62,227 nt of DNA from Syntrophorhabdales bacterium (GTDB lineage: Bacteria; Desulfobacterota; Syntrophorhabdia; Syntrophorhabdales; WCHB1-27), in NCBI GenBank assembly GCA_049521495.1, contig JBEKOT010000007.1, positions 1 to 62,227 on the forward strand, read 5' to 3'. The notes under the pieces were generated by a model. It did not search any database and was not told the DNA's origin. It saw only the letters and a list, made by a program, of their open reading frames with translations. A program made the translations under genes and the position numbers. How positions within the stretch are numbered: position 1 is the first letter of the stretch; every line of letters begins with the position of its first letter. This document shows positions 1-62,227 of the stretch, one piece after another.

Positions 1-61
1 ACCCTTTATAGGCATCAAGCTGATCGACCTCATCATGGTGGGCTTCCACCTGGTGAGCTGA
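1..61 (+). CDS. kdpB: K+-transporting ATPase subunit B, 3' end only (partial)
   Basis: Frame from nt 2 reads PFIGIKLIDLIMVGFHLVS*, the conserved KdpB C-terminus; directly followed by kdpC. Confidence 0.85.
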   Translation, partial: PFIGIKLIDLIMVGFHLVS

Positions 62-81
62 TGAACCAAGGAGGCATACAC

Positions 82-937
82 ATGGGACGATACCTTGCGA
101 AAAGTATCTGGCTGCTGTTCTTCGCCGTGATTATCTGCTGCTGCCTGTATCCGCTGGCCTTATGGGTGGTCGGCCAAGCCTTCTTTCCCTCACAGGCCAA
201 CGGCAGCCTGGTGAGGGCGCCGGGCGGCGCCGTGGTGGGGTCGCGCCTGATCGCCCAGCCCTTTACCAAGGACGAGTACTTTCAGCCCCGCCCTTCGGCG
301 CCGTCTTACGATGCGTCCGCTTCCGCCTCGTCGACGCTCGCGCCATCAAACTACGCGCTGCGCGACCGGGTCGGCCGCGCGCTCGGTCCGATTGTCGCCT
401 ATCGAAGCGGTCCCAGGGCCGGTCAACCGGTGGCCCCGGATATCGAAAGCTGGTTTCAGAAGGATATGTTCCAGGGCAGCCCCCACATCGTGGCCCAGTG
501 GGCGGACCTGCACAACTCCCTTGCCCAGGGCTGGGTGAAGGCGGACCCCACACACGGCGCGTATGTGGACAATTGGGCCAAGACGCACCCCGCCCTGGTA
601 GCCGCGTGGATCAAGCAGAATCCCGCCACCCCGCAGCCCAAGGCGCCCGATCTGGCCGTCGCTTTCTTTGAGAACTTCTCAACGGAGAACCCGGGGAAGT
701 TCCCCTCCGCCGTTACCCGAAAAGGGGCTGACGGCAAGGACCAGACGACAATCGAACCGGTAAAAGAGGGCTCGGACATTCAGTCGGTCTTTTTCGACAT
801 GTGGCGAAAAAGAGATCGAGCAGATAGTGCAGGAGAACGCCTCCGCGCCGTGGTTTGGGCTCGCGGGTGAGAAGATGGTGAACGTGCTCGAAGTCAATCT
901 CGAACTTCGCAAGAAGTACGGAGCGCCTAGCCGCTAA
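82..937 (+). pseudogene. kdpC: K+-transporting ATPase subunit C with internal deletion and frameshift
   Basis: GGAGG then ATG at 82; KdpC motifs YPL..W.VGQ, GS.LIAQPFTKDEYFQPRPSA, ASASSTLAPSN. The SGLDP segment is missing; the KdpC C-terminus (KEIEQIVQENASAPWFGLAGEKMVNVLEVNLEL) continues in the +1 frame from about 809 to TAA 937. Confidence 0.8.
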
Positions 938-1004
938 GCATGGATAAATTTGCATTTCTCTTTCGCTTCCGCTTGTTTCTACTATTGAAAGAGGAGGTAT
1001 TACT

Positions 1005-2300
1005 ATGAGAAGTCCGGTAGTTCTTCTGGTCGGCTTTATTATCCTTTCCTTTTGCTCATTCAGCAGCTACGCTCAGGAGAAGCAGGATGAAAAGACGGTA
1101 CCGCAACCACAGGTAAGCCCGGCCCCTGCGGCCCCTCCTGCAACGGCAGCCCCTGCAACTGCCGCCGCTCCTGCGGCGACCCCGCCGAAGGTCGGCAGCA
1201 TGACCGTTGACGAGGTGAGGAAAGCATTAGGCTTGAGTCTCTATTTTCAGGGCGGTTACGTCTACAATACCAAGAACCCCGGCTCCCAGGAGAACGACCT
1301 CCGCCTCTTCGACCACAAGGCCAACAGCTTCATGCTGGACCTTGCCCAGATCAGGTTCCAGAAGGACGCCGATGTGGGAGGTCTCGGTTACAACTTCAGA
1401 TTTTCATTTGGTGAGACGGCGAAGTTCATCCATTCGAGGGGCCTCGGTCAGCAACTAAATAACCTCGACTCGGGGAGCACCACGGCCAGGGACGCGACTC
1501 CCTTCGACATGACACAGGCGTTCGTCACGTATAATGCCCCGGTGGGCAAGGGCCTCCAGTTCTCCTTCGGTAAGTTCGCCACCATGCATGGGGCGGAGGT
1601 CATCGAAGCGATCGATAACTTCAACTATTCCCGATCCTTCCTCTTCAACTATGCAATACCTTTCACCCATACGGGCTTGAAGACATATTATGCCTTCTCC
1701 GACAAGTTCAATGCCGCATTTTATCTGGTCAACGGCTGGGATAATACGAATGACAACAACACGGGCAAGACCGTGGGGCTCAGTTTTGGCGTTACGCCCG
1801 CCCAGCCCGTCAACCTGGTCTTCAACTTCATGTACGGGCCGGAACAGGACAATAACAACAGCAATGAACGCTTTCTCTTCGACTGGATAGCCACATTCAA
1901 TGCGACCAAGAACCTGACGTTCGTCCTGAACACGGACTATGCGACCGAGCAGAGGGTAGCTACGGCCATGGGTCCGCGCGATGCGAAATGGTATGGCATA
2001 GCCGGATACGCCAAGTACGTGTTCACCGATTGGTTCAGCGTAGCGCTGCGAGGCGAGTGGTTCAAGGACCCCCAGGGGGTGCGCACCACTACAACACAAC
2101 CGGCGGACCCGCTTGTGCAAACACCAACGGGAATCGGACAGACACTCAAGGAAGGGACCCTGACCACCGAGTTCAAGCTGGCGAAGAACCTCATCCTGAG
2201 ACCTGAGTACCGGCACGACTGGTCCGACAAGAAGTCCTTTGATTCATTTGCCTACAAACAGCAGGACACCCTTTTGATAGGTGCGATGTACCTGTTCTAA
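1005..2300 (+). CDS. Outer-membrane beta-barrel porin (BBP2/OmpL-like, kdp-associated)
   Basis: GAGGAGG RBS, signal peptide, Pro/Ala linker, GKF.T..GAEVIEA.DNFNYSRSFLF, NGWD, EYRHDW and C-terminal Y-x-F. Confidence 0.8.
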   Translation: MRSPVVLLVGFIILSFCSFSSYAQEKQDEKTVPQPQVSPAPAAPPATAAPATAAAPAATPPKVGSMTVDEVRKALGLSLYFQGGYVYNTKNPGSQENDLRLFDHKANSFMLDLAQIRFQKDADVGGLGYNFRFSFGETAKFIHSRGLGQQLNNLDSGSTTARDATPFDMTQAFVTYNAPVGKGLQFSFGKFATMHGAEVIEAIDNFNYSRSFLFNYAIPFTHTGLKTYYAFSDKFNAAFYLVNGWDNTNDNNTGKTVGLSFGVTPAQPVNLVFNFMYGPEQDNNNSNERFLFDWIATFNATKNLTFVLNTDYATEQRVATAMGPRDAKWYGIAGYAKYVFTDWFSVALRGEWFKDPQGVRTTTTQPADPLVQTPTGIGQTLKEGTLTTEFKLAKNLILRPEYRHDWSDKKSFDSFAYKQQDTLLIGAMYLF

Positions 2301-2424
2301 CAGAGAGGATATCGGTAGCACGCTTTCTTCCGAGGACCGGACAAGACGAGTGGTGGTTGCGCACGGCCGGAGATGATCCCGGAACGAGCTGCCGGAAGGG
2401 TGCGGCCGGAATGGCAGAGAGGTT

Positions 2425-2655
2425 TTATGGTGTCAAGGTTTTTTTGCCTTCCCTCTCTTCTATTTTTTTTAGGATCGGTTCGAGCATTTTCGAGGCATCC
2501 TCAAAGGCAGAGGCTCTGCCTGCCCACCAGTCGGGAGCCGACTTCTGAGCCGGACCATCAGGTCCCTGGGTTTGGTCCCTTCGAAGTTTTTTTTCTATCT
2601 CTCTTTCGCTTGCTGCCGTGTCTTTCAACCATTGAGCGAATTCATTCCAATCCAT
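2425..2655 (-). CDS. Small hypothetical protein (76 aa)
   Basis: GAGGTG SD a few nt before the ATG, TATAAT upstream, charged helical sequence. Confidence 0.55.
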   Translation of the reverse strand: MDWNEFAQWLKDTAASEREIEKKLRRDQTQGPDGPAQKSAPDWWAGRASAFEDASKMLEPILKKIEEREGKKTLTP

Positions 2656-2781
2656 ATGGGCACCTCTTTGAGTAATTTCACTCCCTGTATTATAATGCCC
2701 AAATTACGTATCGACCAGAGACGGCAAAAAAGCTAAGGATGATGGCCTTTCCCTTATCGATGTGGACGGCGATAGCACGTT

Positions 2782-2950
2782 AGCACAGAGAGACCTAACG
2801 TTTACTATGAATTGGGGTACGCGCATGGCCGGAAGAAAGAGGTCATTCTGATAGCACGACAAGGAAGCACGGTTCATTTCTATATCAAGGACTACAACAT
2901 TATCTTTTATCGAAACTTCACTGAGCTGGAGGATCGGATAGCCAAGCGTA
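2782..2950 (+). pseudogene. Remnant of a nucleoside 2-deoxyribosyltransferase/TIR-like domain gene (C-terminal half)
   Basis: STERPNVYYELGYAHGRKKEVILIARQGSTVHFYIKDYNIIFY matches the D..t..pNV.yElG.A..lgK.vIl...lpFDi pattern; in-frame TAG at 2773 and no N-terminal half. Confidence 0.6.
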
Positions 2951-3248
2951 TTGCCGCTCGCCATCCTATGGATATCGACCGCATGGGTGGCGGGCGGACT
3001 TTTTCTCGCATCCTCGCTGGGCGAGCGGGAGCCGAAGGGCCAGGCGACGTGGATCAACATCCTCTTCGCCGCCCTTGCGCTCGTCATCTTCGGAAGTTTT
3101 TTCGGCGAGATGTTCGGCATACGCCAGCCGATGGGCAGGGCGTGGTTCTGGTTCGGGAACCAGGGGTGGGAATACCTCGATCTCGGAAGAGGATGGCAAG
3201 TGCTTCTCGTCATCGGCCTTGTCATGTGGATGGTCCTTATTTTTCGTG
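2951..3248 (+). pseudogene. Internal fragment of quinol-dependent nitric oxide reductase (qNor)
   Basis: LAILWISTAW..GLFLA...EPKGQ...WFWFGNQGWEYLDLGRGWQVLL is a characteristic qNor transmembrane stretch; about 100 codons of a protein normally over 700 aa. Confidence 0.8.
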
Positions 3249-3400
3249 ACAGCCTTCGCGAGCTCCGCCTTCGTCAGCGGCTTCATAACGAATCCTTTTA
3301 TTCCGGCAGCCCTCGCAAAACGCGTTCACAAGATGACTGTAACCTGTAGACAATAAAACGGGAACTTCGGGCCGGACGGCAAGTGCTCTAAGCAGGTCCG
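3248..3400 (-). pseudogene. Frameshifted C-terminal remnant of a receiver (REC) domain, hybrid kinase type
   Basis: LAVRPEVPVLLSTGYSHLVNA / FARAAGIKGFVMKPLTKAELAKAV split over two frames; typical RP..PV.L.TGYS...AGI..F.MKP REC ending. Confidence 0.65.
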
Positions 3401-3475
3401 TTTGCAGCTTCCACGGCAACCGAAAAAGTCCGGCAAAAGGGTCGATACCGGTTTTTCGGACGATTTCAATTTTTC

Positions 3476-3504
3476 TTGACAATCGGCGGCAGGCGGCGGA
3501 TACT
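3476..3504 (+). promoter_or_regulatory. Putative sigma70 promoter for the TRAP permease
   Basis: TTGACA-17 nt-GATACT. Confidence 0.45.
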
Positions 3505-3669
3505 CTGCCCGAAAGCGGACAGGAAGGGAGGGATTATCTTGGCAAGGGGCGTCGAGCAGTCAGGCACTGCGGCTCCTGCCGGCTCGACTGTCCGGCCGGG
3601 GCCGTTACAATTGTGTTCGGGCCGGAGATGCTTCTCCTGTAAAGCTTCACGATAGGGGTACCGGGTACC

Positions 3670-5592
3670 ATGATCGAAGCGGCGGCTGATCAAGTTGCAC
3701 CGAAAAAGCAGGCCATCCGGTCGCCCCGGCGCGCCCTGATCTTTGCCATCTCCATCGGGATGGCATTGTTCCACCTCTACACGGCCGGCGTCAGGCCGCT
3801 GCCCGGCGTGCAACAGCGCTCGGTGCACCTCTCCTTTGCGCTCGCGCTTATCTTTCTTATGTTTCCCTTCAGGGCCAAAAGCGATGAGGCGCAGGAGACA
3901 AAGATCTCCGATGAAGAGCGACCCCTCGAGGTACCTGACATCCTTCTGCTCGCCGCCTGCGCCTTCATCGGCATCTATGTCCTGATCGAATACGAGGCCC
4001 TCAGTTTTCGGACAGGCATGCCCAATCTCCTCGATTCGGGTTGCAGCCTTCTGGCGATCCTGCTCGTACTCGAGGCAACGCGCCGGGTTATAGGATGGTC
4101 TATCATCATCATCTGCCTCATGGGTTTTGCATACCTGGCTTTCGGCGCCCATCTCCCGTCGTACCTGGCCCATACAGGCTTTACCTTTGAGGAGGTGATC
4201 AACTTTATATTCTTCAGTACCGAGGGCATCCTCGGGGCGCCTCTCGGCGTCTCGTCGACGGTGATCATCGTCTTCATCATTTTCGGGGCCTTTCTCCTGG
4301 TCTCCGGCGCCGGCTCCCTCTTCATCGACCTCGGGCTTTCTCTCTTCGGGAAATACCGGGGTGGCCCTGCAAAGGCGGCTGTCCTCGGCAGCTGCATGTT
4401 CGGCATGATCACGGGAAGCCAGGTTGCAAACGTGACGGCAGTCGGGGTCATTACCATCCCTCTTATGAAGAGAGCAGGATACCGACCGGTGGTGGCGGCA
4501 TCTATTGAGGCCTTGGCCTCTACGGGCGGCATGCTCGTGCCTCCGGTCATGGGAGCGGTTGCCTTCATCATTCCGGAGATGATCGGCGGCACGTACTGGG
4601 ATGTCTGCAAGGCTGCTTTGATACCGGGTCTTCTCTTTTACGTGTCCGTTTACATGGTCGTAGAGCTCCAGGCTGCCAAATACGGCCTGAAAGGCTTTGC
4701 GAAAGCCGACCTGCCCGAACTAGCCAAGGTAATCGCCGGGCGCGGTTACATGATACTCCCGATTCTGGTGCTCATATACTGCATAGTAGGGGCGGGCTTC
4801 TCGACGCCGAAGGCAGGCTTCTTTGCCATCATCGCGTGCGTCATCGCAAGCTTCTTCAGGAAAGAGACCAGGATGACGCCGGTAAAGATAGTCGACGCCC
4901 TGCAAAAGGGGGCGAAGGGCAGCCTTATCGTGGCCATTTGCTGTGCCTCCGCCGGCATCATTACAGGCACGATCGACATGTCGGGCATGGGCATGCGCTT
5001 TTCGGACGTGCTCGTAACGGTAGCGGGCGGGAATATGACGATCCTTCTGGTCCTTACTATGATTGCCTCCCTCATCCTGGGCCTTCCCCTGCCTCCAGTG
5101 ACGTGCTACCTGATCCTCGCGGTCCTCGCGGCCCCGGCCCTGATAAAAGCGGGCGTCTATCCCATGGCCGCCCACCTTTTCGTCTTCTTCTTCGGCGCTT
5201 TAGGCAATATCAGCCCGCCCGTGGCGCCCACCTCTTTTGCCGCTGCAGGGCTGGCCGGGACGGACCCCATCAAAACGACCAACCTGACCTTCCTTTATTC
5301 GCTCCCCTCTTTTCTCGTCCCCTATCTTTACGTCTACACGAACGAGCTGCTCCTCAGAGGAGAGCCTTTGTCGATATTGGTTACGATCCTTTCAGCCTTC
5401 GTCGGGCTGAGCTGCATGGCGGTCACCTTCCATGGCTACCTGTTCCGCAGCCTCAACTGGACGGAGCGCCTGCTCTACCTCATCGGCGGTCTGGCCCTTG
5501 TCTATCCCCATTGGGCGGGAGACGTCGTGGGCTGCTGCCTCATAGGCCTTCCCACCTTCAGGCAGATTGTGGAACGGAAGAGGCTCTCCTAG
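3670..5592 (+). CDS. TRAP transporter fused permease (4TM/12TM, TAXI-type)
   Basis: 640 aa polytopic membrane protein; LEATRR..G, G..GGPAKAAV, GMITGS..ANV, STGG.L.PPVMGA.AF, ISPPVA motifs. Confidence 0.9.
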   Translation: MIEAAADQVAPKKQAIRSPRRALIFAISIGMALFHLYTAGVRPLPGVQQRSVHLSFALALIFLMFPFRAKSDEAQETKISDEERPLEVPDILLLAACAFIGIYVLIEYEALSFRTGMPNLLDSGCSLLAILLVLEATRRVIGWSIIIICLMGFAYLAFGAHLPSYLAHTGFTFEEVINFIFFSTEGILGAPLGVSSTVIIVFIIFGAFLLVSGAGSLFIDLGLSLFGKYRGGPAKAAVLGSCMFGMITGSQVANVTAVGVITIPLMKRAGYRPVVAASIEALASTGGMLVPPVMGAVAFIIPEMIGGTYWDVCKAALIPGLLFYVSVYMVVELQAAKYGLKGFAKADLPELAKVIAGRGYMILPILVLIYCIVGAGFSTPKAGFFAIIACVIASFFRKETRMTPVKIVDALQKGAKGSLIVAICCASAGIITGTIDMSGMGMRFSDVLVTVAGGNMTILLVLTMIASLILGLPLPPVTCYLILAVLAAPALIKAGVYPMAAHLFVFFFGALGNISPPVAPTSFAAAGLAGTDPIKTTNLTFLYSLPSFLVPYLYVYTNELLLRGEPLSILVTILSAFVGLSCMAVTFHGYLFRSLNWTERLLYLIGGLALVYPHWAGDVVGCCLIGLPTFRQIVERKRLS

Positions 5593-5692
5593 GGGGTTCC
5601 CGCTCGGGCGGAGGGACACGGACGCAGGGGTCGTCTTAGAGGGTCGCACAAAAGCGGGTCCGAATCAGGCGGCAATCGCCGCTTTTCAAAAG

Positions 5693-5728
5693 AAAGGCCC
5701 CCTCCCTGGCAGCGGGGAGGGGGCCTTT
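5693..5728. terminator. Intrinsic terminator between convergent TRAP permease and hppA
   Basis: Perfect 14-bp stem AAAGGCCCCCTCCC/GGGAGGGGGCCTTT with 8-nt loop; TTTCTTTT tail on the minus strand. Confidence 0.8.
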
Positions 5729-5745
5729 CCAAGCTTTCTTGACTT

Positions 5746-8232
5746 TCAGGGCGCTGTTTCGAGCCTCTTCTCAACGTCTTCCGCACCGATCGACTCCCGG
5801 CCGATCCTCATGCCGTAGAAGGAGCGGTAGATGAAGACGAGGGCGACGGCAAAAAAGACGACGGCAATGCCCGTCTTAAGTGTCTGCGACTGCATGGTGA
5901 CCGCGATCTCCGTGGCCAGCAGACCGAAAAGGGTGGTGAACTTGATAACGGGGTTCATGGAGACCGAAGAGGTGTCCTTGAACGGGTCGCCCACCGTGTC
6001 GCCCACGATGGTTGCCTCGTGGAGGGGCGTATTCTTCTCCTTCAAGTCCACTTCGACGATCTTCTTGGCATTGTCCCACGCGGCTCCCGCGTTAGCCATG
6101 AAGATTGCCTGAAAGAGACCGAAGAAGGCGATGCCGATCAGGTAGCCGATGAAGAAGTAAGGGTTGAAGAAGGAGAGGGCAAGGGCCATAAAGAATATGA
6201 CGATGAAGATGTTGATCATGCCCTTTTGAGCGTACTGGGTGCAGATCTTTACAACTTCCTTGCTGTCCTTGATTGAGGCCGTCTTGCTGTCAAGCTTGAT
6301 GTTCTCCTTTATGTAAACGACGGCCCTGTAGGCGCCCGTTACCACGGCCTGTGTAGCTGCGCCCGTGAACCAGTAGATCACCGCGCCGCCCATCAGGAGG
6401 CCGAGGATGATCTCCGGCTGCACGAGGGAGAGCTTGGCGACGGCGCCGCCGAAAATCCGCTCCAGGAGGATGATGATGCCGAAAACCATCGTGGTGGCGC
6501 CGACGACGGCCGTACCGATCAGCACCGGTTTCGCTGTTGCCTTGAAGGTGTTGCCCGCGCCGTCGGCCTCTTCCAGATAGTCTTTACCGTTCTCGAAGTC
6601 CGGCTCGAACCCGAAGTCCTTCTTTATCTCCGCCTTAACGTTGGGTACGCTCTCGATCTGTGAGAGCTCATAGACTGACTGGGCGTTGTCGGAGACAGGG
6701 CCGAAGCTGTCGACCGCTATCGTCACGGGACCCATACCCAGAAAACCGAAGGCTACGAGGCCGAAGGCGAAGACGGGAGCAGCGAAGACAAAGTCCTTCG
6801 GCATGAGGGCCTGGATCGACCCGTTCATGGAGACGAGGTAGGCGATAAGCATGAGCACGAGGATGGTCAGGCCTTCCCAGAAGGCAGAGTAGTTGCCCGC
6901 GACGAAGCCGGACAGGATGTCGAGCGATGCCCCTCCCTGCCGCGCGCTGGCCATGACTTCCTGGACGTGGCGCGACTTAGTGCTCGTGAAGACCTTGGTT
7001 AACTCGGGGATCAAAGCGCCCGCCACTGTGCCGCAGCTTATGATGATGGAGAGGGCCCACCAGAGGGATGCGTATTTCGGGTCGGGGAGGCTGCCGAGCA
7101 GGAGGTAGGTCGCGCAGAATGTGACTATGATCGAAATGGCCGAGGTGATCCACACAAGATTGGTAAGGGGCTGCTCGAAGTTGAACTTCTTTTTGTCGCC
7201 GTATGCGGCGGACGTGATGCCCGCATTGATGAAATAGGAGACGAGGGAGGTGAGGATCATGAGGATCCGCATGGAGAAAATCCATATGATCAGCGTCCCG
7301 GCCATGACCGGATTGAGCGCCAGGGCGAGGGCGAGGAAGGCGATCAGGGCAACGCCGGTAACGCCGTAGGTCTCGAAACCGTCCGCGGTCGGTCCCACGC
7401 TGTCGCCCGCGTTGTCGCCCGTGCAGTCGGCGATAACGCCGGGGTTCTTCGGGTCGTCCTCGGGCAGATGAAAGACTATCTTCATCAGGTCCGAGCCGAT
7501 ATCGGCGATCTTCGTGAAAATGCCGCCGCAGATGCGGAGAGCGCTCGCGCCCAGCGACTCGCCGATGGCAAACCCGATGAACGAAGCACCGACCATTTCC
7601 TTCGGGAGGAAGACCAGGATGCAGATCATGAAAAAGAGCTCGACGCTTACGAGGAGGAGGCCGACGCTCATGCCCGAGCGCAAGGGGATGGCGACCACGT
7701 TGACAGGCTTGCCGTAAAGCGATGCGAAGGCGGCGCGGGAATTCGCCCGGGTGTTGATCCTCATTCCGAACCAGGCGACGCCGTACGAGCCGAGGATGCC
7801 GAGGACCGAGCAGAAGAGGATCACTACTATGTTGAAAAGGGGCGCGTGCTGCAACCCGCCGAAGTAGTAGGTCATACAGATGGCGATGAGGACCCAGAGG
7901 ACCACGAGGAATTTACCCTGTTGGGCCAGGTAGGACTTGCAGGTCTCCCATATGATGTCCGACACGTTGAGCATGGAACTGTGAGCGGGCAGGTTCTTCG
8001 TCTGATTCGACTGGACAAGGCCGAACACGAGGCCGAGGACGCAAATCAGCAGGCCGAAGTACATGATGTGGATGCCGTTCAGCATGCCGCCGAAGATATT
8101 GAAGCTTATGTTGCTGAGATCAGGCAGCACGATGTCTGCCTCGCCCGCGAGGGCTGGCCCCACGCCTAGAAAAAGCGCAAGACTGAAGGTAAGCAGTGCG
8201 GGCAGTACCCTATAAGCCTTTGTAAACCCCAT
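5746..8232 (-). CDS. hppA: Membrane-bound H+-translocating pyrophosphatase, K+-independent, divergent subfamily
   Basis: GGIFTKIADIGSDLMK, EDDPKNPGVIADCTGDNAGD, DSFGPVSDNA, GNTFKA, GAAWDNAKK, GDTVGDPFKDTS. Confidence 0.95.
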   Translation of the reverse strand: MGFTKAYRVLPALLTFSLALFLGVGPALAGEADIVLPDLSNISFNIFGGMLNGIHIMYFGLLICVLGLVFGLVQSNQTKNLPAHSSMLNVSDIIWETCKSYLAQQGKFLVVLWVLIAICMTYYFGGLQHAPLFNIVVILFCSVLGILGSYGVAWFGMRINTRANSRAAFASLYGKPVNVVAIPLRSGMSVGLLLVSVELFFMICILVFLPKEMVGASFIGFAIGESLGASALRICGGIFTKIADIGSDLMKIVFHLPEDDPKNPGVIADCTGDNAGDSVGPTADGFETYGVTGVALIAFLALALALNPVMAGTLIIWIFSMRILMILTSLVSYFINAGITSAAYGDKKKFNFEQPLTNLVWITSAISIIVTFCATYLLLGSLPDPKYASLWWALSIIISCGTVAGALIPELTKVFTSTKSRHVQEVMASARQGGASLDILSGFVAGNYSAFWEGLTILVLMLIAYLVSMNGSIQALMPKDFVFAAPVFAFGLVAFGFLGMGPVTIAVDSFGPVSDNAQSVYELSQIESVPNVKAEIKKDFGFEPDFENGKDYLEEADGAGNTFKATAKPVLIGTAVVGATTMVFGIIILLERIFGGAVAKLSLVQPEIILGLLMGGAVIYWFTGAATQAVVTGAYRAVVYIKENIKLDSKTASIKDSKEVVKICTQYAQKGMINIFIVIFFMALALSFFNPYFFIGYLIGIAFFGLFQAIFMANAGAAWDNAKKIVEVDLKEKNTPLHEATIVGDTVGDPFKDTSSVSMNPVIKFTTLFGLLATEIAVTMQSQTLKTGIAVVFFAVALVFIYRSFYGMRIGRESIGAEDVEKRLETAP

Positions 8233-8432
8233 TTAGACCTCCTTGCAGTTTTTTGGTACGAGAGAACCCTCCGGGCAGCGCGCCAAAAACTTGGAGAAAT
8301 TCCTAACTATCTAACTACTGAGGAACGGCATATGTCAACTGTTTTCTTGCGCTATCGGGAGCCGGCGGGATCAGCGGCGCCGGTTCATCCTGCGCCGTTC
8401 GGGCCGGACGAGGAACATCAGTAGCGGAGTCC

Positions 8433-9131
8433 TCAGAAGGTGAACTCCGCAGAGGTTTTAAGGGTGGAAAGGACATCGCTGTAAATGACCTCCCCGTTGC
8501 GGTTTTGACGGAAGTGGGAGCCGAACCGCTCCATCGCCTCTTCGGGCATGGTCGGGGAAAGCCCCCCGAGGACATCTATTGGAATGAACACGGAAGTCGT
8601 GCGGGTCGTTACTTTGTCTTTTCCGGACTGTCTCCAGACCCACCTCCGGGTTAGGACGGACCGGTCATCCTTGTAAACAACCTCCCCCTCTTCGGCCGTC
8701 TCCTCCTCTCCGCCCTCCATGGGTGTGAAGGTCTCCGTGCCCTTCGCGAAACCGAGATACAAGTCGCCCTCCAAAGGGGCAAGGTCATGGCCGCCTATGG
8801 GCACCATGAACTCCAGGGAGAGCGTGTTGTAAAGGTCGACGAGAGGGTTGACCCTGGGGAAAAAGCCGCCTTTCAAAGCCCTCCTCACTAATGACTCGAT
8901 GGAGCTCTGATACTTTGACGGAGACATCCGGAGCTTCCCGAAAGCTTCCCGCCATGCCTTGATATGGGGATGGTCCTGGGGCTTCTCGTAGCGGAAACCG
9001 GTCCGTATGCGCTCGAGGGTCGAGTCCAGGGAGTCCTCGCCGTACCGGCTATTGTCTATGCGGCACACCAGGAATCCGATCTTGAGATCGGAGAAAAGCT
9101 CGAAGAGCCTCTCATCTATCGAGAACTTCAT
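8433..9131 (-). CDS. Stand-alone B3/B4 domain protein (PheRS editing-domain-like)
   Basis: AWREAF..L.MSP.KY.SSIESL.RR, P.VNPLVDLYN.LS, PIGGHDL, GEVVYKD, RRW.WRQS; ATGA overlap with the atpC stop. Confidence 0.85.
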   Translation of the reverse strand: MKFSIDERLFELFSDLKIGFLVCRIDNSRYGEDSLDSTLERIRTGFRYEKPQDHPHIKAWREAFGKLRMSPSKYQSSIESLVRRALKGGFFPRVNPLVDLYNTLSLEFMVPIGGHDLAPLEGDLYLGFAKGTETFTPMEGGEEETAEEGEVVYKDDRSVLTRRWVWRQSGKDKVTTRTTSVFIPIDVLGGLSPTMPEEAMERFGSHFRQNRNGEVIYSDVLSTLKTSAEFTF

Positions 9132-9537
9132 TGGGCGGTCTTAGACGCGGTCGAGATCCTCGTAACGGCCCTAAAAAGCGCCGCTTGCAGGACCTCATAC
9201 TCCTCTTCCTCGGGGGAGAGCTCCCTCAGGGCGGTCTCGGCCCTCTCTTTTGCCCTCTGGGCCCTTACCAGATCGATCTCTTCTCCGAACTCTGCCGTGT
9301 CGAGGAGCAGGAGCACCCTGTCGTCCCGGACCTCGGCAAAGCCCCCGCTCGTAGCGATGAAGCGGGTCCTCCCTTCGAAAGTATAGCGCACCTCGCCGTG
9401 GTTAAGGGTGGAGAGAAAAGTGACGTGACCCGGCAGGACGCCGAACTCTCCCAGCGCACCCGGGGCCTCTACCAGGTTTGCGTCCTGGCTCACCATTACC
9501 CTCTCCGGTGTGATAATCTCCAGCCGGAGTTTCTCCA

Positions 9538-9538
<1 letters not shown>
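9128..9538 (-). CDS. atpC: ATP synthase F1 epsilon subunit
   Basis: LEIITPER, GEFGVLPGH, GGFAEV, RAQRAKERAE; position after atpD. Confidence 0.95.
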
Positions 9539-11812
<2,274 letters not shown>

Positions 11813-11813
11813 G

Positions 11814-13322
11814 TCACGCCTTGAAGCGCTCCTTGAAGGAGGCGAGAGCCTTGTTCAGTGAGCCTTCGATGTTTGCGTCGATTTCCTTCTTGTCCCGGAC
11901 CGCCGCAAGTATGTCGGCGTGCTCCTTCTCCATGTAGGCGAGCATCTCCTCCTCGTACCTCGATACGGCCGATTCAGGGTAGCCGTCCGTGTAGCCGTTC
12001 GTACCGGCATAGAGCAGTACTACCTGCTTCTCCACGGGGTAAGGCGAATAGAGGCCCTGCTTCAAAAGCTCCTGCAGGCGCGCGCCCCTCGAGAGAAGGG
12101 CCCGGGTGGACTTGTCGAGGTCGCTCCCGAACTTCGCGAAGGCGGCCATCTCCCTGTACTGGGCGAGGTCGATCCTGAGGCGGCCGGCCACCTGCTTCAT
12201 CGCCTTCGTCTGAGCGTTGCCGCCGACGCGGGAGACGGAGAGGCCCACGTTGATGGCCGGCCTGTTCCCGGAATAGAAGAGCTCGGGTTCGAGGTATATC
12301 TGCCCGTCGGTAATGGAGATGACGTTCGTCGGGATATAGGCGGAGACGTCGCCTGCCTGGGTCTCGATGATTGGCAGGGCGGTCAGCGAGCCGCCACCGT
12401 GGGCATCGTCCCATTTCGCAGCCCTCTCGAGGAGCCTCGAGTGGAGGTAGAATATGTCGCCCGGATAGGCCTCCCTGGCAGGCGGTCTTCGCAAGAGCAG
12501 GGAGAGCTGCCTGTAAGCGACGGCATGCTTCGAGAGGTCGTCGTAAGCGATCATGGCATGGCGGCCCGTGTCCCTGAAGTATTCGCCCATGGAGCAGCCG
12601 GAGAAGGGGGCGAGGTACTGGAGAGGCGCCGTATCGCTTGCGGTTGCCGCCACGACGGTAGTATATTCCATGGCGCCGTAGGCCGTAAGAACGTCGACGA
12701 TCCTTGCTACGGACGATCTCTTCTGGCCTATTGCAACGTAGAAGCAGAAGACACCCTTACCTTTCTGGTTTATGATCGTGTCTATGACGATGGCCGTCTT
12801 CCCCGTGCCCCTGTCACCTATGATCAGCTCCCGCTGTCCCCTTCCGATGGGGATCATGGCGTCGATGGCCTTTATGCCCGTCTGGAGCGGCTCTTTCACC
12901 GGCTGCCTCACGACAACACCCGGCGCCCTCTGCTCGACGTTCCTGTACTCGCTTGCTTCGATAGGCCCCTTTCCGTCGAGCGGGTTCCCCAGGGCGTCGA
13001 CTACCCGACCGACAAGGCCCTCGCCCACAGGGACCCGAGCGATCCTTCCGGTCCTCTTGACGAGGTCCCCTTCCTTTATCTCTGTGTAATCGCCGAAGAT
13101 AACGGCGCCTATATTGTCTTCCTCAAGGTTCAGGACCATGCCGATGACGTTATGGGGGAACTCGATCAGCTCCCCGGACTCGGCGTTCTCGAGACCGTAA
13201 ATCCTCGCAATACCGTCTCCGACGGTGATAACGGCACCCGTCTCCTGCAGGTCGATCTCTCTCTCGAAGCCCGATATTTTCTGCTCTATAATTCTGCTTA
13301 TCTCGTCGGCCTTAACTGCCAT
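11814..13322 (-). CDS. atpA: ATP synthase F1 alpha subunit
   Basis: [33 protein letters not shown]. Confidence 0.99.
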
Positions 13323-13325
13323 ATT

Positions 13326-13868
13326 CTACTCCTCCATGATGCGTTCGCTCAGTAGCTCGAGCTGTCTTTTGACGCTGCCGTCGATCCTCAACCCGCCCAC
13401 GATCACCTTGATCCCCCCGATGAGGCCTTTGTCCTCCTCCACCTTGAGATCCACTTTTTTTCCGAGCCTCTCCGTGAGGGCCTCCTCGATCTTTTGCTTC
13501 ACGCCAACGGGTACAGGATAGGCCGAATGACATACGCCCCTTGCCCTTCCCTCCTTGTCGTCGACCATCTCCTCGTAGGCGTCGCGTATGAGGGGCAGGT
13601 AGTTCATCCTGTGCTTCTCCAAAAGGAGGCCCAGGATTGCGGCAACGGGGGGCAAGACGCTCAAAGCGGCCACGATGTCGGAGAGCAGCTCCTTTCTCTT
13701 TTTCATCTCGACCAGGGGCAGCATGAGGGCCTTCTCGATCTTCGGCTCGCCGGCTGCAAGGGACAAGACCTTGTTCACCTCTCCCAGGTAGTCCCTGTAT
13801 CTTCCATCCTTTTCGCCCACGGCAAAAAGACCCTTCGCATACCTTCTAGCGATCGACTGGCGTATCAA
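13326..13868 (-). CDS. atpH: ATP synthase F1 delta subunit
   Basis: IARRYAKGLF, LIGGIKVIVG...IDGSV. Confidence 0.95.
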   Translation of the reverse strand: MIRQSIARRYAKGLFAVGEKDGRYRDYLGEVNKVLSLAAGEPKIEKALMLPLVEMKKRKELLSDIVAALSVLPPVAAILGLLLEKHRMNYLPLIRDAYEEMVDDKEGRARGVCHSAYPVPVGVKQKIEEALTERLGKKVDLKVEEDKGLIGGIKVIVGGLRIDGSVKRQLELLSERIMEE

Positions 13869-14365
13869 TTGACGCTCCTTACCTTTCGGATAAACTCTTC
13901 AACCATCCGGTCGTGGTCATCCTTTCCGAAGATCTTGCGCACCTTCTCTTCGGCCGTTTTTATCGTCCGATCGGCGATCTCGGCCCTGATCCTAGCCGTC
14001 GCCTCTCGCATCTCCTGCTCGTAGGCGAGGCGGGCCTGGCCGCTTATCCTCAAGGCAAGGGCCTGTGCTTCGTCGGCGATCTTCTTTTTCTCCTTCTCCA
14101 TTTCTTCGAGGATCGACTTCCGGAAGGACGCAATCTCGGCATCGAGCCTGGAGAGCCGATCCTCATAAAGCTTTTTTGCCTCCTCTGCTTCGGCGATCAG
14201 GCGGCCGGCCTCTTCCATCTTCTCTCTTACGGACTGGCTCCTTTTGCGGAGGTAGTCGCCAAGGGGCTTTCTCAAAAGGTAGACAAGGGCGAAGACGAGG
14301 AGCCCGAAGTTGATGAACTGGAACAGGAGCTGCAGCCACAGGGGGAGGTCCTTTCCGAGTCCCAT
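13865..14365 (-). CDS. atpF: ATP synthase F0 subunit b
   Basis: N-terminal TM (QFINF.LLV..L) plus long charged coiled coil. Confidence 0.9.
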   Translation of the reverse strand: MGLGKDLPLWLQLLFQFINFGLLVFALVYLLRKPLGDYLRKRSQSVREKMEEAGRLIAEAEEAKKLYEDRLSRLDAEIASFRKSILEEMEKEKKKIADEAQALALRISGQARLAYEQEMREATARIRAEIADRTIKTAEEKVRKIFGKDDHDRMVEEFIRKVRSVN

Positions 14366-14790
14366 TACGCACCCCTTCCTGTAACCTTATGCGCTATCTC
14401 GACTGCAAGGCGGTCGGACTCGCCGACAAGGGCGCCAAGGGTCCTTTCCGCCTCAGTCCTTACCGCCTCTCTGGCCTTGGCGAGCTCGCCTGCAAGCTCT
14501 CTCCTCGCCTCTTCTATGACCTTCATCGAAGCAGCGTGCGCCTCTTTGAGCGCTGCCTCCTTCTCTTCGAGTATGGGGAGCTTCTTCTCCTTCAGGCCCT
14601 CGTCGTAAGTCCGGGAGAGGCCTTCAGCCTCCTCCTTCTTCTCTTCCGCCCTCTCCGCAAGGTCCCGGATGGCGGCCCTGCGCTTCGAGAGATGGCCGAG
14701 GATGGGCCTGAAGAGCAGCGTATTGAGGAGGATGAGGAGGATGAGAAACTGAAAAAACTGTATAATAATCGTATAGTTAAATTCGATCAT
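14365..14790 (-). CDS. atpF: ATP synthase F0 subunit b'
   Basis: MIEFNYTIIIQFFQFLILLILLNTLLFRPI then coiled coil; start placed at ATG 14790. Confidence 0.88.
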   Translation of the reverse strand: MIEFNYTIIIQFFQFLILLILLNTLLFRPILGHLSKRRAAIRDLAERAEEKKEEAEGLSRTYDEGLKEKKLPILEEKEAALKEAHAASMKVIEEARRELAGELAKAREAVRTEAERTLGALVGESDRLAVEIAHKVTGRGA

Positions 14791-14891
14791 ACTTGCCCCC
14801 CCGAGCCTTGTCAGACGCGAGAATTTGCTCGCCACCTTTCATAACATGGAATCACCCGGATTTTCAACCCATTTCTGTCCGAACCTTACTC

Positions 14892-15704
14892 TTAAGGCGC
14901 GACGCCGAGGCAGTCCAGCAGCCTATCGAGGTCTTCCCTGGAATAGAATTCGATAATAACCTTGCCCTTATTCCCTTTGAATGTGACCTGTACCTTTGTT
15001 TTCAACGCCTCGCGCAGCATTTCCTCAGCATCGAGGAAGGGCGAGGCGCTCGCGCCGCGGCCTGTTTTCCTGACCCTCTCCAGCTCTCTCACCGAAAGGC
15101 CTTCGTCGAGCACCCTCCTCACGTATCGCTTCTGCTCCTGTTCGCTCTTCAGTGTTATAAGGGTCCTGCCGTGGCCCTGCGTCAGCTTGCCCGATGCAAG
15201 GAGATCCTTTATCCATGAAGGGAGTTTGAGGAGTCTTATATAGTTTGAAACGGAGCTTCTCTCGATGCCCATTTTTTTTGCCAGTCCCTCATGGGTGTAG
15301 CCGAAGTCGTCTACGAAACGCTGGTATACGGTCGCTATCTCAAGAGGATTCAAATCTTCCCTCTGCAGGTTCTCCACCATAGCGAGCTCGAGGGCCTCCC
15401 GATCGTCCGCTTCCTTGATAATAGCGGGAACCTCTTTAAGCCCCGCCATTTTCGCTGCCCTGAAGCGGCGCTCGCCCGCGATGATCTCGTAGGCGCCCTC
15501 CTTCCTCCTGACGAGGATCGGCTGCAGAACACCTTTTTCTTCAATGGAAGCAGCGAGCTCCTGAAGAGATTCTCGCCTTATCTCGATTCGGGGCTGGTTG
15601 GGGTTCATCAATATCTGCTGGACGGGGATGGGATGAACACCCCCCTCGTCCACATCCCTCAGGATGGCCGACAGCCCCCTTCCGAGCGGGTCTTTCTTGC
15701 GCAT
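14892..15704 (-). CDS. parB: Chromosome partitioning protein ParB
   Basis: LGRGLSAIL, NPNQPR, GVLQPI, IAGERR.RA, ENLQREDLNP. Confidence 0.95.
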   Translation of the reverse strand: MRKKDPLGRGLSAILRDVDEGGVHPIPVQQILMNPNQPRIEIRRESLQELAASIEEKGVLQPILVRRKEGAYEIIAGERRFRAAKMAGLKEVPAIIKEADDREALELAMVENLQREDLNPLEIATVYQRFVDDFGYTHEGLAKKMGIERSSVSNYIRLLKLPSWIKDLLASGKLTQGHGRTLITLKSEQEQKRYVRRVLDEGLSVRELERVRKTGRGASASPFLDAEEMLREALKTKVQVTFKGNKGKVIIEFYSREDLDRLLDCLGVAP

Positions 15705-16469
15705 TTAACTCCCGTCACACGATATTTCTGCTGCCAGGTCGAGGTAGCTCTCGGCGCCTTTCGATGCCGCGTCATAGAGGATCACCGGTTTCCCGTAGCT
15801 CGGCGCTTCGCTCAACCGGACGTTCCTCGGTATGACCGTCCGAAAAACCTTGTCTCCAAGGTGTCTCCGGGCTTCCTCCATAACGCGGAAGGAAAGGTTG
15901 TTCCGCTTGTCGAACATGGTAAGAAGCACGCCAAGAATTTCCAGTTCCGGATTGAGCCTTTTCTTTATGACAGAGATCGTTTTCAATAAAAGGACGAGTC
16001 CTTCCAGCGCGTAGTATTCGCATTGAAGAGGAATGATGACAAAATCGGAGGCAGCCAGCGCGTTGACGGTGAGGAGGCCCAGGGAAGGGGGGCAGTCGAT
16101 AATGGTGAAAAGGTAGCTCTCCCTTACCCCTGCTATGGCCTTTTTCAAGATCAGCTCCCTTTCTTCCATGTCGAGGAGCTCGATCTCTGCTCCGATCATA
16201 TCGGGATGGCCGGGGGCAAGGTCGAGCATCGGAAGGGCCGTTTTCACAATGACCCGTTCTATGGCCGCGTCGCCTATCACGGTGCGGTACAGGTGCTCTT
16301 TCAGCTTCCCGTAAGAGACGCCGACGCCGCTCGTCGCGTTGCACTGGGGGTCCATGTCTACGAGAAGCGTCCGATGCTCGGCTACGGCGACCGACGCCGC
16401 GAGGTTGATTGCCGTTGTCGTTTTTCCCACACCGCCTTTTTGGTTTGCGATCGCGATGATCTTACCCAT
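15705..16469 (-). CDS. parA: Chromosome partitioning ATPase ParA/Soj
   Basis: NQKGGVGKTTT, DMDPQCNAT, IDCPPSLG, NVRLSEAPS. Confidence 0.96.
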   Translation of the reverse strand: MGKIIAIANQKGGVGKTTTAINLAASVAVAEHRTLLVDMDPQCNATSGVGVSYGKLKEHLYRTVIGDAAIERVIVKTALPMLDLAPGHPDMIGAEIELLDMEERELILKKAIAGVRESYLFTIIDCPPSLGLLTVNALAASDFVIIPLQCEYYALEGLVLLLKTISVIKKRLNPELEILGVLLTMFDKRNNLSFRVMEEARRHLGDKVFRTVIPRNVRLSEAPSYGKPVILYDAASKGAESYLDLAAEISCDGS

Positions 16470-16500
16470 AGACAAGATACATTAGCACAAAACAATCTTT

Positions 16501-17121
16501 CTATGAAACCTTTTTGTACACGAAAAGCTGGTACGCCTTGTCGTTCCCCGGCAGGCTGTAACTCTCCTCGCGCTGTAATAGAAACCCCTCGTGGGCAGGC
16601 GCCTTTTGCCCCTTGCCCTTGACGATATAGGCCGATCCCCCTTCGTTGAGGTGCCTTCTTCCCTTGTCGAGGACGACAGGCACCGGGCCGAAAGCCTTTG
16701 CGATGAGAACATCGACGCCCGTGCGCGGCGCTTCTTCTATGCGACCGTGGACGATTTCCAGCCGGTCCAGACCCAGAAGCCGTTTCACATGCCTCTGGAA
16801 CTGGGCCTTCTTCAGGTTTTTCTCAACCGATACAATCCTCCTTTCGGGGTCGAGTATTGCCATGGAGACAGAGACCACGCCCGATCCTGAGCCGAGGTCG
16901 AGAAGCGACCTCGCACCGGCTATGCGCGAGTGGAGGAAAAAGGCGTCATACACGAGCTCGGCGACGACCCGGCTGCTTCCTTTGAGGCCGACTAGGTTCA
17001 TCGTCCGGCTCCACCTGTCAAGCTCTCGTACGTAAGACGCGAGACTGGAGACGCATCGGGCGCCGCACCCGATGCGGAAGTGGGCAAGGCCTTCCGCGAT
17101 CAGCTCTTCCAGACTGTCCAT
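16501..17121 (-). CDS. rsmG: 16S rRNA m7G527 methyltransferase
   Basis: WSRTMNLVG, LLDLGSGSG, KKAQF, RIEE, AKAF; adjacent to parA; start set at MDSLEE after a GGAGA SD. Confidence 0.85.
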   Translation of the reverse strand: MDSLEELIAEGLAHFRIGCGARCVSSLASYVRELDRWSRTMNLVGLKGSSRVVAELVYDAFFLHSRIAGARSLLDLGSGSGVVSVSMAILDPERRIVSVEKNLKKAQFQRHVKRLLGLDRLEIVHGRIEEAPRTGVDVLIAKAFGPVPVVLDKGRRHLNEGGSAYIVKGKGQKAPAHEGFLLQREESYSLPGNDKAYQLFVYKKVS

Positions 17122-17216
17122 GACGCACTCTCCGAGAGTGCTTCTATCTTGGCTCTTCCGTTCGGTTTCAGGGGCGCGAATCCTCGACATTAAGGTTAGC
17201 ATAAATTCTTCGTTTC

Positions 17217-17225
17217 TGTTATAGT
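17217..17225 (+). promoter_or_regulatory. Extended -10 element, probably a leaderless transcript of bamD-lptA
   Basis: TGtTATAGT followed 5 nt later by ATG 17231; no SD. Confidence 0.5.
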
Positions 17226-17230
17226 AAACG

Positions 17231-18718
17231 ATGCGCAAAAGTCTTTTAATGCTTGCTATCCTTTGCCTTACCGTTGCCTTCTGCGGCGGCAAGAAGACCG
17301 AAGTGAAAAAGGTCGACAGCCCCGGGAACCTTTACATCGAAGGTCTGGCCTTCATGAAAAAGAAAAACTACGATAAGGCAATAGCAAGCTTCAGCAAAGT
17401 CCGTGAGAACTACCCTTTCGACCCTATCGCGCTGGTTGCGCAGATAAAACAGGCGGACGCCAACTTCGATAAAAAGTCGTACGCCGCCGCCGCCGGCATC
17501 TATGAGGACTTTATCAACAGCTATCCTGAGGACGAAAACGCAGCATACGCCCTGAGGCGCCTCGCGGAATGCTACGAGAAAACGTCTCCTTCAATCGAAC
17601 GCGATCAGGCGAATACGTTCAAGGCGCTGGAGCGTTTCACCTTTTTAAAGAATCGTTATCCCGACAGCCCCTATGCCAAGGATGCCGAGGTCCATCTTGC
17701 GAACCTCACCCAGAAGCTGGCGGCCCGGGAATTCTACGTGGGCGAGTTCTACCTCAAGTACGGAAAGTATAATGCCTCCATTATGCGCCTCGAGTACTTT
17801 CTCGAAAAGTATCCCAAAGCGAAAGACAGGGACAAGGCCCTTTATTACCTGGCTCAGGATTATAGGGAGCTGCAGAACCCCGAGAAAGCACAAAGCTACC
17901 TCGACAGGCTCAAGAAGGAATATCCGAACGGCACGTACGGCCGGTCCGTAAAGCGTGAGCGAAAGACCTTGCAGGTTGCCGCTGCCAATCCGACCGTCGG
18001 CGGGGACGGAAAGGCGGCGACTGCCCGGCCGGCCGACTTTTCTTATGAAGAACAGAAGGTGAGGCAGATCGATCTCAGACCGGAGGAAACACAAAAAGGG
18101 GGCGAGACTGAGGCAAAAGCTAGTGAAAGCCCGAAAGGCTCGGTCCAGGCTCCGGCCGGAGGGCCGGGCGGATCATCGCAAGCACAGGCGGGAGGGCAAG
18201 AAGCCCGCAAGACCGCAACGGCTGCGCGTCAGGAAGCGCCGGCTGCAGCAGGCGCCGCGAGCGACGGAGAGAAGCAGCAGTCGAAAAAAACGGGCGACAA
18301 AAAAGACTCCCTCGGATTCTTTTCCGAAAAGAAGCCGGTCGATGTGGTGGCCGACACGATGGAAGGACTGGAAAAAGGGAAGATCATCGTCTTCAAGGGC
18401 AACGTTATTGCCAAGCAGGTAGACCTCTACCTTTTTTCTGACATGCTCACCGCATACATAAATGAAGAGACGAACGAGATCGACAGAGCCAAGGCAGAAG
18501 GTAACGTGAAAATCGTCAAGCTCGATAGAACGGCGACCTGCAAAGAGGCCTTTTTCTACAACGATAAAGGCGAGATCATCCTGCAAGGGGACGTTGTCGT
18601 TTTCTCCGGCAATGACAGGGTCTCGGGGAACACGGTTACCTACTACATAAACGAGGACCGGGTCCACGTGGAGGGCGAGAAAGACAAGAGGGCCAAGGCG
18701 CTCATCACGCCCAAGTAA
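17231..18718 (+). CDS. bamD: BamD-LptA(OstA)-like fusion protein
   Basis: TPR BamD motifs (NYPFDP, ERDQ, YPDSPYA, LAAREFYVGEFY) to about 17970; A/G/Q/E-rich linker; LptA-like beta-jellyroll (VDVVADTME..FKGNVIAKQ..SDML..AEGNVKI..SGNTVTY) at 18330-18718; one uninterrupted ORF. Confidence 0.88.
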   Translation: MRKSLLMLAILCLTVAFCGGKKTEVKKVDSPGNLYIEGLAFMKKKNYDKAIASFSKVRENYPFDPIALVAQIKQADANFDKKSYAAAAGIYEDFINSYPEDENAAYALRRLAECYEKTSPSIERDQANTFKALERFTFLKNRYPDSPYAKDAEVHLANLTQKLAAREFYVGEFYLKYGKYNASIMRLEYFLEKYPKAKDRDKALYYLAQDYRELQNPEKAQSYLDRLKKEYPNGTYGRSVKRERKTLQVAAANPTVGGDGKAATARPADFSYEEQKVRQIDLRPEETQKGGETEAKASESPKGSVQAPAGGPGGSSQAQAGGQEARKTATAARQEAPAAAGAASDGEKQQSKKTGDKKDSLGFFSEKKPVDVVADTMEGLEKGKIIVFKGNVIAKQVDLYLFSDMLTAYINEETNEIDRAKAEGNVKIVKLDRTATCKEAFFYNDKGEIILQGDVVVFSGNDRVSGNTVTYYINEDRVHVEGEKDKRAKALITPK

Positions 18719-18739
18719 GCCTGCTTCCCTCCCCGACCT

Positions 18740-19075
18740 TTACGCTGTCTTGGCAAGCACCTTCTTGATGAGGCTGTCTACCGTCCCCTTCGGGACGGCC
18801 CCGACGACACGGTCCACAGCCTCGCCCTTGTGGAACAAGATGAGCGTCGGTATGCCTCTAACACCGAATTTTGAAGGAGTGAGGGGGTTAGAGTCGACGT
18901 TGAGCTTCATTACTTTGATCTTGCCTTCATACTCGTCGGCCACATTGTCGAGGACGGGCCCCATCATCTGGCAGGGTCCGCACCAGGTAGCCCAAAAATC
19001 GACCAGAACCGGAAGACTCGACTCTTCGACCTCCTTTGCAAAATCTCCGTCATTTAATGGTAGTGCCTTGCTCAT
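18740..19075 (-). CDS. trxA: Thioredoxin
   Basis: [20 protein letters not shown]; GGAGGAGG RBS. Confidence 0.97.
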
Positions 19076-19132
19076 GCCTCCTCCTCTCGGTCCGTCGATT
19101 AAGGGAATGGCGCCGCCATTCCGTCCTTATCG

Positions 19133-19297
19133 TCAGGTGAAGCGACCGCGCGGCCGGCACGATGAAGCGGTGTCCGGCCTCTCAGGCTGAGGCGCCACCT
19201 CCCTGCTGCCGCAGTGAACGCACCGGGGCTCCTTTTCTTTCTCCTTCGCTTGAAAAGGCCGGCCGCATCTCTTGCATTCATACTTCTCGCCTTCCAT
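19133..19297 (-). CDS. 54-aa zinc-ribbon microprotein (FmdB-like), below the ORF-track cutoff
   Basis: AAGGAGGAG upstream; MEGEKYECKRCGRPF...PRCVHCGSREV...SSCRPRGRFT*. Confidence 0.75.
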   Translation of the reverse strand: MEGEKYECKRCGRPFQAKEKEKEPRCVHCGSREVAPQPERPDTASSCRPRGRFT

Positions 19298-19346
19298 GAT
19301 TCCTATTGCTCCTCCTTGCGTGATGAGATCGTATTTTGGTCTCCCT

Positions 19347-19375
19347 AGTATAAGGCGTCTGAAATCCGTTTACAA
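19347..19375 (-). promoter_or_regulatory. Sigma70 promoter for the zinc-ribbon/trxA unit
   Basis: TTGTAA-17 nt-TATACT on the minus strand. Confidence 0.6.
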
Positions 19376-19544
19376 CCCGGTCTAATGGTGGCCGGAAAAC
19401 AACCGCCCGTATATCCCTCTCGATAGCAACACTTGCAAAGGCGGATAGGAAAAAACGACGAGGCCATTCCCGGACCCTGGCCGAAAGGCGATCACAGGAA
19501 CAACTCACGAGGGGAGAGGGGTGCGGAAGGTGCCTTTCTCCCTT

Positions 19545-19733
19545 CTAGAAGAGAAAGCTTGCCTTCTCTTTGCCGTTGAGAATGCCTATGTACACATCCT
19601 CGTCGGACATCTCATTGCTGCCCATTTCCTTTTTAACCTGGCTGCTTCCGCAGCTCGGGCAGAAGATGTTTTTCATGTTCAGGGGGAGGAACAAACATCC
19701 GCACAGATCGCATACGTATTCTTCTGGTATCAT
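19545..19733 (-). CDS. 62-aa zinc-ribbon microprotein
   Basis: AAGGAGG RBS; YVCDLCG...FCPSCGS motif pair. Confidence 0.7.
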   Translation of the reverse strand: MIPEEYVCDLCGCLFLPLNMKNIFCPSCGSSQVKKEMGSNEMSDEDVYIGILNGKEKASFLF

Positions 19734-19861
19734 CGCGCACTGTCCTCCTTTTTACACGACCGCAGTCCATGCAGAGCCCGCTAAGCGATGCAATGGTTTT
19801 TCGAATGCCTACATACTATGCCGCGCGGCCCCGTAATGTCAATAGGGTGAAAAAAAGGCTC

Positions 19862-20518
19862 CTATCCGAAGAATTCGGATAGCACCATCTCAAAGTTCTT
19901 CTTTACGGCTTTTCTCCCTTTCAGCATCTCGCCGTGGCCGGGGATCAGGTATTCGATGTCCAGCTTCGAGAGCTTTTTGATGCTCGCCGCAAGGAGGCCG
20001 GCGTCGCCGCCCGGCAGGTCCGTCCTTCCTACGCCGAGGGAGAAAACGGTATCGCCTGATATGAGGGCCCCCTCGTTCCTTAGATAGAGACAGATCGAGC
20101 CCGGTGAGTGACCTGGGGTGTCGATTACGAGGAGTTCTTTTTCCCCGAGAAAGAGAGGGCCTTCCTTCAGAAGCAGCTTGAACGGCCTGGCGGGTAACTG
20201 AGTGCCGAGGGCCATGAAAAGCTCCTTTCCGTCCTCCTTCATGTACGCGTATTCTTTCCCGCCTATCCCACGAAGCACTTTCTCGTCGAAAAGGTCGGTC
20301 GCCTCTATATGGTCGGGATGACCGTGAGTGAACAGAATCAGCTTGAGGCGTCCCGGATCGACCCCGTCGCGCGCCATGGCCATCGCAAGGTTGGAGAACA
20401 GGTGGGCATGGCCAGGGTCGATCAGGGTGGGTACGGCGCCCTCGATAAAGACCGAGTTCGCGTTGTTCTCCTGATAAGATTGCCAGGGATAAAAGTTGAC
20501 GTCCTTAAAAACCCTCAT
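19862..20518 (-). CDS. Metallo-beta-lactamase fold hydrolase
   Basis: THGHPDH, TPGHSPGS, SGDT, PGHG. Confidence 0.9.
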   Translation of the reverse strand: MRVFKDVNFYPWQSYQENNANSVFIEGAVPTLIDPGHAHLFSNLAMAMARDGVDPGRLKLILFTHGHPDHIEATDLFDEKVLRGIGGKEYAYMKEDGKELFMALGTQLPARPFKLLLKEGPLFLGEKELLVIDTPGHSPGSICLYLRNEGALISGDTVFSLGVGRTDLPGGDAGLLAASIKKLSKLDIEYLIPGHGEMLKGRKAVKKNFEMVLSEFFG

Positions 20519-20545
20519 GGTCCTCCTTGGTCCGCCCGGATCCGG

Positions 20546-21232
20546 CTAGGGGATATCTATATTGAACTTTATCTCCGCTTCCGACTTCCTCCCATAGATC
20601 GGCTTTACCCCCAGGCTATGACCGGCGGCGCGTGCGGCAATCCCTGCTCGCAGGAGCGCCTCTCCGGAGACCCTTCTAGCGCCGTCGATAAGGCGCAGTC
20701 CCTCGATGCCGGCAAGCTCTGCCCTGCAAAGCTCTACCCCCGTCCCGAAACAAAGGCAGGGGCTCGGGATGGACTCCTTTATTTTTTCCGGCTTCAGGGA
20801 GTGAAAACCCTTTATACGGACGGCTTCCCCCCCTGCTGCGCGGTAGAGGGCAAAAAAGACTTCGCCTTTTTTTGCGTCTATTAGCGGGCAAAGGTAGTAA
20901 CCCTCCATGAAAGCGAAGGGGAAAGCGAGGACGTCAGGGGTCGGTATGCCGAAAAGAGGGACGGCCAGGCCTTCTGCAAGGCCCTTTGAAAAAGCGAGGG
21001 CGACCCTTACGCCTGTGAAGGAGCCAGGGCCGAGCGTCACAAGGAGCATGGAAAGGTCCCCCGCGACGTATCCGTGGTCCGCGAGGAGGCTCCCGACCAT
21101 TCCGGGCAGCACCTCTGAAGGATGGCGCCCGATCTTCGAGTGGCGTTCCTCTATGAGCCGATCCTCCGTGCCAAGGACGAGGTTAAGGAAATCCATCGAA
21201 TTGTCGAGGCCGAGGATAAGCCTATCTGACAT
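20546..21232 (-). CDS. tsaB: tRNA t6A biosynthesis protein TsaB
   Basis: ILGLDNS, RHPSE.L, GPGSFTGVR, IDAKKGEVF, PIYGR. Confidence 0.93.
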   Translation of the reverse strand: MSDRLILGLDNSMDFLNLVLGTEDRLIEERHSKIGRHPSEVLPGMVGSLLADHGYVAGDLSMLLVTLGPGSFTGVRVALAFSKGLAEGLAVPLFGIPTPDVLAFPFAFMEGYYLCPLIDAKKGEVFFALYRAAGGEAVRIKGFHSLKPEKIKESIPSPCLCFGTGVELCRAELAGIEGLRLIDGARRVSGEALLRAGIAARAAGHSLGVKPIYGRKSEAEIKFNIDIP

Positions 21233-22289
21233 GAAGAAGCCTCATAACGTCATTGAACGTCGCGAGCACCATAACCGAAACCAGGATGCCCAGGCCCACC
21301 TTCTGCGCTATCTCAACTGCCTTTACCGGGATCTTGCGGCGCACCGCAATCTCTATGAAGGAGAAGATTATGTGGCCGCCGTCGAGGATCGGTATGGGCA
21401 GCAGGTTAATAATGCCGAGGTTGACGCTGATCAGAGCGAGGAAGAAAAGAAAACTGCTCTTCCCGGCCTTCGCCCGCTCGCCTGCCTGCTGGAAGATCAA
21501 CAGGGGACCGCCTACGTTCTTCGCGGAAATACTTCCCTTTATTAGTTTCACTATGCCGACTACCGTCAACTCGGTCATGTTTGCCGTGTCAATGAAGGCC
21601 TTAGACGCTGCGCCGGCCAGAGACTCCCTCTTAATTTCGGCCGTGGGGGCGACCCCTATAAGCTTCGTTTTGCCTACCGTCTCGCCGAAAACGTTTTTCT
21701 CGTCGTGGGGCCTCGGGGTAATCCACACCACTATCGTCCGGCCGCCTCTTCCGATCTCGAACTTCATTGCGCCCCTGTCCGAACTGCTGACGATCTTCTG
21801 GAGGTCGCTCCACTTGGCGACATCCTTTCCGTCGATCCGCAGCACGACATCGCCCGGCTTGAGGCCGGCGGCGTAAGCCGCTTCACCCGGCATTACCTGC
21901 CCTATTTCGGTAGTCGTTGAAGGAACGGGATAGCCGGTGAGGAAGATGACGAAGAAGACCGCCGCTGCGAAGAGGATGTTGAAGAAGGGCCCGGAAAAGG
22001 CGATCAGTATCCTCACGATGGGGGACTTATTGGAGTATGATCGGGCAGCCTCTTCCTCGGGTACTACGTCCTCCGTCGATTCGCCGAGCATCTTGACGTA
22101 TCCGCCGAGGGGCAGGGCGGAAACGACATATTCCGTCTCGCCGCGTTTCAGGGAGAGGAGTTTCCTGCCGAAACCGAGCGAGAAGGTGAGAACCTTCACG
22201 CCGCTCATCCGGGCAACGAGAAAATGGCCGAATTCGTGCACGAATATGAGGATGCTCAGAACGATGATGAAGTAGAGCAGATTAAGCAT
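21222..22289 (-). CDS. rseP: RIP metalloprotease RseP
   Basis: HEFGH, FSLGFG, PLGGYVKM, PDZ domain, NLLPIP.LDGG. Confidence 0.96.
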   Translation of the reverse strand: MLNLLYFIIVLSILIFVHEFGHFLVARMSGVKVLTFSLGFGRKLLSLKRGETEYVVSALPLGGYVKMLGESTEDVVPEEEAARSYSNKSPIVRILIAFSGPFFNILFAAAVFFVIFLTGYPVPSTTTEIGQVMPGEAAYAAGLKPGDVVLRIDGKDVAKWSDLQKIVSSSDRGAMKFEIGRGGRTIVVWITPRPHDEKNVFGETVGKTKLIGVAPTAEIKRESLAGAASKAFIDTANMTELTVVGIVKLIKGSISAKNVGGPLLIFQQAGERAKAGKSSFLFFLALISVNLGIINLLPIPILDGGHIIFSFIEIAVRRKIPVKAVEIAQKVGLGILVSVMVLATFNDVMRLLHVR

Positions 22290-23434
22290 CAATCCTCCTT
22301 AAGGAGCTTTTCCAGGTACTTTTGTGCCCACCCTTGTATCTCCCAGACGGCGTCCAGTTCCTCTATCTCTTTAACGGACGGGTGGTGGGCAAGAGCTTCC
22401 TCGACAAGGCGGGGAATGTCTGTAAAGCCGATCCTCCCGTCGAGAAAAGCGGAAGAGGCAATTTCGTTGGCTACATTGAGAGTGATAAGGGCGCTGTCTC
22501 CGGCAGCCAACGCCTCATAGGCAAGCCTCAGCGCAGGGAAGCGCACGACGTCCGGCGTATGGAAGGTGAGCTTGCCCTGGCCGGCGAGGTCTACCTTGCC
22601 GAAAGGTGCGGCCTTTCGCCGCCCCCCGTTCAAGGCAAAGGCAATGGGGATTCTCATGTCCGGATATGCCAGGTAGGCCAAAAGGGCCCCATCGACGAGA
22701 CAGACAATGCCGTGGACGACGCTCTCCGGATGGACGAGCACGCTGATTTTCTCCGCGCTAACGTCAAAAAGCCAGTGGGCCTCGATGACCTCGAGCCCTT
22801 TGTTCATCAGGGTCGCCGAATCTATCGTCACCTTCCTGCCCATCTGCCAGGTGGGGTGGCAAAGGGCCTGCTCGGTCGTAACATTTCTCAACTCTTCGAC
22901 CGACAAGTCCCTGAAAGGGCCGCCGGAGGCCGTGATGATCAATCCTTCTATATCTTTCCTGTCGACGCCTTCCAGAAGCTGATAGAGCGCCGAATGTTCG
23001 CTGTCAATGGGGAGAAGGACGGCACTGTCCTGCATCGCCAGCCTGGATATCAGCCTCCCCGCCATGACGAGGCTCTCCTTGTTGGCGAGGCCCAGAACCT
23101 TGCCCATCCTGAGCGCCTCGACCGTCGGCTCGAGCCCGATGCTCCCCGGCAAAGCGTTGACGACCATCTCTCCGTCCGTGCCGACGATGTATTTCATACC
23201 CGCCCGGCCCGTCAGCGCCCGGGCCCCTCCGAAGTCTACCTCGCCTGCGAGCTCCTCTTGAAAGAGGCACGCGAAGCGGGGTTTGAACCGCTTTATTTGC
23301 TCGCTGAAAAGCCTGACATTTTCGCGGCAGGCCAGTCCTACGACTTCGAATTCGTCCCGCTGGTTTGCGACCACCTCTAAAGTCGACCGGCCGATCGACC
23401 CCGTGGACCCAAGTATGATGATACCTTTTTTCAT
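22289..23434 (-). CDS. dxr: 1-deoxy-D-xylulose 5-phosphate reductoisomerase
   Basis: LGSTGSIG, LANKESLV, PIDSEH, TASGGPF, DSATLMNKGLE. Confidence 0.97.
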   Translation of the reverse strand: MKKGIIILGSTGSIGRSTLEVVANQRDEFEVVGLACRENVRLFSEQIKRFKPRFACLFQEELAGEVDFGGARALTGRAGMKYIVGTDGEMVVNALPGSIGLEPTVEALRMGKVLGLANKESLVMAGRLISRLAMQDSAVLLPIDSEHSALYQLLEGVDRKDIEGLIITASGGPFRDLSVEELRNVTTEQALCHPTWQMGRKVTIDSATLMNKGLEVIEAHWLFDVSAEKISVLVHPESVVHGIVCLVDGALLAYLAYPDMRIPIAFALNGGRRKAAPFGKVDLAGQGKLTFHTPDVVRFPALRLAYEALAAGDSALITLNVANEIASSAFLDGRIGFTDIPRLVEEALAHHPSVKEIEELDAVWEIQGWAQKYLEKLLKED

Positions 23435-24225
23435 ACCCTGAACCCCGATAAATAGTAGTAAACGAAAGGCGCCGCAAGGATGAAGCTATCAAGCCTGTCG
23501 AGCAGGCCCCCGTGACCCGGAATGAGGCGTGAGGAATCCTTTACCGCGCAAAACCTCTTTGCTACTGACTCGAGTACGTCCCCGAGCTGCCCGAGGAGGC
23601 CGACTATGAGACCCATGCCGACCGAAGCGACGGCGGACAGGCCTAAAACGCCCCTGAAGGCCAGTGTCAAGAGTACAGCCCCCGCCAATGCGCCCAGCAG
23701 ACCTTCATAGGTTTTCTTCGGGCTTATGAGGGGTGCCAGCTTGTGGCGTCCTGCGCTTCGCCCTATGAGATAGGCGCCGGTGTCGCTCGCCCATATGGCG
23801 AGGACGAGAACGAGCGGAGCCAGGCGGTCGATTTCCCTGAGGCGATAAAGGAAGAAAAGAGGCAGGGCAAGAAAAACTTCCGCCAGTACCAGAACGGCCA
23901 CGGACGTCCCGATCTCCCTGATAGCCGAAAGCTCCTCGCGGCTCCTGGCGGCCATCCTGAAGACGAGATAGGCCGCCGGCGACAAGAGAAGCCAGACGGG
24001 GTACATGGACAGGCCGAAATAGAGGGGCACGAGGGTAAGAGCAGCCAGCGCGGTGATCACTTCCCGGTTCGCCGCTTGCGCCATGGATGAGAATTCGTAT
24101 GCCGCCAACACTAGAACGCATCCGATGAACCCCAAAAAGAGTTTTACCGGCAGGAAAAGGAACAGGACCACGACGAGGGGACCGATGACCAGGGCGGAAA
24201 AAAATCTCTTCCGGAGTTCCCCCAC
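23431..24225 (-). CDS. cdsA: Phosphatidate cytidylyltransferase
   Basis: WASDTGAY, ISPKKTYEG, GD..ES..KR...VKDS...PGHGG.LDR.DS. Confidence 0.95.
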   Translation of the reverse strand: MGELRKRFFSALVIGPLVVVLFLFLPVKLFLGFIGCVLVLAAYEFSSMAQAANREVITALAALTLVPLYFGLSMYPVWLLLSPAAYLVFRMAARSREELSAIREIGTSVAVLVLAEVFLALPLFFLYRLREIDRLAPLVLVLAIWASDTGAYLIGRSAGRHKLAPLISPKKTYEGLLGALAGAVLLTLAFRGVLGLSAVASVGMGLIVGLLGQLGDVLESVAKRFCAVKDSSRLIPGHGGLLDRLDSFILAAPFVYYYLSGFRV

Positions 24226-24942
24226 TTAAACCGCCTTCAGGCTGCCAAACCTTCTCTTTCTGCCCATAAACTCCTTCAAAGCCTTCTGATAAGCCTCCCT
24301 CCTGAAGTCCGGCCACAGCGTTTCGGTCACGTATATCTCGGTATACGCCATCTGCCAAAGAAGAAAATTGCTAAGCCTCATCTCTCCGCTCGTCCTGATG
24401 AGAAGGTCGGGGTCGGGCATACCGGCCGTATACAGGCACTTGCCGAAGCTTTCCGCGTCTATGCCCTTCTCGTCACCTCTGGCGACTGCATCCGCTACCA
24501 TCCTGGCGGCCCGGAGGATCTCTTCCCTGCCGCTGTAGGAAAGGGCAATATTAAGGACCAAAGACATGTTCGCCGCGGTCTTCTCCATAACGCTTCCGAG
24601 TTGCTCCTGCAACGCCCCGGGAAGATCGCTTATAGCGCCTATAGCATTGAACCTCACGTCTTTTTCCATCATCAGGGGAAGTTCTTTTTCGAGATAGACA
24701 GCCAAAAGCTCGAGGAGCCCCTTTACCTCGCTCCTCGGTCTCGTCCAGTTTTCCCTTGAAAAAGCATAAAGGGTCAGGTAAGGGATGGCAAGCTCTCTCG
24801 TTACAGTAACTACATCCCGCACCGACCCTATGCCCGCAATATGCCCTTCGACCCTGGGCAGCGCCCGGCTCCTCGCCCATCTTCCGTTGCCGTCCATGAT
24901 GACCGCAACATGACTGGGGAGCTTTGCCTTATTGAGGTCCAT
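24226..24942 (-). CDS. uppS: Undecaprenyl/isoprenyl diphosphate synthase
   Basis: HVAVIMDGNGRWA, YAFSRENW.RP, DLLIRTSGE.RLSNF. Confidence 0.97.
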   Translation of the reverse strand: MDLNKAKLPSHVAVIMDGNGRWARSRALPRVEGHIAGIGSVRDVVTVTRELAIPYLTLYAFSRENWTRPRSEVKGLLELLAVYLEKELPLMMEKDVRFNAIGAISDLPGALQEQLGSVMEKTAANMSLVLNIALSYSGREEILRAARMVADAVARGDEKGIDAESFGKCLYTAGMPDPDLLIRTSGEMRLSNFLLWQMAYTEIYVTETLWPDFRREAYQKALKEFMGRKRRFGSLKAV

Positions 24943-24947
24943 ATCGG

Positions 24948-25505
24948 TCAGATCTCAAGGATCTCCTTTTCCTTCTCGGAGTAAATGCCCTCGGCCGCAC
25001 CGACGTACCTGTCCGTGGTTTTCTGTACCTCCTCCTGCAGCTTAAAGGCCTCATCTTTCGAAAGAGCCTTGTCTTTTTCCATTTTCTTCAGCTTTTCGTT
25101 TGTTTCTCTTCTCACATTGCGCATGGCCACCTTTGTCGTCTCCAGCATCTTACCGCCCAATTTCACCAGTTCCTTTCTCCGTTCCTCCGTGAGGCGCGGA
25201 AAAACAAGACGTATCACCTTCCCGTCGGACATGGGATTGACGCCGAGGTCCGACTTCTGGATGGCCTTCTCTATCTCCCCTATTGAAGATGAATCCCATG
25301 GCTGAATGGTAATGGTCCTGGAATCAGGCGCCGCAATGGTCGCTATCTGGTTGAGGGGGGTTGCCTGGCCGTAGTAGGCTACCCTTATGTCTTCGAGAAG
25401 TGAGATCGACGCCACCCCCGTTCGCAGCTTGGAGAGGTCTTTCTTGAGGGTATTCATCGATTTCTTAAGCTTTTCCTCGAATTCCGCGATCACCTCGCTT
25501 GCCAT
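24948..25505 (-). CDS. frr: Ribosome recycling factor
   Basis: LRTG.AS, IQPWD, IEKAI..SDLGVNP, LTEERRKEL. Confidence 0.97.
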   Translation of the reverse strand: MASEVIAEFEEKLKKSMNTLKKDLSKLRTGVASISLLEDIRVAYYGQATPLNQIATIAAPDSRTITIQPWDSSSIGEIEKAIQKSDLGVNPMSDGKVIRLVFPRLTEERRKELVKLGGKMLETTKVAMRNVRRETNEKLKKMEKDKALSKDEAFKLQEEVQKTTDRYVGAAEGIYSEKEKEILEI

Positions 25506-25509
25506 ATAT

Positions 25510-26217
25510 TCACCCCCTCACAATAGTGCCTGTAGGTTCACCGAGAACAACGCGCCTCATGTTGCCTCTTTGCCTCAGATTAAAAACTATGACGGGCAGG
25601 CTGTTTTGCATACAAAGAGATATGGCCGTCGCATCCATCACTGCAAGGTTCCGCCTGAGCGCTTCCATGTAGGTGATCTCCGGGAAAAAGACCGCGTCGC
25701 CATGCTTCTCCGGGTCCCTGTCGTAGACCCCGTTCACTTTCGTCGCCTTGAGCATCACCTCGGCATCGATCTCGACGGCACGGAGTGCGGCCGCGGTGTC
25801 CGTCGTGAAGAAGGGGTTTCCCGTCCCCCCGGCGAATATTACGATCCGCCCCTCCCGGAGGTGTCGTAACGCCGTCCTCCTCACGTACGGCTCAGCCACG
25901 GGTCCTATAACCAGGGCGCTCTGCACCCGCACGGGCACGTCGAGTTTTTCCAGCCGGGCTTGGAGGGCGAGGCTGTTCATGACAGTCGCGATCATACCCA
26001 TGTAATCGCCGGTGACCCTGTCAATGCCCTGCCCTTCGGCGCGCATGCCCCTGTAAATGTTTCCGCCGCCGATGACGACTGCCAGCTCGACGCCTGTCTC
26101 CCTGACGCCCCTAATCTCATCGGCGATTTCGCCCAGGGTCTCCGGGTCGATGCCGTAGCCCTCCTTTCCCATGAGGGCCTCGCCGCTCAATTTGAGAAGA
26201 ATCCTCTTATAGGCCAT
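25510..26217 (-). CDS. pyrH: Uridylate kinase
   Basis: [27 protein letters not shown]. Confidence 0.98.
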
Positions 26218-26218
26218 T

Positions 26219-26824
26219 CTATTGTTCGACCGTCTCGCCCAACTGGTACCTCACGAACCTTCTCACCAGTATGTTCTCACCCATCTTTGAGATGAGGTCT
26301 TCGAGCAGCCCTTTCACGGAGACGTCGGGATTCTTTATGAACGGCTGATCGAGGAGGCAGACTTCCTCATAGAATTTCTCAAGTTTACCCTCGGCGATCT
26401 TGTCGAGGATCTTATCGGGCTTTCCTGCCTCTTTTGCCTGCTTCCTGTAAATGTTCTTTTCCTTCTCGCGCACCTCTTCGGGGACGTCTTCCCTTTTTAC
26501 ATAGATCGGGTTCGCCGCGGTCACCTGCATGGCCACGTCCTTCGCAAAGGTCTGAAACTGGTCAGTTTTGGCGACGAAATCCGTTTCGCAGTTCACCTCC
26601 ACCATTGTGGCTATCTTTCCGCCCATATGGATATAGACCGCGACCGTCCCTTCCGTAGCGGCCCTGCCTACTCTTTTCTGAGCCTTCGCTAGACCCTTCT
26701 CGCGTAGGTAATCTACAGCTTTATCCATGTTCCCGCCCGCGAACTTGAGGGCCTCTTTGCAATCCATCAGACCGACGCCGGTCTTCTCCCTCAGCGTCTT
26801 TACCTGCCCCGCCGTTATCTCCAT
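26219..26824 (-). CDS. tsf: Elongation factor Ts (short type)
   Basis: [28 protein letters not shown]. Confidence 0.98.
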
Positions 26825-27627
26825 CAATAGCCTCCTCCTTCTCCTTCTCCAAAACCAGCCTCATACTTCTGCCCCAGGACGCTCTCGTCGATGAAAGGCT
26901 TCGGTCCTTCCTTCTCCTCTTCCTTGCCCTGGAATTCTTCCACATAAAGCGCCCTGCCTTCGAGCACGGCGTCGGCGATCTTCGAAGTGATCAGTTTGAT
27001 GGCCCTTATGGCGTCGTCGTTCCCCGGAATGATGAAATCGATATCGTCGGGGTCGCAGTTCGTGTCAACGATGCCGACCGTAGGTATTCCCAATTTTCTG
27101 GCCTCATTTACTGCTATGTACTCCTTCTTCGGGTCCACGATATAGATCGCGCCCGGAAGTCTCTCCATATCCTTTATGCCGCCCAGATGTTTTTCGAGCT
27201 TCCCTATCTCGCGATCTATGCTCAGGGCCTCCTTCTTCGGAAGGACCTTGAAGATATCGCTCCCTTTAAGCTCTTCATACTTCCTCAGCCTGTCGATGCT
27301 CTTCTCTATGGTCTGGTAATTGGTCAACGTCCCTCCGAGCCACCTCACGTTCACGTGGAAGGCGCCACACCGCCTGGCCTCTTCGACGATGGCCTCCTGG
27401 GCCTGCTTTTTCGTACCTACGAATAGGACGTAATCGTTCCGGGAAGCGACCTCTTTGACGAAGTTGTAAGCCTCCTTGAACATCTTCAGCGTCTTCTGCA
27501 GGTCGATAATGTAGATGCCGTTTCTGGCCCCGAAGATGTACGGTTTCATCTTCGGGTTCCAGCGCTTTGTCTGGTGTCCGAAATGGACGCCGGCCTCAAG
27601 CAATTGTTTGATGGTTAGATTAGACAT
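26824..27627 (-). CDS. rpsB: 30S ribosomal protein S2
   Basis: [27 protein letters not shown]; start MSNL at 27627 after AGGAGG. Confidence 0.98.
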
Positions 27628-27725
27628 CGGACCTCCTGGTTTTGTCTTCCGCCTTTCGCGCTTCGGCCCGAGACACGAAGAGCCGTGCACCCTCTGCCGA
27701 TTGAAAGGCGTGCAGAATAACGAGC
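27628..27725 (-). promoter_or_regulatory. rpsB 5' leader, likely S2 autogenous-control structure
   Basis: GCCTTTC...GAAAGGC long-range stem (27651-27709) followed by GACAAAACC-AGGAGG; resembles known rpsB leaders. Confidence 0.55.
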
Positions 27726-27732
27726 AGCCTTC

Positions 27733-27761
27733 AGTATACAATGAACATGGGTATTTCTCAA
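27733..27761 (-). promoter_or_regulatory. Sigma70 promoter of the rpsB-tsf operon
   Basis: TTGAGA-17 nt-TATACT. Confidence 0.7.
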
Positions 27762-27834
27762 GAAGAAATTCGGCGAGCCGCCTGCCGCGGGTATGTAAAG
27801 GAAAACAATGCGGTGAGTCCACCGCCTCTACGCC

Positions 27835-27863
27835 TTGTCCTTGCCGCCGTTCCGGCCTATAAT
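27835..27863 (+). promoter_or_regulatory. Sigma70 promoter of the GT9 gene (divergent from rpsB)
   Basis: TTGTCC-17 nt-TATAAT, ATG 7 nt downstream. Confidence 0.6.
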
Positions 27864-27869
27864 TGTACG

Positions 27870-28685
27870 ATGTCGAGGGATCAGTCGCAAGAGCGAGGGG
27901 CGGGCCTGCTCGTCCACCTCGGGGGTCTTGGAGACGTTTGTCTTTCCGAATCGACGATCCTCTCGGTCGAGCTTCAATTCGGCAGGCTTCGGGCAGTGGG
28001 CAACAAGCCGGTCCTCGATGTGTTCCGCGAGTACTTCACGGGTGTAGACTCGGCGGACAGGAGGAGTCAGGCCTATCTCTTTTCCGATTCGGCCCCCGGG
28101 CCGTTTTTGCAAAGGGTTATTTACATAGGCAAAGACCGGCTGGGATTCTTCAGGAAGGGGCTTGAAAGGCTTGCGGACGAGATCTTCTTCATCGACATGT
28201 ACCCCGAGGGGCGCGCCGTCCCCGTGGAAGACTACCAGCTCGAGCAGATTTCCCGGTACGGAATAAAGCCGGTAAGAAAGAAGACGGAGAGAAAGACGGG
28301 AAGGCTCGTCATTCTTTACCCGGAGAGACCTTACAAGAAAAAAAAGTGGCCTGTCGCCCGGTTCTGTGAGGTCTGGGAGCATCTAAGGACGCAGGACGTG
28401 GAGGTTTTGCTCATGCGCCAGCCCGGTCTCGATCTATCCGGTCTCCCTTCCTTCTCCTTCGAGCGGCTTTCCGATATTGCGGCCTTTTTCTCCCAGGGGG
28501 GCATCTTTGTTTCCAATGACTCGGGAATGGCTCACTTCGCCGCCCGGTGCGGCCTGCTCCCGATTACCCTGTTCTTCGACGCAGATCCGGTCGTATGGCG
28601 CCCCAGAGGCGGCAAGATCATAGACTGCGCAGGCGGACCGCCTCCGGTTGAAGAGATCGCGCGCCTGATTGCAGCCGCCCTCTAA
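27870..28685 (+). CDS. Glycosyltransferase family 9 (heptosyltransferase-like)
   Basis: HLGGLGDV N-terminal motif; K.WP...F; [18 protein letters not shown]; W.P. Confidence 0.8.
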
Positions 28686-30040
28686 GGCCTTGTCTGCTGT
28701 TTCTTATCCCGGGGTGATTTCATCACATCGAGGAGCCTAAGGACACCTTCCGCTTCCTTGGAATTTATGCCGTACTTGGCTACGGCCTTTTCAAGGTTGA
28801 CCTTTGCGGCCTGGTATCTGCCTGTCTCAAAGTAGTAGCGGCCGAGGTACTCGTACCCGCCGCCCTCGTTGCCCTGCCTCCCTAATACCATCCCCATCCT
28901 CTGGTCGATCTCGGGAAAGGTTTCAGCGTAGGGGGCCAATTCATTGAGCACGGTCCCGGCCATGGCGAGGTCGCCAAGTCCCTCGTATGCCTTAGCGAGG
29001 TAGAACCGGGCCACAGGATGGGTCTCGTTGCGCAAGACCGCAATGGCCTCCTTGAACCGGCGGCCTGCGACGTAGAACTCACCAATAAAGAGCGGCGTGT
29101 GGGGTGAATCTATTGTCTTTACCATAGCCACTGCCTTGTCCGTATCCCCTTTGAGCGAATAAACGAGGCCTGCTCCATAGACGCTGACCGGGTCTTTCGG
29201 GTCTTTCTGGTATTTTTTCAACCATATTTCCTCGTTCTGCGCGCCCAGGGGCTTGCCGATAATCTGGAGCCTCGCCACCACGAAAGGGAACAGGGACACG
29301 TCCACCCTGGTCTTCCTCGACTTTGCCATCTCCTGTATCTTGACGACCCTGTCTTCCGAGTAAGGGTGGGTGAGCAGGTATTGAGGCATCGTTTTCTCAA
29401 GCCCCGTGCTCGCAAGCCTCTTCAGGAGGTCGGCGCTGCCGGCGCCGTCGTACCCAGCATTCTGCGTCTTTTCGACGCCACCCTTGTCAGCCTCCTCCTC
29501 GGCCTCCCTGGTGTATTTCAGCGAAAGCGCCTGGCCCGCCCCCATGCTGCCCGTCATTACGGCGGCTTTCAGGGCCGGGTTGGGGACCAGCATGCCGAGA
29601 AGCATCGTCGCCAGCGACGCATAGCTTATGGGCTTTTCCTTTTCCATCGTCCTGGACACGTGGCGATTTCCTACGTGCGTGAACTCGTGGCCGAGGATCC
29701 CCGCGATCTCATCCTCCCTATCGGCCTGCTCCAGGATGCCCGTCGTCACATACACGTAGCCCCCTATCATGGCGAACGCGTCGAGGGTGGGCGTGTCTAT
29801 GATGCTGAGCTTTATGGGGAAGGGCAGGTCCGAAACCGCCTCGAGCCTCCTCTTGACGATCGCCATCTCGATGCAGACGTAGGGATCGGAGTAGAGCCTC
29901 GCGGACCTTACAATTTCGAGGTACGTTTCCCTGCCGTACTTGCTCTCCTCATCCAGGGTCAACGCCCACGAGGACAGGGGGAAAAAGCAGAGGGCAAGGA
30001 CGGCTATGACACGCTTGAAGCTTATCAGACCCTTCTGAAT
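28682..30040 (-). CDS. M48 family metalloprotease with TPRs (BepA/YfgC-like); true start upstream of the track start
   Basis: AFAMIGG.VYVTTG, EIAGILGHEFTH, YTREAEEEAD, YLLTHP; signal peptide lies upstream of TTG 29962 (see findings). Confidence 0.85.
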   Translation of the reverse strand: MQKGLISFKRVIAVLALCFFPLSSWALTLDEESKYGRETYLEIVRSARLYSDPYVCIEMAIVKRRLEAVSDLPFPIKLSIIDTPTLDAFAMIGGYVYVTTGILEQADREDEIAGILGHEFTHVGNRHVSRTMEKEKPISYASLATMLLGMLVPNPALKAAVMTGSMGAGQALSLKYTREAEEEADKGGVEKTQNAGYDGAGSADLLKRLASTGLEKTMPQYLLTHPYSEDRVVKIQEMAKSRKTRVDVSLFPFVVARLQIIGKPLGAQNEEIWLKKYQKDPKDPVSVYGAGLVYSLKGDTDKAVAMVKTIDSPHTPLFIGEFYVAGRRFKEAIAVLRNETHPVARFYLAKAYEGLGDLAMAGTVLNELAPYAETFPEIDQRMGMVLGRQGNEGGGYEYLGRYYFETGRYQAAKVNLEKAVAKYGINSKEAEGVLRLLDVMKSPRDKKQQTRP

Positions 30041-31005
30041 CTGGTGCGTCTCCTTTTTTTGGCCTTTCTGAGCTTCTTTTTACCTGAGGTTTTTTTCTCT
30101 TTTTTCAGGCTGCAGGAGGAGAGCCTGATCTTTTTCTGGTTCCCGAGCCCATACGTAGTCAGGACGACGCTGCTCGCCTTAACAAGCGATATCTCCCGCT
30201 GGCTTGGCACTTCCTGGTATATCTGCTGCAGGATATCGACCGCATCCGCCCACAGATTCTTGCTTCCGAGCATTGAGAGGATGTAGACCTTACCGTCCTT
30301 CTCGAAGGCGCCCACGTAGCAATGTTTCGACGCATGGGTGAACCCCGTCTTCCCTCCTATGGACGGGGCGAAGCAGAAGAGGAGGCGGTTGTGATTCATG
30401 TATTTTATGTCCTCATTGCCCCTCTTGAAGAGGAAGTACTTCATACCGATTATTTCCTGAAACCTTTTATTCTGCAAAGCATAACGAAAGATAAGGGCGA
30501 GGTCGTAGGCAGACATGTAGTGCCCAGGCTCGTAGAGGCCGGAGGCGTTCTCGAAATGGCTCTCCGTCGCGCCTATTTCACGGGCCTTTTCATTCATCAT
30601 CTCGGCGAACCGCTCCTCGCTCCCCGCTACTGCAAGCGCCAGGGAGTAAGCAGCGTCGTTCGCCGACTCGACCATGGCACCCGTGATAAGATCTATCGCC
30701 CTGTAAGGCCGGCCGGGAAAAAGACTCAGCTTAGAGGCCGGAATGGAAAGCACTTTCTTCGTCGGCACGACGCTGTCTTCCTCCCCGAGGTGCTCGAGGG
30801 CGAGTATGGCGGTCATCACCTTTGTGGTGCTCGCAGGCGGAAGAGGTGTATGGTAGTTCTTTCCCGCGATTACGGCAAAAGAATCCCTCTCTACGAGCAG
30901 ATAGGAATCTGCGGTAATATCCGTCGCCTCGGAAGCGAAGAGGGATAATGGGAAAACCAGAAGAAAGAAAAGAAATGCCCGCTTCACAATTTCTTTATAT
31001 ACCAT
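30025..31005 (-). CDS. D-alanyl-D-alanine carboxypeptidase (peptidase S11)
   Basis: ASTTK (SxxK), SAN (SxN), KTG, ENASGL; K/R-rich tail. Confidence 0.92.
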   Translation of the reverse strand: MVYKEIVKRAFLFFLLVFPLSLFASEATDITADSYLLVERDSFAVIAGKNYHTPLPPASTTKVMTAILALEHLGEEDSVVPTKKVLSIPASKLSLFPGRPYRAIDLITGAMVESANDAAYSLALAVAGSEERFAEMMNEKAREIGATESHFENASGLYEPGHYMSAYDLALIFRYALQNKRFQEIIGMKYFLFKRGNEDIKYMNHNRLLFCFAPSIGGKTGFTHASKHCYVGAFEKDGKVYILSMLGSKNLWADAVDILQQIYQEVPSQREISLVKASSVVLTTYGLGNQKKIRLSSCSLKKEKKTSGKKKLRKAKKRRRTRFRRV

Positions 31006-31241
31006 GTTCGCGCTTTAAGCAATACCTTTCGCCAATTTTGTCATAGTTTCCTGGTTTCATCGTCGCAGGAGTATATACGGGCAGTGCCGTATTTTCAAGC
31101 AATAATTTCTAGAGCCGAATCGCCTCTATAAGCTTGTCCGGAGCGCCTTTCTCGCAGGTCGACGGCAAAACTACACGCGGAAAGAGCGGCTCCATTTGTA
31201 GGCACTTTCACTTTCCCAGCCCTTATAGTATCATTTTGATC

Positions 31242-33143
31242 ATGAAGAAGGTCGTCATAGGAACGGCGGGCCACATCGATCACGGGAAGACGGCGCTTAT
31301 AAAGGCCCTGACCGGCATCGATTGCGACAGGCTCAAGGAAGAGAAGGAGCGGGGCATCACGATAGAGCTCGGCTTTGCCTACTACCGCTTTGGAGACGAC
31401 GTTCTCGTGGGCATCGTTGACGTGCCCGGCCATGAGCGCTTCGTCAGACACATGGTGGCAGGGGCCTGGGGTATCGACATGGTGCTTTTCGTAGTGGCAG
31501 CGGACGAATCGATCATGCCCCAGACCAGGGAGCACATGGACATATGCGAGCTTCTGGGCGTAGAGAAAGGTATCATTGCGATCACCAAGAAAGACCTCGT
31601 CGACCCGGAGATGGTGGATCTCGTCGTTGAAGAGGTGAAAGAGCTGGTGAAAGGCAGGTTCCTGGACGGCGCCCCCATCATCCCCGTTTCGTCGACGACA
31701 GGAGAGAACATCGATGCCCTTAGGGAAGAGATAAGACGGAGGGCGACGGAGATAAACGAAAGATCTAAAGAGGGCATCTTCAGGCTTCCGGTGGATCGGG
31801 TTTTTACGATAAAGGGCTTCGGGACCATCGTCACGGGGACCTGCATTTCCGGCAGCATATACGCCGGGGAAGAAGCGGAGATCTACCCTTCGGGGAAGAG
31901 GGCCAGGATCAGGACGGTTCAAGCCTACCACGAAGACGTCAGGGAAGCAGGGGCAGGCCAGCGGGTTGCCCTCAACCTGCAGGGCGTAGAGAAGCAGGAG
32001 ATAGAGAGGGGTGCTATCATAGGGCGGCCCGATACACTGCTCCTCACGAGCCGTATCGACGCCACCCTGCGCTATCTTAAGCTCCCCTTCAAGCCCATCA
32101 AGAATAACAGCATACTCCGCTTTCACATTGCGACGGCCCAGGTGGAAGCGAGGCTCATCCTTCTTGACCGGAATGAGATAGAACCGGGGCAGGAAGCATT
32201 CGTCCAATTCTCGTTTTTCGAGCCCACCGTCGTCCTTCCCGGCGACCGTTACATCATGAGGGGCTCTTACGCAATACAGACCCTGGCGGGCGGCACGGTC
32301 CTCGATATCGCACCCGGCAGGCACAAGAGATTTTCGGGCGACCTTGGCGCCGTATATAGCCTCCTGCAGCGAGGGTCACAGCGACAAAATGCTGAGTACC
32401 ACGTTGGGAAGGGCCAGTACAGGGGCATAGCCAGGGACTACCTGGCAATGCTCCTAGGTGTAGGAAGGGACGGCCTGGACGCCCTAGTGGACGATCTGGC
32501 CCGTGAAAGGAAGGTGAAGGCCGTGGGGAAAACAGTCCTTCTGGAAGAACGCTTCGAAAGCTACAAGAAGTTGTTCGAAGGGCTGCTGAGCGAATTTCAC
32601 GCCAAGAACCCGCTTAAGATAGGCATTTCTAGGGAAGAGCTGAGGACGAGACTCCCTGAGACTGACCAGCAGGTCTTTCAAGCGGCGCTCGAGGAATTGG
32701 TGGGTGGCGGTGTCGCGGAGATCGAAAAGGATAGGGTTAGACTAAAGAACTCCGCGCAGGGGCCGGACCAGTCGGCCGAGAAGCTGGGAGCCGAGATCGT
32801 CAGGATTCTTGATGCGCGGGGACTCACGCCGCCCACCTGCGGCGAGATTGCGGAGGAGCTTAAGCTCCCCGAAGCCGGCGTGCGCGACCTCATGGGGAAA
32901 TTGGTCTACGAGGGGAAAGTCGTGAAGGTCAAGGGCGACATGTACTTCAGCGGAGCGCGCATCGATGAACTGAAGAGGACCGTCAGGGATCATCTTAGCC
33001 TGAAAAAAGAGATGTCCCCCGTGGACTTCAAAGCTGTTTTCGGCCTATCGAGAAAGTACATGATCCCCCTCCTCGAGTATCTTGACGACATCAAGCTAAC
33101 GATAAGGATGGGGGACAAGAGAGTGCTGAGGACGGGCGCCTGA
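31242..33143 (+). CDS. selB: Selenocysteine-specific translation elongation factor
   Basis: GTAGHIDHGKT, EEKERGITIELG, DVPGHERF, QTREH, C-terminal winged helices ending SRKYMIPLLEYLD. Confidence 0.97.
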   Translation: MKKVVIGTAGHIDHGKTALIKALTGIDCDRLKEEKERGITIELGFAYYRFGDDVLVGIVDVPGHERFVRHMVAGAWGIDMVLFVVAADESIMPQTREHMDICELLGVEKGIIAITKKDLVDPEMVDLVVEEVKELVKGRFLDGAPIIPVSSTTGENIDALREEIRRRATEINERSKEGIFRLPVDRVFTIKGFGTIVTGTCISGSIYAGEEAEIYPSGKRARIRTVQAYHEDVREAGAGQRVALNLQGVEKQEIERGAIIGRPDTLLLTSRIDATLRYLKLPFKPIKNNSILRFHIATAQVEARLILLDRNEIEPGQEAFVQFSFFEPTVVLPGDRYIMRGSYAIQTLAGGTVLDIAPGRHKRFSGDLGAVYSLLQRGSQRQNAEYHVGKGQYRGIARDYLAMLLGVGRDGLDALVDDLARERKVKAVGKTVLLEERFESYKKLFEGLLSEFHAKNPLKIGISREELRTRLPETDQQVFQAALEELVGGGVAEIEKDRVRLKNSAQGPDQSAEKLGAEIVRILDARGLTPPTCGEIAEELKLPEAGVRDLMGKLVYEGKVVKVKGDMYFSGARIDELKRTVRDHLSLKKEMSPVDFKAVFGLSRKYMIPLLEYLDDIKLTIRMGDKRVLRTGA

Positions 33144-33201
33144 GAGGACGGCGTTTGCAGACCTGTTGCCCGCCAATCAAGCTATTAAGGTCTACGCAGA
33201 A

Positions 33202-33825
33202 TCACGGTTCGCATAGTCTGCACGGCACATAGCCTATCCGTATCGGGTCGCCCCGGTCTCTGAAGATGATCCTGTTTTTCTCGGACACCTTGCCCGCGAG
33301 CGGACACGATGGCTTATGGAACGTATAGGTGCGCTTGTTTCCGACGTAGTAGGGTGTTGTACCCTTTTTCTCCTCTTGCCAGAGGCCGGCATACCTTGCG
33401 GCCGCCTCCCTCTCGTAGCGCAAGAATAAGTCGCCGTACCTTCCTTTGGGTTGAGAGGCATCGACCCTGGCGTAGCCAAGTCTGACCATCTCCCCGTTTA
33501 CGAACATATTCTTCACGTAGACATATGCGAGGAGACGCCCCTGCCCATCCCTTGCGGTCCCGTCGAAGTAGAGGCGCACCTTTTTCAGCAGCACGAGACT
33601 CTTGTTGAATCTTGCAGCCTCCCGCGAATAAAACTGGGGCCCCCCTTCGTTCTTCTTCAGATGAGGCGCATCGATCCCGATATAGCGAACTATGTCGCCG
33701 TTCTCGAGCACGATCGTATTGCCGTCGATTACCTTTGTGACGAGGAACTCCTTTTCACCTGCCCATCCTCGGGACGGAAGACAAAAGGCGAGAAGCACGA
33801 TCGCGCTGACCAAAAGCCCGTACAT
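33202..33825 (-). CDS. Thermonuclease (SNase-like) with C-terminal Ada-type Cys/His module
   Basis: Signal/TM segment, VIDGNT, VRYIGIDAP, GRLLAYVY, N..MVRLGYA; GNK....FH.P.C ... PC..C tail. Confidence 0.85.
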   Translation of the reverse strand: MYGLLVSAIVLLAFCLPSRGWAGEKEFLVTKVIDGNTIVLENGDIVRYIGIDAPHLKKNEGGPQFYSREAARFNKSLVLLKKVRLYFDGTARDGQGRLLAYVYVKNMFVNGEMVRLGYARVDASQPKGRYGDLFLRYEREAAARYAGLWQEEKKGTTPYYVGNKRTYTFHKPSCPLAGKVSEKNRIIFRDRGDPIRIGYVPCRLCEP

Positions 33826-34004
33826 TCCAAAGAGATTTTACACCATTTTCCGCCTGCAAATAAACAACTTCCATGGCCGTCGTCATTGAGCCTGGAGCCC
33901 CCGTCTCCGGATTCCCTTCCGCGGCAAGGGCTTTGGGGAGGGCCAGTTTACGAAAGTGATCGAAAGTTGACGGTTTCGAGCAGGCGCCAAACAGCCCCGG
34001 CCGC

Positions 34005-34033
34005 TTGAAAGGCCGCCGGTGTTGTGCTATCTT
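34005..34033 (+). promoter_or_regulatory. Sigma70 promoter with extended -10
   Basis: TTGAAA-17 nt-TATCTT preceded by TGc. Confidence 0.6.
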
Positions 34034-34056
34034 TTAGCCTGCGCGAAGGAGGGACG

Positions 34057-34188
34057 ATGCCGTCGAATACCAAGATCACCGAGACAAAGAGGAAGAGAAA
34101 GAAGACCAATCTCGGCAGGAAGAGAAAGAAGGTCCAGTCGAAACAGTCCACGCCCCCTTTTCCCATACACCCGGAAAAAAAGGCCTGA
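34057..34188 (+). CDS. 43-aa highly basic microprotein, below the ORF-track cutoff
   Basis: AAGGAGGG RBS; MPSNTKITETKRKRKKTNLGRKRKKVQSKQSTPPFPIHPEKKA*; own promoter. Confidence 0.75.
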   Translation: MPSNTKITETKRKRKKTNLGRKRKKVQSKQSTPPFPIHPEKKA

Positions 34189-34248
34189 TGCCGCGGCTTG
34201 CACCTTTCGTGTTCGCGGCGGGAGGTCCGTCAAGGCGGGACAAGCCCC

Positions 34249-35418
34249 ATGAAAGCGGATGAGGGGGAGAGGCGACTCCGGTACGAGATAGGGCCTATCA
34301 GACCGCCCAGCGAGGCCTATAGTCTGCTCATCCGCTTCACCAGGAACTGCCCTTGGAACAAGTGCGAATTCTGTCAGCTTTACAAGGGCAGGCGGTTTGA
34401 AAGAAGACCAGTCGCCGAGATAAAGGAAGACATCGACGCGGTTAAGGCGATACACGACAGGGTTACCGCCCTGTCGTGGAAAAGGGGAGAGGGAGGAAGG
34501 CTGTCGCCCGGCCTGCTCAAAGGGATATTCGCCGATCCCCGATATGACGATTTCTTCAGGACCGTGGCGCTTTGGATGTATTCCGGCTCTAAAAACGTCT
34601 TCATCCAGGACGCCAACTCGCTGGTCATGAAGAAGGATGATTTTGCCGAGGCCCTTACTTACCTACGGCGGGTTTTTCCTACGGTCGAGCGCGTGACCTC
34701 ATACGGCCGCTCCCAGACAATCGCACAGCTTTTCACTGCCGACGATTTGAAGCGCCTCAAGCAAGCGGGCTTGACGAGGCTTCACCTCGGTTTGGAGACC
34801 GGCGCCGATGCCCTGCTACGTTATATGCGCAAAGGGGTCACAAAGGCACAACACATAGCTGCCGGACAGCTCGTCAAAGAATCGGGCATAGAGCTGTCCG
34901 AGTACGTCATTGCCGGCCTGGGCGGAAAGCGGTGGTGGCAGGAACACGCGCTTGAGACGGCAGACGCCCTCAGTGGGATCGATCCTGATTTCATCCGCAT
35001 CAGGACCCTTAAGGTTACGCGAGGTATGCCGCTTTTCGAGAAGGTGGAGAGCGGCGATTTCGTATTGGAGAGCGACGAGGAGATCCTCGGAGAGCTGCGG
35101 CTCCTCATCGGCAGCCTCAACTGCACGGCCTCAACCGTGAAAAGCGACCACATCCTCAACCTGCTCGAGGAGGTGGACGGAAAATTACCCGAGGAAAAGG
35201 ACCGGATCCTGTCCGTAATCGACCGCTACTTCGAGCTGAACGAAGAGGAGCGGCTGGTCTTCCGCGTGGGGCGGAGGGCCGGCGTCTACCGGGGCACGGA
35301 CGGCCTCGCCGACAAGGCGACCTACGAACGCTTGAAAAAGGCGATCAGGCAGATGGAAGAGCAAGCGCCGGGGTCGGTCGAGCAGCACCTGTCTTTGCTC
35401 CTGGAACAGTATATCTGA
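34249..35418 (+). CDS. Radical SAM protein of unknown function
   Basis: IRPPSEA.SL, CPWNKCEFC (CX3CX2C), F.QDAN, GL.R.H.GLETG. Confidence 0.9.
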   Translation: MKADEGERRLRYEIGPIRPPSEAYSLLIRFTRNCPWNKCEFCQLYKGRRFERRPVAEIKEDIDAVKAIHDRVTALSWKRGEGGRLSPGLLKGIFADPRYDDFFRTVALWMYSGSKNVFIQDANSLVMKKDDFAEALTYLRRVFPTVERVTSYGRSQTIAQLFTADDLKRLKQAGLTRLHLGLETGADALLRYMRKGVTKAQHIAAGQLVKESGIELSEYVIAGLGGKRWWQEHALETADALSGIDPDFIRIRTLKVTRGMPLFEKVESGDFVLESDEEILGELRLLIGSLNCTASTVKSDHILNLLEEVDGKLPEEKDRILSVIDRYFELNEEERLVFRVGRRAGVYRGTDGLADKATYERLKKAIRQMEEQAPGSVEQHLSLLLEQYI

Positions 35419-35425
35419 GCCTGCC

Positions 35426-36831
35426 TCATGAGGGCAGAAGCCATTTACGTCTCGCGTACCGGCGATAAATGAGATAGCACTGGACGAACTGGGAAATGTT
35501 CATCGACCACCAGACCGAAGCGGCCCCGAATCCGAGTACTACGATAAAGAGATATGCCAAAGGTATCCTTACTACCCAGATGCTGAAGGCGACGCGGGCG
35601 AGGACGCTCCTCGTATCGCCGGCGCCCGAGAGCCCCCCGCCCAGGATCGCGCCGCAGGCCATGAAGGGCTCGCTGATCATGGCGATCTTGAGGTACCTGA
35701 CGCTCTCCCTGACGACTATAGGGTTCTGCGAGAGGAGGGAGGCGATACGCCGCGCGTTAAGTATGACGGCTGCGACCAGGAGCGCTACCATCAAAACCCC
35801 CGTGAGGGCGGTCGCCAGGCCGCTCCGGTAAGCCTCTTCCTCTTTCTTCTCTCCCAGTAAGTTGCCCACGATTACCGCGTTGGCCATGTTAAAGGCAAAG
35901 GCGGGCAGATAGACTGCCGATTCGATGCGGAGGCCGGCTGTGAGGGCCGCAAGGATCTCGACCTTGTTTTGGGGGAGGGCGCTGAGGATCAAAAAAGGAC
36001 GATGCTTCCGAGCTGCCAGAGGACCTGCAGCGCGCCCATGGGCCACCCTATGTCGATGATGCGCCTGACCGTTCTCTTCGAGTAAGTCAGGGCGCCGGTC
36101 ATCACCTTTCGCACTTTGGACAGGTTGATGAGGCTGCCCGCAAACGCGCTCAAGGCGGTTGCAAGGGCAATCCCTTTGAAGCTCAGGGGGGTATAGAAGA
36201 CGAAAAAAATGTTCAGGGTGATGTTGAGAGCGCAGACGACGGCCATCGTCCGCAAGGAGGTCGTGATCCTGCCGCACGATCTCAGAACCCCGTTGCAGTT
36301 CGTGAGGAGGTACTCGAAGAAAAGGCCGGCGGAGTATATGGTGACCAGGGGTATGCAGATGGGTTTGAGCTGGCTGGGGATATTGAGGAGCTTTATCAGC
36401 TCCGGGGTGAAAACGACGCCCACGAGAGCGAAGAGGACGCCGGCCGCCCCGGTTACGGCGAGGGAGGAGAAAATCGCAGCAGTCAGTTCGTCCTTGTCAC
36501 CGGAAGTATATAGGCGGGAGACGACGGATACGGTGCCGACCGTTAGGGCGTTGGCGACAACGACAAAAATGAAATAGAGCTGGATTACGAATCCGTAAGC
36601 AGCCTGTACATCCCTGCCCACTCTCCCCGCGACGTAAACGTCGGTCAAGCCGATGAGGAACTCGAAGAGCATGATCAGCGTCATCGGCCAAGCGATGCGC
36701 CAGCTCCTCAGGATCAGGGCGCCAGGCCCCGCGGCCCCCGGCCGCGGGTTCCATCCGTAAGTCCCCTTACCGCTCTGCCAGTCGTCTGTGGGCCCTCTAC
36801 GCGTGAAAAAGGGCAGGTGCAGGAGGGGCAT
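35426..36831 (-). pseudogene. MATE family efflux transporter, split by a frameshift
   Basis: N-half (W.IAWP, D...AG..G) stops at 35989 after CTT TTT TGA; C-half (GLRIES...PAFAF..A...VG..LG, GAGDT) continues in another frame; one T short in a T6 run at 35991-35996. Confidence 0.85.
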
Positions 36832-36839
36832 TGGCCCTT

Positions 36840-37652
36840 CTACTTTCTCTCGCCGCCTCGATAGACGGTCTTCGCGGCATAGCGGGGCAGGAAGAAGAAC
36901 TTGAGCGAGAGCCCGATGACGAGCATGGCGAAGCTGAGCACCTGCCCCATGGTGAACAGACCGAGGATATATCCCACCTGCACGTCAGGCTCCCTGAAGA
37001 ATTCGCAAAATATGCGAATCAGGGCATAGCATATCAAAAAGACCGCGAAGACATCGCCTTCGCGTTTCTTTCTGTCCCGGTACAGCCACAGGATAAGGAA
37101 GAGCAGCGGGCCTTCCAGCAAGGCTTCGTAGAGTTGCGAAGGGTGCCTTCCGACGTTGTCCCCGCCGGGGAAGACCATAGCCCAGGGGACTGTCGTCGGT
37201 TTTCCGTACAGCTCTCCGTTGATGAAATTTCCTATCCTCCCGAAGAACAACCCTATGGGCGCTGTAAGGATGATGAGGTCGGCCGTCTTCGGAAAAGGAA
37301 GTCCCTTTCTTTTCATCGCCCAGTAGCCCAGGATAAATGTGCCTACGGCGCCCCCATGGAAGGACATGCCGCCGTGCCAGAGCACGAAGATTTCGAGGGG
37401 ATGGGCGATGTAGAAGGGCAGATTGTAGAAGAGGATGTAGCCAAGGCGGGCGCCGGCGAGAAGCCCGAGCACCAGGTAGAAGTAGAGGTCGTCGATCTGT
37501 GCCTTCGTGACGCCCTTTCCGCTCCGCTTGATCTGATGAATCACAAGAAGATAGGACGCGCCGAAGCCCAATACATACATCATGCCGTACCAGCGGACGG
37601 CAAAGGGGCCTAATCTGAAAATCTCAGGGTGAATTTGAGGGTAGGGGATCAC
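36840..37652 (-). CDS. lgt: Prolipoprotein diacylglyceryl transferase
   Basis: VRWYG.MY, GARLGY, GGMSFHGG, GRIGNFINGEL.G, HPSQLYE. Confidence 0.97.
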   Translation of the reverse strand: MIPYPQIHPEIFRLGPFAVRWYGMMYVLGFGASYLLVIHQIKRSGKGVTKAQIDDLYFYLVLGLLAGARLGYILFYNLPFYIAHPLEIFVLWHGGMSFHGGAVGTFILGYWAMKRKGLPFPKTADLIILTAPIGLFFGRIGNFINGELYGKPTTVPWAMVFPGGDNVGRHPSQLYEALLEGPLLFLILWLYRDRKKREGDVFAVFLICYALIRIFCEFFREPDVQVGYILGLFTMGQVLSFAMLVIGLSLKFFFLPRYAAKTVYRGGERK

Positions 37653-38266
37653 AGGTTATTCACCTTGAGCAGTCTCCACAAGTCCCCTGCCTCCCTGAAG
37701 ACGAGACCGTTGATGCCCATTTCCCTGGCGAACTTCACGTACTCTTCAGTGTCGTCGATGTAAAGGATGTCTTCCCCCCTTACATCGAACTTCTCGAATA
37801 TGGCGTCGTATATGCGCTTCTTAGGCTTCTTCGCGCCTACCTCGAAGGAGAGTATCCATTCATCCATGAGGTGGACGATGGGATAGCGTTCGATGATGTG
37901 GGTGAAATGGAGCTCGTTCGTGTTGCTGAGAAGAAACAGGGGGAAGCCCCTGGCCTTGAGGTAAACGATTATCTCGTTCACTTCGAGGTTTTCGCGGAAA
38001 ATGTTGTTCCATATGTCCTTAAATTCATCAAAATCCAGGCCCAGCCGATAGCGGTCTCTCACATCGAGAAAAAACTGCAGAGACGAGGACTCACCCTCTT
38101 CGTAACCGTTGATGGAACCGCTGTAAAGATCGAAAAGATAACGGAAGATTTCGGCAGGTGAGCACGAATCCTTCATGTCGGACGCAGCGTAAAGCTTCTC
38201 GGCAATCTGAGTGTTGTCGAAGGGCAGGACAACGTTCCCGAGGTCAAACACAAAAAGCTTTATCAT
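37649..38266 (-). CDS. HAD-superfamily phosphatase (YihX-like)
   Basis: FVFDLGNV, LLSNTNELH, S.EVG.KKP, YIDD. Confidence 0.88.
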   Translation of the reverse strand: MIKLFVFDLGNVVLPFDNTQIAEKLYAASDMKDSCSPAEIFRYLFDLYSGSINGYEEGESSSLQFFLDVRDRYRLGLDFDEFKDIWNNIFRENLEVNEIIVYLKARGFPLFLLSNTNELHFTHIIERYPIVHLMDEWILSFEVGAKKPKKRIYDAIFEKFDVRGEDILYIDDTEEYVKFAREMGINGLVFREAGDLWRLLKVNNL

Positions 38267-38927
38267 GGATGAAGACCTTCCTGGGATGGAGCGGGCCATA
38301 CTCATCGAAGGGATCGCAGAGGTGTTGCCACCCGCATATATGGACTAGGCGGGCCGGCGTATTGAGCTTCAGGAGCTGCGCTATGGTGCCGCTCATGTGT
38401 CTGTCCCGGAGCCGCATCTCCTCGGTATAGGGGAAGGCATTTATGCCTTTCTCAAAGTAAAGCCGCGCCATCGCCCTTTGCGAGCCGATAGCGGACCGTC
38501 CCTGCGGCGAAAGAAACAAAGCCAGATTTTTCTTTGCTATGAGTTCCTCCATCCGGGAGAGGCGAAGAGAGGAGTGCTCGTCCAGGTCTATGGGAAAAAG
38601 AGGCACCCCGTGCTTTGCTGCGTAATCGCGGGGGGATGTGAACTCGAAGGGTAAGTCGATGTAAGAGAAAAGCCTTCCAAGGGCGTCATTATCGATTGCG
38701 AGCCCCTCGGCCCTCAGCTCCCCCACTGCAGCCCGCACCTTCTCTTTGAGCGCCTCGCCCTTCGATTGCCTGTAACGGAGTCCGTAGCGCGACAGCTCCA
38801 CGGTGATTGCGTCGGGCGCTGCCGACTCCAGCCAGTCTGAAAGGAGCCTCTTGCCCTCACCGTCCCCGTGGATGACGCCGAGCATGAAAAATCGGCTCCC
38901 TCCCCCTGTCGTGTATGCTTTTGCCAT
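38244..38927 (-). CDS. Hypothetical protein, TraB/TIKI-like metalloprotein pattern
   Basis: LGVIH, PDAITVELS, RDRHM, VHICGWQHL resemble the TraB G..H / .VEL / RD..M / vG..H signature. Confidence 0.5.
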   Translation of the reverse strand: MAKAYTTGGGSRFFMLGVIHGDGEGKRLLSDWLESAAPDAITVELSRYGLRYRQSKGEALKEKVRAAVGELRAEGLAIDNDALGRLFSYIDLPFEFTSPRDYAAKHGVPLFPIDLDEHSSLRLSRMEELIAKKNLALFLSPQGRSAIGSQRAMARLYFEKGINAFPYTEEMRLRDRHMSGTIAQLLKLNTPARLVHICGWQHLCDPFDEYGPLHPRKVFIHDKAFCV

Positions 38928-39186
38928 TCGAATTGCTAGAGTAGCATGACGGAAAAGGCCTGTCAAACAAGGGGTCTTAGGGCCTGGCCATTTCGACGCC
39001 TCACTTTGTCGCGCTGCTGCTCATGACGCTTCGACCTTTGCGACTTATGTTCCCCGGCTGTGGCGTGGGCCGCGAAGGCAGAGGACGTCGCATCGGGGAA
39101 ACGCCCCCATCGGACGCGAAAAGAGCCGGGCTCCTTTAAAAGGGCGCCTTGAAGAATAATATGCTTTACTTTCGTTGTCGACTTGT

Positions 39187-39195
39187 TGTTACAAT
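39187..39195 (+). promoter_or_regulatory. Extended -10 element
   Basis: TGtTACAAT upstream of the orphan ORF. Confidence 0.4.
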
Positions 39196-39262
39196 GAGAA
39201 TGGCGGACGGGCCCCGGCCGCGAAACGATCGATGGAAGGGCAGGAGGAGTGGTCTGCCCGGA

Positions 39263-39718
39263 ATGGTCATGGGAAGCGAGAAACGGCCTCATTTTGATAA
39301 CCTCACGGTTGAAGGCTGGTTTTGGGAGCTTGTTAGAAGAGATGGCCGATTCAGAAAGCGATTCGTGCAGATCGAGCAGGCTGTGCGGGCCTATACCGCC
39401 TCCCGTCTCAGCAAGGAAGAATATACCCGTTTGCTCAATAACTACCTCGCCCATCTCCGCCGCTACGGACTACGGGCGGTATCCCTTCCCGATTCGGAAG
39501 CATCGGCCTTCGGGCCTGATGCCTATCTTTTCCTGCCCTTGCCCGGAAAGGACAGAATAATCGCTGTGCCGAGGCCCGATCTGGCCTACTGCGATTTCGT
39601 AGACGGCTTTAAACCGGCTCCGATAGGGCCCGATAGGCCTGATGCGGGGTTGAACCGCTTAAGGATCAGGAAGCTCCTGGCCAAGTACGGCCTTCTCGAG
39701 AAAGAAAACATACCCTGA
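39263..39718 (+). CDS. Hypothetical protein with a DUF6499-like W.WE..RR motif
   Basis: GGAGGAG upstream; LTVEGWFWELVRRDGRFR; start uncertain (39263 or 39269). Confidence 0.6.
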   Translation: MVMGSEKRPHFDNLTVEGWFWELVRRDGRFRKRFVQIEQAVRAYTASRLSKEEYTRLLNNYLAHLRRYGLRAVSLPDSEASAFGPDAYLFLPLPGKDRIIAVPRPDLAYCDFVDGFKPAPIGPDRPDAGLNRLRIRKLLAKYGLLEKENIP

Positions 39719-40249
39719 AGGCCCGCCTGTTAAAAAACCGCAAAGAATCGAAAAGTCATATAGCCCGGTTGGATAATTGACGGGGTAGGCCCCGTCCAAG
39801 CATGGGCGGTGTCGCCCCGGTGTGCGTTGACGGGCATAAAAATCGGGCGATGGCAGGGGGCCAAAAAGACGGGCCGGCCCTTACAGCTGCCGTGAACGGC
39901 TCATTGCTGCCGGTCCGTTTTGGAGGCGCACGGGCATGTTATTTTCTGCATTTGCCGCAAACTAGTTCGGCGATTCCTTCCTCTCCCGGCAGACCGCCGG
40001 CAACGACGGTACGGAAGATGCAGGGGTAGGAGCGGCAGACACGCGCAGGCGGTCTTGAGGCGCCCGGCAATGGCCGAAAAATCTTTGCGCGAAAAGGACA
40101 AAGCGGAGGACGGTCCGCGGGCGGCCGTTCCGCTCCGACTGTCTGATAAATGAACACTGTTGGAGTCTTTCTTTACAATTTAGCTTTACGTGGCGGACGA
40201 AAAAAAGCGCCCGGGAGGAAAAAGAGATCGTGACATGGGGGCAGAAGGA

Positions 40250-40418
40250 ATGGAAATCACGGAAGTTCGCGTCCGTTTAACAGCTGAAGAGCACGTGATG
40301 GCATGCGAAGGTTATCGAGGCTTACAAGCAGGAGATCGAAAGGCCCGGGAAAGCGCAGGGGATGCAGCCGACGGGTAAGGCAGCTAGCCGGGGGTGCGGG
40401 AAAATCGCTGCCGCATGA
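40250..40418 (+). pseudogene. spoVG: SpoVG remnant with internal deletion
   Basis: MEITEVRVRL N-terminus; KVIEAYKQEIER C-terminus in the +1 frame from 40308; central beta-sheet codons absent. Confidence 0.7.
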
Positions 40419-40493
40419 GATTATTGGGAAAGCCGGCAGAAGGCGGACTGGCTTACTTGCCCTTGTAACGTTTTCCATTAAAGGGGGCTTTCC

Positions 40494-42134
40494 GTGAATC
40501 CGAGGATCGCCGGTCTCTCGGTTTTCTTCGTCGCCCTTATCCTGGCTTCGCCTGTTGGCCCTGGTGCGACGCAGGGTCATGAGCGCCGCGGGGCCGAGCG
40601 GCTCATTGTGAAAAACATAGGGCCGGGACAGGATATCACCAGCCACGAGTGGGGAATGGTGAGGCTCGAAGTCGGCATCGAAAAGAAAGGGGCCCCTGAG
40701 AGCGGCAAGAAGATGAAGCTCCGGCGGAGCCCTCTAAGAGTCAAAGTGGACAACAGGGAAGTGAGCTGTTACGTCGTCGGTTTCTCCACCGGGTACGAAG
40801 GTAAGAAGACATATGCTTACAGAACCGTTGCTATTCGGCTCGGCCCAAAACCGGGGCCGAGGGTCATTACGGTCCTTTACGACGGCCTCGTAAAGAACGT
40901 TCCTGTCAATTACAGCCCATCGGGGCAGCTCGATTTCACCGACCTTTACGAACATCAGGCAATTTTAGGCAAGAAGTCCGTGACGATACATTGGTTCGGC
41001 TGTTACCTCCTGAAAGAAAGCGTCAAGGTTAGCCTTAACGGTGAGACAATAGCGACGGACATGGAAGTGCCTGCCGACGCGCCCGACCTGCTGGGAGGGC
41101 GCATATCGCCCGGAGATCGGCTGGCGCCCGGCGAAAACAGGGTGAGGATAGAGGCGGTGGATACGAATGGCTCGAAAAGGCAAAAGGAATTGGTTTTTCA
41201 CTACTATCCCGACAGCAGGATCCCTCTGGGTGATGAATTCGTGCTCAACCTTGGCCTGGAAGAGACCGAAAACGGGCCTTTTTTGGATGCGGTCGTTGAA
41301 GGCGGAAGCGTCCTGAAGACGGGTGAGTTCGGTCAGCGGCCGGGGCCGGAGAGGATGGGGGGACAGACGATCATCCCGGCCGGACAGACGATCCTTGCCT
41401 CGTTCAGGGCAGTAGGTACGGGAGAGAGCACCATTGCCACAATTTTGAAACAGTACGCCATGGACGAGCCGACAGAGGTGGAGAAGGCACGAGTCGCCGT
41501 CTATGCCTTTCCCACCGCTGCCGGGAGGCATGAGGCGACAAAAGTTACCGGCCTTGAGAACTACATGGCGCAAGACCTCTTCACGTGCGCCATCCCGGGG
41601 GCATGGCTAAAGATTGAAAACCCGGAAGGAGACAAAGGGGTCTACGGCGTCGCCGCCTATCGGACCTCGCCGCAGGACGCGTCTGCGGCAAGCGTGTCGG
41701 TAGAGTTTTACGGACCGGAATCGAGCACCGGGGCGCTCGGCGCTGCCTGGTATATCGAGAGCCTCCTGATAGGGGAGCAGCAAAAGAAAAGCCCCTCACT
41801 GGCAGCCTGGGCCGTCAAAGCCTATGAAGACATGCAGAAAACGTTCAGGGGCGTCTTTCAGAAGGGGCGGGCCGAAAGGACTATCCCTCCCGCAGCCAGG
41901 CTCACGGAGACGACCGTGGCCGGAAGACGAGCCAAAATCGTGGAACGGGACGTCTCTCTCGTTCGGAGGCGGGCCCTCTTGTTCACGAGCAGAACTTCTT
42001 TTATGGAGAGATTCGTAGTTGTCCCGGCCGCGGCGGGCTTCTATGTCATAGGCTTCAGCACGCCTGCTTCGGAAGCCCAGAAGAACCAGGACCTCTTCGC
42101 AGCCATAACGAAGTCCTTTAAGCCCCTCAAGTGA
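40494..42134 (+). CDS. Secreted hypothetical protein, beta-rich N-region and PsbP/DcrB-like C-domain
   Basis: GTG start, signal peptide; C-terminus TTVAGRRA...FYVIGFSTP....KNQDLFAAITKSFK. Confidence 0.7.
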   Translation: MNPRIAGLSVFFVALILASPVGPGATQGHERRGAERLIVKNIGPGQDITSHEWGMVRLEVGIEKKGAPESGKKMKLRRSPLRVKVDNREVSCYVVGFSTGYEGKKTYAYRTVAIRLGPKPGPRVITVLYDGLVKNVPVNYSPSGQLDFTDLYEHQAILGKKSVTIHWFGCYLLKESVKVSLNGETIATDMEVPADAPDLLGGRISPGDRLAPGENRVRIEAVDTNGSKRQKELVFHYYPDSRIPLGDEFVLNLGLEETENGPFLDAVVEGGSVLKTGEFGQRPGPERMGGQTIIPAGQTILASFRAVGTGESTIATILKQYAMDEPTEVEKARVAVYAFPTAAGRHEATKVTGLENYMAQDLFTCAIPGAWLKIENPEGDKGVYGVAAYRTSPQDASAASVSVEFYGPESSTGALGAAWYIESLLIGEQQKKSPSLAAWAVKAYEDMQKTFRGVFQKGRAERTIPPAARLTETTVAGRRAKIVERDVSLVRRRALLFTSRTSFMERFVVVPAAAGFYVIGFSTPASEAQKNQDLFAAITKSFKPLK

Positions 42135-42161
42135 GGAGCCCAAATCGGAAAGCGAGGTTAC

Positions 42162-43079
42162 TCAACCCGTGTATATACCGTATGCTTCCTCTACGGTCCT
42201 GTCCTCCACTGTAACGGCGTATATGGCATTGCACATCCTGATCGCTTCCTGAAGCGGTTTCTGATGGACATTCCTGCCCGTGGCGTTCCCCGCCGCTCCT
42301 GCCACGTGTATCTGGTCGTGGAGCTTTTGAAGGAAAAGCCTTGCATCGTCGCTCTCGCCGCCCGCGCAAACGAGCTTCGTGCGGCCTGCGGCGAGGACGG
42401 CCTCTTTCAGGGCCTCGGCCGGGTTCACGCCTTCCTTCTTGGGATAGTTCACTTTTACGAAGTCGGACCCCAGGCAAGCAGCCACGCCGGCCGCACCGGC
42501 GATTAGGTGAGGGTCCTTTTCATCCTTCACCGCTTTGCCCCGTGGATATATCCAGAGCACGGTGAGGTATCCGCGCAGGTGGGCCTCATACACCGTTTGG
42601 GCCGCCTCTAAGAGCATGGTCGATTCATATTCGCTGCCAAGGTAGATCGTGTAGCCGACACCCATTATACGAAGGCCGCTATTCTTATGGAAATCGGCGA
42701 CCTCCCTGACGCCGAACCAGCGTGGGCTAATTGGATCCCGCTGAGAGGTCTTGACGATATTCGTCTTCGAGTTGAGCTTCACCAGATAAGGCACGCCGGG
42801 GTAGTCCCGGCCATACCTCGCAATAAGCCCCAATTGGGTAGCAAAAACGCCAATCCGAGCCTTGTCTGCTACGCGGAAGAGGTGCTCCGGGCTACTGTCG
42901 TCCGAAGAAATACCCTCCCCAAAAAAGTCATCGTTCAGGTGCTCCACCTTCTGATCTCCGGCATAGAGCATCAGACGCCCCGTCTCCCTCGTGATAGTCA
43001 TGTAATTCTTCATAAAAGAGTCCACCGAAGCCTGCGGCACATCCGCCGGGACCTTTACCTGTGTAGGCTCGCTCGCCAT
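42162..43079 (-). CDS. Class I fructose-bisphosphate aldolase (FbaB/DhnA family)
   Basis: AGDQKVEH, VKLNSKT, VGYTIYLGSE, W.YPRG, SDFVKVNYP (Schiff-base Lys), GNATGRN. Confidence 0.9.
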   Translation of the reverse strand: MASEPTQVKVPADVPQASVDSFMKNYMTITRETGRLMLYAGDQKVEHLNDDFFGEGISSDDSSPEHLFRVADKARIGVFATQLGLIARYGRDYPGVPYLVKLNSKTNIVKTSQRDPISPRWFGVREVADFHKNSGLRIMGVGYTIYLGSEYESTMLLEAAQTVYEAHLRGYLTVLWIYPRGKAVKDEKDPHLIAGAAGVAACLGSDFVKVNYPKKEGVNPAEALKEAVLAAGRTKLVCAGGESDDARLFLQKLHDQIHVAGAAGNATGRNVHQKPLQEAIRMCNAIYAVTVEDRTVEEAYGIYTG

Positions 43080-43262
43080 GGTATCCTCCTCGCAGATTCT
43101 ACAGTATCATTGTCGTCGTCATAATATACCGGTTCTACCAAAAATGCCATAAAAGAAAAATGGTGCACGTATTGCACTCTGTAAAGGTCTTTTCCCTTGA
43201 ATGTTTTCTCTCCTTGGAAACAATGAAGCAGGCCGCAAGTGACGGCGCGTTGCTGGGATTGC

Positions 43263-43291
43263 TTGACAAAAAATGGCCCCCAGCATACTTT
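43263..43291 (+). promoter_or_regulatory. Putative sigma70 promoter of pfk
   Basis: TTGACA-17 nt-TACTTT. Confidence 0.4.
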
Positions 43292-43347
43292 ATTGGGTAG
43301 GTCCGGAAAGGGACCGGCCGTATAAATAACCGAACAGCGGGGTAAAG

Positions 43348-44517
43348 GTGACCGAGAAACGAAAGATAGGTATTCTGACAGGCGGCGGCGACGTTCCAGG
43401 TCTTAACGTCGCCATAAAGGCGGTAGTCTCGCAGGCCGAAAACCATGACATCAGCGTTATAGGTATCAGGACTGGGTGGGCAGGTCTTCTGTGCGTCAAC
43501 CCCGACGACCCGGCCACAATTTCCCGGTACACCATTGGGCTTACCATGGAAAACGTTCGTACCATCGACCGGACAGGGGGCACCTTTCTCCACACTTCGC
43601 GGACGAACCCGAGCAACGTTGGCCCCGAGGACGTCCCCGAATTCGTCCGGCAAGAGGACAGGCAGCCGACCGAGAAAGGTACGGTCGACTGTACGCGCCA
43701 CATCATCAGGGTGTTGGATAAACTCGGCATAGAGGCGATGATACCCATCGGGGGGGACGATACGCTCAGTTTTGCAAGCCGAATGCACAGGGAAGGGTTC
43801 CGGGTCGTGGCAATCCCGAAAACCATGGACAACGATGTCTTCGGGACCGACTTCTGCCTCGGCTTCTCCACCGCCGTCACGCGCTCGGTAGATGCCATAC
43901 ACGCCCTGCGCACGACGATCGGTTCCCACGAGCGCATCGGGGTGGTAGAGCTCTTCGGGAGGAACTCGGGGGAGACGTCGCTCTTTGCCGCATATCTCGC
44001 CGATGTGGACCGGGCAGTCATATCGGAGGTCCCTGTGGACATCGAGCGGCTTGCTCGACTCCTGGCGGAAGACCGCGACCGCAACCCTTCCCGTTATGCC
44101 ATCCTGACCATTTCCGAGGGCGCCTATTTGAAGGGCGGTACTATCCTGGAAAGCGGCGAGGCAGACGCTTACGGGCATAAGAAGCTGGGGGGGATCGGCT
44201 CGATTGTCGCCGGTGAGATCAAGAGACGAACCGGCGTCAATATAATCTACCAGCAGCTGGCCTACATAATGCGGTCGGGCGCCCCCGATTCGCTCGACCG
44301 TATGGTCGCCGCATCTTACGGAGTTCTGGCCCTCGACCAGATAGCCCTCGGCTCGACCGGCCGCATGGTCGCGCTCCAGCAGGGAATTTATACGACCGTG
44401 CCCCTCGAGCTGGTGACCGCCGCAAAGAAACGCGTCGACGTTACGGCCCTCTACGACCCCGAGAACTACAGGCCGAAAGTGCGGAACATGCTGGGCAAGC
44501 CCATGTTTCTCTACTGA
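43348..44517 (+). CDS. 6-phosphofructokinase, predicted PPi-dependent
   Basis: [39 protein letters not shown]. Confidence 0.92.
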
Positions 44518-44527
44518 TTCAGTCCCT

Positions 44528-45724
44528 GTGGCCCACACTGTAACCCTCGATGACATAAAGGCGGCAAGGAAGCTGGTAGGGCCTTTCACGCACAAAACGC
44601 CCCTTCTCCATTCCAGGTCCCTCTCCCAACTCAGCGGAGCAGAGGTTTACATCAAGGCCGAAAACCTGCAAAAGACAGGCTCCTTCAAGGTCAGGGGGGC
44701 TTTCAGCAAGATGGCCCGCATCGGGAAAGGCAGGGTGGTGGCGGCGTCCATGGGGAACCACGGGCAGGCGGTCGCCTTTGCGGCGCAGCAGATGGGGATG
44801 CAGGCCCTTATCGTCATGCCGAAGACCGTTTCCATAATTAAGGAAGAGGCGACGAGGGGCTATGGGGCAGAGGTGCTGCTTTGGGGGGAGACCTTCCAGG
44901 AGGCGCTCGAACACGCCCTCTCTCTTAAAGGTTATACGTTTATCCATGCTTACGACGACGAGCAGGTCATAGCGGGCCAGGGGACGATCTGCCTCGAGAT
45001 CGCCGAAGAGCTAGACTCCATCGACTGTGCGCTGATACCGGTGGGCGGCGGAGGACTGATCGCAGGATGCGCCGTGGCCATGAAAGAGCTCTCCCCCCGG
45101 ACCTCGGTCATAGGAGTACAGGCACTGGCGGCCCCTTCCGCGTTCCTTTCTCTGAAAGAGGGGGTGCCGACGAGTGCGGTGCCTGCCAGGACGCTGGCAG
45201 ACGGTATAGCCGTCGGCCGGGTGGGTGAGGAAACCTTTCCCCTGATGAAAGAGTACGTGGACGAGATGCTGACGGTCAGGGAAGATACGATCGCTATGGC
45301 TATCCTCCTCTTTATGGAACGAATCAAATTCGTCGTGGAGGGCGCGGGCGCAGCGCCGTTGGCGGCCCTCTTGGAAAACAAGGAACGCTTCAAGGGTAGA
45401 AGAATTGTTCTGGTTGCCAGTGGAGGCAACATCGACTCGACGCTCATCGACAGGATGATCTATAAAGGTCTGCTGACGTCGGGCAGGATCGTCGTCTTCG
45501 AGGTTACGGCCGATGACGTGCCCGGCAGCCTTGCCGCGCTCTCCGCCGTCGTTGCCTCCCGCCGGGCGAACATTCTCAATGTGGTGCATGACAGGCTGCA
45601 GGCAGATCTGCCCATAGGAAAGACAAGGGTAATATTCATTGTAGAAACGCGGAAGCCCGCCCACCTGGAAGAGATTATCGGTGATATGGAAGCCCTGGGT
45701 TACGAGGTCAGAAGGAGGGGATGA
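44528..45724 (+). CDS. ilvA: Threonine ammonia-lyase with C-terminal ACT domain
   Basis: KAENLQKTGSFKVRGA, ASMGNH, VGGGGL, SGGNID, ACT (D.PGSL). Confidence 0.92.
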   Translation: MAHTVTLDDIKAARKLVGPFTHKTPLLHSRSLSQLSGAEVYIKAENLQKTGSFKVRGAFSKMARIGKGRVVAASMGNHGQAVAFAAQQMGMQALIVMPKTVSIIKEEATRGYGAEVLLWGETFQEALEHALSLKGYTFIHAYDDEQVIAGQGTICLEIAEELDSIDCALIPVGGGGLIAGCAVAMKELSPRTSVIGVQALAAPSAFLSLKEGVPTSAVPARTLADGIAVGRVGEETFPLMKEYVDEMLTVREDTIAMAILLFMERIKFVVEGAGAAPLAALLENKERFKGRRIVLVASGGNIDSTLIDRMIYKGLLTSGRIVVFEVTADDVPGSLAALSAVVASRRANILNVVHDRLQADLPIGKTRVIFIVETRKPAHLEEIIGDMEALGYEVRRRG

Positions 45725-45730
45725 AAGGTC

Positions 45731-45907
45731 TTACTTCTTCTCCTTATTCCGGCCCTTCATCCTGTGGGTGATCGAGGCTTTCATGGATTTCACTTCCCGG
45801 CAATAGTCGCACATGCCCTCGCTGTCGAGGAGGTCCGAGAAGACCTGCTTTCCGCACCTGGAGCAAGCCTTATGCCATGGCTTCGTCGCCTTTACCGTAT
45901 TCTGCAT
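45731..45907 (-). CDS. 58-aa Cys4 zinc-finger-like microprotein, below the ORF-track cutoff
   Basis: MQNTVKATKPWHKACSRCGKQVFSDLLDSEGMCDYCREVK...KEKK*; AGGAAAAGG upstream; dedicated promoter. Confidence 0.7.
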   Translation of the reverse strand: MQNTVKATKPWHKACSRCGKQVFSDLLDSEGMCDYCREVKSMKASITHRMKGRNKEKK

Positions 45908-45949
45908 GCCTTTTCCTGGATACCTGGTGAACCGGAACCGAATAACCTC

Positions 45950-45979
45950 ATTCTATCCCCTCGGACGGATTTTGGTCAA
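45950..45979 (-). promoter_or_regulatory. Sigma70 promoter for the Cys4 microprotein
   Basis: TTGACC-18 nt-TAGAAT. Confidence 0.55.
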
Positions 45980-46254
45980 GGGATTTCTTCACCTGCCCGC
46001 CAGGGCGCTTTTTGCGCCTGATCTGCTCGACTGCGGACCGCGGGGTCCTGATATACTCAAAAGTACTCCCATAGGCGGGAGTCCGGGGCCGGGCTATTTC
46101 CGGCTCCTCGGCGGCGGGGCGGGTCGCAAGTCGAGCGGGACCGGGTCAGAGAGACAGAGAAAAGGCGCGAAAAGATCCGGGCCCCCCACATCCACCCCGT
46201 GAAATGCAGATTACTATTGACAATACTGGCGCTATAGCTTATATGAAGATGTAA

Positions 46255-46328
46255 GGCGGTGTAGCTCAGACGGTTAGAGCATGCGGCTCATATCCGCAGT
46301 GTCCGGGGTTCAATTCCCTGCACCGCCA
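46255..46328 (+). tRNA. tRNA-Met (CAT), elongator type; CCA not encoded
   Basis: Acceptor GGCGGTG/CACCGCC, D-arm, anticodon arm TGCGG-CTCATAT-CCGCA, TTCAATT T-loop; G1-C72 pair excludes initiator; Ile2 not fully excluded. Confidence 0.93.
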
Positions 46329-46383
46329 TATTGATAGAGCACAGTTCTTGGTCTGCGCGCTAAATTCTGAGGAGGTGGGCGTA

Positions 46384-46656
46384 ATGACGAAAGCGGAGCT
46401 GGTTGGCAGCGTTGCAACTGCTGCAGGAGTAAAGACATCCGTGGCGGAAAAGGTCCTTAAGTCCTTCATCGACAATATCGAAAGGGCGCTGAAGAAGGGT
46501 GATAAGATCACATTGACGGGCTTCGGCACCTTCCAGTGCACAAAGAGGGCCCAGAGGACAGGCAGGAACCCGAGGACCGGGAAGGAGATCAAGATTCCCG
46601 CTTGCAGCGTGCCGAAATTCAAACCCGGCAATAAACTGAAGGAGGCGCTGAAATAA
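46384..46656 (+). CDS. hup: DNA-binding protein HU
   Basis: MTKAELV, GFGTF, RTGRNPRTG, PKFKPG; GAGGAGG RBS. Confidence 0.96.
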   Translation: MTKAELVGSVATAAGVKTSVAEKVLKSFIDNIERALKKGDKITLTGFGTFQCTKRAQRTGRNPRTGKEIKIPACSVPKFKPGNKLKEALK

Positions 46657-46666
46657 AGGCCCTGAA

Positions 46667-46697
46667 GAGCAAAGGGGCAATCCTTGCCCCTTTGCTC
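46667..46697 (+). terminator. Intrinsic terminator after hup
   Basis: Perfect 14-bp stem GAGCAAAGGGGCAA/TTGCCCCTTTGCTC, TCC loop, ATTTTATT tail. Confidence 0.7.
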
Positions 46698-47240
46698 ATT
46701 TTATTCATAGCCGCTCTCGTCTTGCCCGACCTTTCAATAGCTGCCGAAAAGAAGGCAAAGCGACAAGTGGCGAGAGCCGCCCCGGCCGGCCCTGCGGTCG
46801 CAGCGGTAAACGACGCGAATGTTCAGGAGTCTCTGAGAAGCGCCCAGGACCAGCTCAATAAGGGAAAGATCGACGAGGCTCTGAGGATGCTTCAGGCGGT
46901 CCATAGCTACGCGGTCGACAACCTGCAGCTTATGGCCTGCGTCGGGGAGGCTTATGAGAAGGCGCGGAACAACGATCAAGCGCTCTCTCAGGACCAGAAG
47001 GAAACCCTCTACCTGAGACAGCAGCGGATGGGCGGCCTTGTTGCCGCCTATACCAAGGTAAGAGGGGAATCGGCCTACAACCTGGGCCTTGCTTACGTAA
47101 AGAAGGGCGATGCGCCGCAGGCGAGGAAATATCTCGTCGAGGCCTGCCGAACGGCGCCTTTCTCTATGGACCCTGCCTCCCTATGGATGAGGTCGAAAGA
47201 CCTCTTTCTCAAGATCTCCGGTCTCGAGGGAGAATTCTAA
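46692..47240 (+). CDS. Secreted TPR-like hypothetical protein
   Basis: Hydrophobic N-terminus; helical repeats (AQDQLNKGK.DEAL, AYNLG.AY.KKG...QA.KYL). Confidence 0.65.
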   Translation: MLILFIAALVLPDLSIAAEKKAKRQVARAAPAGPAVAAVNDANVQESLRSAQDQLNKGKIDEALRMLQAVHSYAVDNLQLMACVGEAYEKARNNDQALSQDQKETLYLRQQRMGGLVAAYTKVRGESAYNLGLAYVKKGDAPQARKYLVEACRTAPFSMDPASLWMRSKDLFLKISGLEGEF

Positions 47241-47254
47241 AAGCTCGGGCTGCC

Positions 47255-47962
47255 CTATTGCCGCCGGAGCCGGCGCAGGGCAAGGCCGAAGGCGTATTCG
47301 TAGAGGTGAAGGCCTTTGCTCACTGCCACCATCGATCCGTCCCCAACGCCTATCTCCTGGCACATGTATTCCTTGAGGAGCTGGATGGCGGCGAGGTTTG
47401 ACGGGAAACCGGCCCACAGGTCCCAGCTGCGGAAATAGAGAACAAAATGCAGCCTGTCGTCGGCGACGCGCGTATCTATAAGGCGCAGGCAAGGAGGGTC
47501 TTCGAGCAGGATGTCCTGGGGCATGCCGACTTCCATTATGGCTTGGTTCGTACCATGCGTCTTTTTGCGGTAGATGTCGATCACTTCCTTGACCGGGTTG
47601 ACGCCGAAGGAGAACTCGGTCCCCCTTATAGACACTTTCGGGTTGGTCAGCCTCTCTCCGTAAGTATATACCTCATTCTCCCTCTTTCTGTCGGTCATCA
47701 GGTACTGAAGATAGTCTTCCACGTAGTCCATGCTTGTGGGCTGGGGGATAGCGAGCTCCGCCGGTATATCGGGTATCAGCGGCCTTACCCCCGGATGGGC
47801 GATATGGACCATCACCAGATCGAACTCCCGCCTCTTGACCCCCCTGAAGGACCCTCTCTCCACCTCGTACTCATGGACCCGATCGTCTTCGAAAATCCTG
47901 TATATGCACTGAAACCAGGCGTCGGGAAGGTCCCTGGCCTCTATCAGAACCGGCTCCATCAT
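47255..47962 (-). CDS. thyA: Thymidylate synthase, short archaeal-type ThyA
   Basis: YTYGERL, DPPCLR (catalytic Cys), FRSWD, FPSN, LHLY. Confidence 0.82.
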   Translation of the reverse strand: MMEPVLIEARDLPDAWFQCIYRIFEDDRVHEYEVERGSFRGVKRREFDLVMVHIAHPGVRPLIPDIPAELAIPQPTSMDYVEDYLQYLMTDRKRENEVYTYGERLTNPKVSIRGTEFSFGVNPVKEVIDIYRKKTHGTNQAIMEVGMPQDILLEDPPCLRLIDTRVADDRLHFVLYFRSWDLWAGFPSNLAAIQLLKEYMCQEIGVGDGSMVAVSKGLHLYEYAFGLALRRLRRQ

Positions 47963-48015
47963 TGCCCAATCCCCCTGCCGAAAACGTTTGAAAAACTATA
48001 GCCGAAAATAGTATG

Positions 48016-48043
48016 ATAAGGCAACTCAAATAAGGCAACTCAA
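48016..48043. repeat. Perfect 14-bp tandem duplication
   Basis: ATAAGGCAACTCAA twice, directly after TTGAAA-18-TATGAT (47988-48017). Confidence 0.9.
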
Positions 48044-48057
48044 TTCAGGAAGTCTGG

Positions 48058-48696
48058 ATGTTCGTAAAGCAATTGGAAGTCGGCAGTTTTGCGGTTTTTG
48101 CCTACATCGTCGGCTCGGAGGCGACGGGGGAGGCCCTCGTCATCGATCCGGCAGCCGATGGGGAACGGCTCGTGAAAGAGGCCGAGAGGAACAGGCTCCG
48201 CATAAAGTACATCGTCAATACGCACTCCCACATCGACCACGTGATGGGCAACAGGAGGATGAAGGATCTTACGGGCGCCAAAATTGTCATACACGAGGCG
48301 GAAGCGCCGTACCTTGCCCACCAGGCCGCAGACATGATGAGCATGTTCGGGGCGGAGCCATCCCCGCCCGCCGACGTGACGGTGAGAGAAAACGATTTGA
48401 TAACAGTGGGAGATGTTTCCCTGAAGGTGCTCCACACACCCGGTCATTCGCCGGGGGGCATCTGTCTTTACACGGACGGTCTCGTGTTTACGGGCGACAC
48501 GCTCTTCATCGGGGGCGTGGGAAGGACCGATCTGCAGGGCGGTTCCTCGCGGACCCTCGTCAACTCCATCCGCAGCAAGCTTTTCGTCCTCCCCGACGCG
48601 ACCGTCGTTCTTCCAGGGCACAACTACGGCGAATATCCCAAGAGCACCATCGGAGTGGAGAAGGTAAGCAATCCTTATGTCGGTTCGGGCCGGTAG
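48058..48696 (+). CDS. MBL-fold hydrolase (glyoxalase II/YcbL-like)
   Basis: THSHIDH, TPGHSPG, GDTLF, PGH. Confidence 0.9.
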   Translation: MFVKQLEVGSFAVFAYIVGSEATGEALVIDPAADGERLVKEAERNRLRIKYIVNTHSHIDHVMGNRRMKDLTGAKIVIHEAEAPYLAHQAADMMSMFGAEPSPPADVTVRENDLITVGDVSLKVLHTPGHSPGGICLYTDGLVFTGDTLFIGGVGRTDLQGGSSRTLVNSIRSKLFVLPDATVVLPGHNYGEYPKSTIGVEKVSNPYVGSGR

Positions 48697-49582
48697 CGCA
48701 AGGCTGCTCCTTGCACTTTTTTCCATCTTCTTCCTTTTCTCTTGCGAGGCGGGACGGATAGGTCGGACCGCTGCCCCGCCGGCGCCCGTAAAGCCTGCAA
48801 AGAAAGAGCCTGTTATCGCCCTTGTCCTCGGCGGAGGGGCAGCCAAAGGGTTTGCCCACGTTGGGGTGCTCAGGGTGCTGGAACAGGAAAAAATACCAAT
48901 CCACATGATCATCGGGACGAGCGTGGGGAGCCTGATAGGGGGGCTCTACGCCGCGAACCCGGACAGCTTCCAGCTCGAATGGACCGCCTTCAAAATCGAT
49001 CGTCCCGACATACTCGATTTCTCCATAGCGTATTCGAAGATGGGCCCCGTTCAGGGCATGCGGCTGGAGAGCTTCGTCGAGCAGAACGTTAAGGTGAAGA
49101 GGGTGGAGGATACCAAGATACCCTTTATACCCGTTGCCACCGACCTGAATACGGGAGAGACGGTGGTGCTGGAGAAGGGCTCCCTCGCTAAGGCGATCCA
49201 CGCCTCTGCGGCGATCCCCGGCATTTTCGTACCTGTGGCCTTCGGCAACAGGATGCTTGTGGACGGAGGCATCACGGACAACTGCGCCTGCGACATCGCC
49301 AAGGCCAGGGGCGCCGATATAGTGATCGCCGTCAATCTCCAGAAGGACATTAAGAATTACAAGATCGAGTCCCTCATCGACGTTATCGCCCAATCGATAG
49401 ACATCATGATGCGCGAGTCGAGCAAGGGAAAGATGGAAGCCGCGGACGTGCTGATCGAGCCCGATACGAAAGGGACCTCGATCTTCGATTTCGGCCGGAA
49501 GAAGGTCTTAATGGACGAGGGCATCAGGGCGGCGAAACAGGCCATACCGCGCATCAGGGAACTCATGGCCGCCGGCCGGTAA
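48677..49582 (+). CDS. Patatin-like phospholipase, probable lipoprotein
   Basis: LFSC lipobox, GGGAAKG, GTSVG (GxSxG), DGG. Confidence 0.9.
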   Translation: MSVRAGSARLLLALFSIFFLFSCEAGRIGRTAAPPAPVKPAKKEPVIALVLGGGAAKGFAHVGVLRVLEQEKIPIHMIIGTSVGSLIGGLYAANPDSFQLEWTAFKIDRPDILDFSIAYSKMGPVQGMRLESFVEQNVKVKRVEDTKIPFIPVATDLNTGETVVLEKGSLAKAIHASAAIPGIFVPVAFGNRMLVDGGITDNCACDIAKARGADIVIAVNLQKDIKNYKIESLIDVIAQSIDIMMRESSKGKMEAADVLIEPDTKGTSIFDFGRKKVLMDEGIRAAKQAIPRIRELMAAGR

Positions 49583-49655
49583 GACCAAGACAAATCCGAA
49601 GCATCCATGTCCCATAAAAGTTTTCATTGGATGGTCCCACTCCCGGGGACTACGC

Positions 49656-50651
49656 TCAGTTCCGGCCTGTCCCGGGCAGCCAGAGGTAATAAAAGCCCGG
49701 TTCGAGGGGGGAGAAGATATCAGGGAGATTGATGTCCACGAGGGGCAAAGGTGTGCCGCTTCCGGCGTCAACGGCGGAATTGTAAAGGTTGTCTTCCGGG
49801 TACTTCTCGTGCCTGTATACTACGACCCTCGCGCCCTCGGGGAGCGACGCAAGCCTCTTAGCCTCCCTGAGGCCGTCCTTCACGTAGCCGACGGAATCGA
49901 CGAGCCCCAACCGTAGCGCTTCATCGGCAAGGTATATCCGGGCGCTTGCGATCTTTCGCAGGTTCTCCGGCCCAACCTTGCGATGGCGCTCGACGAGATC
50001 GAGGAACCTTTTACCCATCTCATCCGTGAGACCCTGGAATATCCTCTGCTCTTCGGCAGTTGACGGGCGGAAGGGCGAGCCTATGTCCTTCTCGCTGCCC
50101 GATTTGCTTACCTCAACGGCAAGACCGAGCTTGTCCATTAGGCCCGATACCTTCGGTGTAACGAGGAGGACGCCGATGGAGCCGGTAACGGTAGTAGGAT
50201 GGGCTATGATCAGGTCCGCAGGGAGCGCCATGTAATAACCCCCCGATGCGGCGACGTCCATCAAAACAGCCACTATTTTGGCCCCGGTCTTTTCCTTGAA
50301 GTCGGAGATCTCGCGGTAGAGTATGTCGCTTGCGGTGATCGAGCCGCCGGGCGAGTTGATCTCGAAGAGGACCGCCTTCACCTCATTGTCCTTCTCCGCC
50401 CGCCGCAGCCTGGAGACAACCTCCTGGACCGCGCTCGCGCGGCTGCCCGAAAAAACCTTTCTCGGCTTATCCGACAGGAACCCGGACACAGGGATTACGA
50501 GCACCTTCCCCCTCTCCTTGCCCTCGATAGCGTATTCTTTAAGGGGTTCCCCGGAAGGGACGCCGAGCTGCACTTTCATCCTGAAACAGGAGACGCAAAG
50601 GACGGCAGCCGCCAACAGAACGAAGACAAAGGGCAGGGATCGCGCTCTCAC
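49656..50651 (-). CDS. sppA: Signal peptide peptidase SppA (peptidase S49, short form)
   Basis: INSPGG, VAASGGYY, TGSIGV, KSGSEKD, GLVD. Confidence 0.92.
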   Translation of the reverse strand: MRARSLPFVFVLLAAAVLCVSCFRMKVQLGVPSGEPLKEYAIEGKERGKVLVIPVSGFLSDKPRKVFSGSRASAVQEVVSRLRRAEKDNEVKAVLFEINSPGGSITASDILYREISDFKEKTGAKIVAVLMDVAASGGYYMALPADLIIAHPTTVTGSIGVLLVTPKVSGLMDKLGLAVEVSKSGSEKDIGSPFRPSTAEEQRIFQGLTDEMGKRFLDLVERHRKVGPENLRKIASARIYLADEALRLGLVDSVGYVKDGLREAKRLASLPEGARVVVYRHEKYPEDNLYNSAVDAGSGTPLPLVDINLPDIFSPLEPGFYYLWLPGTGRN

Positions 50652-50686
50652 GGGATTGCTCCTTTCCGGCCGGAAGGGCCTATCAA

Positions 50687-50715
50687 ATTCTCAACCCTTC
50701 CGGGCCTGCTGTCAA
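50687..50715 (-). promoter_or_regulatory. Putative sigma70 promoter of sppA
   Basis: TTGACA-17 nt-GAGAAT. Confidence 0.45.
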
Positions 50716-50858
50716 GGGAGTCTCTTTTTTTCAATTCGCAATCACGGCACAAGTTGCCGAAGAGGAGCAGGGGCATGTCCCTGAGCGCGGGCGGAGCTCG
50801 CGGCAACCGGTGCGGGGCGTAATCCCGAGCGTTCGCTGAAAGCGATGTGTAAACTTTG

Positions 50859-50883
50859 CTGCTGTAAAGAAATTTAACAGCAG
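50859..50883. promoter_or_regulatory. Candidate enhancer (UAS) for the sigma54 activator
   Basis: Imperfect palindrome CTGCTGTAAA-GAAA-TTTAACAGCAG about 200 bp upstream of the sigma54 promoter. Confidence 0.4.
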
Positions 50884-51045
50884 AAAGTGCCCGTTTACCA
50901 AGGGTTTTCCCTTTTCCGATAAGCGAGAAGAATGTTAACACCGGCAAAAGGGGCGTAAATGCCTGCTTTTTCATCAAAAGCGGCTGTTTTGTTATCGTTT
51001 TTGCCCTTGCTCTCCGAGGGGCTGGTGGCGCCTTAATGGCAGTAA

Positions 51046-51058
51046 TATCAATTATTTG
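51046..51058 (+). promoter_or_regulatory. IHF-binding site
   Basis: TATCAA-TTAT-TTG matches WATCAANNNNTTR exactly, just upstream of the -24 element. Confidence 0.65.
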
Positions 51059-51064
51059 TGCGAG

Positions 51065-51080
51065 TGGCATCTCTATTGCA
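51065..51080 (+). promoter_or_regulatory. Sigma54 (-24/-12) promoter
   Basis: TGGCAT-CTCTA-TTGCA, GG-N10-GC spacing. Confidence 0.8.
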
Positions 51081-51124
51081 AATGAGAGTTCATTGCATAC
51101 AAGACCTGAAAGGGAGGATAGACG

Positions 51125-52123
51125 ATGGAAAAGAAAGTGCTGCTGATAGATGACGAACCCTCCCTGAGAAGAAGCGTCTCAATGGGACTCATGCAGAAGG
51201 GTTATCAGACGGAGCCATGCGAGAGCGGAATGAAGGCGCTCCAGACCCTGGAAACCTACAAGAAGAAGCAGGTGTCCCTCGACTGCGCCATAGTAGACAT
51301 CAGGCTGCCGGACATTGACGGCCTGAAGCTCCTTAAGGTGATAAAGTTCAGCTACCCCCAACTCCCCGTGATTATCATCACCGGTTACGGAAGCGAGACA
51401 GTGGCCGAAGAGGCGAGGACGGCAGACGGCTATCTGGAGAAACCCTTTACCATGGAAGACCTGGCCAAGGTGCTGGAGGCGATCGAGGCGCCCGCGCCGG
51501 ATGCCGCCCCGCCGCCTCCGAAGGAGAAAACGGCGACGGCCCAATCGACAAGCGCCTACGCCCTCATTCGTCTAGGCAAAGAAGCAAATCTCCTGGATAT
51601 TTACCGCACCCTTTACTACCACGGTAACGTCCTTTATTGCGACGCCACGAGGGGCGACTGCGACATGGTGCTCCTCTTGCAGGCCCCAACGCTCGACGAC
51701 ATCAAAGAGGTGGCGGAAAAGGAGATCAAGGGAATGAAAGGCGTAGCCGAAGTCTCCCTGCTTCCCGTGGATGCGCCAATGCTTACAGACAACGTTGTCA
51801 GCATAATGGGCTCTGTGGACAGGGCGCTTGGCAGGGACAAGGGCGAGAACGTGGCCGCCTCCAACCAGGCAGCGAGAACAAGGGTTTCGTCCTACGTCAT
51901 GCTTGAAGTGGAAAAGGAAAAGATGGAAGGGATCTACCCGGCCCTTTACTTCAACGACCAGGTAGTCAACTGCGACTGCACGGACGGGAGATTCAACGTC
52001 GTCCTTCTCGTAAAAGGGACGAGCTTCAGCGAAATCGAGGCCGCCGTCCGGAACAAGTTCAAGGCCATAGACGGTGTGCTAAGGATCAAGGAATACCCGA
52101 TAATCACGCTCTTCGAAGCGTGA
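51125..52123 (+). CDS. Response regulator: REC plus two Lrp/AsnC ligand-binding-like domains, no DNA-binding domain
   Basis: IDDE, VDIRLP (phospho-Asp), ITGYG, EKPF; two repeats AY.LI...NVLYCD...GD.D.VLLL and SYV.L...VVNCD...GRFNVVLLV. Confidence 0.8.
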   Translation: MEKKVLLIDDEPSLRRSVSMGLMQKGYQTEPCESGMKALQTLETYKKKQVSLDCAIVDIRLPDIDGLKLLKVIKFSYPQLPVIIITGYGSETVAEEARTADGYLEKPFTMEDLAKVLEAIEAPAPDAAPPPPKEKTATAQSTSAYALIRLGKEANLLDIYRTLYYHGNVLYCDATRGDCDMVLLLQAPTLDDIKEVAEKEIKGMKGVAEVSLLPVDAPMLTDNVVSIMGSVDRALGRDKGENVAASNQAARTRVSSYVMLEVEKEKMEGIYPALYFNDQVVNCDCTDGRFNVVLLVKGTSFSEIEAAVRNKFKAIDGVLRIKEYPIITLFEA

Positions 52124-52145
52124 TCGGATTGGCAGGAGAAGAGCG

Positions 52146-52658
52146 ATGCTGCAAGCAGAATCGGGACAGGACAAATTGGAAAACGGGTTCTCGAGCTCCA
52201 AAGTGGCCTTCAAGGTCGAGCTCTGGAAATATCAGGGTGAGAATGGTGCGCTCATACCTTTGCTTCAGTCGGCCCAGGACGCCTACGGCTATATACCCCC
52301 GTCGGCCATCGACCACATCAGCCAGATCGTCGGCATACCGGATGCAGAGATATACGGCGTCATCACCTTCTACTCCCAGTTCCGCCTCAAGCCCATGGGG
52401 AGAAATATCATCAAGGTCTGCGACGGGACGGCGTGCCACGTGAACTCCTCGTCCGCCATCATAAAGACCATCGAGAGCGAGTTGGGTGTCGCCGGGGACG
52501 AAACGACCGACGACGGCATGTTCACCTTGCAGAAGGTGGCGTGCCTCGGCTGCTGCTCGCTGTCGCCCGTGGTCATGATAAACGATGAGACCTACGGGCG
52601 CCTTACAGCCAAGAAAATACAGCAGCTCCTCAAAGAATACAGGGAGCTAGAGCCCTGA
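52146..52658 (+). CDS. nuoE: NuoE/HydC-like [2Fe-2S] subunit (StnA-like)
   Basis: LIPLLQ.AQ..YGYI, TFYSQF, CDGTACH, CLGCC...PV. Confidence 0.9.
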   Translation: MLQAESGQDKLENGFSSSKVAFKVELWKYQGENGALIPLLQSAQDAYGYIPPSAIDHISQIVGIPDAEIYGVITFYSQFRLKPMGRNIIKVCDGTACHVNSSSAIIKTIESELGVAGDETTDDGMFTLQKVACLGCCSLSPVVMINDETYGRLTAKKIQQLLKEYRELEP

Positions 52659-52706
52659 AGGAGGGAGGAGACGCGAGACGGGCCCCGGCAACGGAATCGG
52701 CAATAA

Positions 52707-54488
52707 ATGGAGAGGGAGCAGATGAAGACTATAAGAATCGGACTTGGAACGTGCGGCGTCTCGGCCGGTGGCGAGAAGACCTTCGAAGCGGTCAAACATG
52801 AGATAGAGCAAAAGAACATTCAGGCCCTGGTCAAAGAGACGGGCTGCAACGGCATGTGCTACAGGGAGCCCCTGCTCGAGGTGATCGACGAGGCCCGTAA
52901 TTCCTATCTTTATGGCGAGGTGACGCCTGAGAAGGCCATCAGGATCCTCGACGAGCATGTGCAGAAGGGGACGCCCATCGAGGAATGGATCGTGCAGAGC
53001 GAAAGGCCTTCGGAAGACGACCTTTTCTTCAAGAAGCAGAGAAGGATCGTGCTACGGAACTGCGGGATCATAGACCCCAACTCGATAGACGAGTATATCG
53101 CAGCGGGCGGATATCAGGCCATCCAGAAAGTGTTGAACGGGTATTCGCCTGAAGAGGTTATAGAAATCATCACGGCCTCGGGCTTGCGGGGCAGAGGGGG
53201 CGGGGGCTTTCTTACCGGTGTGAAATGGCGTTTCTGCAGGCAGTCTCCCGGCCCGCTGAAATACATCATCTGCAATGCGGACGAGGGCGACCCTGGCGCC
53301 TTCATGGACCGGAGCACCCTGGAGGGGGACCCCCACTCCGTGCTGGAGGGGATGATGATCTGCGCCTACGCCATCGGTGCTCAGGAGGGTTACATTTACG
53401 TGCGCGCCGAGTACCCCAAGGCGGTCCAGAGGCTGAAGCACGCCATCCGGGAGCTTCTGGCAAGAGGCTTCCTCGGCGCCAACATCTTCGGGTCAGCCAT
53501 GAATTTCTATATAAAGATAAAGGAAGGGGCAGGGGCCTTCGTGTGCGGCGAGGAGACGGCCCTTATAGCCTCCATCGAGGGCAGACGGGGGATGCCCCGC
53601 TTCAGACCCCCCTTTCCCGCCCAGAGCGGCCTGTGGGGGAGGCCCACAAATATCAACAACGTGGAAACTTATGCAAACGTACCCTGGATCATCACGAACG
53701 GGGCGGAGTCGTTTGCGTCGATGGGCACGGAAGGGAGCAAAGGCTCCAAGGTTTTTGCCCTTGCGGGCAAAGTCCGAAGGGGCGGTCTGGCAGAAGTGCC
53801 CATGGGCATCACGATAAACGAGATAGTCTACGAGATCGGCGGCGGCATAAAGGGCGACAGGAAATTCAAGGCCGTGCAGATGGGCGGTCCCTCGGGTGGA
53901 TGCATCCCCGCGTCGATGGGCGACCTCCAGATAGACTATCAGCAGATCAATAAGACAGGCGCCATTATGGGCTCCGGCGGTCTGGTCGTGCTGGACGAGA
54001 CGACCTGCATGGTCGAGATGGCGAAGTTTTTTCTTCGGTTCACCCAGGACGAATCCTGCGGCAAATGCACGTTCTGCCGGGTGGGTACCAAAAGGATGCT
54101 TGAGATTCTCGAACGGATCACCGACGGCAACGGCAGGGAGGGCGATGTGGCTCTTCTTGAGCACCTGGCGAACCAGATCAGGAACAACACTATCTGCGGG
54201 CTGGGCCAGACGGCGCCCAACCCTGTTCTCACCACCCTCAAGTATTTCCGGGAAGAATACGATGCCCATATCCGCCTCAAGAAATGCCCCGCCCACAGTT
54301 GCCCGGCCCTTCTGACCTATACGATAAGGGAAGAGGCGTGCAAGGGCTGCATGGCCTGCGCCAAGGCCTGCCCTGTCGAGGCCATCAGCGGAGAAAAAAA
54401 GAAACCCCATGCCATCGATCCGTCTTCCTGCATAAAGTGCGGCAAGTGTTTCGAGACATGCAGGTTCGACGCAGTGCTCAAGGACTAA
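52707..54488 (+). CDS. nuoF: NuoF/HydB-like FMN/NAD-binding subunit with N-terminal thioredoxin-like Fe-S and C-terminal 2x[4Fe-4S] (StnB-like)
   Basis: GLRGRGGGGF, NADEGDPGAFMDR, CGEETAL, PPFPA, CGKC..CR, CGLGQTAPNP, H...KCPA..C, two CxxCxxCxxxC. Confidence 0.92.
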   Translation: MEREQMKTIRIGLGTCGVSAGGEKTFEAVKHEIEQKNIQALVKETGCNGMCYREPLLEVIDEARNSYLYGEVTPEKAIRILDEHVQKGTPIEEWIVQSERPSEDDLFFKKQRRIVLRNCGIIDPNSIDEYIAAGGYQAIQKVLNGYSPEEVIEIITASGLRGRGGGGFLTGVKWRFCRQSPGPLKYIICNADEGDPGAFMDRSTLEGDPHSVLEGMMICAYAIGAQEGYIYVRAEYPKAVQRLKHAIRELLARGFLGANIFGSAMNFYIKIKEGAGAFVCGEETALIASIEGRRGMPRFRPPFPAQSGLWGRPTNINNVETYANVPWIITNGAESFASMGTEGSKGSKVFALAGKVRRGGLAEVPMGITINEIVYEIGGGIKGDRKFKAVQMGGPSGGCIPASMGDLQIDYQQINKTGAIMGSGGLVVLDETTCMVEMAKFFLRFTQDESCGKCTFCRVGTKRMLEILERITDGNGREGDVALLEHLANQIRNNTICGLGQTAPNPVLTTLKYFREEYDAHIRLKKCPAHSCPALLTYTIREEACKGCMACAKACPVEAISGEKKKPHAIDPSSCIKCGKCFETCRFDAVLKD

Positions 54489-54501
54489 ATGGAGACGAGC
54501 C

Positions 54502-57500
54502 ATGACAGAACCAATCAAGATAAAGATCAACGACAGGGAATACGAGGCCAGTCCGGGCGAAACCATACTCGATGTCGTCCGGAGGTATGGAGTAGACACA
54601 ATACCGACACTCTGCCACGACCCGAAACTGCCGCCTTACGGTTCCTGCTACCTCTGCATAGTTGAGGTGGAAGGGACGGAAAAGCTCGTCCCTTCATGCT
54701 CGAGCCCGGTCGTGCCCGGCATGGCGGTGCATACGAATAACGAGAGGATCACCCAATCGAGGAAAGCGGCCCTGGAGCTGCTCCTCTCCAACCACTACGC
54801 CGACTGCCTGGGCCCGTGCACGCAAGCATGTCCGGCCGGCGTTGACGTGCAGGGCTATATAGCCCTCATGTCCATGGGCCGATACAGGGAAGCGGTAAAG
54901 CTCATCAAGGAGAAAAACCCCCTGCCGATAGTCTGCGGCCGCGTCTGCGTGCGCCCATGCGAGACAGCCTGCCGGCGGAATCTCGTCGACGATCGGGTGG
55001 GCATCGACTACCTGAAGCGCTACGCGTCGGACGTTGATATAGAAGACCCGTGGACCCCCGAGGTGCCTGCGAGGAACGGCAAGAGGGTGGCCGTCGTGGG
55101 CGGCGGGCCTGCCGGTCTCACATGCGCCTACTTCCTCACCCTCAACGGCTACGGAGCAACCATATTCGAAAGCGCCCCGAAGCTTGGGGGCATGCTGCGC
55201 TACGGCATCCCCGAGTACCGCCTTCCAAAGGCGCTCCTCGACAAGGAGATCAAGTGGATTACGGACCTGGGGATTGAAGTTCATACGGGGATGGAGCTGG
55301 GAAAGGATTTAACGCTGGAGCACTTCAAAGCAATGGGATTCGACGCGGTCTTTCTCGGCCTCGGAGCGCAGAAGGCAAAGGCTATGGGTATTGCCGGCGA
55401 AGAGACGACCGAAGGTATCATAGGCGGCGTCGATTTCCTGCGCCGGATGCAGACGGACGACCGGCCGGCCATATCGGGAACGGTCATCGTGGTGGGAGGC
55501 GGCAATACGGCCGTCGACGCAGCCCGGACTTCCTTGCGGATCGGCGCCGGCAAAGTTATCATCCTCTACCGGAGGACCGTGAGCGAGATGCCCGCCCACC
55601 CCATGGAGGTGGATGCGGCTGCAGAGGAAGGGGTCGAGATGATCTTCCTGTCGGCGCCCCTTTCCATAGTTGCTAATAATGGCCGGGTGGAAGCTCTCCG
55701 GTGCATCCGCATGGAGCTCGGCGAGACGGACGCCAGCGGCCGTCGCAGCCCCGTCCCGGTCGATGGCTCGGAGTACGACATCCCTTGCGATTTCGTGATT
55801 TCTGCGATCGGGCAGGATATCGACCTGGGAACGATCGACAAAGAGAGCGGCCTTAAAACAACCCGCCAGAAGGCCATAGTTGTCGATAACTCGACCTTCG
55901 CCACCTCGATCCCGGGCGTCTTCGCCGGCGGCGATGTCGCAACAGGGCCGGCGGTAGCGGTCGACGCGATTGCCCACGGCAGAGCCGCAGCTTTGGCTAT
56001 ACATCGGTATTTGCAGACCGGCAGCGCATATTACGGAGCAAAGCCGTTTCTGTCCCGAAAGGAAGCCTTCGGCGAGATGGCGCAAAGTGAATTCCTCCAG
56101 GTAAAGCGGGTCGAGAGGGAGCTGATGGCCGAGCTGCCCGTCGAGGAAAGGATCAAGAGCCAGGCGGAAGTGGAGCTGGGTTTCACGGAAGCACAGGTCG
56201 CAAATGAAACAGGCCGGTGCCTCGAGTGCGGCTGCACGGCCTATTTCGACTGCGACCTTCGTAAATACGCCACGGATTTTGGAGTCGATATCGCCAAATT
56301 CACCGGAGATACGAGAAGGTACAAGGTAGACGCAAGCCACCCCCTGATCTCACTCGACCCCAACAAGTGCATCAACTGCGGCCGCTGCGTCAGAACCTGT
56401 TCCGAGATAGTTCGGATATCGGCCCTCGGCTTCGTCAACAGGGGGTTCAAATCAGTGGTCAAGCCGTCCATGGAGAAGCCCCTCCTGGAGACTACCTGCA
56501 TCTCCTGCGGCAACTGCATAGATGCCTGCCCGACGGGTGCCATCACCGAGAAGCTGCCTTTCCGCAAGCCCGGCCCCTGGACGTTTGAGGAAAAGGAATC
56601 GGTTTGCAGCTTCTGCGGTGTCGGCTGCGTCCTGAACTACCGGGTCTTCCACGACGGCCTCTTCACGGTATCGAGCGTGAATGGGGGCTCTCACAACAAG
56701 GGTTACCTCTGCACCAGGGGACGCTTCGGCTACCGGTACATGATGGAGGAGGAGCGCCTCCATAATCCCTTGATCAGGAAGCGGGGCCGGTGGGGGGAGA
56801 CCACGTGGGAGGAAGCCATAAAGTACGCGGCGCAGGGGCTCAAGGCAGTAATAGCTAAGTCAGGCACGCGCTCGGTGGCAGCTTTTGGCTCGCCAAAAAT
56901 GACGAACGAAGAGCTCTACCTCCTGCAGAAGTTTGTCCGGCAAGGTTTGGGGACCAACAATATAGGGAGCTTCTCGAACATCGATGGCGGGGGTGAAAAG
57001 GACGCTCTCGACGCCATGTTCGGCCTCACTGTCTCGACTGCCACTATGGACGATCTGAAGGCGGCGGACGTAATACTGGTGATAAACACCGATCCGGGCC
57101 GGGACGCTTTAGTGGCGGAGATCAAGATAAAGGCCGAGCTTAAGAGGGGTGCGAAGGTCATAACCGTCGCCTCATCGGAAATCCCCCTCGTCAAATTCTC
57201 CCATCTTTGGATAGACTCGAAGCGGGGTACGAACACCGCCCTGGTATGCGGCATCTGCCGGTATATCCTCGAAAAGGGATGGGAAAGCGCCTCTTTCATA
57301 AAGAAGAGGACCGAGGGGTTCGAGGAGTTCAGGGAATCGACGGCCCGCTTCGACGCGGGGCTGGTAGCTGAAATAACCGGGGTCAGCAGGGAGAAGCTCC
57401 AGGTTCTGCTCGACCTCGTCGGAGACCCCAAAAATAACGTGGTGGTCGTCTACAACATCGACTCGTTGTGGGAAAAATCGAAGAACGACCTCCAGGCCCT

Positions 57501-58266
57501 CGGGAACCTAATGATGCTCTCGGGCAGGGTCGGAAAACGGGGGAACGGTATAATTCTTTTGCGGGACTTCGCCAATGCCCAGGGTCTTTTAGATATGGGC
57601 GTGGATACGGGATACCTGCCGGGGTATGTGAAGCGCGGCGACGGGCCGGGGATCTCGGCGCTCGAAAAGCTCTGGGGCGTTACGCTGCAGGACGTTTTTG
57701 AGCCGGTCCACCTAAGGGAGGCCATGGAGGCGGACCGTATCAAGGCCCTCATGATCTTCGGCGAGGACCCGCTTTTCGCGACCTCCAACTTGAGGCTGAC
57801 AAGCGGCGCGGAATTCATGGTTGTAGTTGACTCCTTCATGACGGCAACGGCAAGAGAAGCCGACGTAGTGCTGCCAGCTTCGCTGCCCATCGAGACGGAG
57901 GGTACCTTCACCGCCTGCGACAGGAGGCTTCAGAGAACGGCCAGGATACTGGCGCCGGCGGCAGGGATGGAGAACTGGCGCATACTGGATGCCCTGGCGA
58001 AAGCTATGGGCGTAAGCCTGGCCCCGAAAGGGCCGCGCGCCGTCGGGAACGAGATCAGAAAGGCCGTTCCCTTCTATAGAATGATCGCTGACGGCCCCTT
58101 CTGGGGCAAGGGTCTCTTCGAGAAAGCATTCATGACCCCCGACGGCAAGGGGCGATTCGCCCTCTTCGACCTGGACGTGACTACGTCTTCGAAGGAAAAG
58201 GTGCGGTGCCTCTTCGACGAGAACTACTTCGACCTGATGATAGGGAAGCAGATCGAAAAACGATAG
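54502..58266 (+). CDS. 1254-aa Fe-S flavoprotein: [2Fe-2S], GltD-like FAD/NADP module, ferredoxins and Mo-less FdhA-like scaffold (StnC-like)
   Basis: CHD...GSC..C...C; CPAGVD, CGRVC..PCE..C; GGGPAG; GGGNTA...YRR; CINCGRC..C; CISCGNC...CP; CSFCGVGC...LC; no Cys/Sec-His ligand at the NN.. position. Confidence 0.88.
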   Translation: MTEPIKIKINDREYEASPGETILDVVRRYGVDTIPTLCHDPKLPPYGSCYLCIVEVEGTEKLVPSCSSPVVPGMAVHTNNERITQSRKAALELLLSNHYADCLGPCTQACPAGVDVQGYIALMSMGRYREAVKLIKEKNPLPIVCGRVCVRPCETACRRNLVDDRVGIDYLKRYASDVDIEDPWTPEVPARNGKRVAVVGGGPAGLTCAYFLTLNGYGATIFESAPKLGGMLRYGIPEYRLPKALLDKEIKWITDLGIEVHTGMELGKDLTLEHFKAMGFDAVFLGLGAQKAKAMGIAGEETTEGIIGGVDFLRRMQTDDRPAISGTVIVVGGGNTAVDAARTSLRIGAGKVIILYRRTVSEMPAHPMEVDAAAEEGVEMIFLSAPLSIVANNGRVEALRCIRMELGETDASGRRSPVPVDGSEYDIPCDFVISAIGQDIDLGTIDKESGLKTTRQKAIVVDNSTFATSIPGVFAGGDVATGPAVAVDAIAHGRAAALAIHRYLQTGSAYYGAKPFLSRKEAFGEMAQSEFLQVKRVERELMAELPVEERIKSQAEVELGFTEAQVANETGRCLECGCTAYFDCDLRKYATDFGVDIAKFTGDTRRYKVDASHPLISLDPNKCINCGRCVRTCSEIVRISALGFVNRGFKSVVKPSMEKPLLETTCISCGNCIDACPTGAITEKLPFRKPGPWTFEEKESVCSFCGVGCVLNYRVFHDGLFTVSSVNGGSHNKGYLCTRGRFGYRYMMEEERLHNPLIRKRGRWGETTWEEAIKYAAQGLKAVIAKSGTRSVAAFGSPKMTNEELYLLQKFVRQGLGTNNIGSFSNIDGGGEKDALDAMFGLTVSTATMDDLKAADVILVINTDPGRDALVAEIKIKAELKRGAKVITVASSEIPLVKFSHLWIDSKRGTNTALVCGICRYILEKGWESASFIKKRTEGFEEFRESTARFDAGLVAEITGVSREKLQVLLDLVGDPKNNVVVVYNIDSLWEKSKNDLQALGNLMMLSGRVGKRGNGIILLRDFANAQGLLDMGVDTGYLPGYVKRGDGPGISALEKLWGVTLQDVFEPVHLREAMEADRIKALMIFGEDPLFATSNLRLTSGAEFMVVVDSFMTATAREADVVLPASLPIETEGTFTACDRRLQRTARILAPAAGMENWRILDALAKAMGVSLAPKGPRAVGNEIRKAVPFYRMIADGPFWGKGLFEKAFMTPDGKGRFALFDLDVTTSSKEKVRCLFDENYFDLMIGKQIEKR

Positions 58267-58314
58267 TGAGCGAATAATGATTGCCGGCCGCAAAGTGCCG
58301 CTGGGGAACTAATA

Positions 58315-58323
58315 TGTTATAGT
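58315..58323 (+). promoter_or_regulatory. Extended -10 promoter for the kinase-regulator pair
   Basis: TGtTATAGT; supports a kinase start at 58351 (GAGG SD). Confidence 0.5.
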
Positions 58324-58350
58324 ATGCAAACTGATCGAGAGGTAGGGCGC

Positions 58351-60018
58351 ATGGCACATCCGGACGGGGAAAGACTTGAAAAGGACTCAAAAGCAAAAGA
58401 AGGGCCGCAGGGCGGCAAAGGCGGGGCGACGTCGAGCGGACTCGAGCGAAGATACAGGGAACTCTTCGAGAAGGCGCCGACGCCTCTCCTCATTTCGCGG
58501 CTGAACGGAGACATCCTAGAGGCGAACCCCGCCTTCTATAAGCTACTCGACTATCCGGCCGACGGCTCGGCGAAGCTGAACTTCATGAGGGACAGACTTT
58601 ACCAGACGCCCGAAGTGAGGACCAAGGTCTGTCAGAGGCTCCTCGAAGACGGTATGCTCGAGGATATCGAATTGAACCTCCTCGACCGGTGCGGGAACCC
58701 CGTCCCGGTTCTGGTTTCGTACGCATTCATCGACCTGGCCGGGGAACGCTGCATCGAATCGGCCTATAAAAACATAAGCTTGCGCCACGAGCTGGAAAAA
58801 AAGCTGATCGAGCAAAACGAAAACCTTGAAAAAAGCGTCCTCGAGCGGACGGTCGACCTTGAGAACCAGAAAAACCTTCTCATGAAGAAGAACCAGGAAT
58901 TGAAAGCAATGACCGAAAAGCTGAAAGAGCACAAGACCAGGCTCCAGACGCTTTTCAAGGCCATCACGGACACCGTTACCGTGATCGATACGGACTTCAA
59001 CATCCTAATGTGCAATCAGAAGCACATCGGCAGGGGGAAGTGCTACAAGAAGGTCTTCTTACAGGAAGAGCGCTGCCAGGAATGCCTCGCGCAAAAGGTC
59101 TTCACCGAGAGGACCTCCGTCTCCATGGAAAAGGTTGTGGACGACGAATACTACCTGCTCCAGGCTTACCCGATCTTCGACGCGGAATGCCGGATCACGG
59201 GCATCCTGGAGATATCGAGACTCATCACCAAGGAAAAAAACATGGAGCGTCAGCTCCTTCAGGCGGATAAACTGGCCTCTCTCGGGCAGCTCGTCTCCGG
59301 TATCGGCCATGAGATCAACAACCCCAATACCTTTATCCGGGGCAACCTCTTCATCGTCCAGGAGGCGATGGGAGATATCTTCCCCATCCTTGACGAACAC
59401 TACGGGGCTCACTCGGACATGAAGATCGCGCGCCTTGATTACGATGTTTTCAGGAAGAACATCCCGGTCCTCATGCAGGATATGGCGGAAGGCGCGAACC
59501 GGATCAAGGGCATTGTCGACGGGCTCCGCAAATTCGGCAAGCGGGACGAGGGGTTCCTGAACGAAGCCGTCAACCTCAACCTGATCACGGAAAGCTGCCT
59601 CAGGCTGGTGGACAATCAGATCAGGCGCACTGCGGACGTCAGGGCCAGCCTCGAGGAGGAGCTGCCCGCCATCATGGGCAACTCACAGAAGCTGCAGCAG
59701 GTAATCCTGAATATCCTGATTAATGCCTCCCAAGCCATCGACAAGCCGAGAGGGACCATCAAGGTCTCCACAAAGTTCGACGGCAAAGAAGTGATCGTCA
59801 GGGTGAAGGACAACGGAAAGGGCATGGAGGAAAAGACCATAAGCCAGATTTTCGACCCCTTCTTTACGACGAAGAGGCACCAGGGCGGGACCGGCCTCGG
59901 CCTTTCCATCGCTTACGGCATCATCAAGGAACATAAGGGCAGGATAGAGGTGGTCAGCGAGGTTGGGGTGGGGACAACTTTCTGCACCTACCTTCCCGCT
60001 GCGCAGGCGGAGGCGTGA
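58351..60018 (+). CDS. Cytoplasmic PAS-PAS sensor histidine kinase
   Basis: No TM; PAS (ELFEKAP..ANPAF), coiled coil, Cys-containing PAS, GIGHEINNP, NILINA, DNGKG, PFFTTK, GTGLGL. Confidence 0.93.
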   Translation: MAHPDGERLEKDSKAKEGPQGGKGGATSSGLERRYRELFEKAPTPLLISRLNGDILEANPAFYKLLDYPADGSAKLNFMRDRLYQTPEVRTKVCQRLLEDGMLEDIELNLLDRCGNPVPVLVSYAFIDLAGERCIESAYKNISLRHELEKKLIEQNENLEKSVLERTVDLENQKNLLMKKNQELKAMTEKLKEHKTRLQTLFKAITDTVTVIDTDFNILMCNQKHIGRGKCYKKVFLQEERCQECLAQKVFTERTSVSMEKVVDDEYYLLQAYPIFDAECRITGILEISRLITKEKNMERQLLQADKLASLGQLVSGIGHEINNPNTFIRGNLFIVQEAMGDIFPILDEHYGAHSDMKIARLDYDVFRKNIPVLMQDMAEGANRIKGIVDGLRKFGKRDEGFLNEAVNLNLITESCLRLVDNQIRRTADVRASLEEELPAIMGNSQKLQQVILNILINASQAIDKPRGTIKVSTKFDGKEVIVRVKDNGKGMEEKTISQIFDPFFTTKRHQGGTGLGLSIAYGIIKEHKGRIEVVSEVGVGTTFCTYLPAAQAEA

Positions 60019-60022
60019 TGAA

Positions 60023-61387
60023 ATGAACCGGATATTGGTAATCGACGATGACCAGGCGGTACTCAATTATCTGAAAATTTTTCTGCTCCAGTCGGGCCAA
60101 TTCGACGTTACCACCTTCAGTAACAGCACGAAGGCAGTGGCCGAGATTTGGAAGAATTCCTATGACCTCCTCATTCTAGACATGGACATGCCCGATGTGA
60201 CCGGGCTCGACATACTGAAGAACATCCACGAGAACAATATCGACATCGAGACGATCGTCCTCACCGGTGTGGAGGACGTGGAGCTCGCAGTTTCGGCGGT
60301 GAAGCTGGGAGCTATGGAGTACCTGACAAAGCCCGTGGACAACGAGCGCCTTCTCAGGCTGATCAATACCGCCCTGGAGCACAGGAGGCACCAGAAGATT
60401 ATCGAGGAGGGGGAGTCCGTCTCCGCCGATGACCTGGAGTTCAAGGACGCCTTCAAGGATATTGTCACGGGCAATGAAAAGATGCACAAACTCTTTTCAA
60501 TGGTTGAGAAGATGGCCGTGACCGAGAACAGCATCCTCGTCTGGGGCGAGAGCGGAACCGGAAAGGAATTGATAGCCCGGGCCATCCATCGCATCAGCAA
60601 GAGAAGCAACCAGAGTTTTATCGCAGTCAACGCCGGGGCCTTCGCCAACGAGCTTTTCGCATCCGAGTTCTTCGGGCACAGCCAGGGCGCGTTCACGGGC
60701 GCAACCTCGCACAAAAGGGGCCTTGTGGAAGAGGCGGACAAGGGTACGCTCTTTCTGGACGAGATAGGCGAGTTGGCTCTACCTATACAGGTAAAGCTGC
60801 TCAGGGTGCTTCAGGAGGGCGAGTTCTTCCGCCTCGGCTCTACAAAGAACCAGAAGGTCGATGTGAGGATTATCGCCGCCACCAACAAGAACCTCCACGA
60901 AGAGATAAAGAAGGGCAATTTCAGGAAAGACCTTTTTTATCGACTCAATATGAATTCCGTCTACCTCCCGCCGCTGCGCGAGAGGAAGGGCGATGTCCCG
61001 CTTTTGGCCAACCACTTTCTGGCCGCATTCTGCAGGGGCAACGGCAAGAAGATCGAGAGGATATCGGAAGGAGCGATGAAGCTCCTAACTCATTACGACT
61101 ACCCCGGGAACGTGCGGGAGATGATGAACATCATAAACAGCGCTGTTATCATCGAATCGACCGGCGAACTGCGGAAGAAGTCTTTTCCCAATTATTTTCT
61201 GGAAAACACCGTAGTAGGCGACAACAACATAGGCGACATTTCGGTAAAAAGCCTGGAAGAAGTCGAGAATGACCACATCAGGAAGATCCTCGCCTATACG
61301 GGCGGCAACAGGACTAAGGCCTCCCAGATCCTTGGCATATCTCGAATAAGTCTGCTCGCGAAGATCAGGAAGTACAAACTGGAGTAA
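60023..61387 (+). CDS. Sigma54-dependent response regulator (NtrC family)
   Basis: REC, GESGTGKE, GAFTGA, LFLDEIGEL, YPGNVRE, Fis-type HTH. Confidence 0.96.
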   Translation: MNRILVIDDDQAVLNYLKIFLLQSGQFDVTTFSNSTKAVAEIWKNSYDLLILDMDMPDVTGLDILKNIHENNIDIETIVLTGVEDVELAVSAVKLGAMEYLTKPVDNERLLRLINTALEHRRHQKIIEEGESVSADDLEFKDAFKDIVTGNEKMHKLFSMVEKMAVTENSILVWGESGTGKELIARAIHRISKRSNQSFIAVNAGAFANELFASEFFGHSQGAFTGATSHKRGLVEEADKGTLFLDEIGELALPIQVKLLRVLQEGEFFRLGSTKNQKVDVRIIAATNKNLHEEIKKGNFRKDLFYRLNMNSVYLPPLRERKGDVPLLANHFLAAFCRGNGKKIERISEGAMKLLTHYDYPGNVREMMNIINSAVIIESTGELRKKSFPNYFLENTVVGDNNIGDISVKSLEEVENDHIRKILAYTGGNRTKASQILGISRISLLAKIRKYKLE

Positions 61388-61456
61388 TCCTAGGCGCCCA
61401 CGCCATGCGGTGATCCGTGACCAAGCCTTCGGTGCGGCTCCCGCCCGACCGGCAGT

Positions 61457-61972
61457 TTAGGAGCCGCAGCCCTCGCCGCACGTGCTGCCGCACGATGAGG
61501 CGCCGCAGCCGCAGGTCTCCTGATGGGCCTCCGCGAGCTCATCTGTAGTCGCGTCCCGCACGTCGAGGACCTCTACGTCGAAGCTTAGCGTCATGCCGGC
61601 AAGAGGATGGTTCCCGTCGAGGAGGACCTTATCCTCCTCGATCCTGGCTATGGTCGCCACCATTGCCCCATCGGGTGCGCGCACCCTGAGCGCCATGCCG
61701 ACCGAAATCTCGGGCAACTCCCTAAACTGCTCTTTCTTGACGAGGAAAAGGAGTTCAGGCCGGCGCTCCCCGTATGCTTCTTCGGGCTTCACGGTGAAGG
61801 AGAAGGCGTCCTTCGGCGATCTTCCCTCAAGGGCATTCTCGAAACCGCTTATCATCCCCGACCCCTGGATATACGTAAGGGGCGCCCGCTCCTTCGACGA
61901 TTCGAGGACTTCCCCTTCCTCGTTCGTAAGGGTATAATTGACTGTGACAGCTTTGTCTTTGGCTATTATCAT
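61457..61972 (-). CDS. slyD: FKBP-type peptidyl-prolyl isomerase SlyD
   Basis: V.YTL, GMISGFE.AL, PEEAYGER, DGNHPLAG..L.F, Cys-rich tail. Confidence 0.93.
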   Translation of the reverse strand: MIIAKDKAVTVNYTLTNEEGEVLESSKERAPLTYIQGSGMISGFENALEGRSPKDAFSFTVKPEEAYGERRPELLFLVKKEQFRELPEISVGMALRVRAPDGAMVATIARIEEDKVLLDGNHPLAGMTLSFDVEVLDVRDATTDELAEAHQETCGCGASSCGSTCGEGCGS

Positions 61973-62100
61973 GATGCTCCTCTCTTGCACCGCCTTCGCT
62001 AAGGGCGGCGTGATCTGTCTGTTGAAATAGTTTAAACGTGTTTAGGCCCCAATATCCAGTGGGGGTATTATGCGCGGCCGGGTTGATTTCGCGCTGTCTC

Positions 62101-62227
62101 TCAGGCGGCCTCACCTAAAAGCCGGAGCATCCCGTCGGCGCTCGATGTCGGCAAAGCGCAGGCGTTATTGGAGCAGACGTACGCAAGGGCTGCTCCACGG
62201 TCCGAGCGGTACGGCTGCACAAAAGGA
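62101..62227 (-). CDS. 3' end of a YyaL/SPATA20-like thioredoxin domain-containing protein (partial)
   Basis: ...GAALAYVCSNNACALPTSSADGMLRLLGEAA*, the AYVC.N..C.LP C-terminal motif. Confidence 0.7.
   Translation of the reverse strand, partial: PFVQPYRSDRGAALAYVCSNNACALPTSSADGMLRLLGEAA

Follow-up and report, generated by a model that had tools for sequence, protein, structure and literature searches.

The two essential assembly machines of the outer membrane, BAM and Lpt, have been studied separately although LptD needs BAM for its folding, and one gene of a Syntrophorhabdales bacterium raises the question of whether parts of both can belong to a single protein and, if so, what such a protein does. 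The window, that is, the whole stretch of DNA analysed here (62,227 nucleotides of contig JBEKOT010000007.1, assembly GCA_049521495.1), contains an open reading frame that the initial annotation had read as a complete BamD, a low-complexity linker and a complete LptA-like jellyroll, uninterrupted by an internal stop or a second signal peptide. Profile searches, an AlphaFold2 model and Foldseek comparisons bore out this architecture. Neither an internal stop nor a second signal peptide occurs within 17231..18718, the linker is indeed dominated by A, P, K, E and G, and the ATG is fixed by an in-frame TAA two codons upstream. The gene and its parts are the following:

17231..18718, plus strand: the whole bamD-lptA' fusion gene, a single open reading frame of 495 aa plus stop.
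17231..17284, plus strand: predicted lipoprotein signal peptide with lipobox V-A-F-C (Cys18), from the homologue alignment.
17303..17983, plus strand: BamD domain, aa 25-251, TPR helices, from profile searches, AlphaFold2 and Foldseek.
17984..18298, plus strand: disordered A/P/K/E/G-rich linker, aa 252-356, from composition, alignment and AlphaFold2.
18041..18082, plus strand: short linear motif within the linker, aa 271-284, SYEEQKVRQIDLRP, with the family core [KR]-x-I-x-L-x-P.
18299..18715, plus strand: LptA-type beta-jellyroll, aa 357-495, from profile searches, alignment, AlphaFold2, Foldseek and trees.

The N-terminal domain is a genuine BamD, of which the genome has no other copy. It matches the Pfam YfiO/BamD profile (PF13525) over aa 31-221 with 123.9 bits (cut-off 25) and the NCBIfam model TIGR03302 over aa 4-233 with 200.8 bits (cut-off 81.4). 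In the AlphaFold2 model, residues 31-251 form helical TPRs with a pLDDT of about 95, and Foldseek superposed this domain on BamD of the E. coli BAM complex (5d0o_D) with a TM score of 0.92 and an rmsd of 1.8 A, and also matched it to 3qky (E = 2.5e-14). A profile search of the genome returned the fusion protein as its sole strong YfiO match; a weaker match on contig C53, considered as a possible second, ordinary BamD, proved to be CpoB/YbgF. BamA is encoded in the same genome (643 bits). The protein shares with described BamD (YfiO; E. coli 5d0o chain D, Rhodothermus marinus 3qky) a predicted lipoprotein signal, the invariant Cys and the five-TPR fold, but at its C-terminus it adds about 110 aa of disordered linker and a 140-aa LptA-type jellyroll, neither of which described BamD possesses. 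For alpha-proteobacterial BamD, the only extension mentioned by Anwari et al. 2012 (PMC3359395) is a C-terminal one of 60 residues. Another difference from described BamD is the F at position -1 of this strain's lipobox. The initial annotation had noted that VAFC is not canonical and had proposed that anchoring may differ. The VAFC is present as described, but it is not a family trait: when tested against the pattern [LVI][ASTVI][GAS]C, 111 of 114 homologues carried S, A or G at -1, Cys18 was invariant across the family, and strains at least 90% identical carried either VASC or VAFC, which makes the F at this position a strain-level allele. Judged from the alignment, the family lipobox would thus be canonical and VAFC a strain polymorphism, and because Cys18 is invariant and sister strains carry VASC, nothing in the family speaks for a different mode of anchoring.

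The C-terminal domain has the LptA fold and belongs to the clade of free LptA; the non-LptA fold that the initial annotation had named as grounds for abandoning its reading was not what the models gave. Pfam LptD_N/OstA (PF03968) matches aa 372-476 with 58 bits (cut-off 20.4), AlphaFold2 places an all-beta domain at 371-491 with a pLDDT of about 88-94, and Foldseek aligned it over the whole LptA chain of E. coli (2r1a chains; TM 0.80-0.84, rmsd about 2 A) and to LptH with a TM score of 0.78. The domain retains the motifs of both edge strands, PVDVVAD...FKGNV (N-edge) and KRAKALITP (C-edge), the latter strand aligning to KRVTTVLVP of E. coli LptA. Invariant residues of the jellyroll are P369, D375, E378, F388, G390, V392 and P494, and the domain is as conserved as BamD itself: mean pairwise identity is 62% in the jellyroll and 59% in BamD, compared with 23% in the linker. 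In trees, the tethered domain and free LptA fell into one clade with a support of 97/100, and LptD-N and LptC branched outside it. The score of this protein against the LptA equivalog model TIGR03002 was just under the cut-off of 71.7 (64.6 bits, or 67.8 in a six-frame search), and its domain is for this reason filed as an LptA-family paralogous domain rather than as an LptA equivalog. The tethered domain is nevertheless the top scorer among the genomic loci, and the best match to the model passes the cut-off in 73 of 96 genomes of the class; all matches listed above the cut-off are either the tethered domain or a solitary copy of it in genome G050, a stand-alone protein of 217 aa that this genome encodes in addition. 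Tethered domain and LptA (YhbN; E. coli 2r19/2r1a; P. aeruginosa LptH 4uu4) thus have in common the fold, the clade and both edge-strand motifs. They differ in that LptA is a separate soluble protein encoded in the lptC-lptA-lptB operon, whereas the tethered domain has no separate signal peptide, is bound covalently to an outer-membrane lipoprotein, is encoded elsewhere and co-exists with a canonical LptA.

Between the two domains, residues 253-358 are disordered in the AlphaFold2 model (pLDDT <50), and linker length varies from 37 to 186 aa among homologues of the class. The short motif of the linker is present in 103 of 120 homologues and is specific to Syntrophorhabdia. As a universal feature of the fusion it was rejected, given that 24 of 25 distant fusions lack RxIxLxP and that the single match is dissimilar. 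The monomer model (pTM 0.49) gives the jellyroll no fixed position, and it showed no confident docking of either the motif or the jellyroll onto BamD (pLDDT <50 across 253-358).

A search for the same domain architecture, suggested by the initial annotation, revealed that the fusion extends to the whole class. Each of the 96 Syntrophorhabdia genomes searched, covering 26 genera and four families, has a match, and in nearly all matches listed the two halves share a single frame; relatives with two separate genes, the finding that would have spoken against a true fusion, did not emerge within the class. At 66 outgroup loci of Syntrophales/Desulfobacterales type, BamD is plain. Further, more distant "deltaproteobacterial" lineages, labelled 'Deltaproteobacteria bacterium' or 'Thermodesulfobacteriota bacterium', also carry the fusion. 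Some of these proteins are triple fusions (Thermodesulfobacteriota-type MAGs, e.g. P0153, P0318), in which lipoprotein BamD is likewise followed by a long disordered linker and then the jellyroll, and their jellyrolls group with those of Syntrophorhabdia. They differ by one or two additional C-terminal NTF2-like domains (Cds6_C/DUF4440/SnoaL), by the lack of the RxIxLxP linker motif and by their location between ftsZ and the tol-pal operon. At least one genome with such a fusion keeps free LptA. The initial annotation knew of no system of this kind, and a full-text literature search found no published description of a BamD-LptA fusion; such absence is not proof, but the fusion appears to be undescribed. 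In annotation pipelines these proteins go under the name of either 'BamD' or 'LptA'; the architecture is thereby concealed, and a genome can seem to lack one of the two. PGAP names many of them LptA.

The LPS export set of the genome is complete, with LptB, LptF, LptG and LptD all found. The initial annotation had asked for a separate lptA at the lptC-lptB locus; a canonical lptA does lie there, in the lptC-lptA-lptB operon position adjoining LptB, but it is fused to lptC instead of being separate. All 96 Syntrophorhabdia genomes have this second fusion as well, whereas in the outgroups lptC and lptA are separate genes. In its model (pTM 0.73), a transmembrane helix precedes an unbroken beta-structure at 44-301, with matches to both LptC and LptA, and LptC-LptA is thus predicted to be one inner-membrane-anchored double jellyroll. 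In the trees, free LptA and tethered domains form a clade that does not include the LptC-fused domain, although the AU test does not reject its grouping with free LptA (p = 0.156). Genomes of the class mostly contain two LptA-type domains, the BamD-attached and the LptC-fused one, and frames of free-LptA size were found only in split assemblies and as the one solo copy. Because lptC and the canonical lptA are joined, the class encodes no LptA-type unit that carries its own signal peptide. The distant lineage G102, for its part, has a complete ordinary lptC-lptA-lptB set with free LptA in addition to the BamD fusion. The suggestion that the fusion replaces free LptA therefore fails as stated, because a canonical LptA persists in both cases, LptC-fused here and free in G102, and the tethered domain is better described as an extra paralogue.

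From these data we infer that the jellyroll most likely functions as an Lpt unit which is tethered to the outer membrane and docks, beside BAM, on LptD or LptA. Recruitment of the bridge to BAM and chaperoning of LptD, both put forward in the initial annotation, likewise stay at the level of inference. Lpt jellyrolls all join head to tail by beta-strand augmentation. After Lol-type sorting, BamD would take its place in the outer-membrane BAM complex, and the leash of about 110 residues would allow the jellyroll to search the outer half of the periplasm and to dock, by the same augmentation, on the N-terminal domain of LptD and/or on the free C-edge of LptC-LptA. The chain would then run from LptB2FG through LptC-LptA and LptA' (on BamD) to LptD, and Lpt bridges would end beside BAM complexes, the site of LptD assembly, so that insertion of protein and of LPS would be spatially coupled. 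That the sole BamD, with its leashed extra jellyroll, provides the outer-membrane-proximal link of the Lpt bridge beside BAM is a tentative reading, to which we give a probability somewhat short of even. A stronger version is doubtful, namely that the bridge of Syntrophorhabdia has no diffusible part at all (LptC-LptA plus the BamD-hung LptA'), that every bridge is nucleated at BAM and that the SYEE-KKR-IDLRP peptide of the linker docks on the BamA POTRA domains, LptD or LptE; if it were true, LPS and beta-barrel proteins would be inserted at the same sites. Such a natural fusion, ancient and strongly conserved, which joins a core BAM subunit covalently to an Lpt unit, constitutes 'Rosetta-stone' evidence that both machines work side by side, and together with the class-wide LptC-LptA fusion it would offer a natural system whose bridge units are all anchored in a membrane. 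This bears on the number of LptA units per bridge, on where bridges form and on how insertion of LPS and protein is coordinated in space.

The alternative that survives best, though we consider it unlikely, is that the protein is a dedicated LptD-assembly factor, in which the jellyroll stays outside the working bridge and captures the nascent N-terminal jellyroll of LptD by beta-augmentation while BAM folds the barrel. LptD is a BAM substrate, and in E. coli its maturation at BAM depends on extra factors, according to two reports (bioRxiv 10.64898/2026.08.05.742645; 10.1101/2025.01.03.631273). The attachment of the jellyroll to BamD specifically, in every lineage with the fusion, fits such a role, as does G102, whose full standard Lpt set means that a standard bridge can exist without the tethered unit; this unit is then not needed merely to complete the bridge, and it may do something other than bridging. 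Weighing on the other side, both LptA edge strands are maintained within an LptA-clade sequence of 62% mean identity, which exceeds what binding to one partner edge would require, and in Syntrophorhabdia there is no LptA-type unit besides the LptC-fused one to reach LptD. Assembly of LptD and bridging are not mutually exclusive. The jellyroll of an LptD-assembly factor would be a built-in chaperone or quality-control module with a role comparable to that of E. coli BepA or LptM. BepA (a TPR protease) and LptM/YifL offer a precedent for a functional connection of BAM with the LPS translocon, but they are separate proteins whose folds are unrelated; neither is an Lpt jellyroll or part of a fusion with a BAM subunit.

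The linker could also be cut after export. It is improbable, however, that the fusion is essentially a precursor or co-export device, in which the jellyroll rides through Sec with BamD until a periplasmic protease cuts the linker, possibly at or near the motif, to yield free LptA and BamD. The jellyroll does lack its own signal peptide, the linker is predicted to be disordered and protease-accessible, the stand-alone copy in G050 passes the LptA cut-off and suggests that the domain could work untethered, and PGAP already gives many of these proteins the LptA name. Against this, the fusion has been kept across the class and distant lineages with linkers of 32 to 320 aa, the absence of the motif from distant fusions means that they share no candidate cleavage site, and the extended forms append domains past the jellyroll instead of freeing it.

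A change of cargo is improbable as well. The jellyroll would here have been recruited at BAM for another hydrophobic client, such as unfolded OMP strands, lipoproteins or phospholipids, an idea in keeping with the NTF2-like domains of the extended relatives and their position adjoining the Tol-Pal operon. Lpt-like modules have been proposed to handle such clients in Borrelia and Bacteroides, and other or wider uses of Lpt modules are reported (bioRxiv 10.1101/2022.12.21.521298; 10.64898/2026.10.02.756314; PMC12065857). It is at odds with the placement of the domain inside the free-LptA clade, with its rank as the best genomic locus against the LptA equivalog model and with the full LPS export set of the genome.

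The chance that a mis-assembly or sequencing error joined two genes is practically negligible: a few long-read MAGs do have the gene split into overlapping frames (L018-L020; G087, G078, G081), but these carry stop codons or frameshifts typical of long-read errors, the gene is one frame in nearly all of the 96 genomes of the class, the exact 1651 bp containing it are present in at least 20 peat, wetland and soil metagenome runs, and contigs from three different, independent samples span it with no difference and no gap. A single gene, intact and conserved, encodes the fusion.

Its surroundings provide some indications on how this gene may be expressed. The features concerned are:

17196..17225, plus strand: promoter-like element TTAGCA-18 nt-TATAGT with TG, from a consensus scan, ending 5 nt before the ATG.
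16501..17121, minus strand: rsmG, the divergent neighbour, with parA and parB further upstream.
18740..19075, minus strand: trxA, the convergent neighbour, 21 bp past the fusion stop codon.

The promoter-like element is a weak candidate, as the scan found one site against 0.6 expected. No Shine-Dalgarno sequence is visible upstream of the ATG, and the mRNA may consequently be leaderless or nearly so; the gene was not found in the RNA runs searched, nor were RNA or protein data found for it. The locus of the tethered domain, between rsmG and trxA, lies outside the lptC-lptA-lptB operon, and synteny on the rsmG/parA/parB side is kept in 13 relatives. Because trxA is convergent and follows directly, the fusion gene is monocistronic.

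The fusion gene (window 17231-18718, forward strand) was recovered as one open reading frame of 495 aa in the ORF listing of the window, and its start codon is unambiguous because an in-frame TAA sits two codons 5′ of the ATG. Domain scans of the product gave the following matches:

aa 31-221, YfiO/BamD domain (Pfam), 123.9 bits
aa 372-476, LptD_N/OstA domain (Pfam), 58 bits against a cut-off of 20.4
BamD family TIGR03302 (NCBIfam), 200.8 bits against a cut-off of 81.4
LptA family TIGR03002 (NCBIfam), 64.6 bits, below the cut-off of 71.7

The AlphaFold2 model, built from 46 homologues, comprises helical TPRs (residues 31-251, pLDDT ~95), a disordered stretch (residues 253-358, pLDDT <50) and an all-beta domain (residues 371-491, pLDDT ~88-94). 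The top Foldseek match in the PDB was BamD (3qky, E = 2.5e-14; 5d0o_D, TM 0.92, rmsd 1.8 Å), followed by E. coli LptA (2r1a chains, TM 0.80-0.84, rmsd 1.8-2.5 Å over ~131 residues) and, in third place, LptH, all of them above LptC and LptD. When the C-terminal domain alone was compared with PDB sequences, it matched LptA entries only, LptH included. The exact 1651 bp is present in at least 20 metagenome runs from peat, wetland and soil, belonging to differing samples and studies, and contigs from three of these runs cross the whole gene without any difference or gap. The union of BamD and an LptA-like domain in one frame, as described in the initial annotation, was thus confirmed by the ORF, the domain scans, the predicted structure, the Foldseek matches and independent assemblies; neither a pair of genes with a stop in the linker nor a non-LptA fold of the C-terminal domain was found. 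An assembly artefact can be dismissed as the source of the fusion, the gene being identical in independent metagenome runs and contigs.

The fusion was found throughout the class Syntrophorhabdia. Both PF13525 and PF03968 were detected in all 120 matches listed of the 179 proteins returned by a word-indexed protein search, and among species-representative genomes the fusion was matched in 96/96 genomes of the class, covering 26 genera and four families. The two halves share a single open frame of ~420-600 aa in nearly all matches listed; the few matches that deviate contain stops or frameshifts and come from long-read MAGs. In several such MAGs (loci L018-L020; genomes G087, G078 and G081) the gene is stop-bearing or split into overlapping frames, which probably reflects homopolymer errors and not real pseudogenes. 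Among the BamD loci of other Desulfobacterota (Syntrophus, Syntrophales, Desulfobacterales, Desulfobaccales) that are nearest in sequence, BamD without a jellyroll occurs at 66. An exhaustive search of 1.84 billion representatives demonstrated that remote fusions also exist, in sources labelled 'Deltaproteobacteria bacterium' or 'Thermodesulfobacteriota bacterium', YfiO and LptD_N occurring together in 16 of the 20 scanned matches at 25-36% identity. In a sub-family that comprises at least 24 clusters, with proteins of 700-1135 aa, one or two NTF2-like domains (Cds6_C, DUF4440/SnoaL) lie C-terminal to the jellyroll, generating triple or quadruple fusions (for example, L114:6001-8613 and L115:6001-9408) whose genes sit between ftsA-ftsZ-radical SAM and tolQ-tolR-tolA-tolB-pal-cpoB. 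Most BamD-attached jellyrolls from all lineages cluster in a jellyroll-domain tree with modest support (SH-aLRT 80), a topology compatible with one old fusion event. The wide search also returned P0239 (468 aa), which has three tandem LptD_N/OstA domains (PF03968, 141.6 bits over three stretches) without BamD and may be a single-chain multi-jellyroll protein.

The lipobox cysteine, Cys18, is invariant in the class. Of 114 homologues, 98 have S at the preceding position (−1), 11 have A and two have G; F occurs in the window's protein alone and is unusual at this position among signal peptidase II substrates. VAFC is a real strain polymorphism: VASC and VAFC strains fall within one cluster of at least 90% identity, are separated by a single TCC/TTC transition (window 17279-17284), and each allele appears on several independent contigs. 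The suggestion that VAFC signals a different mode of anchoring therefore finds no support in the family, where S, A or G precedes the cysteine in 111/114 and sister strains have VASC. The linker (37-186 aa, median ~122) is rich in A, P, K, E and G, with a mean pairwise identity of 23% among class homologues. It holds a short motif in 103/120 homologues (consensus S-Y-E-E-K-K-K-R-E-I-D-L-R-P, here aa 271-284), in which L282 is invariant and I280 and P284 nearly so in the 46-sequence alignment. The alternating pattern of its residues would suit an added beta-strand; no docking site for it was seen in the AlphaFold2 monomer model, and the motif was not found in the remote fusions. The jellyroll matches BamD in conservation (mean pairwise identity 62% versus 59%) and keeps both LptA-type edges, PVDVVAD...FKGNV at the N-edge and, at the C-edge, KRAKALITP, which aligns with KRVTTVLVP of E. 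coli LptA. With a flexible linker ahead of the N-edge and a free C-terminus as the C-edge, both edges would be open to head-to-tail pairing.

The fusion is the only BamD of the genome, the next YfiO-like match being CpoB/YbgF of Tol-Pal. BamA is encoded (643 bits), the LptF and LptG genes adjoin each other, and the LptD gene is divided between two contig ends. The canonical lpt locus has the order kdsD, a 331-aa gene, lptB, rpoN, and the 331-aa gene is itself a fusion:

L002:1450-2445 (contig C30:10708-11700 of the window's own genome), reverse strand, LptC-LptA fusion gene, outside the window

In its product, a transmembrane helix is joined to an LptC domain (63.8 bits, over the cut-off) and to one resembling LptA (58.2 bits). 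It models as a continuous double jellyroll, one helix being followed by unbroken beta-structure (44-301; pLDDT 84, pTM 0.73) that resembles LptC of LptB2FGC and LptA. An LptA-like domain is therefore present at the locus where the initial annotation had proposed to look for a separate lptA, fused to lptC in 96/96 class genomes and not as a gene of its own; in outgroups, lptC (~190 aa) and lptA (~180 aa, with its own signal peptide) are separate genes. When the whole class was searched with the LptA model, genomes mostly showed a pair of LptA-type domains, attached to BamD in one case and fused to LptC in the other, and the only frames of free-LptA size were pieces of split genes and a solo jellyroll in one class genome, G050 (217 aa; L107:201-851 on the reverse strand, contig C31). 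This solo copy is 54% identical to the window's domain and exceeds the LptA equivalog cut-off (77 versus 71.7 bits). All Lpt jellyrolls of the class are membrane-anchored, and, true free-LptA frames being absent from that search, Syntrophorhabdia encodes no LptA-type unit bearing its own signal peptide, the G050 copy possibly excepted.

The best LptA-equivalog match is over the cut-off in 73/96 class genomes; all such matches listed are the BamD-attached domain or the G050 copy, and the LptC-fused domain never reaches it. Outgroup free LptA and all BamD-attached domains form a clade (support 97/100) outside which the LptC-fused domains fall, but grouping the latter with free LptA was not rejected (AU test, p = 0.156). 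A distant genome, G102, has a normal kdsD-lptC-lptA-lptB operon, whose free LptA is over the equivalog cut-off, plus an extended fusion and LptD. Because free LptA stands there beside the fusion, the tethered jellyroll is an additional LptA paralogue and no substitute. Replacement of free LptA, one option initially raised, was not borne out; the class also keeps its LptC-fused LptA.

An LptA-family jellyroll is thus flexibly tethered to the sole BamD, and both domains are strongly constrained. Lpt jellyrolls join head to tail through beta-augmentation. From this and from BamD's place in BAM, we tentatively favour a reading in which the tethered jellyroll docks onto the N-domain of LptD, onto the C-edge of LptC-LptA, or onto both. 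On this reading it would serve as the bridge link nearest the outer membrane, in the order LptC-LptA (two units), tethered jellyroll, LptD N-domain, and the bridge ends would be held beside BAM. A role as an LptD-assembly chaperone at BAM is less likely and is compatible with such docking. It is improbable that the fusion is a precursor cut within its disordered linker to release free LptA, and slightly more so that the jellyroll handles a non-LPS client. The parts are already known and database names for the proteins are BamD or LptA; what is undescribed is their covalent coupling, a variant absent from the literature searched, including a Proteobacteria-wide survey of BAM lipoproteins (PMC3359395). 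New here are the class-wide pairing of the BamD fusion with an LptC-LptA fusion, the BamD fusion beside free LptA in a remote lineage, the class-specific linker motif and the lipobox polymorphism.

The fusion gene is monocistronic, with divergent rsmG-parA-parB on one side and convergent trxA on the other, an order kept in 13 relatives. One promoter-like element precedes it:

window 17196-17231, stretch with a sigma-70-like promoter match (weak consensus match) that ends 5 nt before the ATG

Given this proximity and the lack of a visible Shine-Dalgarno sequence ahead of the ATG, the mRNA may be leaderless. Between trxA and a gene for an MBL-fold hydrolase lies a 62-aa ORF (window 19545-19733, reverse strand) with two CxxC pairs (CDLC...CPSC) that is zinc-ribbon-like.

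Follow-up and report, generated by a model that had tools for sequence, protein, structure and literature searches.

How might a Stn/NfnABC-type transhydrogenase be controlled by the bacterium that makes it? In anaerobes short of energy, these enzymes connect the pools of NADH, NADPH and ferredoxin, and their structures are recent. The question is raised by a six-gene locus in a 62,227-nucleotide stretch of DNA (the window) that belongs to a metagenome-assembled genome (MAG) of 2.97 Mb, 92% complete. The source organism is a peat-bog syntroph of the order Syntrophorhabdales, and the sequencing runs containing the locus are DNA runs from peat and wetland metagenomes only. A sequence-only reading had proposed a self-contained circuit, in which a sigma54/IHF promoter drives a transhydrogenase-like operon whose own PAS kinase and activator lie downstream. 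Re-examination of the sequence placed the palindrome, the IHF consensus, the -24/-12 site and all six genes exactly where that reading had them. The interpretation that we favor, with a probability of roughly 0.6, is that the locus would form a local two-component, sigma-54-dependent switch for a REC-RAM-RAM protein and the transhydrogenase.

The sigma-54 promoter and its upstream blocks

The region upstream of the first gene contains the following elements.

50856-50886, + strand: Block A, a UAS-like palindrome, TTGCTGCTGTAAA-N5-TTAACAGCAGAAA, centered at about -220 from the predicted transcription start site (TSS)
50918-50940, + strand: Block B, GATAAGCGAGAAGAATGTTAACA, at about -162
50987-50997, + strand: Block D, TTTnnTTATC, at about -99, conserved in the promoter alignment
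51030-51049, + strand: Block E, gccTAAnT-N4-GTAAT, at about -52, conserved in the promoter alignment
51046-51058, + strand: IHF-like site, TATCAATTATTTG, an exact match to the E. coli IHF consensus WATCAANNNNTTR
51065-51080, + strand: sigma-54 promoter, TGGCATctctaTTGCA, one mismatch to TGGCAC-N5-TTGCW, 60 bp upstream of ATG 51125
51091-51124, + strand: predicted 5' UTR, with a CAcAnAAAAT-like block conserved in the alignment (51091-51106) and the SD sequence AAAGGGAGG (51109-51117)

Sigma-54 promoters carry GG and GC doublets 10 bp apart, start about 12 nt past the GC, and depend on RpoN and an activator. The doublets of TGGCATctctaTTGCA are spaced by 10 bp and stand in the correct orientation upstream of a gene, with a predicted TSS at about 51091. 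In the window alone, -24/-12 matches with up to 2 mismatches are not enriched (18 observed vs 20.7 expected); the significance of the site comes from its conservation across loci, not from the window count. A -24/-12 site lies 57-107 bp (within 40-125 bp) upstream of the REC-RAM-RAM start codon in 29/30 related loci, compared with a mean of 0.13 loci in shuffled sequences. The proposed sigma-54 promoter upstream of this gene is thus under selection. The most distant family has TTGA instead of TTGC as its -12 element, which counts against a local switch. The related loci share no further conserved -24/-12 site, and a second match in the window (45862-45877, minus strand) was set aside, being inside a small ORF.

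Genome-wide, TGGCATctctaTTGCA is one of 17 matches to TGGCAY-N5-TTGCW. Seven of these 17 lie no more than 10 kb from an activator gene (1.4 expected, P ~3e-4), and therefore local action is the rule in this genome. rpoN is present as well (contig C30; TIGR02395, 440 bits vs a cut-off of 277 bits). Rfam returned no family match in 50000-62227, and no known riboswitch therefore accounts for the conserved block in the 5' UTR.

Alignment of 18 promoters showed that Blocks A, B, D and E are phylogenetic footprints in otherwise diverged flanking sequence. The 13-nt arms of Block A (50856-50868 and 50874-50886) are 85% complementary; the block is kept as TTGCTnTAAAnAtTcTTnATAGC in these promoters, and its TTTACAG/CTGTAAA core recurs in distant families. 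Block B is the strongest footprint of the alignment and has its sole good match in the 2.97-Mb genome here, with a weaker copy at the promoter of a REC-RAM-RAM paralogue. Blocks A and B are confined to two promoters in this genome, both of REC-RAM-RAM genes: the one at 51 kb in the window and that of the paralogue on contig C233.

The sigma-54 half of the proposed sigma54/IHF promoter was supported, the IHF half was not. The IHF-like site, 7 bp upstream of the -24 element, is one of only two exact consensus matches in the 62 kb. However, the exact consensus occurs in only 3/29 loci and is not conserved, and sites with at most one mismatch show no excess (9/29 loci vs 7.0 +/- 2.2 in shuffles). 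Three HU/IHF-family genes were found in the 92% complete MAG, none of which reaches the IHF-alpha or IHF-beta cut-offs (best 99 vs 115 bits). IHF involvement is therefore unsupported by both conservation and gene content. Block E is possibly a site for an architectural protein; at this position, four relatives show the reverse IHF consensus with 0-1 mismatch, the resemblance being loose overall.

The receiver protein, the kinase and the activator

The regulatory genes and the second promoter are as follows.

51125-52123, + strand: REC-RAM-RAM response regulator, with a receiver and two Lrp/AsnC-type RAM (AsnC_trans_reg) domains in Pfam
58315-58323, + strand: extended -10 promoter TGTTATAGT of the kinase-activator pair
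58351-60018, + strand: cytoplasmic PAS-PAS-HisKA-HATPase histidine kinase (Pfam), H-box GHEINNP
60023-61387, + strand: NtrC-class sigma-54 activator, with REC (D53), AAA+ with GESGTGK and GAFTGA, and HTH_8

The first gene was considered as an Lrp/AsnC transcription factor and rejected as such: its N-terminus is a receiver, and neither Pfam nor the fold revealed an HTH or any other DNA-binding domain. The acid pocket (D9, D10), phospho-acceptor aspartate (D58) and lysine (K106) do not vary among 31 homologues; members of the wider family (25-55% identity) sometimes lack the phospho-acceptor. Since whole-protein Foldseek gave CheY-like matches only, the C-terminal half was modelled separately (AF2, residues 139-332, pLDDT 88), and the matches to this model were NirDL and RAM modules. 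NirDL aligned to both domains with a TM score of 0.65, and single RAM modules scored 0.8-0.9 (normalized by target length). The modelled half thus resembles Lrp/AsnC RAM domains, stand-alone RAM modules and the siroheme decarboxylase NirDL (PDB 4czc), with two beta-alpha-beta-beta-alpha-beta domains predicted to form a pseudo-dimer. Unlike Lrp/AsnC proteins and NirDL, it is fused to a receiver and has no HTH, and sequence identity is 10-20%. Literature searches for REC-RAM fusions returned nothing. We tentatively suggest that REC-RAM-RAM could represent a new class of response regulator with a non-DNA-binding output, in which a tandem RAM module gated by phosphorylation and ligand binds Stn/NfnABC or the kinase/activator, and either tunes bifurcation or feeds back on its own promoter.

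The claim that the kinase is separately promoted was borne out by the extended -10 box, whose TGnTATAGT motif is conserved in all orthologous loci examined. A generic sigma-70 scan missed this promoter, which has a weak -35, and comparative alignment recovered it. Because the box occupies 58315-58323, the kinase start is assigned to ATG 58351 rather than 58324. The kinase matches PF02518 at 1e-25 and HisKA weakly, with GHEINNP present; it has no hydrophobic or transmembrane segment (maximum 19-residue hydropathy 1.1), in agreement with the cytoplasmic location proposed earlier. Its second PAS-like domain carries C-x10-C-x2-C, and the three cysteines are kept in 20 orthologues, including those of a distant family.

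The activator begins at ATG 60023, 4 nt past the kinase stop, and not at TTG 59963. Matches to PF00158 (2e-67), PF00072 and PF02954 identify it as an NtrC-class enhancer-binding protein, and the expected GAFTGA stands at residues 222-227. Its HTH helix, ISR[IV][SN]L[LI][AS]K, is kept in orthologues, unlike those of the 18 other activators among the 19 in the genome. The best NCBIfam matches of the pair are AtoS/AtoC and ZraS/ZraR; orthology to AtoS/AtoC was rejected because both scores fall far below the equivalog cut-offs (AtoC 402 vs 714 bits; AtoS 219 vs 646).

The sequence-only reading had one kinase feeding two receivers. In this alternative, the kinase phosphorylates the activator and REC-RAM-RAM, and the latter serves as a phosphate sink or a second output branch. 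Although REC-RAM-RAM keeps all phospho-acceptor residues, would owe its induction to the same system and lacks a neighboring kinase of its own, its receiver is only 29% identical to that of the activator (rank 43/45 among the REC matches of the genome), most aligned helix-1 positions differ, and REC-RAM-RAM paralogues lie far from the kinase. The receivers thus lend the shared kinase no sequence support, and we regard it as doubtful.

The arrangement resembles NtrB/NtrC-type systems, with a soluble or membrane kinase, a REC-AAA+(GAFTGA)-HTH_8 activator, upstream sites and the -24/-12 promoter of a neighboring operon; it differs in that the target is a bifurcating transhydrogenase and the first gene of the target operon encodes a receiver protein. 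It also recalls the OrpR/sigma-54/IHF control of the orp operons in Desulfovibrio vulgaris, another anaerobe of the former Deltaproteobacteria with a sigma-54 promoter and a three-cysteine PAS domain, where the cysteines sense redox through a [4Fe-4S] cluster (PMC8359166, PMC3897727). In OrpR, however, the activator itself contains the PAS domain, which reads C-x8-C-x3-C, whereas here C-x10-C-x2-C belongs to a kinase encoded separately, with cluster binding putative; nor is IHF involvement supported here, unlike in the OrpR system.

The enzyme genes and their linkage to the regulators

Three genes lie between REC-RAM-RAM and the kinase.

52146-52658, + strand: StnA/NfnC-like, NuoE-type, [2Fe-2S]; best PDB matches 9bov_C, 9n5u_C (NfnC) and 8oh5_A
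52707-54488, + strand: StnB/NfnB-like, NuoF-type, FMN/NAD, Fe-S; PDB 9bov_B, 8oh5_B and 9n5u_B, E 1e-254 to 1e-261
54502-58266, + strand: StnC/NfnA-like large subunit, 1254 aa, with GltD NADPH, NuoG-like and truncated FdhF-like domains

The large subunit is best matched by 9bov_A (6e-264), 8oh5_C (StnC, 2.7e-237) and 9n5u_A (NfnA), so that chains of solved StnABC/NfnABC structures top the PDB matches of all three subunits, as expected from the proposed Stn type. The make-up of the Bfu family is complete: a NuoE-like subunit, a NuoF-like subunit with extra ferredoxin domains and a GltD-NuoG-FdhF-like fusion matching the StnC architecture described in PMC10482914. PF00384 and PF04879 were found in the fusion, with only 87 residues after the PF00384 match and no Molydop_binding domain (PF01568). 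The genes are predicted to encode a Stn/NfnABC-like NADPH:ferredoxin/NAD transhydrogenase, a profile that related NsoABC-type NADPH enzymes would also fit. StnABC of Sporomusa ovata (PDB 8oh5; PMC7483475, PMC10482914) has the same three subunits and domains, as does NfnABC of Caldicellulosiruptor saccharolyticus and Thermococcus (PMC11829005, PMC12018979); unlike in these enzymes, the large subunit here is ~80 aa longer and its last ~220 residues align poorly.

The earlier claim that the promoter drives the transhydrogenase operon stands in part. From REC-RAM-RAM through the enzyme genes, the gaps are 22, 48 and 13 bp, with no terminator. The direct 22-bp coupling is specific to the source genus; most other genera have ~170-290 bp of structured, hairpin-rich spacer between REC-RAM-RAM and the enzyme genes, in which, unlike upstream of the kinase, no conserved promoter motif was found. 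Expression of the enzyme in those genera may involve attenuation or a transcript of its own, which counts against a local switch. Stand-alone REC-RAM-RAM paralogues share this promoter and these upstream blocks but are followed by unrelated genes, with enzyme genes absent; one is found in this genome (contigs C233/C208), and no conserved operon was found downstream of it when sought. An additional, short REC-RAM gene with its own -24/-12 site lies just upstream in some genomes. By these comparisons, the putative promoter/UAS unit belongs to the REC-RAM-RAM gene rather than to the enzyme.

Such observations favor an alternative in which the sigma-54/UAS unit controls REC-RAM-RAM as the real output, and the transhydrogenase is a passenger, mostly independent or attenuated, that joined the sigma-54 transcript only in the source genus. 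It gains further from genome G024, where REC-RAM-RAM has decayed to a remnant in the enzyme-kinase-activator cluster, the -12 element there is degenerate (TTACG), and intact promoters are found at stand-alone REC-RAM-RAM genes, a point against a local switch. However, every lineage with REC-RAM-RAM has this gene directly upstream of those for the enzyme, even at 34% identity, and neither the motif-free spacers nor the short, terminator-free gap in the window fit a passenger; we consider this alternative unlikely.

The check for synteny confirmed that the association extends beyond one genome. The order REC-RAM-RAM, NuoE-like, NuoF-like, GltD/NuoG-like, PAS kinase and NtrC-type activator is found at 16 loci of two Syntrophorhabdales families and recurs in two more families of the phylum, with REC-RAM-RAM 34-40% identical. 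The kinase-activator pair adjoins the transhydrogenase genes in every sufficiently long contig of three families. Among 41 relatives, an activator orthologue is present in 21/24 with REC-RAM-RAM (a frameshifted copy or fragmented assemblies explain the other 3) and absent in 15/17 without it. Two facts count against a local switch and would suit a promoter fired by an unlinked activator, with the neighboring pair controlling other genes and merely syntenic, namely the 18 further activators and genome G010, which keeps the pair with no adjoining enzyme genes and no REC-RAM-RAM genome-wide; this is improbable given the linkage in three families, the co-occurrence, the single conserved -24/-12 site of the loci and the enrichment of such promoters near activator genes.

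A proposed local switch and its meaning

We favor the local switch because of the conserved promoter, footprints A, B, D and E, rpoN, the activator domains and the gene order, together with the co-occurrence of REC-RAM-RAM and activator, the exclusivity of Blocks A and B, the distinct HTH helix and the short gaps. The same logic of a co-localized activator, a conserved -24/-12 site and a palindrome has been validated for Desulfovibrio vulgaris activators (PMC4641369).

In the proposed switch, the soluble PAS kinase and the translationally coupled activator would be made from their own extended -10 promoter. An intracellular cue would trigger the kinase, leading to phosphorylation of the activator; the cue may be redox-related and possibly sensed at the three-cysteine site of the second PAS-like domain, judging from the cysteine pattern only. 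The activator would then bind palindrome A, Block B and perhaps Block D, 100-220 bp upstream, and open the sigma-54 promoter. In the source genus, the transcript from ~51091 would carry REC-RAM-RAM and, 22 bp on, the three transhydrogenase subunits. Another probable target of this activator is the stand-alone paralogue, which has the same upstream blocks. REC-RAM-RAM itself might act as a feedback or tuning element through protein contact or ligand binding.

An activator next to its own sigma-54 operon is routine logic in the phylum. What would be new is the application of this ordinary bacterial switch to an enzyme with regulation undescribed in the literature searched: searches on Stn, NfnABC and Bfu returned nothing on sigma-54, two-component or response-regulator control and no mention of a REC-RAM-RAM gene, in line with the earlier remark that no such regulation had been described.

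The dedicated, conserved sensor-activator pair offers a handle on this system, since the signal of the kinase should reveal to which redox imbalance the enzyme responds in syntrophs that degrade aromatics. The interesting part is the uncharacterized REC-RAM-RAM protein, which is always encoded first and may regulate the electron-bifurcating complex post-translationally or by feedback. If it is a non-DNA-binding regulator, REC-RAM-RAM, with a sigma-54/UAS unit before every copy, would stand at the center of a small regulon for redox homeostasis in syntrophs.

Gene cluster and enzyme identity

Six plus-strand genes, with successive gaps of 22, 48, 13, 84 and 4 bp, are preceded by a 473-bp intergenic region (50652-51124), which is bordered on its other side by a divergent SppA-like protease gene. 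The genes, palindrome, IHF consensus and -24/-12 site listed by the sequence-only reading were all found in the sequence, and its observation is therefore accurate.

Features of the cluster and its paralogue
50856-50886, inverted repeat: palindrome (block A)
51046-51058: exact match to the IHF consensus
51065-51080: -24/-12 site, TGGCATctctaTTGCA
51125-52123, +: REC-RAM-RAM, a receiver followed by two RAM domains of the Lrp/AsnC type, without HTH
52146-52658, +: NuoE-like protein
52707-54488, +: NuoF-like protein, two additional 4Fe-4S motifs
54502-58266, +: GltD + NuoG/FdhF-like fusion, 1254 aa
58351-60018, +: PAS-PAS histidine kinase
60023-61387, +: REC-AAA+-HTH_8 activator
C233:2780-3197 + C208:2-973, outside the window: second REC-RAM-RAM gene

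Comparison with solved structures returned chains of 9bov, 8oh5 (Sporomusa ovata StnABC) and 9n5u, the latter named NfnA/B/C, as best matches for all three enzyme subunits. The large subunit shares the GltD + NuoG + FdhF-like layout of StnC (PMC10482914), and no molybdopterin-binding C-terminal domain was detectable in it. On these matches the enzyme is filed as an Stn/NfnABC (Bfu-family) homologue, whose catalytic activity we infer.

The sequence-only reading had proposed synteny as a check, and the six-gene order is indeed kept at 16 loci from two Syntrophorhabdales families. REC-RAM-RAM was found in only 9 of 401 sampled genomes of the phylum; five matches lay outside the order, in two families and all in MAGs. 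These proteins are only 34-40% identical. Up to the contig ends, the gene order around them is unchanged, and upstream there are related repeats (TTTACAG core), a -24 element and a weaker -12. Across 41 relatives, an activator orthologue (at least 74% identity) tracks the REC-RAM-RAM gene. Exceptions reflect a frameshift or contig ends, except in two genomes (G010 and G025) that carry the kinase-activator pair and lack the REC-RAM-RAM gene.

The predicted sigma-54 promoter unit

In the window alone, -24/-12 matches are not above chance (18 with up to two mismatches versus 20.7 expected). It is the comparative data that settle the predicted promoter as more than chance: among 30 loci encoding REC-RAM-RAM homologues, drawn from 41 related genomes, 29 carry a GG-N10-GC site (up to two mismatches) at a distance of 40-125 bp before the start codon, versus 0.13 in shuffled sequences. 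Moreover, alignment of 18 promoters revealed discrete footprints amid otherwise diverged sequence, namely the palindrome (block A), block B (GATAAGCGAGAAGAATnTTAACA), block D (TTTnCTTATC), block E (cTAAnT-N4-GTAAT), the -24/-12 element and a 5' UTR block. The 5' UTR block (CAcAnAAAAT-like, 51091-51106) lies between promoter and SD, is kept in operon-linked and stand-alone REC-RAM-RAM genes alike and has no Rfam match. Elsewhere in the window, the one-mismatch -24/-12 match TGGCATaaggcTTGCT (45862-45877, minus strand), within a small Cys-rich ORF of about 58 aa, is probably due to chance.

The host, represented by a peat or wetland MAG of the Syntrophorhabdales, encodes rpoN and 19 activators. 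Of the 17 strict sigma-54 sites in its genome, 7 have an activator gene within 10 kb, versus 1.4 expected. The HTH helix of the activator is kept in orthologues and differs from those of the other 18. TGGCAY-N5-TTGCW sites number only 17 in the whole 2.97-Mb genome, and blocks A and B occur only at the 51065-51080 promoter and at that of the second REC-RAM-RAM gene.

The enzyme had been taken as the defining target of this promoter. This found no support: the promoter/UAS unit accompanies the REC-RAM-RAM gene wherever that gene is located. Stand-alone paralogues have the unit and unrelated downstream genes. The second copy in the own genome (69% identical, split by a contig break) has its own promoter, TGGCACggcccTTGCT (promoter region C233:2780-3000), with copies of blocks A and B, and is followed by an MFS-type transporter gene rather than enzyme genes. 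In one relative (G024), REC-RAM-RAM at the enzyme cluster is reduced to a decayed 72-codon remnant (L052:16725-17080) with a -24 element and a degenerate -12 (TTACG); the enzyme-kinase-activator cluster downstream is otherwise intact, and two intact stand-alone copies lie elsewhere. Two loci of one family (L037 and L047, f4) have, some 1.4 kb before the full gene, an additional REC + single-RAM gene that is shorter and has a perfect -24/-12 site of its own.

Most other genera have a spacer of 170-290 bp, rich in hairpins, after the REC-RAM-RAM gene. Its conserved hairpins before the NuoE-like gene, e.g. CCCCCTnCAGGAAC...CCTGnAGGGGG, were seen in L023:3528-3731, L025, L024, L027, L028 and L037-L049; one genus has repeated GAAGGTTGAG units plus their complements. 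They may be a terminator, an attenuator or a processing site.

The proposed IHF site found no support. The exact consensus abuts the -24 element and is present in 3 of 29 loci, and sites with at most one mismatch are not commoner in relatives than in shuffles. All three HU/IHF-family genes in the genome score below IHF cut-offs. For the one in the window (46384-46650, +), HU and IHF models score about equally, all of them short of their cut-offs; immediately upstream, the minus strand carries a tRNA-like sequence. The architectural site may be conserved block E, whose distance is more usual.

Kinase and activator

The activator contains both GESGTGK and GAFTGA, and the kinase has no hydrophobic segment. 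A generic promoter scan found nothing upstream of the kinase gene. Its separate promotion, as originally claimed, is supported by TGnTATAGT, conserved directly upstream in every orthologous locus examined; its position here, 58315-58323, shifts the kinase start to 58351. No terminator was found between the enzyme genes and this promoter, so in this genus transcription may read through, which would allow positive autoregulation. Comparison of 58267-58350 with L023, L025, L037 and other loci showed that orthologues from other genera begin with an N-terminal domain (about 165 aa, motif ELxCLYR, without Pfam match) that is missing from the kinase in this genus; the deletion leaves only 84 bp between the genes for the large enzyme subunit and the kinase. 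The suggestion that one kinase feeds two receivers found no support: identity between the two is 29%, which ranks 43 of 45 among REC hits in the genome.

The kinase's second PAS-like domain has three cysteines in the pattern C-x10-C-x2-C (C231, C242 and C245; 59041-59085), which are kept in 20 of 20 orthologues, even in a family with 45% identity, and could form a metal or Fe-S site. The domain recalls the three-Cys, [4Fe-4S] PAS of OrpR (PMC8359166); that the kinase would read its signal in this way is a lead, not a finding.

REC-RAM-RAM in a probable sigma-54 circuit

At the level of sequence the circuit is real, and very probably it functions. Its sigma-54 two-component design is an ordinary one, resembling arrangements that were first inferred and then validated in Desulfovibrio (PMC4641369). 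Literature searches for sigma-54 or response-regulator control of Stn/NfnABC were empty, in line with the initial statement that no such regulation was known to be described for Stn-type enzymes; the arrangement is thus newly seen for this enzyme.

The unusual element is the REC-RAM-RAM protein. Its architecture forms about 50 clusters at 50% identity among 1.8 billion representatives, and a literature search for it found no paper. The cultured Syntrophorhabdus aromaticivorans has a version that is 67% identical. Close homologues all retain the phospho-acceptor residues, and the protein's confidently modelled C-terminal half (pLDDT 88, pTM 0.83) resembles two-lobed NirDL and single RAM modules. 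Candidate roles are a feedback element, a ligand sensor or an enzyme partner.

What the first reader, a model, noticed from the sequence alone, without database searches (positions are those of the whole stretch)
52146..58266. Stn-type electron-bifurcating transhydrogenase-like complex, not complex I or formate dehydrogenase
The HydC-like and HydB-like subunits keep features of bifurcating enzymes (GAFM, PPFPA, Cys/His site, terminal 2x[4Fe-4S]). The large subunit joins a GltD-like module with an NADP-type GGGNTA...YRR site to an FdhA-like scaffold lacking the Mo ligand, the catalytic His and the C-terminal pterin-binding domain. No membrane subunits or hydrogenase H-cluster are present. This matches the StnABC architecture from Sporomusa (NADH + reduced ferredoxin + 2 NADP+ to 2 NADPH), here in a probable syntroph.
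Basis: partly seen in the sequence, partly recalled or inferred. Interest (0 to 1): 0.65.

Follow-up and report, generated by a model that had tools for sequence, protein, structure and literature searches.

The report
Stn/NfnABC-type bifurcating transhydrogenase operon
These three genes encode a soluble iron-sulfur flavoenzyme of a known family that balances the NADH, NADPH and ferredoxin pools in anaerobes by electron bifurcation. It is an ordinary member of that family that gene-naming pipelines label as formate dehydrogenase or complex I subunits.

Summary
Window 52146-58266 holds three co-directional genes. They encode a HydC/NuoE-like protein (170 aa), a HydB/NuoF-like protein (593 aa) and a 1254-aa fusion of [2Fe-2S], a GltD-type FAD/NADPH module, NuoG-type clusters and an FdhF-like scaffold.

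All three match, end to end, the solved and assayed transhydrogenases: Caldicellulosiruptor NfnABC (9BOV), Sporomusa StnABC (8OH5) and the archaeal Nfn-Bfu (9N5U). Every cluster ligand is present, as are the bifurcation-linked residues (GAFM, the His/Cys B2 site, the terminal two [4Fe-4S] clusters), the family-invariant Lys (K172) and the NADPH motif (GGGNTA...YRR). The FDH-like part has no Cys/Sec-His pair and only a stub of domain IV.

The B subunit forms a clade with the three characterised Nfn-type B subunits, apart from four paralogs in the same genome.

Local differences are modest. The FDH scaffold is better preserved. The ligand pattern at the FAD-proximal cluster is Val116/Cys145. A conserved sigma-54 promoter and flanking regulators are present. 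NfnSL-type enzymes occur in the same genome.

Verdict: new member of a known kind, of low to moderate interest.

The parts
51065..51080 (+). Sigma-54 -24/-12 promoter-like element, TGGCATCTCTATTGCA, ending 45 nt upstream of the first gene of the operon
   Evidence: It has one mismatch to TGGCAC-N5-TTGCW. The window-wide count of such matches is not above chance. However, the same element sits 42-62 nt upstream of the orthologous first gene in four related loci, L010-L013.
51125..52123 (+). Receiver (REC) protein with two AsnC/RAM-type ligand-binding domains and no DNA-binding domain. It is the first gene of the unit and ends 22 nt before the next gene.
   Evidence: Pfam Response_reg and AsnC_trans_reg x2. 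It is syntenic in L010-L013 at 74-84% identity. Its role was not tested.
52146..52658 (+). StnA / NfnC (BfuC): thioredoxin-like [2Fe-2S] subunit with ligands C92, C97, C133 and C137
   Evidence: PF01257, 181 bits. Best PDB matches are 9bov_C, 9n5u_C and 8oh5_A. Cys spacing.
52707..54488 (+). StnB / NfnB (BfuB): the FMN- and NAD(H)-binding bifurcating core. It has an N-terminal B5 domain, the B1 [4Fe-4S] cluster (C451/454/457/497), the His/Cys B2 (Zn) site and a C-terminal pair of [4Fe-4S] clusters for ferredoxin.
   Evidence: It is 64, 62 and 61% identical to Csac NfnB, Sov StnB and archaeal NfnB over its whole length. It forms a clade with them. A198/M200 and the B2 ligands are conserved.
54502..58266 (+). 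StnC / NfnA (BfuA). Residues 1-95 carry a [2Fe-2S] cluster. Residues 96-510 are the GltD-type module with two [4Fe-4S] clusters, FAD and NADPH. Residues 566-696 carry a CxxCxCx5C cluster and two ferredoxin-type [4Fe-4S] clusters. Residues 697-1254 are an inactive FdhF-like scaffold with one [4Fe-4S] cluster.
   Evidence: An AF2 model of residues 690-1254 has pLDDT 90.5. Its TM-score is 0.86-0.88 to cytoplasmic FDHs and 0.79-0.81 to StnC and Csac NfnA.
58324..60018 (+). PAS-domain histidine kinase
   Evidence: Pfam PAS, HisKA and HATPase_c. Syntenic in L009-L013.
59963..61387 (+). NtrC-type sigma-54 activator (REC, AAA+ and Fis HTH domains). The true start is probably the ATG at 60023 (MNRILVIDD).
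   Evidence: Pfam Sigma54_activat at 227 bits, plus Response_reg and HTH_8. Syntenic in L009-L013 at 75-86% identity.

Best explanation
The operon encodes a soluble heterotrimer of the Stn/NfnABC type, a Type 1 'Nfn-Bfu' member of the BfuABC family. [quoted passage not shown] The reaction is 2 NADPH + NAD+ + Fd(ox) <-> 2 NADP+ + NADH + Fd(red), and it is reversible.

The mechanism is inferred by homology to the solved enzymes. NADPH reduces the FAD of the GltD-type module in the large subunit. Single electrons then pass along the Lys-ligated [4Fe-4S] cluster (K172), a second [4Fe-4S], the CxxCxCx5C cluster, the N-terminal [2Fe-2S] and a ferredoxin-type [4Fe-4S], reaching cluster B1 and the FMN of the middle subunit. 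The FMN, together with B1 and the [2Fe-2S] of the small subunit, splits the electrons. One pair reduces NAD+ at the FMN. The low-potential electrons leave through the mobile small-subunit cluster and the terminal two [4Fe-4S] clusters to ferredoxin.

The FdhF-like C-terminal scaffold is catalytically dead. It most likely serves assembly and oligomerisation, as in StnC.

Expression is probably driven by a sigma-54 promoter upstream of the REC-RAM gene, under the control of the PAS kinase and NtrC-type activator encoded downstream.

Shown here: gene content, homology, conservation of ligands and motifs, phylogenetic placement and synteny. Inferred: the activity, the electron path, the direction in vivo and the regulation.
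For: All three subunits have full-length top hits to the three solved and assayed Nfn-Bfu/Stn enzymes.

Identity of the B subunit is 61-64%. Identity of the large subunit is 43-44% over about 800-890 aa.

The B-subunit tree places P0002 with Csac NfnB, Sov StnB and archaeal NfnB (support 96/98). It excludes NiFe/FeFe-type HydB and four paralogs from the same genome.

[quoted passage not shown] R240 equals StnC R239. GGGNTA, YRR and every cluster Cys are invariant in 117 homologs.

The features that Schut et al. 2022 (PMC9304861) list as Bfu-specific are present: the B2 His and Cys residues, A198/M200, and the B3/B4/B5 domains.

The operon and its neighbourhood hold no other catalytic subunit.

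The FDH active-site residues are missing and are not conserved. No PF01568 domain is found.

Orthologs occur in 20 of 22 genomes of the same family. The gene order RR-A-B-C-HK-EBP and the -24/-12 element are both conserved.
Against: No biochemistry exists for this protein or its roughly 1250-aa clade.

The FDH-like part is less decayed than in the characterised enzymes. It scores 241 bits to a genuine FdhF, against 138-157 bits to the same part of StnC and Csac NfnA. Its TM-score is 0.87 to FdhH against 0.79-0.81 to StnC and Csac NfnA. It retains R1021 and invariant residues in segments that in FDHs lie near the pterin (my own knowledge for that last point). A residual ligand-binding role therefore cannot be excluded.

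The FAD-proximal cluster region differs from StnC. V116 replaces StnC C114, and there is an extra C145, as in T. maritima NfnB.

The genome also encodes two NfnSL-type enzymes. In acetogens, Stn and Nfn were reported to be almost mutually exclusive (PMC7483475).

The GltD-module tree joins the clade to Stn/NfnA only with weak deep support (37/86).
Confidence: 0.86

Rival explanations
1. It is an NAD(P)+-linked, possibly bifurcating, formate dehydrogenase, as public pipelines name it ('formate dehydrogenase major subunit').
For: JGI and NCBI names for the homologs. The C-terminal 560 aa match true FDHs at 210-241 bits with TM-scores of 0.86-0.88. R1021, equivalent to FdhH R333, is conserved.
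Against: The Cys/Sec ligand position is Asp here and L/I/V/F in homologs. The catalytic His is Gly here and Asn in homologs. The domain IV cap is reduced to a stub of about 45 aa and no PF01568 domain is found. The solved relatives StnC and Csac NfnA carry no pterin; Fe and Zn were the only significant metals (PMC11829005), and the domain is described as catalytically inactive (PMC10482914). The genome has genuine FDHs elsewhere, on C19 with PF01568 and on C99 with an in-frame TGA.
Confidence: 0.03
2. It has the same architecture but does not bifurcate. It would be a plain NADPH:NAD+ or NAD(P)H:ferredoxin/acceptor oxidoreductase, for example the sulfur/oxygen reductase activity first reported for T. 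litoralis NsoABC, or an SfrAB-like NADPH:Fe(III) reductase.
For: Nso and SfrAB share the GltD and NuoG/Fdh-like modules (PMC7483475). The ligand pattern at the FAD-proximal cluster differs from StnC. NfnSL enzymes already present in the genome could cover the transhydrogenase role.
Against: Non-bifurcating NuoF/HydB homologs lack the B2-B5 sites (PMC9304861), and all of these sites are present here. The T. sibiricus enzyme, which also has Val at the C114 position, bifurcates (PMC9304861, PMC12018979). SfrAB has no BfuBC partners.
Confidence: 0.07
3. It is the soluble NADH-input module of a respiratory complex I, or part of a HydABC hydrogenase.
For: NCBIfam names the small subunit NuoE above its cut-off. 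The middle subunit approaches the nuoF_fam model, at 495 bits against a cut-off of 559.
Against: No nuoA-N membrane genes and no H-cluster domain lie in or near the operon. The genome's nuo operon is elsewhere, on C10. The large subunit carries a GltD NADPH module that NuoG and HydA lack.
Confidence: 0.02

Closest known systems
Caldicellulosiruptor saccharolyticus NfnABC (PDB 9BOV/9BP5; PMC11829005)
   Same: Same three-subunit architecture, and the best-scoring solved relative of all three proteins (882, 870 and 165 bits). It shares the same clusters, the FAD/NADPH module, the His/Cys B2 site, the terminal ferredoxin-like domain, and a truncated, cofactor-less FDH-like tail.
   Different: Its large subunit is 1178 aa against 1254 aa here. 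The roughly 76-aa difference is spread over indels in the FDH-like part. It has Cys at the StnC-C114 position and no Cys at the position of C145. It comes from Firmicutes. Large-subunit identity is only about 44%.
Sporomusa ovata StnABC (PDB 8OH5/8OH9; PMC7483475, PMC10482914)
   Same: It has the same domain order. K170, R239, the NADPH motif and all cluster motifs are conserved. The B subunit is 62% identical.
   Different: C114 is Val here. An extra Cys145 is present here. The FDH-like part is longer here and closer to true FDHs. The regulation and host lineage differ. The S. ovata genome lacks NfnSL, whereas this genome has it.
Thermococcus sibiricus Nfn-Bfu (PDB 9N5U; PMC9304861, PMC12018979) and T. 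litoralis NsoABC
   Same: It is the best match for the GltD module (293 bits). It shares Val at the C114 position and the Lys ligand. The B subunit is 61% identical and falls in the same clade.
   Different: The archaeal large subunit is about 960 aa, with a shorter FDH-like tail and one fewer cluster (PMC9304861, PMC10482914).
NfnSL / NfnAB (T. maritima 4YLF, P. furiosus 5JCA)
   Same: It catalyses the same overall reaction. Its NfnB/L subunit is homologous to the GltD module here (150 bits).
   Different: It is an unrelated bifurcation device: FAD in NfnB, a Glu-ligated cluster, an NfnA/S partner and no NuoE/F-type core. This genome carries two such enzymes separately on contig C4.
Cytoplasmic Mo/W formate dehydrogenases (E. 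coli FdhH 1AA6, T. kivui HDCR FdhF 7QV7, R. capsulatus FdsA 6TG9)
   Same: The fold of residues 697-1195 corresponds to domains I-III (TM 0.86-0.88; 26-29% identity). The first [4Fe-4S] cluster and the Arg are retained.
   Different: There is no Cys/Sec-His pair, and domain IV is truncated to a stub.

Membership tests
Stn / NfnABC (Type 1 Nfn-Bfu of the BfuABC family) | Operon of three subunits: a HydC/NuoE-like, a HydB/NuoF-like and a GltD-in-NuoG fusion protein, with no other catalytic subunit | tested here: met
   Best PDB hits for all three are the Nfn-Bfu/Stn chains.
Stn / NfnABC (Type 1 Nfn-Bfu of the BfuABC family) | Large subunit has an N-terminal [2Fe-2S], the HxxxCxxxCxxxCP and CxxCxCx5C motifs flanking the GltD insert, two ferredoxin-type [4Fe-4S] clusters and the Molybdop_Fe4S4 cluster (PMC7483475, PMC10482914) | tested here: met
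   C38/49/52/66; H98...C102-C106-C110-P111; C573/576/578/584; C623-633; C666-676; C702/705/709/737. These are conserved in 113-117 of 117 homologs.
Stn / NfnABC (Type 1 Nfn-Bfu of the BfuABC family) | Lys ligand of the FAD-proximal cluster (StnC K170, 'strictly conserved') and Arg near the FAD (StnC R239) | tested here: met
   K172 and R240 align with K170 and R239 and are invariant in 117 homologs. StnC C114 is Val here, as in the active T. sibiricus enzyme.
Stn / NfnABC (Type 1 Nfn-Bfu of the BfuABC family) | NADP(H)-type second nucleotide site in the GltD module (GxGxxA followed by Arg-Arg) | tested here: met
   GGGNTA at 332-337 and YRR at 356-358 are invariant and identical in StnC and Csac NfnA. 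The specificity itself was not assayed.
Stn / NfnABC (Type 1 Nfn-Bfu of the BfuABC family) | Bifurcating BfuBC core: FMN site with the Bfu-specific Ala and Met, B1 cluster, B2 His/Cys site, B3/B4 ferredoxin-like domain, N-terminal B5 domain, and the C1 [2Fe-2S] in the small subunit (PMC9304861) | tested here: met
   A198/M200; C451/454/457/497; C434/T472/H521/C527/C532; two CxxCxxCxxxC motifs; C16/C47/C51; C92/97/133/137 in the small subunit.
Stn / NfnABC (Type 1 Nfn-Bfu of the BfuABC family) | B subunit falls in the Nfn-type clade | tested here: met
   It forms a clade with Csac NfnB, Sov StnB and archaeal NfnB (support 96/98), apart from HydB types and four paralogs from the same genome. The tree is small (14 rows).
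Stn / NfnABC (Type 1 Nfn-Bfu of the BfuABC family) | Tightly coupled NAD+- and ferredoxin-dependent NADPH oxidation, and the reverse reaction | not testable with these tools
   Needs anaerobic purification and assay.
Mo/W-bisPGD formate dehydrogenase | Cys or Sec metal ligand followed by the catalytic His | tested here: not met
   D828-G829 here; L/I/V/F then N in homologs.
Mo/W-bisPGD formate dehydrogenase | C-terminal dinucleotide-binding domain IV (PF01568) | tested here: not met
   No PF01568 hit. Only a conserved stub of about 45 aa remains. The model covers about 70% of FdhH.
Respiratory complex I / HydABC hydrogenase | Adjacent membrane Nuo subunits, or an H-cluster domain in the large subunit | tested here: not met
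   The neighbours encode TPR, patatin, SppA and FKBP proteins and regulators.
NfnSL (NfnAB) | NfnA/S partner (FAD/NAD-binding, DHODB-type [2Fe-2S]) and a Glu-ligated cluster in NfnB/L | tested here: not met
   No such gene lies in the operon. Lys stands in place of Glu. True NfnSL genes lie on contig C4.

The most novel reading that the evidence does not exclude
The roughly 1250-aa clade to which this protein belongs (Syntrophorhabdales-like Desulfobacterota, Acidobacteriota, Aminicenantes and others) keeps an almost intact FDH fold. Residues in the former pterin region are invariant, and the cluster-ligand set is a hybrid of the NfnB and Stn patterns. The clade could be an evolutionary intermediate between NADPH-linked Fdh-Bfu enzymes and Stn. 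Its FDH-like module might still bind a nucleotide or pterin-like ligand, or provide a regulatory or fourth-substrate site, rather than being a mere scaffold.
Probability: 0.08. Interest if true: 0.5.

Novelty: new member of a known kind. Interest (0 to 1): 0.25.

Why it matters
It corrects a widespread misannotation. Homologs are labelled 'formate dehydrogenase major subunit', 'NuoE' or 'NuoF', and neither Pfam nor NCBIfam has a model for Stn/NfnABC.

It shows that the Bfu-type transhydrogenase, described so far mainly in Firmicutes and Thermococci, is a conserved and separately regulated feature of a Syntrophorhabdales-like lineage (20 of 22 genomes of the same family).

In this genome it sits beside NfnSL enzymes and at least four other Bfu-type cores. 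That matters for metabolic models of syntrophic and low-energy anaerobes, where the link between NADH, NADPH and ferredoxin sets the energy budget.

It does not reveal a new kind of enzyme.

Tried and rejected

The sigma-70 promoter and terminator scan of 50500-62227 was at chance level and uninformative.

The single genome-contig scan returned only 9 loci, none from Sporomusa or Caldicellulosiruptor. I therefore rebuilt anchor sequences from the PDB alignments. For the large subunits this covered only the first 864-877 residues.

I tried to name the organism by searching a 546-aa ORF that I guessed to be GroEL (40494-42134). It is an uncharacterised protein with no Pfam domain and no named relatives. 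The lineage assignment therefore rests only on the names of homologs of the large subunit.

I considered and rejected formate dehydrogenase, complex I, HydABC, NfnSL and SfrAB as identities (see the membership tests).

F182 of A. mobile, cited in PMC9304861, does not map in PDB numbering. The nearest conserved Phe is F180, which equals F176 here. I left this unresolved.

Full report
OBSERVATION. The stated coordinates match three co-directional ORFs on the + strand exactly. These are 52146-52658 (P0001, 170 aa), 52707-54488 (P0002, 593 aa) and 54502-58266 (P0003, 1254 aa), separated by 48 and 13 nt.

Pfam gives the following domains. P0001 is 2Fe-2S_thioredx. P0002 has Complex1_51K, NADH_4Fe-4S and a C-terminal pair of Fer4 motifs. 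P0003 has Fer2_4, Fer4_20, Pyr_redox_2, Fer4_Nqo3, Molybdop_Fe4S4 and Molybdopterin, but no Molydop_binding.

The neighbours within about 6 kb encode TPR, thymidylate-synthase-like, patatin, SppA and FKBP proteins and regulators. None is a membrane Nuo subunit or a hydrogenase.

IDENTITY. A sequence search of the PDB returns the same three entries as best hits for all three proteins, over their full lengths.
- 9BOV, Caldicellulosiruptor saccharolyticus NfnABC: 882, 870 and 165 bits for the large, middle and small subunits.
- 8OH5, Sporomusa ovata StnABC: 794, 853 and 156 bits.
- 9N5U, the archaeal Nfn-Bfu.

These are the assayed and solved members of one family, called Stn by Kremp/Kumar et al. 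(PMC7483475, PMC10482914) and NfnABC or Nfn-Bfu by Schut/Li et al. (PMC9304861, PMC11829005, PMC12018979).

P0002 is 64, 62 and 61% identical to the three Nfn-type B subunits. It is only 48-56% identical to the four other full-length HydB-like proteins of its own genome. In a maximum-likelihood tree it forms a clade with the three characterised B subunits (support 96/98), apart from NiFe- and FeFe-type HydB and the paralogs.

The large subunit is 43-44% identical to StnC and Csac NfnA over the roughly 800-890 residues I could recover. A tree of the GltD module places its clade with StnC, Csac NfnA and Tsib NfnA, though deep support is weak.

DEFINING RESIDUES. All cluster ligands expected from the structures are present, and they are conserved in 113-117 of 117 homologs. 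These are the N-terminal [2Fe-2S] (C38/49/52/66), the GltD clusters (C102/106/110 and C145/149/153/157), the CxxCxCx5C cluster (C573-584), two ferredoxin-type clusters and the Molybdop_Fe4S4 cluster.

K172 aligns with StnC K170, the unusual Lys ligand that PMC10482914 calls strictly conserved. R240 aligns with R239.

In the B subunit, the residues that Schut et al. report as specific to bifurcating enzymes are all kept. A198 and M200 equal A. mobile A202 and M204. The B2 site C434/T472/H521/C527/C532 equals A. mobile C438/C476/H525/C531/C536. The small subunit has the C-x4-C-x35-C-x3-C [2Fe-2S] pattern.

THE FDH-LIKE PART. Aligned to true FDHs, the Cys/Sec-His pair (for example ...ARLCHAP... 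in HDCR FdhF) corresponds to D828-G829 here. In 117 homologs the first position is mostly L/I/V/F and the second mostly N, so no ligand is conserved.

The Arg of the LRGQNNVQG motif is retained (R1021, in 106 of 117 homologs). Domain IV is cut down to a conserved stub of about 45 aa beginning 'F.T..GKG.F', and no PF01568 hit is found.

This part is less decayed than in the characterised enzymes. Taken alone, it scores 210-241 bits to real FDHs but only 157 and 138 bits to the same part of Csac NfnA and StnC. A confident AF2 model (pLDDT 90.5) superposes on FdhH, FdsA and MeFDH1 with TM 0.86-0.88. It superposes on Csac NfnA and StnC with TM 0.81 and 0.79.

The extra length of about 76 aa relative to StnC and Csac NfnA is spread over indels in this region. 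The architecture is therefore the same, including the truncated end.

OTHER LOCAL DIFFERENCES. StnC C114 is Val here, and V or I in all 117 homologs. The active T. sibiricus enzyme also has Val at this position. An additional invariant Cys145 is present, as in T. maritima NfnB.

CONTEXT AND REGULATION. The gene order is REC-RAM protein, A, B, C, PAS kinase, NtrC-type sigma-54 activator and then a divergent FKBP gene. This order is conserved in five related loci at 66-79% large-subunit identity.

A -24/-12 element, TGGCATCTCTATTGCA, lies at 51065-51080 and ends 45 nt upstream of the REC-RAM gene. The window-wide count of such matches is at chance level. However, the same element recurs 42-62 nt upstream of the orthologous first gene in four related loci. 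The REC-RAM gene ends 22 nt before P0001, so it is probably co-transcribed.

Orthologs of the large subunit occur in 20 of 22 genomes of the same family and in some genomes of sister families. The closest named homologs are from Syntrophorhabdales and Syntrophorhabdus MAGs. The record titles of the related loci say only 'uncultured delta proteobacterium'. The lineage, and 'probable syntroph', are therefore inferences.

REST OF THE GENOME. The assembly is 2.97 Mb in 269 contigs, 92% complete. It also encodes the following.
- A fused NfnA-NfnB and a separate NfnA+NfnB pair. Both GltD modules group with T. maritima and P. furiosus NfnSL at 100/100 support.
- A genuine Fdh-Bfu cluster on C19.
- A HydC gene, a HydB-GltD fusion and a Sec-type FdhA on C99.
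- A nuo operon in which a NuoF(C-terminal)-GltD fusion stands where NuoE/F are expected.

Stn-type and NfnSL-type enzymes therefore co-occur here. Kremp et al. found them almost mutually exclusive in acetogens (PMC7483475).

MECHANISM (inferred by homology). NADPH reduces the FAD of the GltD module. Electrons then pass through the K172-ligated cluster, the second GltD cluster, the CxxCxC cluster, the [2Fe-2S] and a [4Fe-4S] to B1 and the FMN. Bifurcation takes place at the FMN/B1/C1 'flavobicluster'. NAD+ is reduced at the FMN. Low-potential electrons leave through the mobile small-subunit cluster and B3/B4 to ferredoxin. The reaction is reversible: NADH + Fd(red) + 2 NADP+ -> 2 NADPH. The direction in vivo is not known.

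NOVELTY. The family has been known since 2020, has three solved structures, and is already reported as widespread, including in 'Proteobacteria' (PMC7483475, Table 1). This locus is a new member. Its variant features are the better-preserved FDH scaffold, the Val116/Cys145 pattern, the sigma-54 circuit and co-occurrence with NfnSL. They are modest.

I found no paper in the held library describing the enzyme in Syntrophorhabdus. Pipelines misname it, and no Pfam or NCBIfam model exists for the family.

LIMITS. There is no biochemistry. The large-subunit anchors were only partial.

Noticed in passing
genome contig C10:22024-28544 (locus L022): In the nuo operon, a 649-aa protein stands between nuoD and a NuoG-like gene (followed by nuoH), where NuoE/NuoF are expected. 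It joins the NuoF C-terminal [4Fe-4S] domain to a GltD-type Fer4_20 and FAD/NAD(P)H module. This may be a complex I with an NADPH-type input module.
   Followed up: partly
genome contig C99:3364-9224 (locus L021): A HydC-like gene is followed by a 1060-aa HydB-GltD fusion, and then by an FdhA with an in-frame TGA (probable selenocysteine) that runs off the contig end. This is another way of wiring a GltD NADPH module to a Bfu core, here with a genuine FDH.
   Followed up: partly
genome contig C4:38064-44991 (locus L019) and C4:26955-29234 (locus L018): One operon encodes a HydC-like, a HydB-like, a 790-aa NuoG-like protein (weak Molybdopterin match, no domain IV), an NfnA-like and an NfnB-like protein. 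Separately there is a 759-aa fused NfnA-NfnB. Both GltD modules group with characterised NfnSL at 100/100 support.
   Followed up: partly
window 51125-52123: The first gene of the operon is a receiver domain fused to two AsnC/RAM-type ligand-binding domains, with no DNA-binding domain. It is conserved with the operon in relatives, and its function is unknown.
   Followed up: partly
window 40494-42134: A 546-aa ORF has no Pfam domain. It has only 16 relatives at E<=1e-100, none with a functional name ('hypothetical protein' at most), all from metagenomes or MAGs.
   Followed up: partly
loci L010, L011, L013: The orthologous genes in several 'MFD' MAG records are split by frameshifts (overlapping tblastn pieces in different frames). 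These are probably assembly errors, not pseudogenes.
   Followed up: no
locus L014 (Planctomycetes bacterium UBA4800): A contig end carries a large-subunit N-terminus 76% identical to this one. The adjacent B and small subunits are only 56% and 36% identical. This may reflect a mis-binned or mosaic contig, or a recombinant operon.
   Followed up: no
window 59963-61387: The listed TTG start of the sigma-54 activator overlaps the kinase gene by 56 nt. The ATG at 60023 (MNRILVIDD), 5 nt after the kinase stop, is the more likely start.
   Followed up: no
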